DNA from: Planctomycetota bacterium
GTDB lineage: Bacteria; Planctomycetota; UBA8108; SXIK01
Direction: 5' to 3'
Length of the DNA: 64,000 bases
Assembly: GCA_965223265.1 (NCBI GenBank)
Contig: OZ244999.1
Location: forward strand, 5,056,001 to 5,120,000
Below, one piece after another: positions 1-64,000 of the stretch (its first letter is position 1; the number at the start of each line of letters is the position of its first letter). The position numbers were made by a program, and so were the translations under genes. The notes beneath the pieces are model-generated. The model was not told where the DNA came from. It saw only the letters and a program-made list of their open reading frames with translations, and searched no databases.

Positions 1-206
1 TGCGCCAACTCATATGCGTCCCGCTGCCGCGCTTGAGAGCCGCCGCTCGCGAGCGCGGCGATGAGCTCATCGTTGGTGCGTCCATCCTCAGCCGACGCAG
101 CGACGAAGAGATAGACAAGAACACAGACGATGACGATCAGCAGCGGAAACAGGAAAAGCTGAGGAATCAGCTGTCCGAAGGTGGTCCGATTCGAGACTGG
201 AGCCAC
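1..206 (-). CDS. 5' part of a membrane-anchored helical/HEAT-repeat-like protein (runs off the window)
   Basis: Manual translation from GTG at 206: MAPVSNRTTFGQLIPQLFLFPLLIVIVCVLVYLFVAASAEDGRTNDELIAALASGGSQARQRDAYELA. One TM helix followed by a HEAT-like helix; promoter upstream. Confidence 0.6.
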   Translation of the reverse strand, partial: MAPVSNRTTFGQLIPQLFLFPLLIVIVCVLVYLFVAASAEDGRTNDELIAALASGGSQARQRDAYELA

Positions 207-260
207 TGCTTGCCGTTCCGGACTCGTGGCGGACGCCAGCGAAGCCCACAGACACCATCT

Positions 261-285
261 TAAGTCATTCTAAAGACGAAACTTA
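261..285. promoter_or_regulatory. Palindromic operator-like site TAAGT-N15-ACTTA
   Basis: taagt cattctaaagacgaa actta; a site with the same spacing occurs at 19390-19414. Confidence 0.45.
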
Positions 286-312
286 GGAAGCCTCCGCAGC
301 TTCCCACTGAGT

Positions 313-341
313 ATCATAGGAAGCGGCGAATGCCGGTTCAA
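313..341 (-). promoter_or_regulatory. sigma70-type promoter
   Basis: TTGAAC-N17-TATGAT on the minus strand, upstream of the partial CDS. Confidence 0.5.
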
Positions 342-358
342 GTGAGGGCGGGCGCGTC

Positions 359-1231
359 TTATTGTCGCACCGGTGGCCCGAGCTCGCGGCGACACTTCCC
401 CGCCAGCTCGGTAGCCGCCTCCCGCACAAGATCCGGCTCTCCCTGCTGGAAGGCGCCCAGCACGAGAGACACCGGACTGAACGTCACGTGCTGATCCGCA
501 GCTTCTTCGTTGGCTTCACTGGACGTAAAGCTGAGACACGGCCAGGGCCCCATCCCTTTGAGCATCAACCAACGCCCCGGATAGCCCAACCTCGCGCGCT
601 GCCGCTCACCGAAAAGAAAACCCAAGGCAACCAGCGTGTTCAGGGGCACGCCGTCGGCGGGAAAGCGCTCGACGGGCAATTCAGCGGCGAGGGCCTCCGC
701 CAGTCGAAGCTCGCCGTCCTCATCCCAAAAATCCGTCCGCAGCCCGAAGACCTCGCGAAGGAGGAACATGCCCACGGTGGCAACTTGAAACGCCACGTCG
801 GGTTCGAGCCCGTTGCCAAAGCAGACCACGGGGACGGCGAGACACTCGAACTCGGAGACTTTTCCCCGTCCAAAAAGCGTCCCAAGGACCGCCGGGATCG
901 GGTGCAGGGACGCGAACCGGATCCTTCCCGCCGCCGACGTCACTTCGCCCTTGATCTCTAACAGCACGTTGATGACGTGGACGAGGAGCTCCTCCTCCCA
1001 CTCTTTCACCATGACGACGAGAAAGCAATCGGCGGAATCGAGTCGAGTTTGAAAGAACCGGCAGGCATCAGAGTTCGGGTGACGGGAGTTGTGAGGTTCG
1101 ATGGAGAACAACTCTTCCCCTCGGGCGCGGCAGGCAAAGACCACTTTTTCCACCGCACGCTCCACAGTGTCGCCCGGTTCCAGCTGAACACCCGGAAATT
1201 CCATCACAGCGATCTCGTCGTCTCTTTTCAT
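359..1231 (-). CDS. hypothetical protein (C-terminal part weakly DUF3806-like)
   Basis: Long ORF with globular composition; probable start MKRDDEIAVM at 1231; segment LVALGFLFGE...GRW...PCL. Confidence 0.6.
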   Translation of the reverse strand: MKRDDEIAVMEFPGVQLEPGDTVERAVEKVVFACRARGEELFSIEPHNSRHPNSDACRFFQTRLDSADCFLVVMVKEWEEELLVHVINVLLEIKGEVTSAAGRIRFASLHPIPAVLGTLFGRGKVSEFECLAVPVVCFGNGLEPDVAFQVATVGMFLLREVFGLRTDFWDEDGELRLAEALAAELPVERFPADGVPLNTLVALGFLFGERQRARLGYPGRWLMLKGMGPWPCLSFTSSEANEEAADQHVTFSPVSLVLGAFQQGEPDLVREAATELAGKCRRELGPPVRQ

Positions 1232-1640
1232 TTTGCCGCGCGAACGCCACCGCACGCCCCGCTGCGGTGCCACCGACCGCCAGCGATTGGCAACTCGACA
1301 GCGGGAATCGATCGTGCTTGGCACTCCGCGCCGGAGAGCGCAAGGGAGTTGATCCCCCACCAGGATTGTCGGGATACGAACAAGGTGTCAGGTCCAATAA
1401 CTCGCGGGCCGGGGCGCGCGGAATGACCAAACTCGCGTTCGTGGGGCCTGGCGTCGGTGCGCACCTTTGTCGCAACCTATTAGCGACCCAATGCCTACGA
1501 TTTCAAAGGTATTCTTCCGCCGGTATCAGAAAGACGCCGATCAACGGCTCATTTCGCCGCCTCCAGGCTGGAGCGGCAAACTCCGCTAGCGGCGGCCTCT
1601 TTCCCTTCGGCTCGCGCGCTCCAACGGACGAAGAAACGGC

Positions 1641-3320
1641 ATGACTATGGTCTTGACGGCATCCTCTGAGCGATCGGCAAAGCGGCGATTCAACGTTGCT
1701 TCGGTAGCCGTAGCGTTAGCGGCCCTGTGGGCGACGCATGTTATCGGCCGTGGGAGCCCAGGCGCTGTCTGGTCGCAGTCCGTCTTGTCCACGGTCGTCA
1801 TGACACTAGCGGGAGAGAGCTTGCGGAACGGTCTGTGGTCACTCATCGTCGAGCGCCGTGCCGTACGGGCGGGCATTCTGAGCGCCGCTTCGCTCCTCGC
1901 CTACGCCGCCGGGTGCCTGGCGGCGGTGTGCGGCGAGCTGGGCCTGTCCTTGCCGGCGGCGGCCGCCGCGGCACCGCATCTCCTGACGGGGAGTGCGACC
2001 GCGATCGGCGCGCACCACCTGGCTCGCGAATTCGACCCGGCGCCGCTGACTCCGGCGCCGCGGGCGGTGACGATCGCAGTGACGACGGCGCTGCTCTCAT
2101 GCGTCGCTGCGGCCTGGTTCATGGCTGGCCCAGAGACCGCCCCGGCTGCCCTCTTGTTGGTCCTTGGAGTCGTCGCTGCCACGCCCTGCTGGCTCACGAC
2201 GGCTGAGCCGCCAGCCTCAAGCGACGCGGCAGACCACAACCTGGCTGACATCAACTCGGTCGTGCTTGAGAAGAGCGAAGTGGTCACAAGTGGGCACTGC
2301 GAAATCGAAGCCATCCTTCCGATTGCCCCTGAGGCCACAGATGAAGAGGTCGTCCACCTGGCGGCGGTGTCTGAATACGTGCTACCGCCCCACCCTATTC
2401 GCGACGCGATTCTTCGCCACACTCAGGGTGGCTTTACTGTACCGTCGATCAAGAAGCACCAACATTCACCGGGCCGCGGCGTGGCAGCACAGCTCGCCGG
2501 CAAGGATCTTCGCTTCGGCAACGTCGAGTGGATGCGTGAGAGTGGATGGTCCGACGACGAACTCACGCAAGCACTTGAGATCACCCGCGATCAATACGAA
2601 AAGGGACGCTCGGTGCTGTATGTCGGATTCCGCGGCAAAATCGTCGGTGCCGTGTGCCTTCGCGAGGAGCTGCGCCCGGGAATCGAGGAGTTCGTCGCAA
2701 CGCTGCAGGCGATCGGCGTCGAAGTCGGCATCACGAGCGGAGACAGCCCTACCACAGTCGCCGCGTTGCTCCCGGAGTTTCGCGACATACGCGTCTTCGC
2801 TGGACTTCACCCCGACGGTCGTTTAGACGCTCTCAAGGAGTTGGCACGTCAGCGGAAAGACGTCGCCCTCATCGCGAAACAGAACTCGCCGATCAGCCGA
2901 CGTGCGACTGAGATTGGGGCCGTCTTCGAACTACGCCAAAACGGCGACGTCTACCGGTTGAAGCGCGCCTCGTCGCCCCCGCAGCGCTGCGGAAAGAATC
3001 TAGCGCATGTTGCAACTCTGCTGCAAGATGCGAAGCGAGAACGCGACCGCAAACGACGCCGGCGCGTCTTCGCGGCAGCCCACAACTTCGTCATCGTCCC
3101 AGGAGCCTTCGGTGCCGCCGCCGCACTGCTCGGAAGTTGGTCATGGCCACTCGTCGGTAGCTTGCTTGGAGTCGGCTCAGCGGCTGTAATGCATAGGGTG
3201 CACGCCCAGACCGCGACGCCAGGCGATCAGCAAAAACCCCCGGAGATGACGACACGCGAGGCCCCGCAGGCCGACTCGCTGAAGCTCGAAGCGTACAGCG
3301 AACCGATCGGACCGCGTTGA
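1641..3320 (+). CDS. degenerate heavy-metal (P1B) P-type ATPase-like membrane protein
   Basis: N-domain SE..HPI and PGRGV, GN..W, ITSGD and FAGLHP motifs are present. DKTGTLT is replaced by EKSEVVT; no GDGxND or actuator domain is visible. Confidence 0.7.
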   Translation: MTMVLTASSERSAKRRFNVASVAVALAALWATHVIGRGSPGAVWSQSVLSTVVMTLAGESLRNGLWSLIVERRAVRAGILSAASLLAYAAGCLAAVCGELGLSLPAAAAAAPHLLTGSATAIGAHHLAREFDPAPLTPAPRAVTIAVTTALLSCVAAAWFMAGPETAPAALLLVLGVVAATPCWLTTAEPPASSDAADHNLADINSVVLEKSEVVTSGHCEIEAILPIAPEATDEEVVHLAAVSEYVLPPHPIRDAILRHTQGGFTVPSIKKHQHSPGRGVAAQLAGKDLRFGNVEWMRESGWSDDELTQALEITRDQYEKGRSVLYVGFRGKIVGAVCLREELRPGIEEFVATLQAIGVEVGITSGDSPTTVAALLPEFRDIRVFAGLHPDGRLDALKELARQRKDVALIAKQNSPISRRATEIGAVFELRQNGDVYRLKRASSPPQRCGKNLAHVATLLQDAKRERDRKRRRRVFAAAHNFVIVPGAFGAAAALLGSWSWPLVGSLLGVGSAAVMHRVHAQTATPGDQQKPPEMTTREAPQADSLKLEAYSEPIGPR

Positions 3321-3353
3321 GAGCGACTCGAGCCCCCAACACTTGCACCGAGA

Positions 3354-4586
3354 GTGATGACCGAATCCTCCCCTCCTGACAGTCACGCCGACTTCATTCG
3401 CCTCAGCGGCCGCCTCGACCGCCTGCCGGCATACATGTTCGGTCAGATCAATGCTCTCAAGTTGAAACTGCGTCGCTCCCAAGTCGATATCATCGACATG
3501 GCGATGGGCAACCCAACGGATGCCACGCCACAGTTGATCATCGACAAACTCTGCGAGGTCGTCCGCGACCCGCGCAACCATCGGTACTCGACGGCGGGGG
3601 GCATCGACAATCTGCGACGCGAAGTGGCAAAGTACTACCGCTCGCAGTGGAGCGTGGATCTCGACCCGGAAAGCCAAGTGATCGCGACGATCGGGTCCAA
3701 GGAAGGGTTCAGCCACCTTTGCCTTGCCCTCCTCGGTCCGGGGGATACAGCACTCGTGCCGAGCCCAGCATTCCCGATTCACTCCAATGCGGTCGTGCTG
3801 GCCGGAGCGAGCTACATCGCACTCTCAGTCGTCGACGATGAGCAACTGCTCAGAAGCGTGAGCGACACCTGCGGCACGCTCAGACCGAAGCCAAAGGTCT
3901 TGTTCCTCAACTACCCGCACAACCCCACCGGCCACACCGTTGAAGCCGACTTCTTTAAGGAAATCGTCCGCATCGCGAAAGCGCACGAGCTGATCGTGGT
4001 TCACGACTTTGCGTACGGTCAGCTGTGCTTCGACGACTACCGGGCCCCAAGCTTTCTGGAGACACCCGGGGCGGTTGACGTCGGAGTCGAGTTCATCACG
4101 ATGTCGAAGGCGTTTAACATGGCAGGCTGGCGCATCGGATTCTGCGCCGGTAACAAAAAGATCATCGGCGGCCTCGCCGCCATCAAGGGGTACTACGACT
4201 ACGGCATCTTCCAGGCTATCCAGATCGCGTCGATCATCGGCCTCCGCCACTGCGCAGACTTCGCCCGCCAGCAGGCAGAAAAGTACGCACGGCGCCGCGA
4301 CGCGCTGGTGACGGCACTCAGACGCATGGGCTGGGAGGGTGTGAAGAATCCGCGCGCAGGGATGTTCGTTTGGTCCGCGATTCCGAAACCCTTTGGCGAG
4401 CGGGGCTCGCTCGAGCTGTCGCGCTACCTCATGGAGGAGGCCCGCGTGGCGGTTTCGCCTGGGATCGGGTTCGGCCCCGATGGCGAAGGGCACGTCCGGC
4501 TGGCGCTGATCGAAAACCGCCAGCGACTTCTGCAAGGCGCGCGTCAGATGAAGCGCGCGCTGCAAAAGTGGAATGCGCCCGCGTAG
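3354..4586 (+). CDS. PLP-dependent aminotransferase class I/II (AlaC/LL-DAP aminotransferase-like)
   Basis: MGNPT, IGSKEG, NYPHNPTG, HDFAY, TMSKAFNMAGWRIGF. Confidence 0.9.
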   Translation: MMTESSPPDSHADFIRLSGRLDRLPAYMFGQINALKLKLRRSQVDIIDMAMGNPTDATPQLIIDKLCEVVRDPRNHRYSTAGGIDNLRREVAKYYRSQWSVDLDPESQVIATIGSKEGFSHLCLALLGPGDTALVPSPAFPIHSNAVVLAGASYIALSVVDDEQLLRSVSDTCGTLRPKPKVLFLNYPHNPTGHTVEADFFKEIVRIAKAHELIVVHDFAYGQLCFDDYRAPSFLETPGAVDVGVEFITMSKAFNMAGWRIGFCAGNKKIIGGLAAIKGYYDYGIFQAIQIASIIGLRHCADFARQQAEKYARRRDALVTALRRMGWEGVKNPRAGMFVWSAIPKPFGERGSLELSRYLMEEARVAVSPGIGFGPDGEGHVRLALIENRQRLLQGARQMKRALQKWNAPA

Positions 4587-4973
4587 CCACAGGCCAAGCC
4601 GCAAACCACGGCGAGGCCAAGGCCTGCAGCCGCTCCTCGCGAGGCCGGCGACGGCCGCCGCAACCGCGACTCCCAGCCGGATGGTGAGTGCAGGTTGAAT
4701 TTCCCCCCCGCGAGACGCTAAGATTAGGCCTTTCTTCGGCGAGACCCTCGCAACACTTAGGCCCACATCCGTGGCACAAGTCCGGAGCGCGGTCTGACGC
4801 GAATACGCGTCGTGCACGCTGCACGAAGAGTCGGCGGCGCTGTCGGTCGAAGAGGAACACTCCCATCAATGGTCATGGGAGGCTCGTACCGGTAGTCTCC
4901 GCTTCGCCTCGGGCACGGAAAGCACTACACAGTTCAACAGTTCGGATCCGCTACAGCAAAGCAAAGGAGAACA

Positions 4974-6104
4974 ATGGCAGCTGACAGTTCGCAAGAGGTC
5001 CGCGAGGGACTCGTTGGTGTCGTTTCGAATCGTTCATCCGTCTCTTCAATCATCGGTACGACGCTGACGTATCGCGGGATCAACATCGACGATCTGACAG
5101 AGAATGGGACGTTTTCCGAAATCGTCTATCTTCTCTGGAACTCGAAGCTGCCGAATCAGAAGGAGCTCGACGATCTACGCTCGGCGTTGTGCAAGTCGTT
5201 CACGCTTCCAGAGGCGGCGCTCGTCTACCTGCGGGCGATTCCGCGCGATGCAGACCCGATGCGCGTCCTCCAGGGGGGGATGTCGATTCTCGGAATGTAC
5301 GACGCGGATGCAGATTCGAACGACGACGCAGCAAACAGACGCAAGGCCATCCGGATCACGGCGCAGCTCACAGCTCTCACCTGCGCGTATCACCGCATCC
5401 GCACTGGCAACGAACCAGTGGAGTCGGATGCCTCGCTCTCCTTCGCGGGCAACTTCTTCTACCTCCTCAACGGACGCAAGCCGGATGCGATCGAGGTCGA
5501 AGCCATCGACAAAGCGCTCATCCTGCACGCCGATCACGAACTCAACGCCTCAACGTTTTCAGCGCGGGTGACGGCGAGCACGCTGTCAGACATGCACTCG
5601 TCGTTGGCGTCGGCAATCGGCACCCTGAAGGGACCGCTCCATGGTGGCGCGAATCGGGCGGTCATGGAATCCCTACAGGAAATCGGCTCGATCGAGAATG
5701 TTGAGCCGTGGCTCGAAAAGAAGATCGCCAACAAAGAGAAAATCATGGGATTCGGCCATCGCGTCTACAAAGAAGGGGACCCGCGGGCGAAGCACTTGAA
5801 GCTGATGTCCAAGAAGCTCGGTGAGCTCACCGGGCAGCCCCATTGGTACGAGATGTCGAACCGGCTCGAAGAGCTGTTCACGAGCAAGAAGCCTTTTCCG
5901 CCGAACGTCGACTTCTACAGCGCGTCGACCTACTACTGTCTGGGACTGCCAGCCGACCTGTACACACCGATCTTCGCGTGTAGTCGAGTGGCGGGGTGGA
6001 TCGCGCACCTCTTCGAGCAGTACGCAGAGAACGCGCTCATCCGTCCACGCGCGCTCTACACCGGCCCGCAGAAGGCAGAGTGGGTTCCCATCGAGAAACG
6101 TTGA
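4974..6104 (+). CDS. gltA: citrate synthase (short CitZ/PrpC type)
   Basis: HADHELNAST, GPLHGGAN, GFGHRVYK, PNVDFYS; SD aaggag. Confidence 0.92.
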   Translation: MAADSSQEVREGLVGVVSNRSSVSSIIGTTLTYRGINIDDLTENGTFSEIVYLLWNSKLPNQKELDDLRSALCKSFTLPEAALVYLRAIPRDADPMRVLQGGMSILGMYDADADSNDDAANRRKAIRITAQLTALTCAYHRIRTGNEPVESDASLSFAGNFFYLLNGRKPDAIEVEAIDKALILHADHELNASTFSARVTASTLSDMHSSLASAIGTLKGPLHGGANRAVMESLQEIGSIENVEPWLEKKIANKEKIMGFGHRVYKEGDPRAKHLKLMSKKLGELTGQPHWYEMSNRLEELFTSKKPFPPNVDFYSASTYYCLGLPADLYTPIFACSRVAGWIAHLFEQYAENALIRPRALYTGPQKAEWVPIEKR

Positions 6105-6157
6105 GCCCGGATGGAACGCGCTCGTCGCGGCGCGCCAGCCCCCCAACAGTGTGTTGA

Positions 6158-6499
6158 CAGCACTTTGAAACACGCCGCGGGGAGCTGGTGGGCCCGCGGC
6201 GCTAAACTCGAGTTTGGCCATCTCGCGTCGAGCCTGCCAGCGCCAGGAGCGTCGAGGCCAAGGAGCGACTCGGGCACGATCCCGCTCGGGTCGTGGCGGA
6301 GGACGGGCGCGGGCATCGGCGCTCCTGGCGTTCCCCGAAGGGCCGGACAGGAGTTTTTGAACGTGCACAAGGGTTCTCAGGGTACAAAAAAGTTGAAGGG
6401 CCTTTGAATCCCCGCGAAACTCGTCCGGCCAGGCCGGCGCGAAATGGCCAAACTCGAGATGAACGGGAAGTGAAGAATCAGCGTTTTTGAGCGGGCCTG
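6158..6499. mobile_element. decayed MITE-like element with a long internal inverted repeat
   Basis: 21-bp IR with one mismatch at 6207-6227 and 6438-6458; arms and flanks resemble the 48288-48465 MITE; outer boundaries are approximate. Confidence 0.5.
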
Positions 6500-6543
6500 C
6501 CCGCCCAGAATCGTCTGTAGGCGCTACAGGGGAGAAGACGGCC

Positions 6544-8595
6544 ATGGCGTTTTCGCCGCAGCCAGATGAACATCGTCGCTTGCTGTCGCGTCTCAACAGC
6601 GCTCAGCGCGAAGCGGTCTCAACGACCGAGGGACCGGTGCTGGTGCTGGCTGGTGCGGGCACCGGCAAGACGCGGGTGATCACCTACCGCATCGCGCATC
6701 TCCTCAAACGCGGCACGCCCCCGAGATCGATCCTGGCGTTGACGTTCACCAACAAAGCGGCGAAGGAGATGCGCGAACGCATCTCCAAGCTTCTCGGCCA
6801 GCGCCCCAAGGGACTGGTTCTGTCAACGTTTCATTCGTTCGGCATGCGGATCTTGAAGAGTCACGCGGCAGCCCTCGGGTATCGCGCCAACTTCACGATC
6901 TACGACACAAGTGACCAGCTGGCTCTCTTGCGGACAGTGGCGAATGAAGTGCGTGGGACGGCGGCTTGTCCCGATCCGAAGACGATCCTGCATGCCATCT
7001 CACGCGCGAAAAGCCAGTTCTTGCTCCCTGAGGACTACATGGATCAGGCGGACGACGACTGGAGCTTCTTCGTCGCGGTTGTCTACAAGAAGTACCAAGA
7101 GCAACTGCAACTGCTCAACGCGACCGACTTTGACGACTTGATCTTGCTTCCGGTTCGCCTCCTAGAACGAAACGCCGAGATCCGAGACCGATATCGACAC
7201 CAACTGCGCTACATCATGGTCGACGAGTATCAGGACACGAACTCGTCTCAGTACCGCATGCTCCAGGCACTCGTTAGCCCGGAGCAGAACATCTGTGTCG
7301 TCGGCGACGACGACCAGTCGATCTACGGATTCCGTGGTGCCGACCACCAAAAAATCCTCGGTTTCGCGCGAGACTTTAGGGGCGCCAGGACCGTGACGCT
7401 CGAAGAGAACTACCGCTCGACATCCTCGATCCTCGAGTTAGCCAACGCGGTCATCGCGTGCAACGTCGAACGTCACGCCAAGCGCCTGCAGAGCAAGCTT
7501 GGCGAAGGAGTGCCGGTACGCTGGGTCACCGTCGAAGACGAAGCGACTGAGGTGTCCTTCGTCGTCAGCGAGATCGACATTTTGCGGCGCGACCCGAGCA
7601 CCAGCCAACAATCGATCGCCATCCTCATGCGCTCTTCGCAGCAGGGGCGTGCATTCGAGAGCGAGCTGCGCCTGCGCTCGATCCCGTACCGCGTCGTTGG
7701 CGGCCCATCCTATTTCGACCGCAAAGAGATCCGTGACATCCTCGCGTACTGGAAGGTGGCCTCCAACCCGGACGACGACGTATCCCTCCTTCGTATCATC
7801 AACACCCCGCGCCGTGGCTTCGGCAAAACCACGCTGAAGCAGCTGGACGAATTCTCACAGGAGCGACGTATCTCGCTGCGCCGCTCTCTGCCGCTGATCG
7901 CCTCCGGAGAGGGCGAGTTTGCCCCAAAGATCCGCACCGCGGCATCACACCTCGACGCACTCTTCGCCCAAGCGGAAAAGCAACTGGCGCGACGTGAGTT
8001 TCCACAGATGGCCCGACAACTCCTCGCCGACGCTTGTTATGACGAGGTTCTCAACAGCCTCTACACAGATCCACTCGTCAGACAAACGCGCCAAAACGCG
8101 ATCGAGGAACTTTTGGTCTCTCTCGAACGCTGGGCAGAAACGAATGCGATCGATGGCGATTTCGGCGACTTTCTCGCCGCCCTCACTCTCGAGGAGCAGG
8201 ACGCGTCAAAGGACGAAGCGCTCACACAAGGCCAAGTCGTACTCATGACGCTGCACAGCGCCAAAGGCTTGGAGTTTCCTTTCGTCTTCCTGGTTGGTGT
8301 CGAAGAAGACGTCTTACCGCACAAAAAGTCGGCGAGCGAAGGCGACCGCGCTATCGAAGAGGAACGCCGCCTCTTTTACGTCGGTATCACACGTGCGCAG
8401 CGCCAACTCGTGCTGACGCAAGCTGCCTCACGAACGCTTTACGGTAAACACCAGGCGCGACGGCCATCACGTTTTCTCGAAGAGGTGCAGCACCTCAACT
8501 TGGTGACCCACGAAACTTTAGCGGCTGCCGAAGAAGTCCCGATCGACGAGCTCGGCGGCGTCAAAGACCTCTACCGCAAGCTCACGCAGGAGTAG
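6544..8595 (+). CDS. UvrD/Rep/PcrA SF1 DNA helicase
   Basis: AGAGTGKT, TFTNKAA, VDEYQDTN, VGDDDQSIYGFRGA, NYRS, TLHSAKGLEF, EERRLFYVGITRA. Confidence 0.95.
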   Translation: MAFSPQPDEHRRLLSRLNSAQREAVSTTEGPVLVLAGAGTGKTRVITYRIAHLLKRGTPPRSILALTFTNKAAKEMRERISKLLGQRPKGLVLSTFHSFGMRILKSHAAALGYRANFTIYDTSDQLALLRTVANEVRGTAACPDPKTILHAISRAKSQFLLPEDYMDQADDDWSFFVAVVYKKYQEQLQLLNATDFDDLILLPVRLLERNAEIRDRYRHQLRYIMVDEYQDTNSSQYRMLQALVSPEQNICVVGDDDQSIYGFRGADHQKILGFARDFRGARTVTLEENYRSTSSILELANAVIACNVERHAKRLQSKLGEGVPVRWVTVEDEATEVSFVVSEIDILRRDPSTSQQSIAILMRSSQQGRAFESELRLRSIPYRVVGGPSYFDRKEIRDILAYWKVASNPDDDVSLLRIINTPRRGFGKTTLKQLDEFSQERRISLRRSLPLIASGEGEFAPKIRTAASHLDALFAQAEKQLARREFPQMARQLLADACYDEVLNSLYTDPLVRQTRQNAIEELLVSLERWAETNAIDGDFGDFLAALTLEEQDASKDEALTQGQVVLMTLHSAKGLEFPFVFLVGVEEDVLPHKKSASEGDRAIEEERRLFYVGITRAQRQLVLTQAASRTLYGKHQARRPSRFLEEVQHLNLVTHETLAAAEEVPIDELGGVKDLYRKLTQE

Positions 8596-8923
8596 CCGAG
8601 CGCCTGCAAAACTGGCGAGCAAAAAACGGCGCAGAGAGCGTCCGCCGCGACGTCCCGAGACGCCGCGGCATGGAGAGCGTACGTCACCGCGCGTGAGCAT
8701 TGCCGACTCGGCTCAAACTCAGTCATGACGCGCCATTCGCAAAGACTTGTCGCACCAGCAGCAGCAAGAAGCCAACCGCAGACGGCGCGTCCCGGAACGC
8801 CCGGATCGAGCCAAGTCCGTAGATGCTCCATGAACTGCATGGCGAAGTGCGCTGGCGTTCTGCATGATGGCGGGTCGACTCACCATTTCTGGTACCAACA
8901 TGAATCGCTGGGAGAGTATCAAG

Positions 8924-9916
8924 ATGCAGATCATTCCTGACTCAGAAACCTCACTCGCACCGCTCGAGGGGCAGACGATCGCGATCCTCGGATACGGCAA
9001 CCAGGGCCGAGCGCAGGCGCTCAACCTCCGCGACAGCGGTCTCAAAGTCATCGTCGGCAACCGTGACGACGAATATCGTGCCCGCGCGGCGGGCGATGGT
9101 TTCGAGCCAATGGAGATCAAGGCGGCGGCGCGCGACGCGGATGTGATGCTGATCCTGACCACCGATGAATCGCAGCCTCAGGTGTGGACCGATGAGATCG
9201 AGCCAGGAGTGGAGGCCGGGAACCTGCTCGTCTGGGCAAGCGGCTACAACGTCGGGTACGAGCTGATCACGCCGGCGGCGGACGTCGACGTGGTCATGGT
9301 GGCGCCGCGCATGCCGGGTGACATGGTGCGAACTCTCTTCGAGCGCGGCAAGGGCACCGTCGCTCAGTTCGCGGTACAGCAGGACGCCACTGGAGACGCT
9401 CGAGCACGCGCACTTGCGGTCAGCAAGGGAATCGGCGCCACGCGCGGAGGCGTCTTCGAATCGTCGTTTCGAGAGGAAGCCGAACTCGACCTTTTCGCAG
9501 AGCAGGTCATTTGGGCTGGACTGACGGCGTGGATCGTTGAGTGCTTCTCAATCGGCGTCGAGAAAGGATTCTCGCCGCAGCTCATGGTCATGGAATTGTA
9601 TGCGTCGGGGGAAGCGAGTGAGATCCTCGGCCTCATGGGTCGCCGCGGTTTCTTTCGCCAAATGGCGCTGCACTCAACGACGAGCCAGTATGGAACGCTG
9701 TCGCGCGGCCCGACGTTGATCTCAGACGAGATGCGCACGAAGGCGCGAGAACTCTTTCAGCGGGACATCCGCGAGGGTGCCTTTGTCGACGAATGGAATC
9801 GAGAACAGGCGGCGGGATCTCAGCGCTTGTCGGAGCTGACAAAGAAAGCCCTCGCCCATCCGATGAGCGTTGCTGAGAAGACAGTCATCGATCTACTCCA
9901 ACAGTCGCAGGCTTAG
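8924..9916 (+). CDS. ilvC: ketol-acid reductoisomerase (short, class I)
   Basis: LGYGNQGRAQALNLRDSG, VAPRMPG, EAELDLFAEQ, STTSQYG. Confidence 0.9.
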   Translation: MQIIPDSETSLAPLEGQTIAILGYGNQGRAQALNLRDSGLKVIVGNRDDEYRARAAGDGFEPMEIKAAARDADVMLILTTDESQPQVWTDEIEPGVEAGNLLVWASGYNVGYELITPAADVDVVMVAPRMPGDMVRTLFERGKGTVAQFAVQQDATGDARARALAVSKGIGATRGGVFESSFREEAELDLFAEQVIWAGLTAWIVECFSIGVEKGFSPQLMVMELYASGEASEILGLMGRRGFFRQMALHSTTSQYGTLSRGPTLISDEMRTKARELFQRDIREGAFVDEWNREQAAGSQRLSELTKKALAHPMSVAEKTVIDLLQQSQA

Positions 9917-9927
9917 CCTCGAGCTAG

Positions 9928-9946
9928 CAGCCTGTTGAAGAAAGTC
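9928..9946 (+). repeat. solo MITE/IS5-like terminal repeat
   Basis: CTAG followed by cagcctgttgaagaaagtc, matching the ends of the 48288-48465 element. Confidence 0.5.
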
Positions 9947-10013
9947 AATCAGCTGGGAGCCGCCCTAACTTTCGAGAGCTCGGAACGAAACGCGGCGGGG
10001 GAGGCCCTGTTCT

Positions 10014-11036
10014 TCACTTTGCCCCGGTGGCCTCGTCCTGACGAACCCCTTGCAGCGCGACGGTAGCGTGCTGTGTGAACTCAGCATAGCGCCCGCCAAG
10101 GTAGCTCAACTTGCCTTTGACGTCGATGACTGCCCAGTGCGGCGTGCGCGGAATCGCGTAGGCGCTCGCGATGTCGGAGTCGAAACCTTCGGCGGCGTGA
10201 AACTGCGGCCAGCGAACCGCCCAGTCCGCAACACCCGTCTCAAAGGTTTCCGCCGATCGATCGAGATTCACCGCGAGAACGACGATGCGGCCGCGCAGGT
10301 GGGGATACTCTTCCATAGTGCGAACCCGGCTGTCGGCGAGATCTTGGGCATTTGTTTTTTGCTGCTCATTCGCGGCGCGCCAAAAGCAGAGCAACACGAC
10401 GTTTCCTCGGAGCTCGGCGACGGAGTAACGCTTCGATTTGCGGTCCAGGTCGAAGGTGAGGTTGAATTCCGGCGCCTGCTGGTCACCTCGCGCGAGTTCG
10501 AGATAGCGAAAGTCCCGCGCGGCACGCTGCGACCATTCGCTCTGGGGATACGCGGTCGTCAATTGCTGCCAGTAGTCATACGCGCCGCGAAGCTCTCTGC
10601 CGGATCGCCGCGAGATCCGCGCGTAGTGGAGCCCGCGCAGGTACTGCTCCAGCCCGAGCACAAAGAGCGCCCGACTGCGCTGCTCGTCCGCTGGCGCGGC
10701 GACTGCGATCTCTTCGTAGAGGGCCTTCGAGCGCGCCCACTTGCCCGTGAGGCGGTGGAGCTCCGCCATCAACTCCCGCGCTTCGGAGGTAACCCCCGCA
10801 AGCTCAGGATGGCCGGCGCAGCGGAGGACGAACTCCTCCAAGTCCGCCGCCACACGGGCAGCGTTGAGTCGCACCGCGTATTCATCCGGGTAGCGTTCAC
10901 GCAGAGATTGGCGCAGCCGAGACCATTCCTCGGCAGTCGGTTTGGCGGCGGTGGAAGCGTTGTCGCCCGCTATCGCTGGCGCGAAGAGAAAAAGCAGACA
11001 AACAGTAGCCTGGAGGAAGAAACAACAGGTTCTCAC
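10014..11036 (-). CDS. exported TPR-like + TlpA/thioredoxin-fold protein lacking CxxC
   Basis: GTG start with GAGG SD and signal peptide; APEF..., LRGNVVLLCFWRAANE, LAVNLD, YAIPRTPHWAVIDVKG. Confidence 0.75.
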   Translation of the reverse strand: MRTCCFFLQATVCLLFLFAPAIAGDNASTAAKPTAEEWSRLRQSLRERYPDEYAVRLNAARVAADLEEFVLRCAGHPELAGVTSEARELMAELHRLTGKWARSKALYEEIAVAAPADEQRSRALFVLGLEQYLRGLHYARISRRSGRELRGAYDYWQQLTTAYPQSEWSQRAARDFRYLELARGDQQAPEFNLTFDLDRKSKRYSVAELRGNVVLLCFWRAANEQQKTNAQDLADSRVRTMEEYPHLRGRIVVLAVNLDRSAETFETGVADWAVRWPQFHAAEGFDSDIASAYAIPRTPHWAVIDVKGKLSYLGGRYAEFTQHATVALQGVRQDEATGAK

Positions 11037-11117
11037 TTTAACCTCATAGACGTGGGTCGGCTTGACTTCCGGCACCAAAAAAAATGCAATTTTTCCCTTG
11101 ACCTGAAACGAAAAGAC

Positions 11118-11145
11118 TTGACACTCGTCCTTCGTGGCATACAAT
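11118..11145 (+). promoter_or_regulatory. near-consensus sigma70 promoter
   Basis: TTGACA-N16-TACAAT with an A/T-rich upstream segment. Confidence 0.6.
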
Positions 11146-11151
11146 TTTTGA

Positions 11152-11862
11152 GCGAGAACGTTTGATTTGCCACGTGGAAAAAAGACCGTGGGTTCACAGG
11201 TGGTTGTTCTCGGTGGTCCTCGGCCGTAGTGACGGTCGAAGCCCAACCGGGCCGCTTGAGACTCGCCGCTGAGAGAGCAGCTCGAACGAAACGCTCGAAC
11301 AATCATGCTCGACCGAACGTAAGAGACGGCCGCACGAAAGAAAACGATCCGAGCGGATCAATGATGCGCGGACCAACAGTGCGCAGATCATTCACGCGCA
11401 GATTATTCACGCGCAGATCATTGATCTGCAGAGTAACAGTGACGCGCAGATCATTGATCTGCAGAGTAACAGTGCAGAGCCGGCTCCTCATGTCGCCGAC
11501 ATGGAGCTCAGACTCGGGACAGCCCAAACACCCAAGAAAGAACTAGCAAGCATTAGAAGCAGCTGTAGATCGATCATCTCCGATCGGTCACGCGAAGCCC
11601 TCCGCACCTGGGACGCGGCTGAGCGACGCGCCGAGATCGCAAACACGAGTCTAACAAGCGCAGCGAGCTGACGCAAGTTATCGAACCGCCGGACTGAACG
11701 CCACCGAGTTGTTCACGAACAACTCCCGGCGCTCGAGTCTACGAGAGACGGACAAAACAGAATAGAAAAGCCGAGGTTGTCCACCACCACGTAAAATCGA
11801 GGGATCACTCCACCAACCACCAGTTCCTCGGTTCCCTGGGCTTTTCTATCTTTGTCTCTTAG
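11152..11862 (+). ncRNA. candidate large structured non-coding RNA (~700 nt)
   Basis: Own promoter, no credible ORF, many hairpins including G-U pairs on the + strand, 5'/3' long-range complementarity, long terminal stem with a U-rich 3' arm. Confidence 0.45.
11381..11474. repeat. tandem repeats: 15-bp units plus an exact 33-bp duplication
   Basis: gcgcagatcattcac / gcgcagattattcac / gcgcagatcattgat; acgcgcagatcattgatctgcagagtaacagtg twice (11409-11441, 11442-11474). Confidence 0.9.
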
Positions 11863-11891
11863 CTCGCCTCGCTCTGTCCCCTAGCCCAGGC

Positions 11892-12182
11892 CTAGTCCTC
11901 ACGGGCGCCGGCGAGAGGATTGCGCAAGAAACGTCGCCAACACGCCGGACAAAGGTCAAACGCGAACGTCCGGTGAACGTCGTCTTGAGCCTCCGTTGCG
12001 TCTTGTCGCTCAAGCGCCTCGATCGTCGCCTTCATCTCCGCTTTGAGATCCCGGGCGAGCGAGTCCGTAGAGATCTCCAGCACGTCGTAGGCGGCGAACC
12101 CTTCCACCTTCAGGACGTATCGAACGTCGGAATCGAGAAGGAGATTGTCGTTGCAAGAGTCGCAAACTAAGCCGTCCACCAT
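11892..12182 (-). CDS. small putative Zn-binding protein (CxxC...CxxC)
   Basis: Strong SD aaggaggg; CDSC ... DLCPAC; 96 aa. Confidence 0.8.
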   Translation of the reverse strand: MVDGLVCDSCNDNLLLDSDVRYVLKVEGFAAYDVLEISTDSLARDLKAEMKATIEALERQDATEAQDDVHRTFAFDLCPACWRRFLRNPLAGARED

Positions 12183-12271
12183 CCCTCCTTCTCCCAAGCC
12201 GCTGACGCACTCGACCTCCACGAACAGCGCGCCCAACACGCCGCGCCAACACTCAACCCGCGGAGCACACG

Positions 12272-14197
12272 CTACTGGGCGGCAGAGCCGGAACGCCGTT
12301 TCGTAACAGCCTGGAGGTGCTGGTGCAGCTTGTCGAAGCGAGAGGTGAGTTCCTCACTGAGACTGAAGAGCGGAATCTCAGGTCGCTCAACTTGGGCATA
12401 GTAACCCAAACGCCCGACACCATCTACGGGACGCCCGATGCGAAGCGAAAAGGTCTCTTGTCTTCGATCCCGAAGATAGACGATGCGGACCTGCCAAGCC
12501 TCTCCCGGTTCGGCCAAGCCCGTGACGGCGGGATCAACGGTTTCGAAGAACTGCTCAGCGCGCAGTCGGTGACGATCAGTCGCGTTGACCAGTTCGTCGA
12601 CCAAACGGCTGTCAAGCTGTGCGCCGTCGACAAGGCTGCCGACCTCGAGCGCCCACGTTTCTTGTCCGACAGGTCGCAGAAGGTTCCAAAAACGACCGGC
12701 ACGTCCGATCTGAATTTCGACAACGCCTGCGGCGTTGACGTCAGAGATCGAGCGATCGTAAAAAGTGAACGCTCCCCCACTCAAAATCTTCGGCACCGGA
12801 GAGAACACCAAGTACCCCCCGACTTCGCTGCTACGCGCGGCAAAGAACACGTCGGAGTCGGCGTCGAGCGGATCGGTAGAGCGATCACCGAGCAAGATCT
12901 CCTCCTGGCGGCCAGACTGCAACTTGACGGTGATGCGAATCGCCGCTGGGTCTAGATTGACAGAGGTGCGATCCAGAGCATCCAAGAACTTTTCGATCGG
13001 CATTCTTCCAAGCTCACCGATCAGGTTCGCGATCCGCTCTTCGTCGCCCGTGAAAACGTCATTCTGGGCAGCGCGGTGGACGCGCCAGATTTCTTTCGTA
13101 CGCTGCGATTCTGATGGCTCTTCGACTTCCATTCTTGTCATGACGTACTCAGCTTCAGGAACGCGCGTCGAGATCGCCACACTCTTGACGTCGACGAAAT
13201 CCCAGTCGAGCAGGTATCGACTACGAAAAAAATCTGCGTCCTTCGCTGCGTACGTAGCGACGTCATTCGCGGCGGTGAACACGAACGGACGATCACGGTG
13301 GCGCACATGTACGAGCTTCCGTCCGCTCACCTCAAACGGCGGACTCACGTCGAGCGTCAGCGACTGTCCGCCTAACCGTTCGATCGTGAGAGTGATGGCG
13401 GGGTTATCGAGACCATACTTTGCCAGCTCTTCAGGGCGCTCCGCTGCTTCGTCGACAAAATCGACGACGGCCCAAGAGTTCAAGTCAGCCACGAGTTTTC
13501 CGACGTTCTCCCGGTCAGCCGGTACGTCAACAGGCTTGGTCATTCGCCACTCTCGCGATTCCTTGCCATAGGTGAGCTCCACCGCGTGGTCGGTGTGTAT
13601 GTTCACTCGGCTCACCTCGTCGGGCGGGATTGGAACCAGTGCGCGAGAGCGCAGCTCGTCAAGTGTGACGACGAAAGCCTGCCGCATGTCTTTGCGCGTC
13701 CAGAAAAACTCACCGTCGACACGCACAGCTGTGAAGTGCACGGAATCGTCCGGGTGATCATCCCCGATCTCGATAACGACCTCTCTTCCGGAGGCGGTCT
13801 TCAAATCAATCCGTGCGAACGCATTCTCTGCAAAGGCCTCCGCATCCTTATCTTCACGAATCTCACCGACGCGCACCATGTCGACGATGGCGAAGATGAG
13901 CCCTTGTACCCGTGGGTGAAACGCTGGAAAGTGAAACGGCTCCACCACCCACCACCGCGGCAACTGTTGCTTGTGGCTTTCGTACTTGAGTGCAATCGGA
14001 CGAGCATCAACGCCAACTTCCGCGTCAAGGAGAGCCGACGGCCTGGCGATCGAAAGTGCGACGACATCGGACGGCTCCAGATCAGAGAACACACGTCCGC
14101 GTCGCTCCCAGACCGGTGCACTCATTTCGAAGAACCGAACGTAGAGAGTGAGGAGCACGGCGATGGCGAGCAGTTTCGCATTCGATGCCCAGGTCAT
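12272..14197 (-). CDS. DUF4340-domain periplasmic accessory protein
   Basis: N-terminal anchor; repeated W..(P)...AD...V..L and YGLDNP modules; follows the GldG-like gene. Confidence 0.75.
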   Translation of the reverse strand: MTWASNAKLLAIAVLLTLYVRFFEMSAPVWERRGRVFSDLEPSDVVALSIARPSALLDAEVGVDARPIALKYESHKQQLPRWWVVEPFHFPAFHPRVQGLIFAIVDMVRVGEIREDKDAEAFAENAFARIDLKTASGREVVIEIGDDHPDDSVHFTAVRVDGEFFWTRKDMRQAFVVTLDELRSRALVPIPPDEVSRVNIHTDHAVELTYGKESREWRMTKPVDVPADRENVGKLVADLNSWAVVDFVDEAAERPEELAKYGLDNPAITLTIERLGGQSLTLDVSPPFEVSGRKLVHVRHRDRPFVFTAANDVATYAAKDADFFRSRYLLDWDFVDVKSVAISTRVPEAEYVMTRMEVEEPSESQRTKEIWRVHRAAQNDVFTGDEERIANLIGELGRMPIEKFLDALDRTSVNLDPAAIRITVKLQSGRQEEILLGDRSTDPLDADSDVFFAARSSEVGGYLVFSPVPKILSGGAFTFYDRSISDVNAAGVVEIQIGRAGRFWNLLRPVGQETWALEVGSLVDGAQLDSRLVDELVNATDRHRLRAEQFFETVDPAVTGLAEPGEAWQVRIVYLRDRRQETFSLRIGRPVDGVGRLGYYAQVERPEIPLFSLSEELTSRFDKLHQHLQAVTKRRSGSAAQ

Positions 14198-14198
14198 T

Positions 14199-15728
14199 TC
14201 ACTTTCGCCTCACAAAATACACGATCGCGCCAACGAGGACGAACAGGCCCGGAAACACAATCACCGGCACCCAAAAGAGAAACCTCTCGATTTGCCGGCT
14301 ACTCCGAAGCGTCCGACGCGTCCACTCTTGGTTGCCGAACGTTGCTTTCTCTTCTTCGCCAGCAAGCCATGCCACCGCGTTCAGCGTGAAGTCACGGTGA
14401 CTACGTTGCAGCAGGCTATGGTCGTGCAAAAAACTCGCCGACGAAACGACGACGAGTCGGTAGTCGCGGTGCTGAAAATCCGGAGGGGGGCGATCGGGGA
14501 CAAACTGCGACAGCGCTGCACCCACAACGAAATCTCCCGGTTCCGGAAGTTGTCGCGTTTCCCGCGTCAAACGGTGGTAGTAGAGTACACCCTCGGTCTT
14601 CGATGAGACGAGGTCGAGAAGACGAGCAGCCTCGACACCGAGAGCTTTGGCTTTGAGGACGAGTGGCCGCGGCGCGAACATCATCATCTCGAACGCGGCA
14701 GCTTGGGCGAATACGTCGGTAATCGGATGCGTCGTGCTGTGGCGCTGGACAATCGAATTCTCCGATTGCTGCACAGTGGCCGCCAATTGACGGCGCTCGA
14801 CGATCGAACCGGTCAGCGCCTCGATCCCCCACGACTCCAAAAGCGTCTCGATGCCGGTCACCTTCGGTCCGAGGGCGACGAAGAGACGCCCACCTTGTTG
14901 CAGGTACGCCTCCAACACATCGAGCTCGTTTTGCGAGAAGGACTCCAGCGGTCGTATCACAAACAGGATAGCGCAGTCTGAGGGGATGCTGTTGACCCGC
15001 GACAAAGCGAGCGGTCGCGCCTCGTATCCTGAGGTCTCGAGCTCCCGCTTCAGGGTCGCGGCGCTCGGCTCGGTCCCAACGACATTCAAACGCAGCTCTT
15101 GCTTGTCCTGCGTGAAGTAAACAGGACGGCGCTGCAGATTGATGAGACGCGTGATCGCTGCGGTCAATGCCGACTCGCCGAGGAACGCTTTCACCTCAGG
15201 TTCCTCAATGGCCGCGTCTCTCACCTCTCCGAACAGCGCAAGATCCCTCGGGGTCACCGTCTGACGGTACTCGCCTGCATCACCTGAGACGAAAATGAAC
15301 CGATTCCGTTGAGTCACTGCTAGGTCGTAACGCTCCCGGACCTGCAACCAACGCCCATCTTCGACAAGGATATCGATCTCTTCCAACTCAATGAGCGGCT
15401 GAACGGCCATGTATTCTCGCAGCAGCAAACGTGCACGCATCAAGACCTTAAGGTGAGCCCGCTCCAGGTTGCTCTGCGACGAGTACAACTTCGGAAAGAC
15501 GACCCGAATCTTATGGTTGACAGCAGCCAAGCGCGCGAGCGTTTCACGTGACAACGTATTTAAGCTCTCCGCAGTCAGATCGAAGCGGGCGGGGTGGCGA
15601 AAGATGATCAGATTGAGAATCAACAGGATGTAGAACGCCAGGAAGACGCCGACGAGCAGCTGTAGACGCCCACTCCAACGCTTGCCACGACTGAAAGTTT
15701 TCGCCCGTTTCACTTCCAACTCCTTCAT
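14199..15728 (-). CDS. GldG-like ABC-type uncharacterised transport accessory protein
   Basis: N- and C-terminal TM helices, RFDLT...TLS..T, DFTLNAVAWL; ATGA overlap with the permease stop. Confidence 0.8.
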   Translation of the reverse strand: MKELEVKRAKTFSRGKRWSGRLQLLVGVFLAFYILLILNLIIFRHPARFDLTAESLNTLSRETLARLAAVNHKIRVVFPKLYSSQSNLERAHLKVLMRARLLLREYMAVQPLIELEEIDILVEDGRWLQVRERYDLAVTQRNRFIFVSGDAGEYRQTVTPRDLALFGEVRDAAIEEPEVKAFLGESALTAAITRLINLQRRPVYFTQDKQELRLNVVGTEPSAATLKRELETSGYEARPLALSRVNSIPSDCAILFVIRPLESFSQNELDVLEAYLQQGGRLFVALGPKVTGIETLLESWGIEALTGSIVERRQLAATVQQSENSIVQRHSTTHPITDVFAQAAAFEMMMFAPRPLVLKAKALGVEAARLLDLVSSKTEGVLYYHRLTRETRQLPEPGDFVVGAALSQFVPDRPPPDFQHRDYRLVVVSSASFLHDHSLLQRSHRDFTLNAVAWLAGEEEKATFGNQEWTRRTLRSSRQIERFLFWVPVIVFPGLFVLVGAIVYFVRRK

Positions 15729-16471
15729 CGCCATTTGCGAGCCTCGACGATACGAACCGAAAAGAGCAGGAACAACGCTGCGAATGAAACGTAAAAGAAA
15801 ACGTAGCGCAGGTCCACGATCCCGCGCGTGTAGTCAGTGCTGAAGTGAGAGGTGTAGCTGACATACCGAATCAATCGAACGACCTCAGGATCATGCCGAA
15901 AGAGGGCGTACAACATCGACACCAGCGTCAGCAGCAAATTGCCGGTGAGCGCGAGGATCGCAGCGATGAGCTGATTGCGCGTGCCGGCAGACGTCAGCAG
16001 TCCAATCGAATTGGTCAAGAGACCCAACGAGAAGAGACCGATGTAGACGGCGATCACCGGCCCCCAATCAGGACTACCGAGGACCTCGAGTATGAAAAGG
16101 AGCGGCAGCATCGTCAACCAAACGAACATGTAGAACGTTTGCGCGGCGAAAAACTTGCCTAGGACGACTTCGACCTCACGCACCGGCGCAGTCATCAACA
16201 TCTCAAGGCTCCCGGTGCGTTTCTCCTCGGCAAACAGTCTCATGGTCAGAAGTGGCGAAAGAGGTAGGATCCAGATCAAGTTGAGACCAAAGAGACTCTC
16301 CACGATGAGAGTGATTTGCTGAGGCTGCCCCGCGTGATAGCGACAGTAGTACAAAAACAAGATGCCGTTCGTCAGCGCGAACAGAAAGAGAACCACGTAG
16401 GCCATCGGCGAGTAGAAGTAGGCACCGAACTCGCGGAGAAAGATGGATACCGAGTTTCTCACAAGCGTCAT
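15725..16471 (-). CDS. ABC-2 type permease (GldF-like)
   Basis: REF.AYFYSPMAY, PLLTMRLFAEEKRTGSLEMLMTAP, VVLGKF. Confidence 0.9.
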   Translation of the reverse strand: MTLVRNSVSIFLREFGAYFYSPMAYVVLFLFALTNGILFLYYCRYHAGQPQQITLIVESLFGLNLIWILPLSPLLTMRLFAEEKRTGSLEMLMTAPVREVEVVLGKFFAAQTFYMFVWLTMLPLLFILEVLGSPDWGPVIAVYIGLFSLGLLTNSIGLLTSAGTRNQLIAAILALTGNLLLTLVSMLYALFRHDPEVVRLIRYVSYTSHFSTDYTRGIVDLRYVFFYVSFAALFLLFSVRIVEARKWR

Positions 16472-16564
16472 AGGTGTGCGCGCCAGTCGGCGGCCTCGTC
16501 ACTTCTTCTTTTTTCTGAGCGGAAATTCGAGATCAATCTGTCGCGGCGCGACGGTTGTTTCCAA

Positions 16565-17506
16565 CTACGCCACGGCCTGCTCGATGATATCCACGAACAC
16601 GTCCTCGAGCGGGCGTTCTTCGCTGCGCAGTTCGCGCAGACTCCAGTCATGCTTGCGGACCGTCTCGAAGACAAACGGGCGAATGTCAAGGTCACCGCTG
16701 ACGTCGATGACGAAACGACGATACCCATCATCGACGTCAGCCGAGACTTCAACTCGGTGGATTCCGTCACCGTGCCGGAGAGCGGTTCTTGCGTCCTTCG
16801 CCGGCGCGGCGATCTCGGCGATGACACGCAGTGAGCTACCGAATCGTTTGCGGAGCCCAGAAGCCGCATCCCTAGCGACGATCGTGCCCTTGTTGATGAT
16901 CACAACGCTCGAACAGACCAGCTCGACCTCGCTGAGGATATGCGTCGACAGAACGACGGTCCGGTCTGCACCCACATTTTTCAGCAATTGACGGAACTGT
17001 CGCACTTGCTCGGGGTCAAGCCCGACGGTCGGTTCATCCAAGATGAGAACCTTCGGTTCCGCGAGAAGCGCGTCGGCAAGACCGACGCGCTGACGATATC
17101 CTCGCGAGAGCGTGCCGATGATCCGCCGCCCCACAGCCTCGATGTCTGTGGCGCGCAGCGCTTTCTCGATCAGCCGCCGGCGATCGCGCCGTGGGACCTG
17201 CTTAATGCGAGCTCGGAACTTCAGATACTCCGTCACGCGCATCTCCGGGTAAAGGGGGACGCCCTCCGGCAAGTATCCCATCGACTGCCGTACGCGTACG
17301 GACTCCGTGCGTACGTCAGCACCAGCGACGCGAACCGTGCCGCTGTCGCCAGGCAAAAAGCCCGTAATGATGCGCATCGTCGTCGATTTACCGGCGCCGT
17401 TCGGCCCGAGAAACCCGAGAATCTCCCCCTCCTGGACAGAAAAAGAAACCCGATCGAGCGCCTGCACACCACTGAACGACTTGGAAAGCTCGTGGACTTC
17501 AATCAA
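16565..17506 (-). CDS. ABC transporter ATP-binding protein (GldA-like)
   Basis: GPNGAGKST, LSRGYRQRVG, ILDEPT, STH. Confidence 0.93.
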   Translation of the reverse strand: MIEVHELSKSFSGVQALDRVSFSVQEGEILGFLGPNGAGKSTTMRIITGFLPGDSGTVRVAGADVRTESVRVRQSMGYLPEGVPLYPEMRVTEYLKFRARIKQVPRRDRRRLIEKALRATDIEAVGRRIIGTLSRGYRQRVGLADALLAEPKVLILDEPTVGLDPEQVRQFRQLLKNVGADRTVVLSTHILSEVELVCSSVVIINKGTIVARDAASGLRKRFGSSLRVIAEIAAPAKDARTALRHGDGIHRVEVSADVDDGYRRFVIDVSGDLDIRPFVFETVRKHDWSLRELRSEERPLEDVFVDIIEQAVA

Positions 17507-17821
17507 CAGACGTCTCCATGGGCCGGTTTATCTCAAAGGGAGGAGGAGCCAATGGCTGTGAGCGACCATTGTAGAGAGCACGACGGCGTTTGCCAGACGC
17601 TAGGTAGCTGCACACGACTCTGAATGAGCCGGCCATTGACGGCCGCAGTAGCGGCAACTTGAGCAGGCATCCTGTCCAGACGAGAATCGAGCGGGCAACG
17701 TTGCATGGATTCGAAGGAGCCGCAGCGGCAGGTTGGTGAAAACGGGGCAGGGGCGGGTGGAAGAAGGTCAAGTGCGGCCTGAGCCATCTAACAGCCCAGG
17801 GAGAAGGACAAGGCGGGAGGT

Positions 17822-19273
17822 TCAATAGGAGCGGCGTTCGCGCGAGGAGGCGATGCCTTCAGCCTCGCGATACTTTGCGACTGTGCGGCGAGAGATGTGA
17901 ATCTGGTGCTGTTCGGCGAGAGTTCGCGCAATATCGATATCGCTGAGCGGCTGTTCCTTGCTCTCCTCGGCGATCATCTTTTTGATGCGCTCGATAATGC
18001 TGCCACGCGCCTCGGTGCTTCCATCGGACTTCGTTGCCCCTCCAGTGAAGAAAAACTTCATCGGATAGATTCCACGCGGCGTCTGCATGTATTTGTCGCT
18101 GATAGCGCGACTGATCGTCGAGACATGCACGCCGACACGTTCGGCAACTTCGACCATCTTGAGCGGCTTGAGGCGAGAGACACCGTGGTCGAGAAACCCA
18201 GCCTGGATCTCAACCAGTTCGTTCGCAATGCGCTGGAGCGTTGACTGACGTTGCCGGATCGCGGCCATGAGCCATTCGGCACCATCGATCTTCTTCTTCA
18301 GATACTTGCGGATCTCGGGGTCACTACGCTGCTTGTAGAGCGTGTGGTAGTGGGGACTGATACGGAGCCGAGGCAAGTAGTCCGCCTCCACGCGCACGAC
18401 ATACTTTCCCTCGACCTCCTCGACGATGACGTCGGGCTTGATGAACCGAGGCGTTTCGCCACCGAACAACAGCCCCGGCCTGGGGTTCAAACTGGCGATG
18501 TTCTCGGCGGCCACCTTGACCATATCGATCGTGACCCCAAGACTCTTCGCGATCTTCGGCAAACGGTTGTGCCCCAGATCGGCGAGGTGTTCCCGCACGA
18601 TTCGCTCTTCGAGAGGGTATTGCTGAGGATCCCGCCGAAGCTGCAGCAACAAGCATTCCTGGAGATCTCGTCCGCCGATTCCTGGAGGGTCGACTCCCTG
18701 GACGACGCGCAGTGCCCGCTCGAGATCTTCGAGGGAAGGCCGCGGCTCTTCAAGCGACGCGAAGATCTCATCGAGTGAATACATGAGGTAGCCGCGATTG
18801 TCGATGTTGTAGATGAAACTCCGACAAAGGTCCCTGATGCGGTCGAGTCCGGTTTCAGTACCTGCAAGTCGCGCCAACTCTTTGGTATCGAGGAGATCGA
18901 CCTGAGTCTCAAGGTGCTCTTGGAGAGACTCTGGACGCCCCTCAGTGTTGCTCAGTGCCTCCAGCTTGCCGTCTCTCTCGCCGGAATATGAACGCCGCGT
19001 CGACGCTTCCTCGCGAGCATAATCCGTCCAGCGCTCGAACCGCTCCTCGAAGTTGTCACCGCTGGGATCACGGTCCTCGAGCGACTCGCGCTCGGTGTCC
19101 TTTGGCGCCTCCGCAACCTCGAGTGCGACGTTGTTGCCCACTTCGGTCTCGATGCGCTCTTCCAGGTCGAGCGAGTTCAGGCACAGAATCTCCATCGACA
19201 TGTACATCTGCGGAGACAGTGTCTGAATCTGTTTGATGGTCTGCTGCTGAGAGAGACCAAGCTCCATTCTCAT
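17822..19273 (-). CDS. rpoN: RNA polymerase sigma-54 factor
   Basis: Q-rich region I, DPPGIGGRDLQECL, HVSTISRA, RpoN box SRRTVAKYRE. Confidence 0.97.
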   Translation of the reverse strand: MRMELGLSQQQTIKQIQTLSPQMYMSMEILCLNSLDLEERIETEVGNNVALEVAEAPKDTERESLEDRDPSGDNFEERFERWTDYAREEASTRRSYSGERDGKLEALSNTEGRPESLQEHLETQVDLLDTKELARLAGTETGLDRIRDLCRSFIYNIDNRGYLMYSLDEIFASLEEPRPSLEDLERALRVVQGVDPPGIGGRDLQECLLLQLRRDPQQYPLEERIVREHLADLGHNRLPKIAKSLGVTIDMVKVAAENIASLNPRPGLLFGGETPRFIKPDVIVEEVEGKYVVRVEADYLPRLRISPHYHTLYKQRSDPEIRKYLKKKIDGAEWLMAAIRQRQSTLQRIANELVEIQAGFLDHGVSRLKPLKMVEVAERVGVHVSTISRAISDKYMQTPRGIYPMKFFFTGGATKSDGSTEARGSIIERIKKMIAEESKEQPLSDIDIARTLAEQHQIHISRRTVAKYREAEGIASSRERRSY

Positions 19274-19347
19274 ACGCTGGAAGCCCTAACCGAAAGCCTG
19301 AGGTCGCGGACCCCACGGGGGATCCGACGCTTGAGACCGCAGGAATT

Positions 19348-19414
19348 AGTATAGCAGTGAAGCCCCCGTGGTCGACAAGGCACTATGCCTAAGTTTATCC
19401 AATTAAACAGCTTA
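19348..19414 (-). promoter_or_regulatory. rpoN promoter (extended -10) with upstream TAAGT-N15-GCTTA site
   Basis: TGcTATACT at 19348-19356 on the minus strand; palindromic site at 19390-19414. Confidence 0.45.
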
Positions 19415-19471
19415 CAACAAAGGCCGAGGCGTCACCAAGGGCCAAACGAGCCTCATTTATAAGCAAATTCC

Positions 19472-21124
19472 TTACCGTGCGACGGTTTTTTCCGTCCGTG
19501 CCGGGCGCCGACGCACCGTTCGCAGGCCGCCGCGCAGCACCGAAAGACAGAGCAGAGCAGGGGCAAACCAGTGTCCCCCGGCACCATACAGCGTCGGCAT
19601 TCGCCCCGGCCGCACCTCTTTGACCACGACCTCGCGCGACAAGATGTTCTCGCCCTGGTCGAATCGTCCACTAGCATGCACCACTCCCGACGGCCCTACG
19701 TTGGTGCAGCGCACCAAAGGTGTCCGATTCTCCACCACCCGCAACTGCAACACCGCGGCGTGCTGCGGAATGTGAGCCGTGAGCCCGTACCAGATGTCCT
19801 CCGTGATGTTGACCATGAAATCTACGCCGCGAGAATTCTGGCGGACGAACTCCGGCAGAATGGCTTCATAGCAAATGAGACTGCGAAATTGCGAATCCCC
19901 CAGCTTCAGCCGCGAGTTCTTCTCGCCGGCGGCGATCGTGCCGACGGGAATGTCAAAACGCTCGAGGACAGACTCCGGCAACAAGGTCGCAAACGGTATC
20001 ACCTCCCCGAATGGCACGCGCACGATCTTTTCATAAAACTCCGGTGTGCGCCCAGGGACGAGGTAGACGGCGACATTGGAGAGAGGTAGTTTGCGTCCAG
20101 CAACAAACCCGGTGCCGCCGGCGAACAGCGGGACCCCAACGTCGGGCCGCTCCACCCCAAAGCTCCGAAACCCCAACCATGGATCCGCCCCCGCAGTCAG
20201 GTTGAAGACCGCGTCGTCCCGAATCCCTTGGCCGACTCGTCGCGCCTGAGAGATGGCGCCTTCCGGCCAGACCACGAGGTCAACCTCGCCGTCGCTCAGG
20301 TCGGTCAGCGTCTTCTGGGTGAGTCGCCGGTAGGTTTCGAGACCGGCCGCCAACCGCTCACCAAATCCAAGTGCGCCCTGAAGAAGCAGGACGCGAATCG
20401 GCTCGCGAGACTGCTCAAACCGCTGCACCTGCTGCAGACGGATCGACCCGTAGACGTTGGCGAACACAAGCGCGACGATCCACGTGGCGACGCTCTTCCA
20501 CGGCAGCGGCAGGCGCCGGTGACGCGCCCGCCAAACGAGAAAGAGAACCACGTTCGTCAGCAACATGAGCGCCGTCAAACCACTCGCCCCGAAGAGATCA
20601 GCACACTGCAGGAGAGTCTCCCGTGGCGCCAAGGCGACACCGAAATGCCACGTCCAGAGGCGCGGAAAGTAGTGCTCGACGCCGACCCAAAAGGGCACGA
20701 CCCACAGAATCGAGGTTGCGCCCCGGCAGCGCCCCAGTACCCCCCCTAAAAGAATCCACGGCAACATCGAATACGTCAGCCAGAAGAGAAAAGCCACGAC
20801 CGCAAGCACGCGGGGCATCTCCGTGAAGACGCGGGCGGCGTGATAGATCCAGATGAAGCCGCCCGCTTCGATCGCACAGCCGAGCGCGGCGCCGAGCAGG
20901 ATTCCGCTCCACCCTCCCCGGCCTGCGGCTGCAACGAGAAACGGCACCAGCGCGAACCATGCGAGGACGTCGAGGTGCCACGCGCCGCCGTACTGCGGAA
21001 ACGCGAGCACGAAGAGCAGGCTCGAGAGGAGCGTCGCCGCGGCCTGGCCGCGAGAGACTGTGGCGACGGGCATCCCTGGAACCGAAGCGGACTCCGCCTC
21101 CCCGCGGCGGCGCGCTGACGACAT
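19472..21124 (-). CDS. lnt: apolipoprotein N-acyltransferase
   Basis: VVWPE, K..VPFGE, LICYE, ITEDIWYG, RVVENR. Confidence 0.93.
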   Translation of the reverse strand: MSSARRRGEAESASVPGMPVATVSRGQAAATLLSSLLFVLAFPQYGGAWHLDVLAWFALVPFLVAAAGRGGWSGILLGAALGCAIEAGGFIWIYHAARVFTEMPRVLAVVAFLFWLTYSMLPWILLGGVLGRCRGATSILWVVPFWVGVEHYFPRLWTWHFGVALAPRETLLQCADLFGASGLTALMLLTNVVLFLVWRARHRRLPLPWKSVATWIVALVFANVYGSIRLQQVQRFEQSREPIRVLLLQGALGFGERLAAGLETYRRLTQKTLTDLSDGEVDLVVWPEGAISQARRVGQGIRDDAVFNLTAGADPWLGFRSFGVERPDVGVPLFAGGTGFVAGRKLPLSNVAVYLVPGRTPEFYEKIVRVPFGEVIPFATLLPESVLERFDIPVGTIAAGEKNSRLKLGDSQFRSLICYEAILPEFVRQNSRGVDFMVNITEDIWYGLTAHIPQHAAVLQLRVVENRTPLVRCTNVGPSGVVHASGRFDQGENILSREVVVKEVRPGRMPTLYGAGGHWFAPALLCLSVLRGGLRTVRRRPARTEKTVAR

Positions 21125-21594
21125 TCAGCGTCTCCCCTTGAATGCGCAGCGCTCGGGCAGACGAGCGAGGCTCCTCATTCGTCGTTCGCTCAGCTCGGCA
21201 GTCGGCCGGGCCGAACAAGCGCGCAAGCGCCGTCGCGGCGATGAGCGATGCTCCCCAGTGGCCGATAATCTGCGCCGTTTCGCGGCCTGTGCCGGCCGCA
21301 GCTCAACGTCGAATTCCAACATGTTGCTGGCGTATAGATGACCGGTGATCGTCATAAATCAAGGCACTACACCCTCTTTTCTTGATTTCTCGACAACAAG
21401 ACGGTAGGTAGACCCGAATACCGCGTGCGCTGGCGAGAGGAAATACCGAGCGTGCGCGTGGACTGAGCCTGTGCAGCCTTCTCTCTGTGAGGTCAACGCC
21501 CACGCGCCCCGGCAGGGGGACCCTGGAACCTTGCCACCGGACTGACGCGACAGCGCCGCGGAGCGCGTCCGACGGCCCTGGCTGAAGAGAACGA

Positions 21595-24500
21595 TTGAAG
21601 AGACTCATGCGGTACACATTCTGCGTCGCGTTCCTCGCTCTTGCCGTCGGCTCAGGCGCCGCCGCGCAGGAGGAAGGCGGCGACGAGGCAGCGAGCGGCG
21701 CTGCAGAGACTCCGTCGCCCCCGGAATCGCCAGCGGACGAAGCTGCGAGCGTCGACCCGGTCGCTCCCGACAACGTGCCGACAAGTGAAATCCCTCGCGA
21801 TACGTACGAGCCGATCGGCCCACAGCTGTTTCCGGTCTACTGGCGGACCTATCGTACGGTCGACGAGACGACGATTCTCAGCGTGCTCTACGTCTTTCGC
21901 ACGACGTCCAGAAAGGACGGGAGCTATTCGACTCTACTCGCCCCGATTTTCTACTCCGATCGACGCGTCGAGCCGCCGGGAACGCGAATGTACCTCTTTC
22001 CGCTCCTCTACTTCAGCGGCGAAGACGACGACGCGTCGTTTCGCGTCTCGCTGCCGTTTTACTACGATTTTCAGCGAGCGGAATCGGGTTTTCGATATCT
22101 GTTTCCGCTTTGGATGCAGACCGCGACAGACGAGCGCAAGTTGACACGTGACCACGTCCTCTTCCCGCTCTACCGATTGACGCACGATCTACGCGACGCC
22201 GAGGAACCCGTGGTGCGTTCGCGCTTGGGAATCTGGAAGATCCTCGAGCTGTGGGAGTCGCGGTCTTCGGAGACGCAGACGGATGTCGCCAGTCTCACGC
22301 TCTTCAACTGGGGCGAAGAGGCGCAGTGGCCCGTCTCGCTCTTTCGCTCCTCGTGGGAACAGGAAGGAGAGTCGACGAACGGATTCACGTACCTCTTCCC
22401 TCTCTACTGGCATCGTGAGCGAATTCATGCGTCAGACCTCGCCATCCTGCCGCTCTTCGGACAATTCTCCGGCGGCGGACGCAGCGACCTCTTTCTCTTT
22501 CCGCTGTTGTCGCGATTCGGCGGCGGACCCGGACCAGAGAGTCGCGCCGACGTTCTCTTCCCGCTGTTCAGTTACCGCAGTGCTCCTGAATCTCTCTGGG
22601 TGGGTGTTTTGACCCCCATCTTCTCGTATTCGCGCCGGCACGAGAGTTTCTCCGTGGCAACTCGCCCGTTCTACTCGTACATGCGTTCCAATGAAGAGAT
22701 GCCGTGGTTCTCGCGACTCGGGGTCTACAGCCAAAGCTATACGCCGGCGACGGACAAACGCGCCTACTCTGTGCTCTTTCCACTCGTATACCACAACGTT
22801 GAGCCTGACGATTCGGCTGGCAACCGCTGGTTTTTCCCGTACTACGAGACCTTCAACGAAACTCGTGGATGGCGATTTCTGTTACCCCTCTACCTGCAAT
22901 GGCGGGCACGCGCCGGCGGCACCACAGACCGGTTCTTCAGCTACGGCCTGCCAACGTATTTTGCGTGGGGCAATCCAGATGACTACTTCGCTTTTGCTTT
23001 CCCGCTTTACTGGGCAGATCACGAGGGTAAGAGAGGCTGGCGAGTCCTCGCGCCTCTTTACTACGATTTCTACTCGGCGACGTCGCGCGGGCTCTACGCT
23101 CTGCCCTTGTTCGTTTGGCGAGATCTGCCGTCGCGAAATCAGCTAGCGATCGCATGGCCGGCCTACGTCTACCAGAAGTTCTTCGGACTCGACGGTGAAC
23201 CAACCGGTAGTTCGCACAGCCTCCTATGGCCGCTCACCAAGGTGGAGTCGCGAACGGACGGCTATGACTACCGCCTCTTGCCGCTCTTTTGGTTCTCCCG
23301 TCAAGGAGACTACCGCGGCATGCTGTTGTCGCCGCTCTACTTCCAGCAAGATGGGCCACGGGGAACGCACAGATACTTCATTCCGTTCTACGGTCGCCAT
23401 GAGACGGCCGGCGTCACGACAGACTACTACGCTGCGGGCACAGTGATTCGAAGCGAAGAAAAGAGCGACGCGGGAGAGGTCCAGCGGTCGAAACTTGACC
23501 TGCTTTGGTCGCTTGCAAGCTTCGAGGACGACTATGTCACTGGCGGTGGACACACGCACTTTCTTCCGATCGGCTATTGGAACACACGTTCACCGCAGAC
23601 CGACCGTACGATCCTGGGACCGCTGCACTACTCGCACCGAATCATTGAGGAAGAGAAAGAGCACAATCTGTCGCTCTTCTTGGGCAATCTCTTCTTTTCG
23701 AAGACGGTGACCGCACCGGCGCCGCCGGCCCCATCGGCGCCCGAAGGAGAAGATGAGGTCCAAGTCGACCAGCCAATCGGCGCCGGACGACCAAACTCCG
23801 GGCGCGGCGGGCGCGGCGGACTCACCGTGCCCGCAGTCAGCCGAGATCGAGACCTGGCAACACCAAGCTGGCAGGACGCCTCCATGGCGTCACGTGCTGC
23901 TGCAGCTGACTCACCGCTCTTCCCGCTCCAGGTGCCGAGTGGCGAGCCGGCCTCCCCGCCTTTGGATTCGACCGCTCCCGATCTCGACAGAGCTACCGCC
24001 GTCGTCCAAAACCTTGGCGCGCCGCCGCAAGTCGAGCGCCAGGAAGTCTGGCGCGATCGAGGGGTCTTGTGGCCACTCTCGCGGTGGTACCAGTCGGCCG
24101 ACGGCGATCGTGGCGCATGGGTGATACCCTTCTACTTTGACACCGAAGACGAATTCACCAAGACCGACGCACTCTTTCCGCTCTATTTCCGACAGAAGCA
24201 AGAGCGCAAGTACGACCTCAGTTTCTTTCGATATTTTTTCCTCTACAACCACGAGACATGGCTCGGTGGCAATCGGACAACCGTCGGCCAGCTCTTGTTC
24301 GACTGGTTCGCCGATGAAGTGAGTCAAACGTTTCGCCTGCGGCTTCTCTATCCCATCGTCGAATTCGAGACCAACCGCGAAGGGTTTAGTTTCGAATTCA
24401 CTCCGGCATGCCGCTTCGAGCAGCGACTGGTTGGCGGCGAACTGGTCAAAACGAACCGCTTCTTTCCGTTCTATTGGCAAGGATCGACCGAGCGACTTCA

Positions 24501-25353
24501 GGAAGGCGACGGTGACGCCGAGTCACGCTGGCAAACCGACCGCAGCCATTTCTTCCTCTTCCCTTTGTTCGGCTACAGCTCTCGGAGCACACGAACCGAC
24601 TACCACGTCGTTTTCCCTCTGTTTCACCTGCAAGATTCGCAGGACGCGCTCAGGTTCGAAGTGTGGCCGTCGATCTTCTACCGCGACGAACCAAGCCTTT
24701 TCGGATTGCGCCTCTGGCCGCTACACGCCGACGAGACGGGCGAAGTTGCAGGCGAGTTTTGGGTTTCGCGATACTTATTCTTCTCAAAGCGGTTCGTCAG
24801 TACCGACGGCGTGTCCTACCGTTTCGATCCGTTTCTCTTCCGGTACGGTTCGGGTCCGGAGAGTTTCGGCATCGGGGCGCTGTTCGAAATGATGGCCTAC
24901 GATCGCGACGGATCCGACTGGTCTTTTCATGCCCTGCCCTTCGCTTTCGGGAGTCGCGATGGGGACCAAGCGACGTGGGGTATGATCCCGCTTTACTATT
25001 CACAAGATTTCGGCGCCAACGTCATCGATCACGCCGTACCGTGGCGTTTTTTCTTCCCCGTCAATCATCTCTACAACGCCGCGGGCGAGCACCACACGTC
25101 CATCCTGTGGTTCCTCTATGATCAGACAACAAACCCGACGCGACCGGACTACCACGAACGCAGCGTGCTGAAAGGTCTCTTTCTCGATCGCAGCACGGAG
25201 ACCTCACGCCAATTCTCAATTCAGCCGTTCTATTCGTACTTTCGCGACGACGCCACCGACGAGACCGATGTCTGGTACTTCCTCTACTTCTACCGTTACC
25301 ATAAAGAGCACGGAGAAGAGAAGCGAAGGATCTTCTGGTTCATTCCGTTTTGA
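21595..25353 (+). CDS. large exported aromatic-repeat protein of unknown function
   Basis: Signal peptide; about 40 hydrophobic-P-aromatic motifs (LFPLY-like); central Pro-rich linker; C-terminal Phe. Confidence 0.85.
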   Translation: MKRLMRYTFCVAFLALAVGSGAAAQEEGGDEAASGAAETPSPPESPADEAASVDPVAPDNVPTSEIPRDTYEPIGPQLFPVYWRTYRTVDETTILSVLYVFRTTSRKDGSYSTLLAPIFYSDRRVEPPGTRMYLFPLLYFSGEDDDASFRVSLPFYYDFQRAESGFRYLFPLWMQTATDERKLTRDHVLFPLYRLTHDLRDAEEPVVRSRLGIWKILELWESRSSETQTDVASLTLFNWGEEAQWPVSLFRSSWEQEGESTNGFTYLFPLYWHRERIHASDLAILPLFGQFSGGGRSDLFLFPLLSRFGGGPGPESRADVLFPLFSYRSAPESLWVGVLTPIFSYSRRHESFSVATRPFYSYMRSNEEMPWFSRLGVYSQSYTPATDKRAYSVLFPLVYHNVEPDDSAGNRWFFPYYETFNETRGWRFLLPLYLQWRARAGGTTDRFFSYGLPTYFAWGNPDDYFAFAFPLYWADHEGKRGWRVLAPLYYDFYSATSRGLYALPLFVWRDLPSRNQLAIAWPAYVYQKFFGLDGEPTGSSHSLLWPLTKVESRTDGYDYRLLPLFWFSRQGDYRGMLLSPLYFQQDGPRGTHRYFIPFYGRHETAGVTTDYYAAGTVIRSEEKSDAGEVQRSKLDLLWSLASFEDDYVTGGGHTHFLPIGYWNTRSPQTDRTILGPLHYSHRIIEEEKEHNLSLFLGNLFFSKTVTAPAPPAPSAPEGEDEVQVDQPIGAGRPNSGRGGRGGLTVPAVSRDRDLATPSWQDASMASRAAAADSPLFPLQVPSGEPASPPLDSTAPDLDRATAVVQNLGAPPQVERQEVWRDRGVLWPLSRWYQSADGDRGAWVIPFYFDTEDEFTKTDALFPLYFRQKQERKYDLSFFRYFFLYNHETWLGGNRTTVGQLLFDWFADEVSQTFRLRLLYPIVEFETNREGFSFEFTPACRFEQRLVGGELVKTNRFFPFYWQGSTERLQEGDGDAESRWQTDRSHFFLFPLFGYSSRSTRTDYHVVFPLFHLQDSQDALRFEVWPSIFYRDEPSLFGLRLWPLHADETGEVAGEFWVSRYLFFSKRFVSTDGVSYRFDPFLFRYGSGPESFGIGALFEMMAYDRDGSDWSFHALPFAFGSRDGDQATWGMIPLYYSQDFGANVIDHAVPWRFFFPVNHLYNAAGEHHTSILWFLYDQTTNPTRPDYHERSVLKGLFLDRSTETSRQFSIQPFYSYFRDDATDETDVWYFLYFYRYHKEHGEEKRRIFWFIPF

Positions 25354-25561
25354 GCCGCGGTCAGCGCTCGAAACACTGAAGCACCGACGCGCAGCGATTT
25401 CGATCCTACCGTGACCATTCTTGCGTCTGTCCCACCGTACTGGTATGCGATCGTAGCGATCGTGATTGCGACGCCACTCTACTTCCTGATCACGCGTCCG
25501 CGCCGCCGCAAACATGACTCGAAGTGGAAAGGCTGAGTAGATTCGGAGATCAGGCTCACCG

Positions 25562-27160
25562 GTGTCCCCCCATCAGTCGAACGATCAACGCGACCTACGT
25601 AGCACGCTGATCGTCGGGCTCCTTACGGTCTGCAGCCGCGTTGCTGGCCTGGCGCGCGAGGCGGTGCTCGCGCTTTTTCTTGGAACGCGGGTCGAAGCCG
25701 ACGCGTTCCGAGTCGCGTTCTTGCTGCCAAACTTGCTCCGACGCCTAGTGGGCGAAGGAGCAGCGACGAGCGCTTTCGTCGCCGTCTATAGCCGCCACGC
25801 GCGCTCCGAAGGCGATGAAGGCGGCGTCGATTTCGCTGAGCGGTTCCTCACGCTTTGGATTTGCGGCCTCGCTATCATCGCGCTGGCCGGTGCCTACTTC
25901 ATGTCCGACCTTTTCCACGTGATCCGCCCGGCACTCGGTGACGGCAAGCTCACCGAACCCGCGAACTTCGCGCTCACGATTGATGTCAGCCGCATCGTCT
26001 TCGGCTATGTTTTCTTCATCGGCGGCGTCGCTGCGGCGCAAGGAATCCTGAACGCTCGTCGCATCTTCGGGGCACCAGCCTTTGTCCCAGCGCTCTTCAA
26101 CGTCGTCGTCGTCGCCGCCGCGTGCATCTTAGCTACGCTCTTCGCGCCTGGACGCGCGGTGTTCGCCATCGCGTATGCGATCCTCATCGGCGGAGCTTTT
26201 CAGCTCGCCTGGTTGATCCCGCCGCTGTGGAGGATCGGCGTGCGGTTCAAGCTCCGCTCTCCATTCGGCCACGCGGGGGTCTCAGACGTCCTGCGGTTGA
26301 TGGTGCCAGGCATCATTGGCGCTGGTGTCTATCAGTTGAGCGTCGTCTTGAGCACCCTCATCGCCGGTCGTTTGCCCCATACCGGTTCGATCGCGTCACT
26401 TGCCTACTCGAATCGCTTCATGGAATTCGTTCTCGGCGTCTTCGTTGTCGCCTTGAGCACGGTCAGCCTCACCTCCCTTGCACGCTTCGCGGCGGCCGGA
26501 GACGAAGAGCTGTTTGCTACTCGAGCTCTTGAGATGGTCCGCCTGATCCTCTTCGTGACCATTCCAAGTACCGCAGGGCTCTTCGTCATCCACTCACCGC
26601 TGATCTCCCTCGTCCTTGAGCAAGGAGAGTTCGGAGACACCTCACTCGCCATGACCGTCGCAGCCTTTCGCTGTCACCTGCCGGGTCTCGTGGCCATCGG
26701 TGTGAGCAGGGCGCTCGTCGCCGGCTTTCATGCGCGCAAGAACCTTCGTACGCCGGTCGTGGTGGCCGCTTGGATTTTGCCGTTCAATCTTGCGCTGGCG
26801 TACGTACTGTCCCTTGGCCCGCTGCGCCACGCTGGGATCGCACTCGCGGCAAGCGTCGCGGCATGGGTGCAGTGTGCGACTCTTTTGAGTCTCTTCTATC
26901 GGGAGGTTCCTCGCTTGCGCTTGACCGGCCTCCCCCGATTCCTCGCGCTCACGATCGTGGTCAGCGCGGTGATGGGGGCGATCTGTCAGCTCAGCGCGGC
27001 CGCAATTCCACTTCCTGAAGGTAAAATCCTGCGCGCGGCGTGGATCCTCATCGTCGTCGGCATCGGCGTCGTGAGTTTCTTCGGTCTCGCGACACTTTGT
27101 CGACTTCCGGAGTCGCGCGCGCTACTTGGACTTTTCCGACGCAGCCGGCATGTCGACTGA
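25562..27160 (+). CDS. murJ: lipid II flippase MurJ/MviN
   Basis: SRVAGLARE, DAFRVAFLLPNLLRRLVGEGA, YSNRFMEF. Confidence 0.93.
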   Translation: MSPHQSNDQRDLRSTLIVGLLTVCSRVAGLAREAVLALFLGTRVEADAFRVAFLLPNLLRRLVGEGAATSAFVAVYSRHARSEGDEGGVDFAERFLTLWICGLAIIALAGAYFMSDLFHVIRPALGDGKLTEPANFALTIDVSRIVFGYVFFIGGVAAAQGILNARRIFGAPAFVPALFNVVVVAAACILATLFAPGRAVFAIAYAILIGGAFQLAWLIPPLWRIGVRFKLRSPFGHAGVSDVLRLMVPGIIGAGVYQLSVVLSTLIAGRLPHTGSIASLAYSNRFMEFVLGVFVVALSTVSLTSLARFAAAGDEELFATRALEMVRLILFVTIPSTAGLFVIHSPLISLVLEQGEFGDTSLAMTVAAFRCHLPGLVAIGVSRALVAGFHARKNLRTPVVVAAWILPFNLALAYVLSLGPLRHAGIALAASVAAWVQCATLLSLFYREVPRLRLTGLPRFLALTIVVSAVMGAICQLSAAAIPLPEGKILRAAWILIVVGIGVVSFFGLATLCRLPESRALLGLFRRSRHVD

Positions 27161-27227
27161 AGCTCAACGGCACACTTTCTTCGTCGAGGCGTGGCCTGGT
27201 TGGCACGGAGGAATTGCAGACCGGGTG

Positions 27228-27243
27228 TTCAACAGGCTGTTAA
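27228..27243 (-). repeat. solo MITE terminal repeat abutting the permease stop codon
   Basis: ttcaacaggctg followed by TTAA, identical to the right end of the 48288-48465 element. Confidence 0.55.
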
Positions 27244-29615
27244 GCGCGGCCGATCATCACGAGGGGACACGTCGTGCGCCGTGCAAATTCGAGCGTAAAT
27301 GTGCCAAAGCCGCGTCGCCGGCTGGCACGGTGCAGTCCTAAGACGACCAAATCGGCGGCCGTGGCCTGAGCCATCAACAACTCGGACGGAGAGTCACTGC
27401 GCAGCACCTCGATCACCGCCGACTCTCCGACCTCGTCGCGCGAGATCGTGCTGAGCTCTTGTCGCGCCCGTTTCATTTCGCGCGCCGTCGCGCGTTCCGG
27501 CAGAATCCTGACGTATCTGACTCTCATCTCGGCACACGGTGCATCGGCGACCTGAACGGGCTCACTCGAAGGGATCGCCGCCATGCCTGAAGCTTGTCGA
27601 TCGACGGAACGCTCCGCAGTAGTGGCGCCTGTCGACACACCAACGAGTGCTGGCAAGGCAGTTCGTTTCGAAATGTCCCGAGACGACGAGTGAGAGACAC
27701 GCGTCAGGCTTCCGAGAAATCGCGCTCGAAGCGTGTCGTGAACGCCACGACCACTCAGCGGTACGAGCACTTCGCGCACGGCTGAAAGCGACCACCCCTT
27801 CTCGGCGCGAAGGACGACGACGTCGGATTCGACCGTCTCGATCAACGTCTCGAGAGGCGTAGCCGCGCGGCTCAAGTCACTCAGTCCGACAAGGAGACTC
27901 TCGCACCGATGCAGAGTCGCGACGCGACTGATCTCCTGCCATGGGCCGGTACCAATCGTCGTCAGCGTCTCCGGGCAGAGACCTGCAGCCAGCGACGCGT
28001 TGAGAGCCTCTCCCAAAACCTGTTGAGCCATCATCAATCGCCCGTCATTGGGCGTCACGTCGTCGTCGCTGGGAGCTCGGACGACGTTGAGTAGCAGGAC
28101 GCGACCGACTGCGGGCGGAGCGAGCGCGTTGGCCAGCGCGACCATGGAAGCAGCGCTGTCGGGATTGGCAATGGGGACAAGAACGAGGGGGTTACGCCCG
28201 CGCAATCGCGCCACAGTTGGGTCGAGGGCTTCGGTTGCGGCATCGACGACTCTCGCCTGACGCGCGAAAATGACGATGAAAAGGATCGCTCCAAAACCCA
28301 GCCACGAAACCATGATGTAACCGGCGGCGGGCACAGTCGCTCCCTGAAACGCGGCCAGAGCGAAACAAGTCAGCCCACCGAGTACGGGAACAGCGGGAAA
28401 GAGCGGAGTGCGAAAGCCGCGCAACTGGTCCGAAGCGCGCCGACGCGCCTTGATCGCGATGACGTGAGCGAGTGCGAAAGTGACCAAAAAGATCAGACTC
28501 GACGCGGCACCAGCGGCGGCGAGGTCAGGAACGACGACGATGAGAACCAAGGCGATCGCCCCCGTGGAGACGACGGACACGACGGGAATCCGCCGCCGGC
28601 GGTCGCAGCGAGCGAGAAGCCGCGGCAGAGTACGATCCTGAGCCATGGCGTAGCTGACACGGGAGGCGGCGAAGACGTTCGCCTGGAGCGCGGAGAGCAT
28701 GGAAAGCGTCGCGGCAACGAGCACCAGCCAGTAGCCAAACGAGCCCAGATAGTTGCGCGCAGCGACGGCCACCACAGTCTCAACGTTCGCGGCGCTCAGG
28801 GTCGTGATCGATTCACCCGCCGGTACGCCGGCTGTCGCGATCACCGCCAGGAGAGGCAAGTAGATCACCAGCGCAAGCGACAGCGACCACATCATGGCGC
28901 GCGGAATCACACGCGACGGCTCCTTGATCTCTCCGGCAACTGCCGCGATCAAGTCGAAGCCTTGCAGCGCGATGAACGAGAACCCCATCGCCTGGACAAA
29001 TCCCATCGCTCCGCCAGCGAAAAACGGCTGGAAGTCCTCCATCGAACGAGCTGCAAGATTCTGCGGCACCTTGAACAGCCCAGCAACAATCAGCACGCCG
29101 AAAACGACGAGCTTACCGACATTGGTCCAGCCCGAAGACGTTCGCTGCGAAACGCTCAGAGTGAGGACATAGAACGCCGCAGCGGCGGTGGCAAGAACGG
29201 TGGGCAGTCGATGCGAACCGAGCCAGCTTGCCTCCAGCTGTCCGTCCCCAAAAAGTTGCCTCAGAACCTCCGCACCAAAGTAGCCGAACCCGACCGCATA
29301 GAGCACAGCAGCAACAATCGAAGCGAACCAAACGATCCAGCCCACCATGAAGGCGGCCTCAACCGAGAGCACTTTTTTAGCGAACGTGTAGGTGCCACCG
29401 GATTGAGGAAATGCCGACGAGAGCTCAGCAAAACTCAACACCGTGAGCAGAGCTATGAGTCCGTTCGCCCCAAAGGCCAAGATAGCGCTAGGCCCCGTTT
29501 TCGCGAACGCGACTCCTGCCAGCGCCAGGATGCCCCCGCCGACGATGGCGCCGACGCCGACGCCCGTGGCGCTGAGTAGACCGATTCTGCGTGCCGCTAC
29601 GTTCTGCCGACTCAA
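27240..29615 (-). CDS. APC-family amino acid permease fused to two universal-stress-protein-like domains
   Basis: GAIVGGGI, FAELSSAFPQSGG, GFDLIAAVAGE; C-terminal VLVPIANP and VLVPLSG USP starts. Confidence 0.88.
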   Translation of the reverse strand: MSRQNVAARRIGLLSATGVGVGAIVGGGILALAGVAFAKTGPSAILAFGANGLIALLTVLSFAELSSAFPQSGGTYTFAKKVLSVEAAFMVGWIVWFASIVAAVLYAVGFGYFGAEVLRQLFGDGQLEASWLGSHRLPTVLATAAAAFYVLTLSVSQRTSSGWTNVGKLVVFGVLIVAGLFKVPQNLAARSMEDFQPFFAGGAMGFVQAMGFSFIALQGFDLIAAVAGEIKEPSRVIPRAMMWSLSLALVIYLPLLAVIATAGVPAGESITTLSAANVETVVAVAARNYLGSFGYWLVLVAATLSMLSALQANVFAASRVSYAMAQDRTLPRLLARCDRRRRIPVVSVVSTGAIALVLIVVVPDLAAAGAASSLIFLVTFALAHVIAIKARRRASDQLRGFRTPLFPAVPVLGGLTCFALAAFQGATVPAAGYIMVSWLGFGAILFIVIFARQARVVDAATEALDPTVARLRGRNPLVLVPIANPDSAASMVALANALAPPAVGRVLLLNVVRAPSDDDVTPNDGRLMMAQQVLGEALNASLAAGLCPETLTTIGTGPWQEISRVATLHRCESLLVGLSDLSRAATPLETLIETVESDVVVLRAEKGWSLSAVREVLVPLSGRGVHDTLRARFLGSLTRVSHSSSRDISKRTALPALVGVSTGATTAERSVDRQASGMAAIPSSEPVQVADAPCAEMRVRYVRILPERATAREMKRARQELSTISRDEVGESAVIEVLRSDSPSELLMAQATAADLVVLGLHRASRRRGFGTFTLEFARRTTCPLVMIGRA

Positions 29616-29745
29616 AGAAAGTGTCCGATAACCGAAAACTCAGGTGTCGATACGGAGTGCCCTTCTTGATCGGCTTGGCGACAAAGTCTCCTGCAGATTG
29701 GATTGCGCCAGGGTCAGAAAGACGCCGGCCGAAACCGCGCTCAAC

Positions 29746-30369
29746 TCACAGCGTCGCCGCGCTCACCGCACGCATGAAAGCTCGGATCTTGGCGTGATCC
29801 TTGCGTCCCGGTGATTGCTCAACCCCGCTTGACACGTCGACAGCCGCTGGTCGCGCCACCTCGATCGCTTCAATCACGTTATCGGGCGTCAGGCCCCCCG
29901 CCAAAATCGCCGGCGTGTGATCTCCGACCCTCCGCGCCACATCCCAATCGAAGACTTCTCCGGTTCCCCCCGGTGTCTTTGGGTGGTACGCATCAAGGAG
30001 AATGCGATGCGGAGCGTACGAAACAACTTCCGACGGCTCAAAACCAGGTCCGACCCGAAACGCCTTAATCACGGCAGGCACTTTCAGCGTCGTCGCGTAC
30101 TCTACAGATTCGCTGCCGTGGAGCTGGGCGGCGCCGAGGCCGGCTCGCCGCACGCACTCTTCGACAACACTCCGCGGTTCGTCAACAAAAACGCCAACGG
30201 TCAAAACATGAGAGGGAATCTCGCGCACGATCGCCGCCGCCGACTCACAATCGATCGCCCGGGGTGACTTGTCGTAAAACACGAACCCGAGCGCCCAACA
30301 ACCAGAGTCGACCGCGACCAAGGCATCTTCGACGTGACAGATGCCACACACCTTCACGTCAACGCTCAC
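29746..30369 (-). CDS. trpF: phosphoribosylanthranilate isomerase
   Basis: VKVCGI, SPR, QLHGSE, GGTGEVFDW, LAGGL, VDVSSGVE; GTGA overlap with trpC. Confidence 0.96.
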   Translation of the reverse strand: MSVDVKVCGICHVEDALVAVDSGCWALGFVFYDKSPRAIDCESAAAIVREIPSHVLTVGVFVDEPRSVVEECVRRAGLGAAQLHGSESVEYATTLKVPAVIKAFRVGPGFEPSEVVSYAPHRILLDAYHPKTPGGTGEVFDWDVARRVGDHTPAILAGGLTPDNVIEAIEVARPAAVDVSSGVEQSPGRKDHAKIRAFMRAVSAATL

Positions 30370-31160
30370 CGCTTGATTCCCGTCAACTGTGTTAGAGCCG
30401 CACCCGGGTCTTCTTGGCGCATAAGACTCTCGCCGATCAGGAAAGCGTCGACGCCCCAAGCGCTCATGCGCTCGAGCTCCTCACGGTCGAAAAAACCGCT
30501 CTCGCTCACCTTCACCACGCCGACTGGCATCTGCGGCATCAGGTCACGACTCGTCTCAAGCCGTACCTCGAACGTCCCCAGATTGCGATTATTCACTCCG
30601 ATGACGCTTGGTTCCAAACGCAGCACCCGTGCCAGCTCATCCTCATCGTGCACCTCCCAAAGAACGTCAAGATCGAGCCCCGCCGCGAGTTGGGCCAGGT
30701 CGCGAAGTTGGCCGTCGTCGTCGGTGGCAGCCATGATCAAGAGGATCGCATCCGCCCCGCAGGCGCGAGCTTCGTAGACTTGGTAAGGATCGATGATGAA
30801 ATCCTTCCGCAGTAGTGGAACACTCGTCGCATCGCGAATCGCCCGCAAAAAATCGAGGTGACCTTGGAAGTACTTCGCGTCTGTCAGCACCGAAATTGCC
30901 GCGGCTCCACCCCGCTCGTAGGATCTAGCGATCTCAACGGGATCGAAGTCTTCACGGATCAAGCCCTTCGAGGGTGACGCTTTCTTGACTTCCGCGATGA
31001 TGCGAAAATCCGCCACGCCGTGCCGCAGCGCAGTCGCGAATCCGCGCGTCTTCGGCGCTTCCCCGCAGGCGTGGATCAATTCCTCAAGCGGCAGCTGCCG
31101 GCGACGATCGCGGACTTCGCCGCGTTTGTCCTCCAAAATGCGCTGCAGAATGGTGGTCAT
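30366..31160 (-). CDS. trpC: indole-3-glycerol phosphate synthase
   Basis: IIAEVKKASPSKG, SVLTD, LRKDFI, GVNNRNL, VSESG. Confidence 0.97.
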   Translation of the reverse strand: MTTILQRILEDKRGEVRDRRRQLPLEELIHACGEAPKTRGFATALRHGVADFRIIAEVKKASPSKGLIREDFDPVEIARSYERGGAAAISVLTDAKYFQGHLDFLRAIRDATSVPLLRKDFIIDPYQVYEARACGADAILLIMAATDDDGQLRDLAQLAAGLDLDVLWEVHDEDELARVLRLEPSVIGVNNRNLGTFEVRLETSRDLMPQMPVGVVKVSESGFFDREELERMSAWGVDAFLIGESLMRQEDPGAALTQLTGIKR

Positions 31161-32179
31161 CGAAACGCCCTCAATTTCTCGAGCGTCTCCGCCGTCACAC
31201 CGCCGTCAATCGCGTCACGCGCCAAACCAGCACCTTCGCGCAAGTCGCTTGCCGTACCAGAGATCACGAGCGCTGCGGCGGCATTGAGTAAAACCGCCTG
31301 CCGCGGTGGAGACTTCTCACCGGCGAGAACGCGCTCGATGATCGCGGCGTTTTCCGACGCGTCGCCGCCTTGAAGCGATGCAAGGTCGACTCGCTCCAGG
31401 CCGGCGTCTTCGGGTTCAACCGTCATCTCCTCCACGCCCTTCGTCGTGACGACGCTGACTCGACTCGTCCCGGACGGACTGAGCTCGTCTAGACCACCTT
31501 CGCCATGGACCACCCAGACCTGTCGGCTGCCCAGTTTGGAGAAGACGTCCGCCATCTGAAGTCTCGCCTCGTCGTTAAAAACGCCGACGAGCTGTCTTTC
31601 GACTCCGGCCGGGCTTGAAAGAGGCCCCATGACGTTGAACACCGTACGAACGCCGAGCTCACCGCGAATCGGCGCCACATGCTTCATTGCTGGGTGGTAA
31701 AGGCGCGCAAAAAGGAAAGCGAATCCAACCTCCTCGATGGCTTTCTGGGCTCGCTGCGGTGGTAGATCGACAGGAACGCCCAGAGCTTCGAGGACGTCCG
31801 CGCTGCCGCAGCGACTCGACGCTGCACGATTCCCATGCTTGGCAACGGCGACTCCCGCGGCGGCAACAACCAGCGCCGCCGCCGTAGAAATGTTGAACGT
31901 TCCGCTGCCGTCGCCGCCTGTGCCGCAAAGATCGACGATGGGATCGCGGCGCGGTGCGATCTTTCGCGCAGCCTCTCGCATACCGGAGACGAAGCCGACG
32001 ACTTCGTCCGTCGTCTCACGCCGCACACGCATCCCCATAAGAAGCGCGCCGATCTGCGCTGGCGTCGCGCCGCCAGTGAGCAACACACCCATGACGTCGC
32101 GCGCCTCGTCGGTACTCAGCGAACGGCCGTTGCTAACGTTTTTCAGAGCATCGACGATAGCGTTCTGATCGGATGTCAC
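31157..32179 (-). CDS. trpD: anthranilate phosphoribosyltransferase
   Basis: CGTGGDG, FNIST, KHGNRAASS, GSADVLE; GTGA overlap with trpG. Confidence 0.97.
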   Translation of the reverse strand: MTSDQNAIVDALKNVSNGRSLSTDEARDVMGVLLTGGATPAQIGALLMGMRVRRETTDEVVGFVSGMREAARKIAPRRDPIVDLCGTGGDGSGTFNISTAAALVVAAAGVAVAKHGNRAASSRCGSADVLEALGVPVDLPPQRAQKAIEEVGFAFLFARLYHPAMKHVAPIRGELGVRTVFNVMGPLSSPAGVERQLVGVFNDEARLQMADVFSKLGSRQVWVVHGEGGLDELSPSGTSRVSVVTTKGVEEMTVEPEDAGLERVDLASLQGGDASENAAIIERVLAGEKSPPRQAVLLNAAAALVISGTASDLREGAGLARDAIDGGVTAETLEKLRAFR

Positions 32180-32751
32180 GAGTCGATTTCTCCGCAAATC
32201 TTGAGAAAGTTCTGCAGCAATTTCGGACCGGTCGGCGTCAGGATTGATTCCGGATGAAACTGCACTCCGAACGTCGAATGCTCGCAGTGCTCGATGCCCA
32301 TCACCAGCCCATCCTGAGTGCGTGCGGTAACGCGCAGAGCTGCCGGCAAATCGGGTTCAACGAACAACGAATGGTACCGCCCAGCCGAAAACGGGCTCTC
32401 AAGCCCCGCAAAAATCCCGACGGCGTCATGATACACCATACTCGATTTACCGTGCACAGGCTCGCCGCATGCAACCACACCACCGAACGCAGCGGTGATG
32501 GATTGATGCCCAAGACAGACGCCCAAAATGGGAATCGAGCCGGAGAGTTCGCGCACAGCTTCGACTGAAATCCCCGCCTCCTTAGGAGTACACGGCCCCG
32601 GCGACACGATCATCCCCTTCGGCGCTCTCTCGGCGATCTGCGCCGGTGTTGTCGCATCGTTACGACACGTCACAGGGTCGGCTCCCAACTCGCCAATGAA
32701 TTGTACGAGGTTGTACGTGAAGGAGTCGTAGTTATCGATGACGAAGATCAT
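32176..32751 (-). CDS. trpG: anthranilate synthase component II (glutamine amidotransferase)
   Basis: IDNYDSFTYNL, SPGP, GVCLGHQ, QFHPES. Confidence 0.96.
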   Translation of the reverse strand: MIFVIDNYDSFTYNLVQFIGELGADPVTCRNDATTPAQIAERAPKGMIVSPGPCTPKEAGISVEAVRELSGSIPILGVCLGHQSITAAFGGVVACGEPVHGKSSMVYHDAVGIFAGLESPFSAGRYHSLFVEPDLPAALRVTARTQDGLVMGIEHCEHSTFGVQFHPESILTPTGPKLLQNFLKICGEIDS

Positions 32752-32754
32752 CCG

Positions 32755-34260
32755 TTACTCCTTCCCGGCTCGAGATTCGGCCAGTCGGATGGCGTCGAAG
32801 AGCGCTGAAGCCTTGTGCACGGTCTCCCAGTATTCTCGATCAGGTACAGAATCAGCGACGATTCCAGCTCCAGCCTGAACGGTCGCAATGCCTCCGTGGA
32901 TGCAGAGCGTTCGAATCGCGATGCAGGTGTCAAGGTTTCCCGCAAAGTCAAGATAGCCGACAGCTCCGGCGTACGTGCCGCGGCGCGACGGTTCGAGCTC
33001 ATCGATGATCTCCATGGCACGAATCTTTGGCGCTCCGGAGACCGTGCCGGCAGGAAAACCGGCGCAGAAAGCGTCGGTCGCTGTCAGCTCGTCTCGCAGC
33101 TCACCCTCTACTTGACTGACAATGTGCATGACGTGGGAGTAGCGCTCAATCTCCTCGAGTCGCGACACATTGACGGTTCCAAACTTAGCGACGCGACCGA
33201 TGTCGTTCCTCCCGAGGTCGACGAGCATCCGATGCTCGGCAAGTTCTTTCTCGTCCTCCAGCAGATTGCGTTCGAGTCGCATATCCTCTTCCGCGTTCCC
33301 GCCGCGGCGTCGCGTCCCTGCGATCGGCCTCACCATTGCAGTGCGACTCTGAACGCTCACCATCGTCTCAGGCGAAGAGCCAAGAAGCGCTGTGTCGCCC
33401 CACTCCAAATAAAACAAGTACGGCGACGGATTCAGTGACCGCAGTGCGCGATAGACATCAAAGGGCGAGGCATTGAGAGGACGCCGAAACCGCTGCGACA
33501 ACACGATCTGAAACGCGTCCCCCGCCGCAATGTACTCCTTAGCGCGACGCACAGCCGCTTCGAACTCCTCTTGGCTAAAGTTCGACTCCATACCTTCATG
33601 GATGGACGCCGGCTCGAGCTCGAAAAACGGCTGCAACATCTCCTCCGGTGGCAAAGGCTGATCAAGCTCGTGCTCGAGTGAATCGAGGCGTGCGTACGCG
33701 CGTTCGAGCTTGCGTTCAAGAATCTTGTGGTCACCTGCCGCTTCAGAAACGAGAACGTTGGCAATCAGAAAAATGCGGTGCTTCGCGTGGTCGAACGCGA
33801 TCAGCTCATTGAAGAAATGGAACTGGGCGTCGGGGAGTTCACGTTGATCGACGTGGCGGTCAGGAATCGTCTCTATGTAGCGCACCGCGTCGTAGCCAAC
33901 ATACCCAGCCGCGCCTCCGGTCAGCGGGGGCAGCCCCGGGACGTCGACACTTCGAAACGACCTCACCTCCCGATCAAGGACGGTGAAAAAACTCTCGTTG
34001 CTGGTGGTGCTCTCGTCGCCGCGCTCGACGACGACTGCGGACTCTGTCGCGCTGACGGTTTGAAACGGACTGCGACCGATGAAGGAATAGCGCCCCAAGC
34101 GTTCCCCGCCTTCGACACTCTCCAAGAGAAAAGCCGGTTCCCCCGCATGTCGCAAGCGAAGAAAAGCAGTGACAGGCGTGAGCGTATCGGACGACAACTC
34201 TCGAAAGACGGGGACGACGTTTCCTTGTTCGGCGTAGCGGAAAAAATCTTCGGGCTGCAC
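32755..34260 (-). CDS. trpE: anthranilate synthase component I
   Basis: LLESVEGG..GRYS, NPSPY, PIAGT, EHRMLVDLGRND, GAPKIRAM. Confidence 0.97.
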   Translation of the reverse strand: MQPEDFFRYAEQGNVVPVFRELSSDTLTPVTAFLRLRHAGEPAFLLESVEGGERLGRYSFIGRSPFQTVSATESAVVVERGDESTTSNESFFTVLDREVRSFRSVDVPGLPPLTGGAAGYVGYDAVRYIETIPDRHVDQRELPDAQFHFFNELIAFDHAKHRIFLIANVLVSEAAGDHKILERKLERAYARLDSLEHELDQPLPPEEMLQPFFELEPASIHEGMESNFSQEEFEAAVRRAKEYIAAGDAFQIVLSQRFRRPLNASPFDVYRALRSLNPSPYLFYLEWGDTALLGSSPETMVSVQSRTAMVRPIAGTRRRGGNAEEDMRLERNLLEDEKELAEHRMLVDLGRNDIGRVAKFGTVNVSRLEEIERYSHVMHIVSQVEGELRDELTATDAFCAGFPAGTVSGAPKIRAMEIIDELEPSRRGTYAGAVGYLDFAGNLDTCIAIRTLCIHGGIATVQAGAGIVADSVPDREYWETVHKASALFDAIRLAESRAGKE

Positions 34261-34350
34261 TGGAGAACTCCAGAGAAAGGTGTTCGCAAGACTCGCGGGT
34301 GGTGACGGAACGACGAAAGCGTTTCGTAGCCGAGGCGAAAAGGTCAGGCC

Positions 34351-34378
34351 AAAAAAAAAACCTCCCGGCGAGGGGAGG
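34351..34378 (-). terminator. trp attenuator intrinsic terminator
   Basis: CCUCCC-cucgcc-GGGAGG followed by U10 on the minus strand, ~90 nt before trpE. Confidence 0.9.
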
Positions 34379-34407
34379 CGAGCTCTCGATTCTTCAATCC
34401 GTACAGA

Positions 34408-34491
34408 TCAGGCCTTCCCCGCGGTTGGTCGACACCAAGGCCACCAGTTCATGGGCTGACGAAGGATGACTGCACGCTTCTGTATCTTCAC
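34408..34491 (-). CDS. trpL: trp operon leader peptide
   Basis: MKIQKRAVILRQPMNWWPWCRPTAGKA (alternative start at ATG 34452); three Trp codons immediately before the attenuator. Confidence 0.85.
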   Translation of the reverse strand: MKIQKRAVILRQPMNWWPWCRPTAGKA

Positions 34492-34520
34492 GGTCACGGC
34501 GTCTTCACCGACCTCACGGT

Positions 34521-34565
34521 GTCTTCACGATTGTAGTCTTCACGATTGTAGTGTTCACGACTGCG
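34521..34565. repeat. 15-bp tandem repeat, three copies
   Basis: gtcttcacgattgta twice, then gtgttcacgactgcg. Confidence 0.85.
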
Positions 34566-34666
34566 GTCTCGGTCTTCAGAGACCGTTTTCTTGGCACTGC
34601 TGGCTCCGTGCCCGAAGACGTGTTCCGGTATCTTTTCCGGAAAGTCCGAACGTCGCGATCAGAGCG

Positions 34667-37600
34667 TCAAGATCCTTTCCAACTATGCTCCCTGGACGCA
34701 TCTCTGTCAAGGCCACGATCGTCCACTTCCCGGCGTCGATGCTCCAGCCACGCGCGGAGACACTTCGCTGTGCGCGATGTGCGCCATTGATCCACGAGCT
34801 TCGCCGGCGGCCCTTCAAAGAGCAGCTCACCGCCCCCGTCGCCTCCCTCCGGCCCCAGGTCGAGGACCCAATCGGCACCCGCGATCAACTCGAGGTGGTG
34901 TTCGATCACAACAACCGCGTGTCCAGCCTCCGCCAAACGCCGAAGAATGCCCACGAGTCGCTCGACGTCAAGCATGTGGAGGCCAGTGGTCGGCTCATCG
35001 AGCAGATAGAGACACGCGCCGGACGCCGTCTTACTCAGCTCAACCGCCAGTTTGACGCGCTGCGCTTCACCGCCGGAGAGTGTCGTGCTTGCCTGCCCGA
35101 GTGCCAAGTAGCCGAGGCCGAGATCCTGAAGTGACTGCAGAATGCGTGAGACATCCGCGTATGCCTCGAAGAAGTCCAAAGCTTCGTCAACGGTCATCTC
35201 GAGAACGTCTGCGATCGACTTGCCGCGATACTTAACCTCGAGCGTTTCCGCATTGAAACGCCGGCCGCCGCAGACCTCACAGTCGACCGCGACGTCGGGG
35301 AGGAAATTCATCTCCATACGAATGCGTCCTTGACCGCCACACGTCTCGCAGCGTCCTCCAGCCAGGTTAAACGAGAACCTCCTTTTCTCGTAGCCAAGGG
35401 CCTTAGCCTGCGCCGTCGCTGCGAAGATCGTACGAACGCGATCCCACACCCCCACGTAAGTCGCCGGCGTCGAACGCGGTGTGCGCCCGATCGGGAGTTG
35501 ATCGACTTCTCGCGTCGCAGTCAGAAGCTCACCACCGCGCATCGAGGCACAGTTGACGGCGGGCGAGCGGCGCCCGTGGAGAGCCCGGCGGACGCTGGCG
35601 AGCAGCACTTCGCGAACGAGCGTCGATTTGCCGGCACCAGATACGCCCGAGACGACGGTGAGTGCTCCCAACGGGAAGCTCGCCGTCACGGACTTCAAAT
35701 TGTGCACTTGAGCGTCAACGATCTTCACGACTTCTGGCGTAGTTCTCGACAAGCCAAGGTTCGGCTCCACCGCGCGCTGCGAACGACTGCGCCAATAGGT
35801 CGCGGTTGCGGAGCGCTCGCTTTCGATCAACGACTCGAGCGGTCCCGCAGCGACCACTTCACCGCCGTGACGTCCCGGCCCTGGCCCCATGTCGATGATG
35901 TAGTCGGCTGTTTCGATCGTCGCGTCGTCGTGCTCGATCACCAAAACGCTATTGCCTCGGTCGCGCAGATCCTGGAGCGTGCTCAACAGTCGCTCGTTGT
36001 CACTGGCGTGAAGGCCGATCGTCGGTTCATCGAGTATGTAGCAGGCACCTCGAAGCTTTGACCCGAGTTGGGCGGCGAGCCGGATACGCTGCGCTTCACC
36101 GGTCGAAAGCGTACTGGCTTCACGTGATAGCGTCAGATACGGCAGCCCAACACGCTGGAGGAATTCGAGGCGGGAGACAATCTCCTCGATGATCGGACGC
36201 CCAACCTGCTCGTGCGTCCCGGAAAATCGGACGCGACGGCAGAAACGAATGAGATTCTCCACAGTCATGTGAGCCAGCTCCGCGATGCTGCGGTCACCGA
36301 CTCGCACACCAAGCCACTCGCTCTTGAGGCGTCCACCGCGACACGTCTCGCAAATGATGTCACGCCCCCAGCGCTCGTAGTACTCGTAGGCGTCGTCGGG
36401 ATCGAGTCGCTCAAGTCGCTCTGTAACGAGAGTTGCGAGGCCTTCGAAGACACCACCGCTGTCGCCCTCGAACAGCACGCGCACCGCGCTACGTGGCCAA
36501 CTCGCCAACGGCAGGTCGACGGTTCCACTTTTGATCTTCTTGCCGCGCTCGAGGCGCTGCAGGCATCCGACAATGCGCACTCGCTCCGATCGCGCTCGCG
36601 ACTTCGGAAACGGCGAGTCACTAAGAAACGCCAGTGGGCCGCGAGGGTCACTGAGCCGCGCGTCCCATACAGAGACGACACGTTCGGGGTCGATCTCAAG
36701 TTGTGCACCGTAGCCATCGCACTCGTCACACTGCCCGTGGCGCGAGAGGAAACTGAAGTGCCGCGGCTCTGGTGGCTCGAAACTGCACCCGCACTGCGGA
36801 CACGAACGCTCGAGATTGAAGACCGTCTCGAGACCGTCGTCGCCCAAGAACCGTATGACGCCGCTGCCAAAGTCGAGGGCACGCGCAACAGACTCTCGCA
36901 AGACGCGAGCGTCGACGTGTCCCGGCGCGAAGCGTTCGACGACGAAGTCGATGTCATGCGCGCGATGCCGTGACAACCTCAGCTCGGTCTGCTCGGGAAT
37001 AGCGACCCACTCCCCATCGATACGCGCATCAAGAACGCCGCGACGGCGCGCATCACTCAGCAGTTTCGAGTGAAATCCTTTCTTACCTCGCACGGCAGGA
37101 GAAAGGAGTCGGCCGCCGCCGGTAGCCAACGATCGCACGGCAGCGTCGATCTCTTCGCGCCGACGCGGGATGACTTCGACCTCGCAGTGAGGACAAAACT
37201 GCACCCCAACGCGGGAGTAGAGAAGGCGGAGGAACTGATAGATTTCGGTCACCGTACCGACGGTCGACTTCCTCCCCCCTACCGTCGTCCGCTGTTCGAT
37301 CGCCACGGTCGGTGGGATACCTTCGAGATGATCGATGTCAGGGCGATGAAGATCCTCGACGAACTGCCGTGCGTACGGCGACAAACAGTCGAGGAATCGC
37401 CGCTGGCCCTCAGCGAACACGATGTCGTAGAGAAGCGAAGATTTTCCAGAGCCACTGAGCCCCGTAACGACGACGAACTGGTTCAACGGGATATCGACGT
37501 TGAGGTTTTTGAGGTTGTTCTCTCGTGCCCCGAGAACGCGAATGCAAAGGTCGTCTGTGGTCGCGGGAGTGAGCGAAGAGGCTCCATTTTTCGGGCGTGG

Positions 37601-40453
37601 ACGCGGTTGCCGCGATGTAGCTTCCCCGGCGTGCGCTGTCTTGTTGCCGCCGGAACCGCCGAGCAAGCCGGCGCGCCGCAACCACTCTCCGGTCCTCGAT
37701 CCCGTGCGATCGGCAGCAGCAGCGATCTCTTCTGGTGAGCCGGCGGCGACGAGCCGCCCACCCCGATCGCCCCCTTCCGGACCGAGATCGATCAACCAGT
37801 CGGCGAGGGCGATGACGTCGAGGTGATGCTCGATGACGACGACGCTATGGCCGCGCTCGACAAGGCCGTGAAGCACCTCGAGAAGTTTTCGGACGTCTTC
37901 GAGATGCAGTCCAGTCGTCGGTTCATCCAACAAGAAGAGGATGCGCTCGCCGCGTCGAGCGAGTACGCGACTTGCCAACTTGAGTCGCTGAGCCTCGCCT
38001 CCCGAAAGGGTATTGATCGGTTGACCCAGCCGCAGGTATCCGAGCCCCAGGGAGTCGAGGAGCCCAAGTTTTTCCTGCAAATCCAACTCGCCGGCGAAGA
38101 ACTCCGCAGCTTCTTGCAGGGTCAGATCGAGAACCTCGCTGATGTTGAGGCCATTCCACCGCACTTCGAGAACGCGCTCTTTGAAGCGCTTGCCGCCGCA
38201 CTCCTCGCATGTGAGTGTGACGTCCGACAAGAACTGCATCTCAACCTGGGTCACACCAGCGCCGGAGCACTCCGGACAGCGGCCGCCATCGACGTTGAAC
38301 GAGAAGTGCCCCGCGCCAAGATCGAGGGCGGCTGCATCGGGCGTGGCGGCGAAAAGAGAACGGATGCGCTGAAAGATTTTGGTGTAGGTGGCAGGGTTGC
38401 CACGCGGCGTCTTCCCCAGCGGCGACTGGTCAACGAGCATGACCTCGTCGACGAGATCGAATCCCTCGATCGCGCCCACCGGAGCCGGCCCGCTATCACT
38501 TTGGCCAGCGCGGTGCTGCCATGCCTTCCAAACGACATCGCTGAGCAGCGAACTCTTGCCAGAGCCAGAAACTCCGGTAACCACGCAAAGCACGTTCAAG
38601 GGCAAGTCAACGTCGAGCGACATCAGGTTGTTTGCCGCGGCGCCACGCACTCGAAGTGCATGCTCCCGGCTGATCTCACGCGGCGGAGCCGTTCTTTCGA
38701 TCCGTCGCCGCCCGCTGAGATAGTCCCCCGTCAAAGACTGCGGCGAGGCCTTGACCTCGTCCACGGTGCCGGCACACACGATCTCCCCGCCACGCTCTCC
38801 GGACCCTGGTCCGAGGTCGATCAACTGGTCCGCCGCACTCATGATCGCAGGATCGTGCTCGACAACGACCACCGTGTTGCCGCGGTCGCGCACCGCGCGC
38901 AAGATCTCGAGTAGTCGGGCGTTGTCGCGCGCATGAAGACCGATCGACGGTTCGTCCAAGACGAACAAGGTGTTGGCCAGCGAAGCGCCTAACGCCGCGG
39001 TCAGATTGACGCGTTCAACCTCTCCTCCGGACAGTGTCCGCGATTGTCGCCCTAGCGACAGGTATCCGAGCCCGACACTGTCGAGGTACCCAAGACGCGA
39101 GCGGATCTCCTCGACGACGAGACGTACCGGTCGGGAAATCTCGGAGCCGTCGAACGCCGTGAATGCCTCGGCGAGATCGCGGATCGACATCTGCCACATC
39201 TGCGGCAGGGTGCGCCCGAGGACGTGGAAGCAAAGGGCCTCCGGACGCAAGCGATCGCCCAGACAATCAGGACAAGTTTCGTAGCCGCGATAGCGCGCAA
39301 TAAAGACGCGCACGTGCATCTTGTATTTCTTGCTCTCGAGCTGATCGAAAAAACCTCGCACGCCCGGAAAACCTGAGCCACCTTCGAGGATCAAGTCACG
39401 CGTGGCGCTGTCATAACTCGAAAACGGCACGTTCGTCGGCACGCCGAGTTGGCGGAGAGAGGCGATGGCGCGGCGCAACGCTGAGCGGCCACGCCCAGTC
39501 TTCCAGGGACGGATCGCGCCATCCTCGAGCGACAGGCTCGGCTGCGGAACGATCCGATTCCAATCGAGTTCGATGACCTTGCCAAAGCCGCGACATCGGG
39601 CACACGCACCGTACGGGTTGTTAAACGAAAAAAGGCCAGGCGCCGGACGAACCAGCGCGACGTCACAATCACCGCAGTGTAGTCCTTCCGTGAAGGTGTG
39701 CAGGACGACTCCGTCGCCGTCGCACAAATGCATGCTGCCGCCGCCGAGACGGAACGCTTGCTCGATGGAGTCGGCGCGGCGTGCCTGAGACACACGCGCG
39801 GATGCCAAACGATCGACAACAACATTAAGAAAAGAACCGTCAAGATCTTGAGGTTCGAGGTCATCCAGCCGCCGCACTTCCGTTGCACGCAAATAGCGTG
39901 CGTAGCCTTGCCCGACAATCGAAGTGCGGACAACGTCGACGTCGTCAAAGCCCCCCAGAGAAACCGGAGCGACGATCAATGCAGGAAAACGGGCTGAGAC
40001 CGTGTCGTTGAGTAGCGCGAGGACGCTTGCCGTGCCCTCGGGGGCGACTTCGCGCGAACACGACGGACAGTAAGCTTGGGAGGCGCGCGCATAGAGCAGC
40101 TTCATGTAGTCATTCAGCCCGGTCATCGTCCCAACCGTCGAACGGGACGTTTTGATCGCGCCGTACGGATCGATCGCCACAGCCGGCGGGATGCCTTCAA
40201 CGGACTTCACGTCAGGGCGAGCTATGCGCTCGAGAAACTGACGCGTGTAGGCGGAGAACGTCTCAAGATAACGACGTTGACCCTCAGCGTAGAGCGTGTC
40301 GAAGGCGAGCGACGACTTACCGGAGCCACTGACTCCGGTGATGACGGTGAACTCGCCGAGACGAATCTCACAGTCGAACCCCTTGAGATTGTTTTGGCGC
40401 ACGCCCCGCAGCTGAATGACGTTTTTTAAACTGGGTGCTTTTGAAGAGATCAT
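34667..40453 (-). CDS. uvrA: double-length excinuclease ABC subunit A (two fused UvrA units)
   Basis: Four Walker A motifs (GVSGSGKS x2, [16 protein letters not shown]), four LSGGE/LSTGE signatures, AEGQRR twice, Zn fingers; ~1930 aa. Confidence 0.95.
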
Positions 40454-40557
40454 TTGATATCGACCGCATCGATGGGCTGGCCAGTGCCGCAAGCTGGGAA
40501 AAACTCGGACTGTTTGTGTGACGTTGACATCACGATTGAAAAAGCTAGGATACCTGC

Positions 40558-41181
40558 ATGAAGTCTGCCACCGAAGTCAACGGGAAAGACCTTTTTGTCG
40601 TCGGGTTTGTGTTCGAGCTGGCCCTTGTTCTGATCGCGGCGGTGATCGGTTTCTTTGCCACCGGCAGTGCCTTTCCATTCAAGTTCACGCTTTTCGATCC
40701 CGACTGGCTCGCGAAGGGAGTGGGTTGGGGGCTCGCATTCACTGTTCCACCTGCACTCTTCGGCGCTCTGAACGCCTCGCGCTTCTATCGGCGCATCCCA
40801 CCGCTTGAAAGGATCTACGAACGTCTGCGCGAAATGCTCGGTGATGGACTGGTCCGCATGTCGACTGCAGAGCTCGTGCTGCTGGCGGCGGCGGCGGGTA
40901 TCGGAGAGGAAATCCTTTTTCGCGGCGTTCTGCATCCGCTCCTCGGAAACGTCGCGAATAGCGTGATCTTCGGGCTGCTGCACGCGGTAACGCCGACGTA
41001 CTTCATACTTGCGGCGGTCATGAGCCTCTATCTCGGGTGGGTCTTTCAGTTCTCCGGTGACAACGTGCTGGCGCCGATCATCGTCCATTGGCTGTACGAC
41101 GTCGTCGGCCTCATCGCGATTCGCCAGCGTATCCGACGCGACCAAGCCGCCGAGTCGTCGCAGCAGGCTGCACCTCAGTAG
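40558..41181 (+). CDS. CPBP/Abi family intramembrane metalloprotease
   Basis: GEEILFRG, FGLLH, PIIVHWLYD. Confidence 0.9.
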   Translation: MKSATEVNGKDLFVVGFVFELALVLIAAVIGFFATGSAFPFKFTLFDPDWLAKGVGWGLAFTVPPALFGALNASRFYRRIPPLERIYERLREMLGDGLVRMSTAELVLLAAAAGIGEEILFRGVLHPLLGNVANSVIFGLLHAVTPTYFILAAVMSLYLGWVFQFSGDNVLAPIIVHWLYDVVGLIAIRQRIRRDQAAESSQQAAPQ

Positions 41182-41243
41182 CGCCGCCGGCGAGGAAGGC
41201 GATGGCTATCGAGCTGAGTGTGGTGGGTGCTCGCGAGAAGCGC

Positions 41244-41576
41244 CTACCCAGGCGGCCAATCCAGCCCACGACCACCAAGAAGGTGGACGTGCAGATGGAA
41301 CACTGTCTGACCGGCACCGGACCCGTTATTCACGACGAGGCGAAAGTCGTCGAGCTGCTCATCCTTTGCAACGCCTCGCGCCACCCAGACGAGGTGCCCA
41401 ATCAATTCCCGGTCTCCTTCCGCCATGTCTGCGACTTTGGCAATGGGCTGTTTAGGAATCACGAGGATATGGACAGGAGCCTGTGGATTGATGTCGCGGA
41501 ATGCCAGCGCTCGGTCGTCCTCATAGACGATGTCCGCCGGGATCTCGCGATCGATGATCTTCTGAAAAATCGTCAT
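41244..41576 (-). CDS. hinT: histidine triad nucleotide-binding protein
   Basis: FRDINPQAPVHILVIP, GQTVFHLHVH, WPPG. Confidence 0.95.
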   Translation of the reverse strand: MTIFQKIIDREIPADIVYEDDRALAFRDINPQAPVHILVIPKQPIAKVADMAEGDRELIGHLVWVARGVAKDEQLDDFRLVVNNGSGAGQTVFHLHVHLLGGRGLDWPPG

Positions 41577-41603
41577 GGCACCATCCTTCGACCGCGGCAG
41601 CAG

Positions 41604-43130
41604 TCAGTGGTTCACCTCGTCGACTCGCCCGTCCTCGTCGGGGGGACGACTCTCGCTCGCCGACTTTGTTTTCATCATCGGAAACGCGATGACATCGCGG
41701 ATCGAGTGACAGTCGGTCAGCAGCATGACGAGTCGATCGATTCCGAGGCCAACGCCTCCGGTCGGCGGCATTCCGCACGCCAAAGCCTTGAGGAAGTCGT
41801 GATCGATCGGGTGGTGTTCGACCCCCTCGTCATCTGGCCCCATCTGTTTCTGGAGTTCCAAGCGCTGCCTCTGCTCAACCGGGTCTGTCAGCTCGCTGTA
41901 AGCGTTGCCGATCTCCATGCCGGCAATCATCGGCTCGAAACGCTCAACCAAACGGTCGTCACCGCGCTTCGCCTTGGTGAGCGGAGAGATGTCGACAGGG
42001 TGATCGCAGACAAAAGTCGGCTGCACCAAGGTGTGTTCGACCAACTCCTCGAACAGCGCCGCCACCCCGCGCCCCCATGAGAACGGCTTCGGCGCCTCAA
42101 GACCGCGCTCACGAAATTCATTCTGAAGCGCGGCCTCGTCCATGCCATCAGCAGAAAGCCCAACACCCTCTAGCCCTTCGAGCACCGTGAGGCGTCGCCA
42201 TGGAGGCGCCAACTCGATCTCCGTCCCCTGGTAGACGACTTTCGTTGTTCCACACACATCCTTGGCGACAGACGCAACCAGCTCCTCGAACTGCCGCATC
42301 TGAAACTCATAGTCGGTAAACGCCTCGTACCACTCCATCATAGTGAACTCTGGATTGTGGCTGCGGTCGATGCCCTCGTTGCGAAAGTTCTGGCAGATCG
42401 TGTACACCTTTTGGAAACCACCGACGATAAACCGCTTGAGCGGCAGCTCCGGCGAGATGCGCAAGTACGCCCTCTGATTCGAGAGGGCGTGGATGTCTGT
42501 GGCAAACGGGCGTGCCTCCGCACCGCCATAATTCATCTCGATCGTCGGTGTGGTCACCTCGAGAAAGCCGCGCGCCTCCAGAAAGCGGCGGATCGATGAG
42601 ATCACATGGGCGCGTTTCTCCATGACGGCGCGAGCCTCAGGCGCGGTGATCCAATGAAGGTACCGCTCGCGATACTTCGTCTCGGGATCAGAGAGCTGAA
42701 AGAACGTCTTCTCATCCGTCGACTTCGGGATCGGAACACGCATCACCGTCTTCGCAAGGAGCTCTGTTTCCTCCGCAGAAATCGTCAGCTCGCCACGCTT
42801 CGTGATGAAGAGCGGCCCGACGACGCCGATCCAATCGCCAAGATCGAGCTTGCGGCGAATCACATCCCACCGAGCATCGTCGTAGTGGTCCTTACGGAAC
42901 ATTACCTGCAGGCGACCATGGTCATCGGCGATGTCTGCGAAGATCATCTTGCCCTTACCGCGGTATGCCACGACCCGACCCGCGAGCCGCAATCGCTCGT
43001 CGATCAAGGACTCCTGCGCCTGACGAACGTCGGCCAAGGAATGCGTGCGCTGGAAGCTGTAAGGGTAGGGTTGTATACCCGCCTCCAGCAGGTCCTCCCT
43101 CTTCTTGAGGAGCTCGCTCTCGAATTCCAT
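41604..43130 (-). CDS. lysS: lysine--tRNA ligase (class II)
   Basis: GGAEARPF, LRISPEL, FRNEGID.SHNPEFT, NAYSEL, GMPPTGG.GLGIDRL. Confidence 0.97.
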   Translation of the reverse strand: MEFESELLKKREDLLEAGIQPYPYSFQRTHSLADVRQAQESLIDERLRLAGRVVAYRGKGKMIFADIADDHGRLQVMFRKDHYDDARWDVIRRKLDLGDWIGVVGPLFITKRGELTISAEETELLAKTVMRVPIPKSTDEKTFFQLSDPETKYRERYLHWITAPEARAVMEKRAHVISSIRRFLEARGFLEVTTPTIEMNYGGAEARPFATDIHALSNQRAYLRISPELPLKRFIVGGFQKVYTICQNFRNEGIDRSHNPEFTMMEWYEAFTDYEFQMRQFEELVASVAKDVCGTTKVVYQGTEIELAPPWRRLTVLEGLEGVGLSADGMDEAALQNEFRERGLEAPKPFSWGRGVAALFEELVEHTLVQPTFVCDHPVDISPLTKAKRGDDRLVERFEPMIAGMEIGNAYSELTDPVEQRQRLELQKQMGPDDEGVEHHPIDHDFLKALACGMPPTGGVGLGIDRLVMLLTDCHSIRDVIAFPMMKTKSASESRPPDEDGRVDEVNH

Positions 43131-43378
43131 CGCTTCACCTCACGCCGGAGCCGCCGCACACCTTTCACGCTGTATTCGCAAGGCAAATACCAGGTGTCAT
43201 TGAAGGGCGAAAGAGGATAAACTGCGGTATAGCGAAAAGCAATGTTGGATCGCGATGCGACAGGAGTCGCCCCCACCTAGCCCCACTTCATCGCGCCCCA
43301 AGGCCGCTCGACCGGTTCCTCGCCGACGGAAGCCGGCTTCGGGCACTAAGGTTCCCTTCGCAACCGACAGCAGCGTCA

Positions 43379-44377
43379 TTGAGAGGTATCAGCGTGTTCG
43401 CCGGCCAGATCCCCACACGAGAAAAGATCGAACTCATCGACATCGACGAACCAGCGTTCAGCGGCACAAGCGAAGAAGGTGAGCCGACGATCCTTTTTCA
43501 ACCCGAAGTGACTTGCCTCTGTGGTTCGGATTTGCCGTACTTCGTCGAAGAGCAGCCGAGCTACCCGTTGCCCGTCGGCCTCAGCCTTCACGAGATGGTC
43601 GGCACCGTACTCAAGACTTCTGGCAATCGCTTTCGAGTCGGCCAGAAAGTCCTCGCCGTACCCGTCGGTCAAGTGGGCTTTTTCGAACGCTACGAGGTCG
43701 CCGAGTCGCGAGCCATCCCGCTCGATTCCCGACAACCTTTTGAAGTGAGCGTTCTCGCTCAGCCTCTCGGCACGGCGATCTTCGCGCTGAGGAAGCTCCC
43801 TTCACTGCTCGACCAGGACGTCGTCGTGCTCGGACAGGGTCCTATGGGACAGATTTTCAACGCCTGCGCAAAACTGATGGGAGCCCGGCAGGTGATCGGT
43901 ATCGATCGCGTCGCCAGCCGCTTGGAACGAAGCGGCCCCATGGGCGCGACAACCGTGATCGACAGCAGCCAAGACGATCCGATCGCGGCAGTGAACCGAC
44001 TGACCCACGATCGCGGCGCCGACATTGTCGTTGAGGCCGTCGGCCACGCCAATATCGCGCTCAACCTCTGTATCGATCTTTGCCGCAGCTTCGGTCGCAT
44101 TCTCTCGTTCGGCGTGCCGCCTCGGTTCGAGGAAGTTTCCATTCGCTGGTGGGATCTCTTCTTCAAAAACATCACTGTGCACACGAGCGTCAACCCAGAC
44201 TTCCGTAGGGACTTCCCGCTCGCGATGCAGTGGGTCGGTGAGGGACGCATCGACTTGAGCCCCTTGATCACACACCGCCTGCCCGTCGAGAGTATCCAAG
44301 AGGCGTACGAAATCTTTCGCGACAAGCGGGACGGCGCCCTCAAAGTCATCGTCGACTTTCCCGCCAGCCGAAGCTGA
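43379..44377 (+). CDS. Zn-dependent medium-chain dehydrogenase
   Basis: CGSD, HEMVG, GQGPMG Rossmann motif, LITHR. Confidence 0.88.
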   Translation: MRGISVFAGQIPTREKIELIDIDEPAFSGTSEEGEPTILFQPEVTCLCGSDLPYFVEEQPSYPLPVGLSLHEMVGTVLKTSGNRFRVGQKVLAVPVGQVGFFERYEVAESRAIPLDSRQPFEVSVLAQPLGTAIFALRKLPSLLDQDVVVLGQGPMGQIFNACAKLMGARQVIGIDRVASRLERSGPMGATTVIDSSQDDPIAAVNRLTHDRGADIVVEAVGHANIALNLCIDLCRSFGRILSFGVPPRFEEVSIRWWDLFFKNITVHTSVNPDFRRDFPLAMQWVGEGRIDLSPLITHRLPVESIQEAYEIFRDKRDGALKVIVDFPASRS

Positions 44378-44425
44378 GACGGACTCTCGCCGCGACCGCT
44401 GGCTGTCGTTCTTTCTTGGTAGGAT

Positions 44426-46021
44426 CTACCCTTTGGTGTCCGCCTCAGATCGACGGCGCCCAAAAAGGATCGACAGTACGACGACAAGGATGAACACGGT
44501 CGCGATGTGATCCAGGCAAAGGGCCGCGAGCACGTTCCGCTCCGGGTCGTAGTGCAGGAGGTTGTAGATCCGCACGATGAGCGGCTCGACTCCCGGCGGC
44601 GCTAGGAGAATCGTCGCTGAAAGCTCCTGCATCGACAGCAGCGCAACCGAGAGCGCACCGGTCAAGAAGCCGGGCGCCATCACCGGAATGTAGACACGCG
44701 CCCAACGGTGGAAGCGGTCGCAGTGAACGCGAGCTGCGAGCCACTGGGCTTCCGGCACGCGCCGTTGAAACGCCGCCATGGCGAAAAACGCCAGGGGGAA
44801 GAATCTCCAAATGCCCGCGACGACGAGCACCCCCCAACTATCGAAAAACGCCAAGGCGAATCGTGGCACGTCGCCGCGAAGATTCAATATCGCGACGCCG
44901 AGAAGCGTCCCGGGCACGGCGAACGGCAGCCACAGAAGAAAATGAAACCGAGAGCGTGCGTGGCGGTCGATCGGTAGACACAAGACCGCGAGCACGACAG
45001 CGCCAACCGCGGTGAAGAACCCGACAAACAAGCTCGAGAGTATCCGTTCCCAGTCGGTAGCGAGCGCATCCCACCAAACCGAAAACTCACCGGCGATGGA
45101 GAGCAAGAGAGACACCGGCATGGCGAAGGAGAGCACGAACCAAATCAGGATCAGGGCCGTCCCGGCGAAACTCGCAGGTCGTTCGTCTTCCACGCGCTCG
45201 GGTTCGACGCCGCTGATAGCGAAACCGCGCCGATTCGCCCATAGCTGAGTTGCCAACAGAAAGAACGCCGCGACCGCCAGAAGCGGGAGAGCAAAAAGCA
45301 CTGCAGCGGCTGGCGTGTCGTCGGACTCTAGCCGAACGTTCACAAGCACGGCGTAGGTTTGCAGGTCGAGTAGTCGCGGCACTTCATAGTTGAGAAGGCA
45401 GAGTGTGAACGCGACGCCGCTACCGGCAAGAATCGCCGGCAAAGCAAGCGGCAGCACGATTCTCACAAACACAGAGGCGCGACCGCGATGAACTCGCGCG
45501 GCCGTAACCAACTCCCGCGGTACGCGCGCCAGAGCAAAGGTAGCGAAAAAGAGAACGATCGGCGCGTAGCTGAGACCGAGTATCCATACCGCGAAAGGTG
45601 CGTTTCTGATGGAAAGCGGGGAGTCGCGCTCCGAGATCGAGTCGCCAAATCCTGAGGCAAGCCACAGAAAAACCCGATGCAGAAAACCGTCGGCGGCGGT
45701 CAGGTTCTCCCACACGGCGACCTGAAACACGGGCGGCAGTAGAAGTGGCGTCATCGATATGGCGAAGAAGGCGTGGCGCCAACGCGACCGCCGTCCGGCC
45801 GCTGCAAGAGCTACGCAGGTGCCGAGGGTGGCAGCGACGGTCGCCGCAGCCACCGCGAGGCCAACGCTGCGACCAAACAGAGCCAGCAGACGCGGCAGGT
45901 CGAGCCCGCCTCGCAGCGCGGTCACGTCAGCTGCCGAGATGGAAGTACCGACGAGATGGACCAGTGGGAAGAAGAGGAGCAGCACCAATCCAACGCGTAC
46001 CAGGCGCCCGAGTATCAACAT
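44426..46021 (-). CDS. Fe(III)/thiamine-type ABC transporter permease (FbpB-like)
   Basis: Two permease repeats with EAA-like loops (ELVTAAR, QWLAAR); follows the substrate-binding protein. Confidence 0.8.
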   Translation of the reverse strand: MLILGRLVRVGLVLLLFFPLVHLVGTSISAADVTALRGGLDLPRLLALFGRSVGLAVAAATVAATLGTCVALAAAGRRSRWRHAFFAISMTPLLLPPVFQVAVWENLTAADGFLHRVFLWLASGFGDSISERDSPLSIRNAPFAVWILGLSYAPIVLFFATFALARVPRELVTAARVHRGRASVFVRIVLPLALPAILAGSGVAFTLCLLNYEVPRLLDLQTYAVLVNVRLESDDTPAAAVLFALPLLAVAAFFLLATQLWANRRGFAISGVEPERVEDERPASFAGTALILIWFVLSFAMPVSLLLSIAGEFSVWWDALATDWERILSSLFVGFFTAVGAVVLAVLCLPIDRHARSRFHFLLWLPFAVPGTLLGVAILNLRGDVPRFALAFFDSWGVLVVAGIWRFFPLAFFAMAAFQRRVPEAQWLAARVHCDRFHRWARVYIPVMAPGFLTGALSVALLSMQELSATILLAPPGVEPLIVRIYNLLHYDPERNVLAALCLDHIATVFILVVVLSILFGRRRSEADTKG

Positions 46022-46024
46022 AGT

Positions 46025-47128
46025 TCACCGCACGAAGAGCTTCTCTAAGACCTCTCGCGCGGCAGCAACCCCACGGGCGACCTCGACGTAGTCAACCTCC
46101 ATCCACCGGAGGTCAGTCGGCATATCGGGGATCTTCGGGGGTTCTATGCCTGGGCGGAGCGGGATCTGGGCAGACTCCGAACGCGCTAGCGCTGCTTCAG
46201 TCTTGGCGCTCAACAGGTAGTCAACGAACATCTTTCCAGCGCTCGGGCTTGGCCCACGCTGAACGAGGCCCACAGTGTTTGGAATCACGAAGGTGCCTAG
46301 AGGTGTATTGACTCCTGGAAACCCAGGCTCTTGATCCGGAAAGACGATCCCGAGAGCTTGCCCCTTGCTGAGCGCGACGAACGCATCGTCCGTGTCCGTA
46401 AGCCCAACATCCAACTCGCCGCTGACGACGCGATCGCGGACGACAGAGTTGCCAGCAAGAACGCGGACGTCGTTCGCGAGCAATCCCCGAAAATACTCTT
46501 CTGCCTGAACGGCTCCGAGGTGCGCCCACAAAGCACCCGCGTGCGTCGCAGTCGTCCCGAAGAGGGGCAGTGCGATGCCGGCGCGGCCACGCCAGCGCTC
46601 GTGCATTAGATCGCCGATTGATCGCGGCGCCTCCTGCCGCGGCACTCGGGCAGGGTTGTAAACGATCACGCGTGCGCGCGCGGCAAATCCAGTCCATGCG
46701 CCTTGCGAGCCCTTGAAAGCATCGGGGATCCCCGCGGCCGTTGGCGCCCGGTATTCACTGAAAACGCCTAGCTCTGCGAGCTGCACAGTTCGCGCCACTT
46801 CAGAATTCCAAAAGACATCGGCGCGGGGACGACCAGTCGAATGCTCGATGCGCAGGCGGTGAAAAAGTCCCGTCGTCTTGTTCGCTTCAACATCAAACAT
46901 CGCGTCCACTTTGATGCCAGTCTCCGCCTCGAACCGCTCCAAAACCGGGCGCGCAAACATCTCGTCGACCGAGGTATAGACGACGACTACAGTGCCGTCG
47001 CGATCGCCGCTACAGCCGCTGCACGGCAGCATCGCAGCAAGGGCACAAACCGTCGACATCGTGATCCACAGCAGCAGCTCTAGTGTCGCTTGCCCCCGTG
47101 CCAGGTTTTCACGTCCTTTTGACATCAC
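46025..47128 (-). CDS. ABC substrate-binding lipoprotein (FbpA/AfuA-like)
   Basis: CSGC lipobox-like motif, VYTSVD, FEAETGI, RARVIVYN, LTDTDD. Confidence 0.85.
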   Translation of the reverse strand: MMSKGRENLARGQATLELLLWITMSTVCALAAMLPCSGCSGDRDGTVVVVYTSVDEMFARPVLERFEAETGIKVDAMFDVEANKTTGLFHRLRIEHSTGRPRADVFWNSEVARTVQLAELGVFSEYRAPTAAGIPDAFKGSQGAWTGFAARARVIVYNPARVPRQEAPRSIGDLMHERWRGRAGIALPLFGTTATHAGALWAHLGAVQAEEYFRGLLANDVRVLAGNSVVRDRVVSGELDVGLTDTDDAFVALSKGQALGIVFPDQEPGFPGVNTPLGTFVIPNTVGLVQRGPSPSAGKMFVDYLLSAKTEAALARSESAQIPLRPGIEPPKIPDMPTDLRWMEVDYVEVARGVAAAREVLEKLFVR

Positions 47129-47137
47129 GATTCGTTC

Positions 47138-48196
47138 TCACTCCTGAACACAACTCGGCGCCCCGAGTCGCCGTTCAAGCGCCACCGCGCGCGCAACGAC
47201 TTCAGCACTTGAAATCAAGCGCATGCAGCGATGATCGAGAGGACAGACCTTTAAATGACAGGGGCCGCACTCGACGTCGCGGCGCACCACCTCCGATCGC
47301 TCAAGATTCCACCCGGAGTAGCGTGGGTCCGTCGGCCCCATCACCACCACGACCGGCGTACCGAGCGCAACCGCATAGTGGCGAGGCCCCGTGTCAGTCG
47401 AAATCAATAGACGCAGGTCACGGATAAAAGGCTTCAGAACATCCAGCGGCAAGAGAGCGCGTGCCGTATTGACGACTGGAGTCGACATCGCAGCCTCGAT
47501 CGCGTCACCAATAGCCTCCTCGCCGGGCCCGACGAAAATGATCGTTCGCAACCCCATGCGTTCGTGCAGCGCATCGGCAGCCGCGGCAAAAGCCTCGGGT
47601 GGCCAGAGTTTGCTTGCCCCAAACGACGCCCCTGGGTTGAGGCCGAGCAGCTCCTCGCCATCGCCGACCCCAAGCTTGCTGCGGTAGTCACGCGCCGCCT
47701 CCTCACACTCAGGCGTTACCGCCAAATGAGTGCGCGAATCCCCCAGCTCCACCCCGATGCGCGCGCAGATCCGTGCGTAGAAGAGCGGCATGGGCATCGG
47801 TCGGCGTCGTCCAGCCTGCCTTTCGTACTCAACCACGTCGGTGAGGAGAAAAGCGCGGCCATCGCGACGGTACCCGATTCGCCGCGGAATGTTTGCGATC
47901 CACGCGACAAGCGCAGCCCGCAGCGAGTTCGGGAGGAGCAACGCAACGTCGAAACGTCTCTTGCGAAGCTCTCGTCCCTGCTTCCACAGGGATAAAAAAG
48001 ATTCCGCTGATCGATCGTCGATGACTTCGTCGACATACCCGAGTCCGTCGACGATCCCCCGACGCCCGGGCTTTAGGAGGAGGGCAATGTGAGCCACCGG
48101 GAACGTCTCCCGCACTGCAGCGAGGTTCGCAGTGGCCATGACGATGTCGCCGACCCACGTCGGACCAAAGATGAGGATACGCTGAACGTTCTCCAT
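47138..48196 (-). CDS. waaF: lipopolysaccharide heptosyltransferase II (GT9)
   Basis: PTWVGDIVM, LPNS, NPGASFGASKLWP, DTGPRH, C-terminal Cys cluster. Confidence 0.9.
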   Translation of the reverse strand: MENVQRILIFGPTWVGDIVMATANLAAVRETFPVAHIALLLKPGRRGIVDGLGYVDEVIDDRSAESFLSLWKQGRELRKRRFDVALLLPNSLRAALVAWIANIPRRIGYRRDGRAFLLTDVVEYERQAGRRRPMPMPLFYARICARIGVELGDSRTHLAVTPECEEAARDYRSKLGVGDGEELLGLNPGASFGASKLWPPEAFAAAADALHERMGLRTIIFVGPGEEAIGDAIEAAMSTPVVNTARALLPLDVLKPFIRDLRLLISTDTGPRHYAVALGTPVVVVMGPTDPRYSGWNLERSEVVRRDVECGPCHLKVCPLDHRCMRLISSAEVVARAVALERRLGAPSCVQE

Positions 48197-48287
48197 AGAG
48201 TCAGCTTAACCCGCACGCCACGGAAGTTTCTACTGCGTCGCGTTGAGCGCTCAGCCGCGGCCGGAGCTCCGATCAACAGGCTGTTAA

Positions 48288-48465
48288 CAGCCCGTTGAAA
48301 AAGTGCTTCGAGCCGAAAACTGGTCTCTTCGCGTCCAGATCGGCCGCGGCAAACGCAGGCAATCTTCGGGCCCTCTTCTTTCGATTCTGATGGCGAGTAT
48401 TGACGCGGTCGAGCTGGGCGTGAAGAGGCCAGTTTCCTCGGCCGAATGACTTTTTCAACAGGCTG
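48288..48465. mobile_element. MITE (non-autonomous, IS5/IS1182-like ends), 178 bp
   Basis: TIRs cagcccgttgaaaaagt and actttttcaacaggctg; TTAA on both sides; imperfect internal palindrome; extra end copy at 48273-48283. Confidence 0.8.
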
Positions 48466-48470
48466 TTAAG

Positions 48471-49523
48471 TTAAGACGCGAATCGCGCGAAGCGCTGCTT
48501 ATTCGAGGCGTAGAGATATGCGGTCTCACCTGAGATGAGGTCGGCTTCCACTCGCATCATGATCGACTCATCCATTGTCTGCATGCCTTCGCCTCGCCCG
48601 GCTTCAATGAGCGAGTCGATCTTTGCGACGCTGCCTTCCCGGATGATGCTGCGCAAGGCGAAAGAGCCTGTGAGGACTTCGTTGACGGGGACTCTCCCTT
48701 TGTTCTTCTGCGGCAGCAAGAGCTGGGCACAAACGCCTCGTAAAGTCTCAGCCAACATCGTCCGAATCTGACTTTGCTGCGATTCGGGAAACACGTCGAT
48801 AATACGATCGACAGTCTTCGCCGCAGAGTTCGTATGCAACGTCGCGAAGACGAGAATCCCCATTTCCGCAGCAGTGATCGCGAGGCCGATCGTCTCGGGA
48901 TCACGCATCTCCCCGACGAGAAGCACGTCAGGGTCCTGGCGCGTGGCGCCGCGCAAGGCCGTCGCGAAGCTCTCCGCATCAACAGTTACCTCACGTTGAG
49001 TGAAGAAGCTTCGACGATTCTTGTGGACGAACTCGATGGGCTCCTCAATCGTGATGATGTGCTTGCGTTGATGACGATTGATATGGTCGAGCAACGCGGC
49101 GAGCGTCGTCGACTTGCCGCTTCCAGTCGGCCCGGTGACGAGGACGAGTCCACTGCGCAGCTCGGCGAAACGAAGCACTTGCTTCGGCACGCCAAGTTCC
49201 TCAATGCTGGCAATCTGGGTCGGAATGACGCGGAAAACGACCGTCGGACCGTTCCTCGTCAGCGCGACGTTGACGCGGAAGCGCGCCACGCCCTCCAGTT
49301 CGTAGGCGAGGTCGAGATCGTTGCGCTCGCGAAAAATCCGCTTCTGACGATCATTCAAAAAATCGAAAATGATGTCCTCGAGTTGCTCGGCGGAGAACTT
49401 CTGCGGGCTAAGAGGGGAGAGACGTCCGTGAAGTCGGATTTTCGGCGGCACCGCCGATGCCAAGTGGAGATCCGAGCCCTTGAGCTCGGCAACTTTTTTA
49501 AGATAGGGGTCGATCTTTGCCAT
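48471..49523 (-). CDS. pilT: type IV pilus retraction ATPase PilT/PilU family
   Basis: SDLHL, GPTGSGKST, TIEEPIE, LVGEMRD, ATLHT, GMQTMD. Confidence 0.92.
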   Translation of the reverse strand: MAKIDPYLKKVAELKGSDLHLASAVPPKIRLHGRLSPLSPQKFSAEQLEDIIFDFLNDRQKRIFRERNDLDLAYELEGVARFRVNVALTRNGPTVVFRVIPTQIASIEELGVPKQVLRFAELRSGLVLVTGPTGSGKSTTLAALLDHINRHQRKHIITIEEPIEFVHKNRRSFFTQREVTVDAESFATALRGATRQDPDVLLVGEMRDPETIGLAITAAEMGILVFATLHTNSAAKTVDRIIDVFPESQQSQIRTMLAETLRGVCAQLLLPQKNKGRVPVNEVLTGSFALRSIIREGSVAKIDSLIEAGRGEGMQTMDESIMMRVEADLISGETAYLYASNKQRFARFAS

Positions 49524-49553
49524 AGAGGCTCGAAGCACCTTTTCGTCAGACGT

Positions 49554-50921
49554 TTAAGGTATACGGCTCGGGTTTTCCGCGTGGTAAAGCGCCGTTTGCC
49601 GCGTAATCACGTCGCGGCGCAGCAAGTCGATGATCGAATCGTCCATCGTAACCATGCCCTGCTTCTGCCCGGTCTGCACAACCGATGGAAGTTGGAAGGT
49701 CTTGTGCTCGCGTATCAAGTTGCGCACCGCAGACGTCGCGAACAGGATCTCTACCGCGGGTTCGCGGCCGTAACCGTCCGATCGTGGCAAGAGCTGTTGG
49801 GAGACGACTCCGCGCAGAGATTCCGATACCATGGCGCGAATCTGCTCCTGCTCCTTAGGCGGAAAGACGTCGATGATGCGATCGACCGATCGCGTTGCGT
49901 TCTGCGTGTGCAGCGTGCCGAAGACGAGATGTCCGGTTTCGGCCGCTGTGATGGCAATCGAAATCGTTTCGAGGTCTCGCATTTCGCCGACGCAGATGTA
50001 ATCCGGGTCGGCGCGCATCGCTGAGCGGAGCGCAGTCTGATAGTCTTTCGTGTGCAGCTTGACCTGACGTTGATCGACGTTGCAGTTTTCGCTCTCGATC
50101 ACGTACTCGATCGGGTCTTCTACCGTGACGATGTGATCGTGACGCGTCCGGTTAACGATGTTGACGAGCGCGGCCATCGTCGCTGTCTTGCCGCTTCCCG
50201 CCGGCCCGGTGATCAGAATGATCCCGTGACGGTACTCCGTGAACCTCTTCAGAGTCGCGGGCAGATGAAGATCCTCGATCGTCGGCACCGTCTCCGGAAT
50301 GACTCGAAAGACGGCGTCGAACCCGAGTCGCTGGCGCAAGACGCCCGCTCGATAGCGGCCATGGTCGGCCTCATAGCAGAAGTCGAGGTCCCAATGTTTT
50401 TCCAGGATGTCCCACTGCTCCGTCGTCAAGATCTCCTTGATACGGGGTGCGGTGACCGCAGCGGTCAGAACCGGGTGTTTCAAGTAGACGATGGTGCCGT
50501 GGAGACGGAAGAACGGCGGCGCGCCGACCTGAAAGTGTAGGTCGGACGCCCCAATGCGGCGTGCCTCTCGCAGATACGCATCGATCGGTTGGCCCGCAAG
50601 GGCGGAGTAGTCTCGCTCGGCGATCTCACGCAGCCCGAAGCTCGACTGGCTGGAGTCCCTGGCTGCAGCGGACGGTCGCGCTGCGCGGGCGGCAGTCAGC
50701 CGCGGCGCCGACTTAGCCTCGACTGTGCCCTGCTGCAGTCGAGCTTCTAACGCCCGAAACTGTTGCTCGTTGATCAGCCCCTTCTTGAGTAACACCTGTC
50801 CGAGAGAAAGGCCATTACCTCCTTCTTGAAGAAACGCAAAGCACTCGCGAATCTTTTCTTCCGACACCAACTTGCTCTTGATGGCGAGCTTGCCCAACTG
50901 AACATCTTTTGGCGTAGGCAT
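49554..50921 (-). CDS. pilT: PilT retraction ATPase with an N-terminal MshEN-like domain
   Basis: GPAGSGKT, TVEDPIE, VGEMRD, TLHT, AVRNLIRE; N-terminal QLGKLAI..LVSEE and SLGQVLLKKGLINEQQ. Confidence 0.9.
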   Translation of the reverse strand: MPTPKDVQLGKLAIKSKLVSEEKIRECFAFLQEGGNGLSLGQVLLKKGLINEQQFRALEARLQQGTVEAKSAPRLTAARAARPSAAARDSSQSSFGLREIAERDYSALAGQPIDAYLREARRIGASDLHFQVGAPPFFRLHGTIVYLKHPVLTAAVTAPRIKEILTTEQWDILEKHWDLDFCYEADHGRYRAGVLRQRLGFDAVFRVIPETVPTIEDLHLPATLKRFTEYRHGIILITGPAGSGKTATMAALVNIVNRTRHDHIVTVEDPIEYVIESENCNVDQRQVKLHTKDYQTALRSAMRADPDYICVGEMRDLETISIAITAAETGHLVFGTLHTQNATRSVDRIIDVFPPKEQEQIRAMVSESLRGVVSQQLLPRSDGYGREPAVEILFATSAVRNLIREHKTFQLPSVVQTGQKQGMVTMDDSIIDLLRRDVITRQTALYHAENPSRIP

Positions 50922-51168
50922 CCTTGCTTTCCGTTCTCACGTCAGCCGTTTGCTCGATGAGGTCGCGATGTCTCCCGCGACTTCGTCGCGAGACGGTGGA
51001 GGCAACGTGACCGGCCGCTGCACGCTCGCGGAGTCTCCGACCTCATGCAGCACGCCAAGGTCTTAACGGATCGCACGAGAGACGCGGGCCAGAGCTATTT
51101 TAGCGGCTGACAACGCCATCCTCGAGCACGAGGAGCGGAATCAGCGGCTCGCCTCTGCTCAGCGCCCA

Positions 51169-52665
51169 CTACGAATTCCTCGGACCGGATCCCTGCGCCC
51201 CTGCCTTGAGAAGGGCGCTCGTCGAGAACCCCGGCAGATGCGGCACGATGACGACGCGCCCCCCGTAACTTTCAACGAACCGCCTGCCGATCACTTCGCG
51301 ATGAGTGTAATCGCCGCCCTTGACGAGGACATCGGGACGGAGCGCCTCGAGCATTGAGAGCGGTGTGTCTTCGTCGAAGACGACAACAAAGTCGACGAAT
51401 TCGAGCCAAGAAAGCATATGGAGTCGCTGGCGCTGCCGAAAGCGAGGTCGACTGGGTCCCTTGAGGCGCCGCACCGAAGCATCACTGTTGAGCGCCACGA
51501 TCAGGACGTCACCTTCCTGAGCTGCGCCCTGCAGCAGATGCAGGTGCCCGCCATGGAAGTAGTCGAAGCAGCCATTGGCGAAGACGATTCTCTGACCAGC
51601 ATCTCTCGCACCTTCGACGATGGGCTTCAGCTCCCGCAGCGTCTTCAACTTTCCAGTTCCGGGCCGCCCTTCGAACAGTATCTCGTGAACGATCTCTTGG
51701 CGCGATAGCGGCGTCACACCGAGGCGACGGATCTCCAAACCGGCCGCATAGTTGGCGAGCTGCACAGCCTGCGTGTTCGTCCCACCTTCAGCGGCGACCA
51801 GCCCAAGGACGCTGAGGACCATGTCACCGGCGCCGGCCACGTCTGTCAGATTGCGGGCGCGCGTCGGTATGTGTTTCTGCACGCCTTGGCGCTCGTAGAG
51901 GAAGATGCCGTCGGCATCCATCGTCAGCGCGATCGCTTCGATCTCGAGATCGTTTGCCAGCTTCGCGGCGGCGGCCGCGCAGCCGCTCACGTTCGTGCAC
52001 GAAACCTCGGTCGCCGTCTGTGCCTCGTAGCGATTCGGACAGATCAGCTGACAACCACGATAAAGCTCATAGCTCGGTCGTCGCGCCGGGTCGACGAGGA
52101 ACGGTAAGTGCTCTGGCGCGGCTTCGCGCAGGCGACGCACGAGCGTCGCATCCAGGAGCCCTTTGTCATAGTCCGAGATCAAGACCGCATCGAGAGACTC
52201 GGCGAGTTGAGAAAACACCAGCACCATCTCGTCCACAGCGCTGCGATCGAAGGGTGTCAGCACTTCGTCATCGACGCGAAGCAGTTGCTGCATGGCGCGG
52301 TTGGCGTGCTGCACGTAGCCAACATGCCTTGTCTTGACTGTCGTCTGGCGCCCAGGTTGTACGCACAATCCACGCAGATCAACGCCGTCGCTCTCGAACA
52401 GACGGCGAAGTTTCTCGCCGCCCTGATCGTCGCCGGTGATGCTGAAGAAGCTCACCTCTGCATCGAGGCGGGCCAAGTTGGCCACGACGCTTCCCGCTCC
52501 TCCAGCCCGTGTCTCACGTCGCTGAACGTTGAGAACAGGAATCGGCCCTTCGGGCGACACTCGCTTCACTTCTCCCCACACGTACTCGTCGAGAATCGCA
52601 TCACCGACGACGGCGATTCTCGGGCGACCAATGGATTCGAGATAACGAGCGAGTTGATCAGACAT
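51169..52665 (-). CDS. hldE: bifunctional heptose 7-phosphate kinase / heptose 1-phosphate adenylyltransferase
   Basis: RVSPEGPIPV, SDYDKG, DVAGAGD, ANGCFD..HGGH, LNSDASV..LKG, LVKGGDY. Confidence 0.95.
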   Translation of the reverse strand: MSDQLARYLESIGRPRIAVVGDAILDEYVWGEVKRVSPEGPIPVLNVQRRETRAGGAGSVVANLARLDAEVSFFSITGDDQGGEKLRRLFESDGVDLRGLCVQPGRQTTVKTRHVGYVQHANRAMQQLLRVDDEVLTPFDRSAVDEMVLVFSQLAESLDAVLISDYDKGLLDATLVRRLREAAPEHLPFLVDPARRPSYELYRGCQLICPNRYEAQTATEVSCTNVSGCAAAAAKLANDLEIEAIALTMDADGIFLYERQGVQKHIPTRARNLTDVAGAGDMVLSVLGLVAAEGGTNTQAVQLANYAAGLEIRRLGVTPLSRQEIVHEILFEGRPGTGKLKTLRELKPIVEGARDAGQRIVFANGCFDYFHGGHLHLLQGAAQEGDVLIVALNSDASVRRLKGPSRPRFRQRQRLHMLSWLEFVDFVVVFDEDTPLSMLEALRPDVLVKGGDYTHREVIGRRFVESYGGRVVIVPHLPGFSTSALLKAGAQGSGPRNS

Positions 52666-52713
52666 TCGAAGTGGCGACGAAAAACGGGCGCAAACGAAAG
52701 AAACGTGAACGAT

Positions 52714-53742
52714 TCAACGAGCCGCGGGCACAGCAGCGAGAAGACGGTCAAGGGCGCGCTCGTACGCCTCGCCACCCTCGACGACGTCCTGCGCGATGCG
52801 AAGGAACTTCCAGTCGCTGAAAGGGGCGTGCGCCGGCAGTTTCACAGCGTCCTTTTGTGTCATGACAACGTCGTCTACACGCATTCGGCCGGCAATCGAC
52901 TCGATTCTCTGAAGATCCTCAAGAGTATATCGATGGTGGTCACGGAAACAAAGAAAGCGAGCTACCCTGAGGCCGAGTTGCTCAAGCCCGAGACGAAACG
53001 CCCTGGGGTGACCTAGGCCACAAAACGCCAATACAGTCCGCCCGACAAGGGCTTCTGTCGGCCAACTGGCTCCCTGGCCGTCCGTCCAGCCGACGGGGAG
53101 GGTGCGGAGCACGACGCGGTCAATGCCGGGAAATCTTCGCTGCAGATAGGTCTTTAGAGTTGAGAGCTGCGCCTCGGAAACGAGCTCAGAGCGTGTGATT
53201 CCGAACAGATCGGCGTGTTGGAGACACGAAAGCGGCTCACGAAGAAGCCCAGCGGGAAGGACGCAACCGTTGGAGAAAGGCCGCAGCGCGTCGACGAGAA
53301 CGAAGTCGAGGTCACGCCCCAGCCGCACGTGCTGAAAGCCGTCGTCGAGGATGATGACGTCAGAGCCGGCGGCAACCGCCCGATGTCCGGTCTCGACACG
53401 ATTCTTTCCCTGCAGATGAGGGACGTCGGGAACGTTGGCGGAAAGCACCGCAAACTCATCGTTCACGACCGCCGTGTCCTCGTGGCCAATCGCCTGGCGC
53501 GGGCGTGATGCGCGGTAGCCACGGCTCAGAATCGCCGGGCGGCGGCCACGCTCGGCGAGATCGCGCGCGAGCATCTCGACCGTCGGGGTTTTGCCTGTGC
53601 CCCCACAAGTGATGTTGCCGACACTCACCACCGGTACGGAGAGACGCTTGGCGCGCTGGCTCAGCCGAACTCGTCGACGTAGTGCGACCTGTCCATAAGC
53701 CCACGCTACCGGTCGGAGAAGCAGAGTCGTCGTCGAGTTCAA
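52714..53742 (-). CDS. lpxK: tetraacyldisaccharide 4'-kinase
   Basis: [45 protein letters not shown]. Confidence 0.95.
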
Positions 53743-53746
53743 TCGG

Positions 53747-54337
53747 TTACTGGAGGGGTGGGAACTGTCGCATGGCAGCGAAAACCGCGCGCCGGATCGC
53801 TTTCGCCGGCCCACGCGGCACGCGCGAGTGAGGCTCCTCTCGGTATGCGGCGTGCGAGCGAACAGAGAAGAGCTTTTCCAGCGAATCCGTCGAGAAGAGC
53901 TCAATCTCGAATTCGAACCGCATGTTCGCTAGCGACCCGGTCTCGGCTTGCCACGTCAGAATCCTGGCGGCAATGACTGCGTCGTACGTCACCTGATCGT
54001 GTGCCCGCCCTGCTCCAATCGCCTCACGGATCTCAGGGATCGGTGAGGTTTCAAGCACCATCGTATCGTAGTTCTTCGAGCGCAAGTTTTCGTCAATTGC
54101 GGCAGCCAAAAGCTCGGGAACGTCATAGAGCTGCACGCCGAGAACCGAGCGCTGCAGCATGCCGCCAAACGACACGGCACCCAATGGATAGACGGTCTCG
54201 TTCGTCACGGGCGGAACCGCGACCACTTGCGGCGGATCCACGCCCATCCGCGCATCGACGAAAGCCGGCAACGCGCACCCCGCGACCAAAAGCACGAACG
54301 CGGCCAGTGTCGCCCCCCCAGGTGCGGCGGTGGCCAT
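53747..54337 (-). CDS. putative lipoprotein (DUF799/GNA1162-like)
   Basis: Lipobox VAGC; VAVPPVTNET motif. Confidence 0.65.
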   Translation of the reverse strand: MATAAPGGATLAAFVLLVAGCALPAFVDARMGVDPPQVVAVPPVTNETVYPLGAVSFGGMLQRSVLGVQLYDVPELLAAAIDENLRSKNYDTMVLETSPIPEIREAIGAGRAHDQVTYDAVIAARILTWQAETGSLANMRFEFEIELFSTDSLEKLFSVRSHAAYREEPHSRVPRGPAKAIRRAVFAAMRQFPPLQ

Positions 54338-54389
54338 GCGGGATCGTTGGCGTCCCGCTTGAGAGCCGGGTCGGTCACAGAGATACGGC

Positions 54390-54614
54390 CTACTTGGCAG
54401 CGACCCTTTCGGCAACATGCAACTCGCTGAGGACCTCGAGAACTTGCGACTCTTTCATGTAACCGAGCTCGATCAGAATCTGGCCCAAGAACTTGTAGGG
54501 CTTCCCTGTCGCCTCGGCCTTCGCCTGCACGGTGAGAGCCTCGTACAGCTGTTCGGTGGTAACATATCCGTTCTCGAAGGCAACTTCACCGAATAATTTT
54601 CGATCTGCTGCCAT
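54390..54614 (-). CDS. stand-alone MshEN-like domain protein (74 aa)
   Basis: LFGEVAFENGYVTTEQLYEALTVQ and FLGQILIELGYMKESQVLEVL tandem motifs; SD ggag. Confidence 0.8.
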   Translation of the reverse strand: MAADRKLFGEVAFENGYVTTEQLYEALTVQAKAEATGKPYKFLGQILIELGYMKESQVLEVLSELHVAERVAAK

Positions 54615-55037
54615 AAAAAAGTCGCTCCGTCGTGAAAGTCAGTGCAGCCCACGCCTGCTCAGTTCCTCTGCCCTCTCAACAAGCTATCATCGGTTTCTAT
54701 ACTGAGCAAACGCACCTCGAGACGCTCGGCGGCACTACGTGCAAGTTTCTCCAAGGACACCTGGCGGTAATCCTCGGCGATCAGAGAGGTTGGCGCTGCA
54801 CTTGGTCAAGGTGCAAGGCGAAACGATCGATGAGAGGATAGGTCCCGTTCCGCAGACGATCAGGCGAGCTCTCTGCAAGTTCAGAAGTGACTTGCTGGCC
54901 GCAGCCGCTGACGTGATGCAGTCGAAACCCAGCAACTCATCGGCCGGGTATCCTTCTCCACCAAACTCCCAAGAGGTGCGACGCAACAGCTGAGTGCGCC
55001 TTGCAAGTCTTTTCGGTACCGAGTTACGCTACGAATC

Positions 55038-56087
55038 ATGAGCGAAAACGCCCAGCAAATCTTGCGACAGAGATTCAGCGGCGCCCTCTGCGGCGGCGCG
55101 CTCGGCGATGCGCTGGCCTTTCCTTACCAGGACTACTCGCGTTCGTTCCTGACCTCGAATTCCGCTCGGATCTGCGAGCGGTTCGAAGAGCATCACAGCA
55201 AGTTTTACCCTCTAGGACAGTACGGCGACGACACGCAAGTCACGTTGGCCGTGGCCGAGGGTCTCCTCGGCGAGCAGGAGTTGGAGCAACGCGGCGAGCA
55301 TGACGAGACGCTGCTCGTCCGCAAGCTCTTGCCTCTTTGGCGCGACCAACTACTCGTCGACCCTGAGGAGAGTTGTGCACGGGCGTTCGAACGAATGCTC
55401 GCTAGTGAGCGCCCATGGACGCCGCAGCCGCTGGCGAATGGGCACGCCGAGATCGCTCCGGTAGCGCGCACAGTCAGCGCTGGGCTCCTGTTTCACGAGC
55501 AACCCGATCGTCGTTGGCGCGAAGCTGCACGCATCGTCCTCGTCACGCACTCCGACGTTCGCGTGCTGGCATGTGCGGCAGCTTTCACGGCCGCGATTGC
55601 CTACGCCGTCAAGACCGAGGAGCTGATCTTAGGTGAGTTTCTCGACGAAGTCGTTGGCGCCGCACGCCACTACGACGAATCGCTCGCGGCGATCGTCGAG
55701 GACTTTCCGCTGCTGCTCTCACTCAACGAATATCGCTGCGTACAGCGACTCGAAAGGGCCTACCCGGATGATGCCTACCTCGCCTCGCCGACCGGGCTCG
55801 TCCCCTACTGCGTCCCGTGTCTTCTCCTGGCGCTCTATTATTTTCTGCGCTCGCCCCACGATTTCAGCAAGACCACAGAGGCATGCCTGCGCCTCGGTGG
55901 ACAGGCCGACACCACGGTGTTTTTGGCCAGCGCCCTGAGCGGCGCGCTGAACGGCTACGACGCACTTCCCGCATCGTTGCTGGAGACGCTGCTGAACGTT
56001 GACCAAATTCGCGCGACGGCGGAACGACTGTTTGAAGCTTCAGAGGAGCTGCGACGAAGCACGACCCAGTACGACGAGCCCGCGTAG
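55038..56087 (+). CDS. ADP-ribosylglycohydrolase (DraG/ARH) family protein with degenerate motifs
   Basis: GALGDALA, YGDDTQ, THSD, GGQADTT, ALSGALNG. Confidence 0.85.
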   Translation: MSENAQQILRQRFSGALCGGALGDALAFPYQDYSRSFLTSNSARICERFEEHHSKFYPLGQYGDDTQVTLAVAEGLLGEQELEQRGEHDETLLVRKLLPLWRDQLLVDPEESCARAFERMLASERPWTPQPLANGHAEIAPVARTVSAGLLFHEQPDRRWREAARIVLVTHSDVRVLACAAAFTAAIAYAVKTEELILGEFLDEVVGAARHYDESLAAIVEDFPLLLSLNEYRCVQRLERAYPDDAYLASPTGLVPYCVPCLLLALYYFLRSPHDFSKTTEACLRLGGQADTTVFLASALSGALNGYDALPASLLETLLNVDQIRATAERLFEASEELRRSTTQYDEPA

Positions 56088-56192
56088 CGCCCGAACGAGA
56101 CGCCCATGGCGGCCGCCTCGCGGAGCAGGGCGACATCCGGGTCTCGATCGCCCGCAACGCGCGCACCGCGCCTGGCGGCGACGACTCACGGG

Positions 56193-56903
56193 CTAGTCAG
56201 CAGCCGATCTCGCGACTCGACGGCCATGACGCAGATAAAGCTTGGCAATCGTCAAGAGGATCTTGTATCCGGCCCTGATGGTCCCCGACACCGTGCCCGT
56301 GATCTTCGACGTGCCGATGCGCCGCCGGTATGAGACGGGGACCTCATTGACTCGGAGCCCTTCCTGAAGCGCTCTCACCTGCATCTCAACCGTCCAACCG
56401 AAGTCCTGATCTTGCATCCGAAGCTCCCGTAGCGACGTCAACCGTATGGCACGAAACGGACCCAAGTCGGTGTAGCGATGACCCCAGATCAGTCGCATCA
56501 GAAAGCACGCGAGCCGATTGCCAAAGTACGCCTGCGGCGCGAGCGCGCCGTCTTCACGCTCGCCGAGCATACGACTTCCGATCACTAGGTCTGCGTCTCC
56601 AGTACGAATCGCCTCGGTGATCGACGTGATCTCTTCCGGTCGATCGCTGAAGTCCGCGTCGAGAAACACGACGCACTCGGTGTCCTCAGGCAACGCCGCG
56701 ATGCCGCACAGACACGCAGCGCCGTATCCGCGCTGTAGTTCCTCAACGACGCGGGCACCAGCCGCCGCGGCGACAGAGGCGGTCGTGTCGGTGCTGCCGT
56801 TGTCGACAACGATGACTTGTGCGATCGACTCGGGAAGCGCAGCGACAACTTTGCCGACAGACTTCTCCTCGTTGAACGCGGGGATGATCACTACCGTCTT
56901 CAC
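56193..56903 (-). CDS. glycosyltransferase family 2 (DPM-like)
   Basis: IIPAFNEE, VVDNGSTD, RGYGAAC, FLDAD, TDLGPFRA. Confidence 0.9.
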   Translation of the reverse strand: MKTVVIIPAFNEEKSVGKVVAALPESIAQVIVVDNGSTDTTASVAAAAGARVVEELQRGYGAACLCGIAALPEDTECVVFLDADFSDRPEEITSITEAIRTGDADLVIGSRMLGEREDGALAPQAYFGNRLACFLMRLIWGHRYTDLGPFRAIRLTSLRELRMQDQDFGWTVEMQVRALQEGLRVNEVPVSYRRRIGTSKITGTVSGTIRAGYKILLTIAKLYLRHGRRVARSAAD

Positions 56904-56937
56904 CCCGACGTCTCCCGGCTCGATTCCCGCCCCGCAC

Positions 56938-59676
56938 TCACCCGTCGTTGGCGTCTTCCTGGCCACCCTCGGACTCGTCGGGAGATTCCGGTCGCGGCAG
57001 TTCTTCGCTGCCGATCTGGCGCACTCGGGCGAGGAAGCGGACGCGGAAGCCGTCCGCAACGCCGTGCCAAAGTTTCGAGCTGGCCTCTTCCGTCAGCACC
57101 GCGATCGTGGCATCGCGGAGCGTCTGCTGGCGCTCGCGGTCCTCCAGCGCTGTCAGCTCACGCTCCCACCATAGCAGTTGAGCGAAACGCCCCACCACCG
57201 ATTCCTCGACGGCGAGCAAGCCACGGAGCTCGGAAATCGTCTGTTGCGCCTCGGCGCCTTCAAGGCTCCGCAGCCGCTGCTGAATCGTCTTACGCAGAGC
57301 AAACGCGCTCTCACCGCGCTCAAACTCGGCAACTCCAGCGGGGTGTTGAGTGCCAATTTCAGCGTGTTTCTCGATCAATTCGCGAAGCGTCTGGGTCGTA
57401 CCCAAGACCTCCTCGTCGAGCGCCAAGATGTCGCGGATTCTCCACACCTCGAGCGCCACGTTCCACCCCTTCATGAGGGTCGCTTGGTCACTCAGGTCCA
57501 GCTTTCGTGGCTCAAGAAACTCCGCGAGCTGAGGCGCGCGCAAGAGTGGTAGTGCGCTGCGTAGAACCCCGACCCCGCCGGACTCGACGGCGAGGCGAAG
57601 CAGTTCGCCGCTGAGCACAGGAAAAAGGCTCACCGCGTCAGAATCAAGCACTGAAAGGATCTTGCGGTGCAGAGCTTCCTCGACCGCTGGCCCGTGGGCG
57701 CCAAGAAAACCAAGAAACTGGCGAATCGCTTCGTCACCGGCCACGGACGAGGCCACGACGTCTAAGACGGCGAGGATCTCCTTTTCCTTGTACTGCTCGG
57801 AATGCTGCACGATCTCCAGGAGAGTGTTGAGCGCGGCCTGGTTGTCCGCGCGGACGAGAGAGCCAAGCCCCAAGATGACACGGACTCGCAGCGCCTGCTC
57901 TTGGCGCTTCGCGAGCAAAGATCCATAGAATCTCAGCAATAGCTCATGCTGTTCGGACTGCTTGGCGGCTGCCTCAAGCGCGCCGATGCACGCGCGACGA
58001 AAGTCACGCGCTGCCGGTTGATTCGAGTCATTCTCGTTGAAGAGCTCGACGATACGCTCTGCAGTCGCGTTCTCCATGCCTCGGTCTTCCACGATGCGAC
58101 CTAGCGTCGTGACTGCGCTGGTCATGAGCGCAAGATCAGGGGCGTCTCCGTCCGGTGTGCTGAGCAGGATCGATTCAACGAGATGCTGGACCGCCTCGAT
58201 GCGTAGTGCACCCGCAACGCGCACCGCTTCGAGAAAAATGGCCTGATCCGCCTCGCGTCGCGAATCCGCCAGACTCGTCATCAGAAGAACGATTTTGTCG
58301 GTCAATCGGCGACTCGCTTCCGTCGATTGATCTATGTAGTCGCGATACTGTGCCAGCCCTGCGAGCGCAGATCGAATCACCATCGAGCTCTCAAGCGGGT
58401 ATGACTCACGCTCGATCACCAAGAGCAGCAGCTCGATGGCCTGACGCTGCAGCGCCACCTTGGTGCCGGGAGGGCTCGACTCCGGAAGCGGTGCAGCCTC
58501 GAGCCAACGACCGAACTCCCCGAGTGCGCTGACGACTTCGAGCCGCGACTCCGCCTCGTAGATGAACCCAAGGGAGTCGCGCAGTGCAGAGAGCACGCGC
58601 TCGGCGTGCTGGGTTTCCTTGAGGTGATCGATCATTCTCGCCCAGGCGCTCATGAACCGCTTCCGCGACGTGGCGCCATGCTCGTAGAGAACTGTCTCAA
58701 GGGACTTGTCCTCCGCCGTCGCCCACCATTCCTCCCATGCTTTCGGCGTCGGGAAGTCGACACGGACGCGGCGCCGAAGCTCTGAGATCGACGCCCACAT
58801 GAGCGTCTCGCCGGTGTGGTGAGGCGGAACTGGCAGCGTCCGATTCTCCGCGTAATACGTCAGCGCGTTCACCAGCAGCTCAACTGCTCGACGTGGGTCT
58901 GTGGCCCAAATAATGGTGACACTGTCGCGCAAAGCGATCTCGGTCGGCGGTGGATCAGCGACGATCCTAGCGGCCAGATCACTCAGCGTCTGCGAAGCCC
59001 CCTCCGCGCGTTCGACCTTGATCGTCTCAACACACGTATCGGCGACCAGAGTCCGAAGCGTCTCCGGTCCGACGCCGACCATCGGCAACAAGTCCGCCGC
59101 GAACGTGCTGTAAGGAACGCCCTGGCGCGGAATCCACGTCCTGAGTTCGTGAACGACGCTCGCCGTGCACTCCCACGGCACCTTACCAGTACGAAGGGCT
59201 GCTGGATCGAGCAGCTCTCGCAAGAAATTTCGATGCCGAACCTGCGTGCCCGGCGATCCACCACGCTGCACGCGCTCGAGAAGCTGATGAGCCGCCCGAA
59301 GACCTCGCTGGCGATCGTCTCCTGCCAGTTCCTTCAGTAAAGTCGCGAAGGCTTCCTTATCGGAAAGGTTCTGGTCCCGAAGCAACTCGCCGGTCGCCGA
59401 GTCCAGTTTCGCACCTGGATCGGGCTGCTCGGGCGAGTCTTGCGCGGTCAGCGGGAGTATTGCAAGGAGAGTAGCCGAGCTCATCATGACGAGGGACGAG
59501 AAACGAAACAGATGGGAGCGCCGCAAGCAAGGAGCGAGAGCGGCATCGGACCGTGGCGAACTCGACACGGGGAGCGTGCAAGACGTTTCCGACATACCGT
59601 CAGCGGCGGCGAGAGGAGGTCCCAAGCCGCGTGCAGCCGCGGTGGGAAACGACACCTGTGACCGAGTAGGAATCAC
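56938..59676 (-). CDS. large alpha-helical (HEAT/ARM-like) exported hypothetical protein; true start may be downstream
   Basis: 912-aa Leu/Glu/Ala-rich ORF; hydrophobic segment near residues 55-78; W..WW motif. Confidence 0.7.
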   Translation of the reverse strand: MIPTRSQVSFPTAAARGLGPPLAAADGMSETSCTLPVSSSPRSDAALAPCLRRSHLFRFSSLVMMSSATLLAILPLTAQDSPEQPDPGAKLDSATGELLRDQNLSDKEAFATLLKELAGDDRQRGLRAAHQLLERVQRGGSPGTQVRHRNFLRELLDPAALRTGKVPWECTASVVHELRTWIPRQGVPYSTFAADLLPMVGVGPETLRTLVADTCVETIKVERAEGASQTLSDLAARIVADPPPTEIALRDSVTIIWATDPRRAVELLVNALTYYAENRTLPVPPHHTGETLMWASISELRRRVRVDFPTPKAWEEWWATAEDKSLETVLYEHGATSRKRFMSAWARMIDHLKETQHAERVLSALRDSLGFIYEAESRLEVVSALGEFGRWLEAAPLPESSPPGTKVALQRQAIELLLLVIERESYPLESSMVIRSALAGLAQYRDYIDQSTEASRRLTDKIVLLMTSLADSRREADQAIFLEAVRVAGALRIEAVQHLVESILLSTPDGDAPDLALMTSAVTTLGRIVEDRGMENATAERIVELFNENDSNQPAARDFRRACIGALEAAAKQSEQHELLLRFYGSLLAKRQEQALRVRVILGLGSLVRADNQAALNTLLEIVQHSEQYKEKEILAVLDVVASSVAGDEAIRQFLGFLGAHGPAVEEALHRKILSVLDSDAVSLFPVLSGELLRLAVESGGVGVLRSALPLLRAPQLAEFLEPRKLDLSDQATLMKGWNVALEVWRIRDILALDEEVLGTTQTLRELIEKHAEIGTQHPAGVAEFERGESAFALRKTIQQRLRSLEGAEAQQTISELRGLLAVEESVVGRFAQLLWWERELTALEDRERQQTLRDATIAVLTEEASSKLWHGVADGFRVRFLARVRQIGSEELPRPESPDESEGGQEDANDG

Positions 59677-59968
59677 AGCAAAAACGCTCCACTCCTCGTA
59701 CCGACGCGGCAGCCTGTCGTGCCGGCTGCCCGGCTATCGAATCAGCGAAGGGTGACGTTACCGCGTCGAGATGGTTCCAAGCTTTCGCGGCGTACCGTGC
59801 CAACCGGCGGTGCCGCGCTCGTCGCCAACCGAATGGGTTCTTAGGCGAGCTCTCAAGTCGTAACGGCGGTTTCCGCCTAGCCACCCACCACGAGACCGTG
59901 TGAGCGCGCAGCTCAGCCGAGCTTTCGCGGGCACCTACGCGTTCCCCCAGCGAGCACGAAGCTGAAGA

Positions 59969-59997
59969 ATTATAAGCTTAGGAGCATAAACTGTCGA
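59969..59997 (-). promoter_or_regulatory. sigma70-type promoter
   Basis: TCGACA-N17-TATAAT on the minus strand. Confidence 0.55.
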
Positions 59998-60182
59998 GTC
60001 GCGGGAGCCGCGAGTCCCTGTTTTTTGCGGGCAAGTTCCCAATAGCCAGCAGCACGCGAAGTCAACCACAGCCGTGGCTGCGACGCGCCCGCGCAAGGCT
60101 TGATCAACTCGGAATGCGTCGTTCGGCGCCGCCTCCACCTTGACGCGTAGGCGTGTCTCCGCCCGGGACGGCACGAGACCCT

Positions 60183-61103
60183 TCACGAAAAGAGTCCGGC
60201 ACCGAAGTTATCTTCCGGTTCATCGTGCTCATCGAGCTGTGGCTCCCGCACGCGCTCGGGCTGCAGCCGCGATCCGCCGCGTGCGCCGGAAGGCTCGCCG
60301 GCTTCGAAGCGCTCACGCGCCACCCGATCCGAGGGCGAGGCGTCCAAGCGAGGCTCACCCCCAAGACGGCCCCCAGCGGCATCCTGCGTCACCGTACCGC
60401 GCTGCGGCTGCCGCCAGTGTGGAGCGCGCCCTCCGCGACGATCGTCGCCAGAGCGCGACCGGTCGCGGCCACGTCGATCACCGCGCCGTCGTCGACTCGG
60501 CGCACCGTCTCGATCCTGGCTCGAACGAGGCTCCGCAACTGGGTGAGATCCAGCGCTAGCCGCGCCGGGTTTCTCCCACTCTTCCTCCTCAGCGTGGGCA
60601 GCTCCGACAAGCTCCGGCTCGCTGGGAACGGACTTCCGCTGCGTCGGGGCCACGTCCGTCAACCGCGCCTCGTCATCGTCGAAGTACTCCTCGTCGTCGA
60701 AAACGTCGAGATCCTGAGGGCGGTAGTCCGGGTCCTTGGCCCGGTCGAGTTCTTCCAGATACGAGTCGAGCACGCGTCGCTGAATCGACTCCCGGCACTC
60801 CGAATTGATCGGGTGCGCAACGTCAGCGTGCAGTTTACGGCGGGGGTCACCGTTGGCGGCATCGCCGCTGAGACGGCAGCCGCACTCGTTGCAGTAGAGG
60901 GCGCGGTAGTGATTCTTGCCGGGACAGCGATGACAACGCGCCATCAGCTTGCGGCTCGGCATGGCGACGAAAGCGCCCTTAGCACCTTCGATCACCTTCA
61001 GGTCACGAACGACGAAGTCGTTGTCAATGGTTACGCTACAAAAGGCCCTGAGCTTCTCGTTTCTCCCTGACGTTAGCTTGATGCGAACCTCGGTGATCTC
61101 CAC
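60183..61103 (-). CDS. spoVG: SpoVG family protein with Zn-ribbon insert and long disordered tail
   Basis: MEITEVRI, FVVRDLKVIEG, FVAMPSRK, CHRC...CNEC, DVAHPINSECR; SD aaggag. Confidence 0.93.
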   Translation of the reverse strand: MEITEVRIKLTSGRNEKLRAFCSVTIDNDFVVRDLKVIEGAKGAFVAMPSRKLMARCHRCPGKNHYRALYCNECGCRLSGDAANGDPRRKLHADVAHPINSECRESIQRRVLDSYLEELDRAKDPDYRPQDLDVFDDEEYFDDDEARLTDVAPTQRKSVPSEPELVGAAHAEEEEWEKPGAASAGSHPVAEPRSSQDRDGAPSRRRRGDRRGRDRSRSGDDRRGGRAPHWRQPQRGTVTQDAAGGRLGGEPRLDASPSDRVARERFEAGEPSGARGGSRLQPERVREPQLDEHDEPEDNFGAGLFS

Positions 61104-61512
61104 AGGAAGTTCTCCTTTCGCAGAGGGCCGGTCACTGCGCGGCTGAACCCAGCATCACGGGTAGACACGCTGTAACTGACCGACACACAGCGTCGCGTCC
61201 CGTCACTGGTCCCGCTCAGAGACCCAGGCGCCTGGCAATCCACTGCGCTTTGGGGCCGAGACGACCGGAGCCGATGCGCTCTGGTTCCTTGTTGTGATGG
61301 GGGCGAATCGCTCACCCCGCGACTCATGCACGTAGCACGCCCGGCCGCCCAGAGATTGTCCCTGTCAGGCGCGATTCCCTTTGAGCACTTTTGAGCTATG
61401 AGCAACGAAGCACCTCAGCACGCGGGGCACCGAATAGCGGTCCTGATTCACGCATGCTCAGCACGAAAACCACTCGCCCCCGACCTAACCCAGAGAGGTC
61501 TCCCCCAACCTA

Positions 61513-62469
61513 TCAGCTTTGCTCGGTTTCGCAAGCTCCTAAGCCGTTCCAGGAAGCGACGCTGTGAACGACGAAACGCTGCGCGTTCGAACGTTCAGCC
61601 AGCAAGCGAGAGCACTCCAGCGCCTCCAAACGTGACGGGCAAACACCGTAGACCGTAGAGCCAGAGCCAGAGAGTAGAACCGCGGAAAAAGGCAACTCGC
61701 GAAGCTCGGAATAGAGCGCGCTGAGGGCAGGAAGAGATGCGTAAACAACGCTCTCGAAACGATTGAAAAACAGGTCGCGGTGGATCTTAGGACCATCCGC
61801 AGCGGCGGTGATCCTATCGAGGAGGGTCGGCGGTGTCAAGGTAAAATTAGGGTGCCGAGACGCCGCAAGATCTCTGTAAGCCTCGCCTGTATTAACACTT
61901 ATGCCAGGGAAGGCGAGCACGAAGTGAAGACTGGCGCACTCCTGCGCGAAGGCCGCGGCCACCGCCTGCACGACCTCACCACGGCCACGACAACGCGCCG
62001 TCCCGCCCGAGAGAAAAAACGGCACGTCGGAGCCAAGCGCCGTCGCCAGCCGGTGCAGAAGATCGGGGGGCGGATGGAGTTGCCAGAGGCGGCAGAGCGC
62101 CAGGAGCGTCGCGGCGGCATCGCTAGAGCCGCCCCCGAGCCCGGCACCCTGGGGAATCCTCTTCGTCAGACGGATCAGCACGCGGCCACCGTTCTGGGGA
62201 GGGCAAGCAGACCGGAGGGCTTCGGCAGCGCGGAGCACCAAATTGTCTCGGCCGGCACTGATCCCAGATTCTTCGAGAGTCACCGCCGCCGCACCGGGCG
62301 CTTCGCCCTGCAGGCGAATGAACTCCAGCTCGTCATACAGACTGACGGCCTGAAAGATGCTGTCGACCTCGTGGAAGCCATCCTCGCGTCGCGCGCCGAT
62401 CTCCAGGTGAAGATTGACCTTGGCCGGCGCCAAGACACGCAGTCCTCGCGGGATCGTCTCGAATTTCAT
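61513..62469 (-). CDS. ispE: 4-diphosphocytidyl-2-C-methyl-D-erythritol kinase
   Basis: APAKVNL, KRIP.GAGLGGGSSDAA, GSDVPFF, SGSGS. Confidence 0.96.
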   Translation of the reverse strand: MKFETIPRGLRVLAPAKVNLHLEIGARREDGFHEVDSIFQAVSLYDELEFIRLQGEAPGAAAVTLEESGISAGRDNLVLRAAEALRSACPPQNGGRVLIRLTKRIPQGAGLGGGSSDAAATLLALCRLWQLHPPPDLLHRLATALGSDVPFFLSGGTARCRGRGEVVQAVAAAFAQECASLHFVLAFPGISVNTGEAYRDLAASRHPNFTLTPPTLLDRITAAADGPKIHRDLFFNRFESVVYASLPALSALYSELRELPFSAVLLSGSGSTVYGVCPSRLEALECSRLLAERSNAQRFVVHSVASWNGLGACETEQS

Positions 62470-63371
62470 CTCTTCACCGCCGCCGGGCCCGCGGCTCCTG
62501 AACCTGCCGCTTGCGGGCCCACGGCGACGACCTCATTGTCGATCAGACGCGCCGAGCCAACGGTGGCCGCGACGGCAATCACGTAGCGCCCGTCGAGAAG
62601 ATCACCGTCGTGCGGCGACTCGAGAGTCTCCGCGACGCGGACTTCGACATAGTCGACCTCCAACCCTGATCCGCTCGTGAGCACGTCGAGCACCGCGCCG
62701 CGGATGCGCTCGCGATCACGCTCACCCGCGGCAACGAGCCGCCGACCCGCAACCAGGCTGCGATGGAGGGCGAGCGCAGTCTGGCGCTGCGCAGCGTCGA
62801 GGTAACGATTCCGTGAGCTCATCGCTAGGCCGTCGGCCTCTCTCACGATCGGACAGACCTCGATCTCCGTCGACATCTTTAGGTCGCGCACCATGCGGCG
62901 AATCACATAAGCTTGCTGATAATCCTTCTGGCCGAAGAACGCCCGGTGCGGCCGGACGACCTCAAGGAGTAGGCTGACGATCGTCGTGACGCCGCGAAAA
63001 TGGTGCGGGCGCGACAGCCCACAAAGATCGGTGGTCATCTTCTCGACGTCGACCCAAGTCTCGAACTCCTTTGGATACATGGCGTCAGCCGCTGGCATGA
63101 AAAGCAGGTGCACGCCCGCATCTTCACACACTGCCTGATCTCTTTCGGGAGTTCGCGGATAAGCAGCGAGGTCCTCTTTCGGCCCAAACTGGGTCGGATT
63201 CACGAAAGCGCTCACGACGGTCCTATCGCATTCGGAGGTCGAGCGCTCGATGAGCGATTGGTGCCCGGCATGCAAATCACCGAGCGTTGGGACAAAGCCG
63301 ACAGAGAGACCAGCCGCCCGGTAGCGGTCGCACCACGCGCGTGCACCGTCGAGCGTGCGTTCGACTCTCAC
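62466..63371 (-). CDS. panC: pantoate--beta-alanine ligase
   Basis: FVPTLG.LHAGH, FVNPTQF, RP.HFRGV, FGQKDYQQ, GLAMSSRN, RLIDN; GTGA overlap with folK. Confidence 0.96.
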   Translation of the reverse strand: MRVERTLDGARAWCDRYRAAGLSVGFVPTLGDLHAGHQSLIERSTSECDRTVVSAFVNPTQFGPKEDLAAYPRTPERDQAVCEDAGVHLLFMPAADAMYPKEFETWVDVEKMTTDLCGLSRPHHFRGVTTIVSLLLEVVRPHRAFFGQKDYQQAYVIRRMVRDLKMSTEIEVCPIVREADGLAMSSRNRYLDAAQRQTALALHRSLVAGRRLVAAGERDRERIRGAVLDVLTSGSGLEVDYVEVRVAETLESPHDGDLLDGRYVIAVAATVGSARLIDNEVVAVGPQAAGSGAAGPAAVKR

Positions 63372-64000
63372 CCGTCCTCCTCCTCGGTCAGCTCCTGGAC
63401 AGCGGTGACGTCGACAGCCTCGCCCGCGCCCGAATCCGCCTGTAGCCGCAGCCAATGGTGCTGGATTGAGCGCTTGGTTTCCGGGTGGATCCAGTCAGGA
63501 GCGATCTCGGCTGCCGGCTGCAGCACGAAGGGACGCTCCAGCATCCGCGGATGCGGGACTTCCAAGCCCGGGGCTACGATCCGTTCACTCTCGTAGAAAA
63601 GGAGATCGAGGTCGATTGTGCGTGGCCCATTTCTGACGCGGCGCACTCGCCCAAGTGCGGCCTCGACCGAATGGAGAATCCCGAGAAGGTCGCTCGGCGT
63701 CAACGTCGTCGTCAACACGAGTGCGCCGTTAAGAAACGCTCCCTGCGGCGGCCCTCCCACAGGGGCCGTCTCGATCAGTGAGGAGACACGGTCAACGGTG
63801 ATTCCCGGCGTCGCCTGGAGCATCTCGATCGATGCTGCGATCGCGGCTCGCCGATCTCCGAGGTTGGCGCCCACTGCAACCAGAGCCGCTGATTCCGGTT
63901 TGGATGCTCGGTCCCGCGGCGCAGGCGCCGCCCCGTCAATTCTCTTCACGGCCACTCTCTTCGCGGGCGCTCTCTTCACGGGCGCTCTCTTCACGGGCAC
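63368..64000 (-). CDS. folK: 2-amino-4-hydroxy-6-hydroxymethyldihydropteridine diphosphokinase (start uncertain, at the window edge)
   Basis: GANLGD, SSLIET.P, FLN, GPRTIDLDLL, PHPRM..R.FVL.P. Confidence 0.95.
   Translation of the reverse strand: MPVKRAPVKRAPAKRVAVKRIDGAAPAPRDRASKPESAALVAVGANLGDRRAAIAASIEMLQATPGITVDRVSSLIETAPVGGPPQGAFLNGALVLTTTLTPSDLLGILHSVEAALGRVRRVRNGPRTIDLDLLFYESERIVAPGLEVPHPRMLERPFVLQPAAEIAPDWIHPETKRSIQHHWLRLQADSGAGEAVDVTAVQELTEEEDG
63941..64000. repeat. 15-bp tandem repeat, four copies (may continue beyond the window)
   Basis: tctcttcacggccac / tctcttcgcgggcgc / tctcttcacgggcgc / tctcttcacgggcac. Confidence 0.9.

Follow-up and report, generated by a model that had tools for sequence, protein, structure and literature searches.

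To our knowledge, very few regulatory RNAs have been described from Planctomycetota. Small RNAs (sRNAs) with a functional terminator hairpin exist, as do sRNAs that are cut from the 3' ends of longer RNAs. Two more specific groups offer points of comparison with the RNA that we describe here. The Cuckoo (RSs0680) sRNAs, CcsR-type RNAs of Alphaproteobacteria, are small, non-coding and often present in several copies per genome, and the passages of PMC4615179 that treat them describe two to four adjacent hairpins, each with CCUCCUCCC in its loop. The Rhodopirellula-1 motif is a candidate RNA motif from Planctomycetes that is not in Rfam; the passages in which it is presented (Weinberg et al. 2010, PMC2864571) type it as cis-regulatory and give rows that read AAC..GAU..GAAC...GUUAUC..GUU.

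We examined an intergenic locus in a 64-kb stretch of Planctomycetota DNA (the window; all coordinates count from its first letter), for which a first-pass annotation made from the sequence had proposed a large structured RNA that switches between two folds. What we find is smaller: a conserved element of ~90 nt at the end of a probable non-coding transcript. Rfam 15 (4227 models, gathering score) had no match anywhere in the window, with 6S, SRP, tmRNA, RNase P, ribozymes and riboswitches included among its families. At E<=10 over 10900-12000 it returned chance-level miRNA, snoRNA and Actino-pnp rows only, none of them on 11761-11853, and on 16 related loci it returned tRNAs and chance rows only, none at the element. 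Judged on the supplement passages of PMC2864571, Rhodopirellula-1 is a different motif; in the four supplement files of that paper CACGUAAAA, AGGUUGUG and GCGUAAAAC gave scattered single matches, and none of the passages returned held two of them. The main text of Weinberg 2017 (PMC5737381) contains none of the terms Planctomyc, Pirellul and Gemmata, and a motif could be given in its supplements alone. A literature search on Planctomycete RNAs, by title and opening of the abstract, found no paper on a Planctomycete small RNA.

Promoter, transcript ends and genomic setting

The locus is an 851-nt gap between two minus-strand genes, as it was first read. The divergent neighbour (10014-11036, with its start at ~11036) encodes a thioredoxin-like/AhpC-TSA protein with a signal-peptide-like N-terminus, a weak TPR match and Pfam matches just under the cut-offs; its synteny is kept in relatives. 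The convergent neighbour (11892-12239, with its end at 11892) is a small CxxC...CPxC Zn-ribbon-like ORF that is without a Pfam family and closes a gene string with rpoN, ABC-transporter and DUF4340 genes. The gap matches only itself in its own 9.18-Mb genome, where the broader of our home-built models, R3, likewise has one match. The element is single-copy, and a MITE or other repeat element, a possibility that the first-pass annotation had raised, is ruled out.

A sigma-70-type promoter is present on the + strand at 11118-11145, as claimed, and matches at 11 of 12 positions: a -35 box TTGACA (11118-11123) is followed by a 16-nt spacer and a -10 box TACAAT (11140-11145). It is the sole promoter-like site in 10800-12300, where shuffles yield 0.3, and it would start transcription near 11152. 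Counted on both strands, the whole genome has only 17 copies of the exact pattern TTGACA-N16-TAnnAT, and this promoter is among the best-matching in that genome. Upstream of related elements, a match of at least 10/12 on the same strand was found at 20 of 31 loci, against none of the 31 on the opposite strand and 0.6 loci expected from shuffles; at 17 of the 31 the exact pattern is present. The consensus promoter is absent from 11 loci, two of which have less than 100 nt of upstream sequence. Across the 20 loci, the distance from promoter to conserved domain, which we call the leader length, ranges from 32 to 615 nt.

At the other end, a U-rich tract, UUUUCUAUCUUUGUC (11842-11856, +), lies partly inside and partly past the closing helix P1 and is probably the 3' end of the RNA or its terminator tail. 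A U-rich tail accompanies P1 in all members, and in some relatives a canonical extra terminator stands 5-15 nt beyond the element. Canonical + strand terminators after the element were found in a marine genus, at locus L045 and in the distant members L075, L088 and L097; in the window, the scanner flagged only an internal 5-bp stem and no canonical terminator after P1. The transcript ends and any processing are inferred. Of the sequencing runs, four were found to contain the stretch, all from one study, of unstated kind and kept as contigs; none was listed as RNA. The best reading of the sequence is that 11118-11856 (+) forms a single non-coding unit of transcription that is driven by a strong promoter of its own and finishes in a structured RNA, and to this extent the original proposal is supported.

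A conserved three-helix junction

In blastn searches of 40 relatives, only query positions 721-817 (window ~11760-11856) matched, in 12 of the 40 and at 81-90% identity; the leader had no match in any of them. Conservation of the domain far exceeds that of the flanking proteins, which in the relatives are 26-36% identical. The relatives bear out the expected homology and covariation for the terminal ~90 nt, and the rest of the proposed RNA is unconserved.

The conserved domain (11761-11853, +) is a three-helix junction. P1 pairs UAGAAAAGCCGAGG (11763-11776) with CCUGGGCUUUUCUA (11835-11848), and 11 of its 14 pairs show double changes; the window has one G.G mismatch (11773/11838), and L045 has a fully compensated P1. 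P2 is a mini-hairpin (11778-11791) in which U.G, G-C and U-A pairs (11778-11780 with 11789-11791), all three invariant within the subfamily, close the loop CCACCACC (11781-11788). It is followed by the junction UAAA (11792-11795), part of an invariant CGUAAAA core, which is found in 31 of 31 subfamily sequences and is kept in 31 distant matches with two exceptions. P3 pairs 11796-11805 with 11823-11832 (double changes in 5 of 10 pairs, 98.1% of cells paired) and closes a G-free hairpin loop of 17 nt, CACUCCACCAACCACCA (11806-11822), a candidate seed or binding site. Within this loop all 31 of 31 sequences keep ACUCCACCAACCACCA unchanged; our collection scans demanded CCACCAACCACC, the invariance of which is therefore by construction for the loci found by scanning and not for the 12 blastn genomes. 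In our best reading, an invariant core, GG-UUGU...CGUAAAA...YCC, holds the helices together. The near-complete invariance of ~35 loop nucleotides exceeds what an mRNA seed usually needs, and would be equally in line with binding to a protein or to a conserved RNA.

Covariation was assessed on 31 distinct sequences from 37 full-length matches, after removal of 3 matches that were truncated and 8 weak rows on the reverse strand. In these, 95.3% of cells are paired and 16 of 24 pairs show changes on both sides; none of 500 shuffles scored as high, and slid controls had 38-58% of cells paired. The + strand is identified as the folded one by G.U pairs that would be A.C on the opposite strand (UG at columns 46-64 in 22 sequences, and columns 11-81 in 10), by model scores of 75-117 bits forward against 21-24 bits reverse, by the promoters and by the downstream terminators. 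The window element itself scores 108.8, 104.3 and 88 bits with models R1, R2 and R3.

Distribution and wider family

Within the order, the RNA is present in 12 of 20 other genomes (3 of 3 in family f1, 9 of 14 in family f2, none of 3 in family f3), and 8 of the 9 order genomes that are at least 90% complete, its own included, carry it. Our wider survey covered a sample of 150 phylum genomes and 58 class genomes. R3 had matches at E<=0.001 in 31 of 150 other Planctomycetota genomes, one to seven in each, with the qualification that E-values of home-built models are rough and that the weakest matches (28-32 bits) may be false. Relatives of the element are thus found in about one-fifth of the sampled phylum genomes, often in multiple copies.

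An alignment of the distant members has double changes in 19 of 22 pairs, P2 included, and, being fitted by the model, leans towards the structure. In the same model-fitted alignment P2 is a hairpin of 3-5 bp that often has a GNRA loop, with double changes at 4 of its 5 pairs. Across the phylum the junction core GGUUGU..CGUAAAA..YCC is kept while the loops vary; those of distant members are G-poor and C/U-rich and carry CUCC or CCUCCUCCCC. The genes upstream on the same strand differ between distant loci (Sua5/LMWPc, HEAT, SpoIIE, AIRS), which speaks against a cis element tied to one gene. Some distant copies lie 42-115 nt past the end of a same-strand gene, and these could be 3'-UTR elements; gene context at distant loci comes from ORFs called crudely from stop to stop, a noisy procedure in GC-rich DNA.

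We define the new family by P1 (..RGYCRRGG / CCYYGRCY..), UU, a P2 hairpin (G-Y..R-C), CGUAAAA, a P3 with a G-poor loop, and a Y before the 3' strand of P1. The window element has every one of these features, and is best read, from sequence comparison, as a single-copy, order-specific version of a wider Planctomycetota family. This seems to be an undescribed RNA family that extends across many Planctomycetes, and the alignment provides a ready seed for it.

Candidate functions

We hold with moderate confidence that the element represents a new family of trans-acting small RNAs, and base pairing is the function that we infer for it. The promoter expected of an independent trans-acting sRNA gene is present in the sequence. 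In the mechanism that we propose, this near-consensus sigma-70 promoter would start the RNA near 11152. The first ~610 nt would be a fast-evolving leader, built in part through tandem duplication, and the last ~90 nt (11761-11853), a compact three-helix junction, would be the functional conserved part; the A/U-rich base of P1, together with the U-tract, would probably also end transcription. The invariant single-stranded C-rich loops would act as seeds on the conserved scaffold and pair with G-rich sequences in target mRNAs (GGUGG/GGAG, for example in ribosome-binding regions), and the leader would either be trimmed or transiently mask the loops through its GGUGG blocks.

Because the 16S 3' end of the organism is canonical (..GGAUCACCUCCUUUCU) and GGAG and GAGG are ~2-fold enriched upstream of crude ORF starts, CUCC-type loops could pair with ribosome-binding sites. 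GGUGG shows no such enrichment: 124 occurrences were counted upstream of these starts and 159 in the background window. The genome has no loop-complementary site of at least 12 nt besides the opposite strand of the gene itself, and loop-complementary 10-mers occur at about the chance frequency given by composition. A candidate pairing with the start of the Zn-ribbon gene was rejected, since the window reads AUGGUGGAC and relatives read ATGGACGG, so that conservation of the match is lacking. The GAUCAC that precedes UCCACC looks like the end of 16S rRNA (3'); it varies among relatives, and we treat this apparent 16S mimicry as coincidence.

That the complementarity searches found no mRNA target is in keeping with another kind of RNA, a protein-binding sponge or scaffold in which four CCACC-type repeats in the two loops titrate or recruit a C/A- or pyrimidine-specific protein. 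CsrB/RsmZ and CrcZ bind their proteins in a comparable way. Such a role would suit the ~35 loop and junction nucleotides that are invariant across two families with ~30% identical proteins, the short motif repeated in loops, and the persistence of the junction core across the phylum. We nevertheless consider a sponge or scaffold unlikely: there are just 2-4 motif copies per RNA, the loop motifs drift elsewhere to CUCC or CCUCC, which are anti-Shine-Dalgarno-like, and no candidate protein was found, the neighbouring genes having no known RNA-binding domain.

The leader itself (11152-11760, +) is ~610 nt long, variable and unconserved, and the longest among the loci compared. Near its start lies a GGUGG-rich segment (GGUGGUUG..GGUGGU-CCUCGGC, 11199-11224, +) with a putative role in pairing, as it is complementary to both hairpin loops (P3 and P2) and to the 5' strand of P1. 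We confirmed each of the complementary blocks that had been pointed out: ggtggttg 11199-11206 with caaccacc 11814-11821, ggtggt 11212-11217 with accacc 11783-11788, and cctcggc 11218-11224 with gccgagg 11770-11776, as well as the cctcgg at 11826-11831. The duplex between leader and P3 loop is predicted at -18.1 kcal/mol, against -10.4 +/- 2.2 for shuffles, 1 of 200 of which reach this value. In the leaders of 20 related loci we observed 16 GGUGG blocks where 3.1 were expected (3.7 per kb, against 1.0-1.2 per kb in the comparison and 1.0 upstream of promoters), these being small counts from mutually related loci; the five loci with short leaders (32-142 nt) have none. Because GGUGG blocks recur in the leaders of relatives, a leader-loop contact through them may occur. 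When the full transcript is modelled as an ensemble of nested folds, the P3 loop is open, at an opening cost of 0.04 kcal/mol that is the same with shuffled leaders; nested folding cannot represent kissing contacts, and this test is silent on them.

An elaboration of the trans-acting sRNA reading, which we put forward as a rather improbable one, is a self-masked "pro-sRNA": in lineages with long leaders, GGUGG blocks of the leader would kiss the invariant CCACC loops and silence the seeds until the leader is cut or displaced, and the invariant junction would dock a Planctomycete RNA chaperone. If this were true, the family, with its 1-7 copies and its CUCC/CCUCC loops, would constitute the main class of anti-Shine-Dalgarno-type riboregulators in the phylum.

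It is very doubtful, in our view, that the element acts in cis, either as a bidirectional terminator or stabiliser shared with the convergent Zn-ribbon/DUF4340/ABC operon or as a cis-antisense RNA on the 3' end of that operon. The A-tract/U-tract base of P1 does give a hairpin and a U-run on both strands, but the G.U pairs, model scores, promoters and terminators mark the + strand as the folded one, and a terminator has no need of invariant loops. A Zn-ribbon homologue is convergent, and a few to ~200 nt from the RNA, in 23 of 30 related loci (with an overlap of 8 nt at L054), yet the marine genus, which is without the Zn-ribbon gene, still has the RNA, followed there by a terminator of its own. 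The distant copies that closely follow a same-strand gene would also fit a cis element, but distant copies have unrelated neighbours.

The proposed large RNA and its switch

The first-pass annotation had read the gap as one structured RNA of ~700 nt, of the OLE/ROOL/GOLLD class, or as a transcript that folds back on itself with mutually exclusive 5' and 3' folds. Folding energy taken over the whole 719 nt favours such a reading: the predicted fold has -264 kcal/mol, where 20 shuffles give -225.7 +/- 7.6 (z -5.07; on the minus strand, z -2.56). This excess is confined to two places, the palindromic repeats at 11376-11480 (z -2.6 on the + strand and -3.0 on the - strand) and the terminal 93 nt at 11761-11853 (z -3.8, with 0 of 500 shuffles as good, on the + strand; z -2.0 on the - strand). 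Elsewhere the leader folds near chance, at z -0.18 for 11152-11375 (77 of 200 shuffles equally good) and z -1.72 for 11481-11760 (11 of 200). The repeats are tandem and palindromic (11381-11474), and consist of 2.8 copies of a 15-nt unit adjoining two 100% identical copies of a 33-nt unit (11409-11474). All of the hairpins originally listed are there, and the one listed twice, gcagatca-t-tgatctgc, represents the two copies of the 33-nt unit. The segment folds better than shuffles in the repeats and the terminal 93 nt, and not in the remaining leader.

The proposed exclusive folds are contradicted by covariation, which pairs gccgagg (11770-11776) with cctgggc (11835-11841) in P1 and cctcgg (11826-11831) with tcgagg (11797-11802) in P3. 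Under this assignment, gccgagg and cctcgg pair neither with each other nor with the leader, and the minimum-free-energy fold and the ensemble both retain the local fold. The complementarity of 11199-11224 to P1 and to both hairpin loops, the rarity of so strong a loop duplex among shuffles and the GGTGG enrichment in relatives' leaders do speak for a fold-back RNA, but the enrichment rests on few and related loci and is missing from the five with short leaders, and the leader is conserved in neither sequence nor length (32-615 nt). We therefore regard a single large structured RNA, or a fold-back riboregulator, as highly improbable, and the conserved form of the large-RNA reading as largely refuted. 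The locus offers a cautionary case, in which a hairpin-rich gap of 700 nt with a strong z-score turned out to hold a 90-nt functional module behind a repeat-inflated spacer.

Finally, there is next to no likelihood that the unit encodes a small protein, be it ORF 11229-11546 (105 aa), an open frame with a GTG start 12 nt after GGUGG, or another leader ORF, as 11229-11546 is without a Pfam family, has no tblastn match beyond the window in 43 syntenic or related loci and crosses the tandem repeats, and relatives have leaders down to 32 nt, in agreement with the initial view that no convincing + strand ORF is present.

Comparison with known RNAs

The family offers a concrete and testable way to approach post-transcriptional control in Planctomycetota, a phylum whose cell biology is unusual. 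With OLE, ROOL and GOLLD, the transcript shares that it is non-coding, intergenic and without an obvious cis target. It differs in that its conserved part is ~90 nt rather than 500-800 nt, with the long part unconserved; neither at the gathering score nor at E<=10 did Rfam give a match to these three families, and membership among the large structured RNAs fails on the ~95 nt conserved and on a leader that folds at chance outside its repeats.

With the Cuckoo and RSs0680 sRNAs (PMC4615179) the family shares that its members are small, non-coding and often present in several copies per genome, and the distant members L090 and L092-L094 carry CCUCCUCCCC, once, in the P3 loop. The adjacent hairpins described for the Cuckoo RNAs differ from the window RNA, in which three helices meet at a junction with an invariant core and a single long stem closes the whole; its loops read CCACCACC and CUCCACCAACCACC, and the phylum is a different one. 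As the window element lacks CCUCCUCCC and has the junction architecture instead, we do not assign it to the Cuckoo group as described there.

The general pattern is that of sRNAs with a terminator hairpin or processed from a 3' end, with a conserved 3' domain, a stem with a U-tail, and an upstream part that is variable and dispensable for conservation. It departs from these in what lies upstream, a non-coding leader that varies greatly in length and is headed by its own conserved strong promoter.

A conserved RNA domain beside the rpoN gene string

The 855-nt gap between two minus-strand genes, one thioredoxin-like (10014-11036) and one Zn-ribbon-like (11892-12239), apparently holds a so far undescribed small RNA: a covariation-supported family of ~90 nt with a conserved strong promoter and a putative function. 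The first-pass annotation, which had proposed a ~700-nt structured RNA of the OLE/ROOL/GOLLD size class, had made a real observation and mistaken its scale. The thioredoxin-like/AhpC-TSA gene scores just under the Pfam cut-offs and has a weak TPR match. The Zn-ribbon-like ORF, of 115 codons and without a Pfam family, is the last gene of a convergent minus-strand string (rpoN for sigma-54, an ABC ATPase, an ABC-2 permease, a GldG-like ABC_transp_aux protein and DUF4340; 12272-19273); homologues occur in 23 of 30 related loci and share 45-61% identity across the C-terminal ~74 residues; in L063, a truncated locus among them, the 27 residues present are 67% identical.

The 851-nt gap is single-copy in its 9.18-Mb genome. 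When it was compared by blastn with 40 relatives, 12 genomes matched query positions 721-817 (window ~11760-11856), with identities of 81-90%; two further short matches (E ~0.002-0.003) fell at unrelated places, and no other locus-related match to the rest of the gap was found in these relatives. The flanking proteins at the conserved loci share 26-36% identity, and gene order and orientation are kept: the RNA diverges from the thioredoxin-like gene and converges on the Zn-ribbon/DUF4340 genes. A covariance model of 12 sequences found one copy each in 12 of the 20 other genomes of the order (3/3, 9/14 and 0/3 in its three families); of the genomes at least 90% complete, 8 of 9 carry the RNA, its own included. 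In the class's other four families, represented by 38 genomes, the same model had no match. A further 13 genome loci, whose titles all name Planctomycetota or Planctomycetia MAGs or an 'uncultured bacterium', and 27 metagenome loci came from pattern scans of two public collections. At one of these metagenome loci, L048:978-1143, the RNA domain (978-1071, plus strand) abuts a same-strand tRNA gene (1070-1143), which hints that in this lineage the two are co-transcribed and the RNA 3' end is formed by tRNA processing.

Fold and covariation

The searches yielded 40 forward-strand matches, of which the 37 full-length ones gave 31 distinct sequences for alignment; three matches cut by contig ends and eight weak reverse-strand rows were left out. 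The domain folds on the plus strand as a three-helix junction. P1 pairs 11763-11776 with 11835-11848; a single U (J1/2) leads to P2, a 3-bp mini-stem (11778-80 with 11789-91) closed by the loop CCACCACC (11781-88); UAAA (J2/3) leads to P3, in which 11796-11805 pairs with 11823-11832 around the 17-nt loop CACUCCACCAACCACCA (11806-22); and UC (J3/1) precedes the return of P1 and a U-rich tail.

Across the 31 sequences 95.3% of 744 cells are paired, and 16 of the 24 pairs show double-sided changes (P1 11/14, P3 5/10). P1 is entirely re-written in locus L045, and P3 occurs as UUAAGAGAU/GUCUCUUAA, UCAAGGGAU/GUCCCUUGG, CGCGGUGGC/GUCACUGCG and CCGGCCGAU/AUCGUCCGG. None of 500 column shuffles reached any of five covariation measures, and sliding the partners by 1-3 columns lowered pairing to 38-58%. 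The single-stranded parts are invariant; for two blocks in the collection loci this is so by construction, because the scans required those blocks, which does not apply to the 12 blastn genomes.

The hairpins and complementary blocks listed at first pass are all present in the sequence, at the coordinates given there. The proposed switch, in which gccgagg (11770-76) and cctcgg (11826-31) would take part in mutually exclusive folds, fares differently: covariation places the former within P1 and the latter within P3, and since each has another covarying partner, such folds are not maintained by evolution. The local domain is also kept when the full transcript is folded to minimum free energy.

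Against 20 dinucleotide shuffles, the whole 719 nt folds better by 5 SD on the plus strand and by 2.6 on the minus strand. By segment, on the plus strand, 11152-11375 is unremarkable (z -0.18; 77/200 shuffles as good), the repeats at 11376-11480 reach z -2.6 (-3.0 on the minus strand; 3/200), 11481-11760 gives -1.72 (11/200) and the terminal 93 nt, 11761-11853, gives -3.8 (0/500). Most of the hairpin density thus comes from a tandem duplication, which is palindromic, and from a single genuine structured domain. The hairpin seen twice at first pass, gcagatca-t-tgatctgc, is a perfect 33-nt tandem repeat present in two copies; beside it stand 2.8 copies of a related 15-nt unit, both arrays lying within 11381-11474, and each unit holds the palindrome GCAGATCATTGATCTGC. 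The repeats show that the leader spacer has expanded recently, by slippage or duplication.

Strand and promoter

Several lines point to the plus strand as the folded and, we predict, transcribed strand. G.U pairs, which the opposite strand would turn into A.C mismatches, are frequent on it; models score 75-117 bits forward versus 21-24 bits in reverse; and canonical hairpin-plus-T-run terminators follow the element on this strand in the marine genus, L045 and distant members. The most telling feature is the promoter. The site named at first pass, TTGACA-16-TACAAT (11118-11145, plus strand; 11/12 match), was recovered as the sole promoter-scanner site in 10800-12300. Matches to TTGACA-N16-18-TAnnAT of at least 10/12 lie upstream on the plus strand in 20 of 31 loci and on the minus strand of the same regions in none, with 0.6 loci expected from shuffles. 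The exact TTGACA-N16-TAnnAT pattern, of which the whole genome has only 17 occurrences, precedes 17 of 31 loci.

Promoter and element are separated by 32, 45-52, 116-167, 217-264, 371 or 484 nt, and by 615 nt in the window, the longest spacer of the loci compared, partly from the tandem duplication. On this comparison, promoter and terminal domain belong together around a spacer free in length and sequence.

Other exact promoter sites among the 17 deserve mention. The one at 40524-40551 (plus strand) has an ATG 6 nt past the -10 hexamer, and its transcript may be a leaderless mRNA. At G000:C1:3971577-3971650, elsewhere in the same genome, two sites on opposite strands face away from each other, their -35 hexamers 17 nt apart, in what looks like a divergent promoter pair.

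A possible leader-loop contact

One part of the long-range pairing idea survives as a lead: a candidate contact between the loops and their complement, GGUGG, in the leader. GGUGG occurs 16 times in 20 leaders versus 3.1 expected from dinucleotide shuffles, at 3.7 per kb versus 1.2 genome-wide and 1.0 upstream of promoters; these are small counts from kin loci, and five short-leader loci have none. The window's leader-loop duplex (-18.1 kcal/mol) was equalled in 1 of 200 shuffles. Opening the P3 loop costs 0.04 kcal/mol in the nested-fold ensemble, and the same with shuffled leaders; because nested folding cannot model kissing, this does not bear on loop-leader kissing. Four marine-genus leaders (L030, L038, L029, L052) share, ~100-135 nt upstream of the element, the block AAAAAGGUGGACCGCRGAGCGUAACUUGAUCCGCCGCUUC, which holds their only GGUGG; they are close kin, so its conservation alone proves little.

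Relatives across the Planctomycetota

In 10 of the 150 genomes sampled from the phylum the 31-sequence model gave weak matches, of 27-41 bits, with the same core and different loops. A third, broader model, of 12 subfamily and 12 distant sequences, reached E<=0.001 in 31 of 150 other genomes, each of which has 1 to 7 matches; within the class it added one weak match, for 13 of 58 other genomes in total. An alignment of the 31 best distant matches shows covariation at 19 of 22 pairs, and 89.9% of its cells are paired; it is model-fitted and so leans towards the model. P2 forms a genuine hairpin in these matches (GUGC-GNRA-GCAC, GCUC-UA-GAGC, ACCU..GGGU or a long version), and 4 of its 5 pairs are changed on both sides in this same alignment. 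The distant P3 loops hold little G and much C/U: most carry CUCC, several CACUCCAC and four CCUCCUCCCC. Same-strand genes upstream of the distant copies, where present, are mutually unrelated. Four genomes (G060, G125, G149, G154) have 5-7 matches each to the broader model versus exactly one copy per genome in the window's order; in some lineages, it seems, the family has expanded.

Function and comparison with known systems

We consider a trans-acting base-pairing small RNA the best reading and give it an even chance. It would suit the strong promoter of its own and terminator-like closing stem, the G-free invariant loops on a conserved junction, and the presence in other lineages of several copies whose loops vary. 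The loop motifs resemble anti-Shine-Dalgarno sequences, the 16S 3' end is canonical, and GGAG/GAGG is ~2-fold enriched before crude ORF starts; against it, complementarity searches found no target. The extreme loop invariance would suit a protein partner equally well, a reading we hold as possible and rather unlikely. That the RNA works purely in cis on the convergent operon, as its antisense element or a bidirectional terminator, is doubtful: the invariant loops, the strand signals and the copies in other contexts would be left unexplained. Of the remaining readings, the large RNA and the coding frame are all but ruled out.

No Rfam family matched at any of 16 loci tested. Among the papers listed by full-text searches on Planctomycete small or structured RNAs, none was, judged by its title and the start of its abstract, about a Planctomycete small RNA, and the phylum goes unmentioned in the main text of Weinberg et al. 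2017. The Rhodopirellula-1 motif of Weinberg et al. 2010 differs in sequence from the element. The closest functional analogues are the cuckoo/RSs0680 sRNAs of Alphaproteobacteria, which are multi-copy, carry CCUCCUCCC loops and are defined by an architecture of adjacent hairpins (PMC4615179); the element in the window differs from them in that architecture, being built on a three-helix junction.
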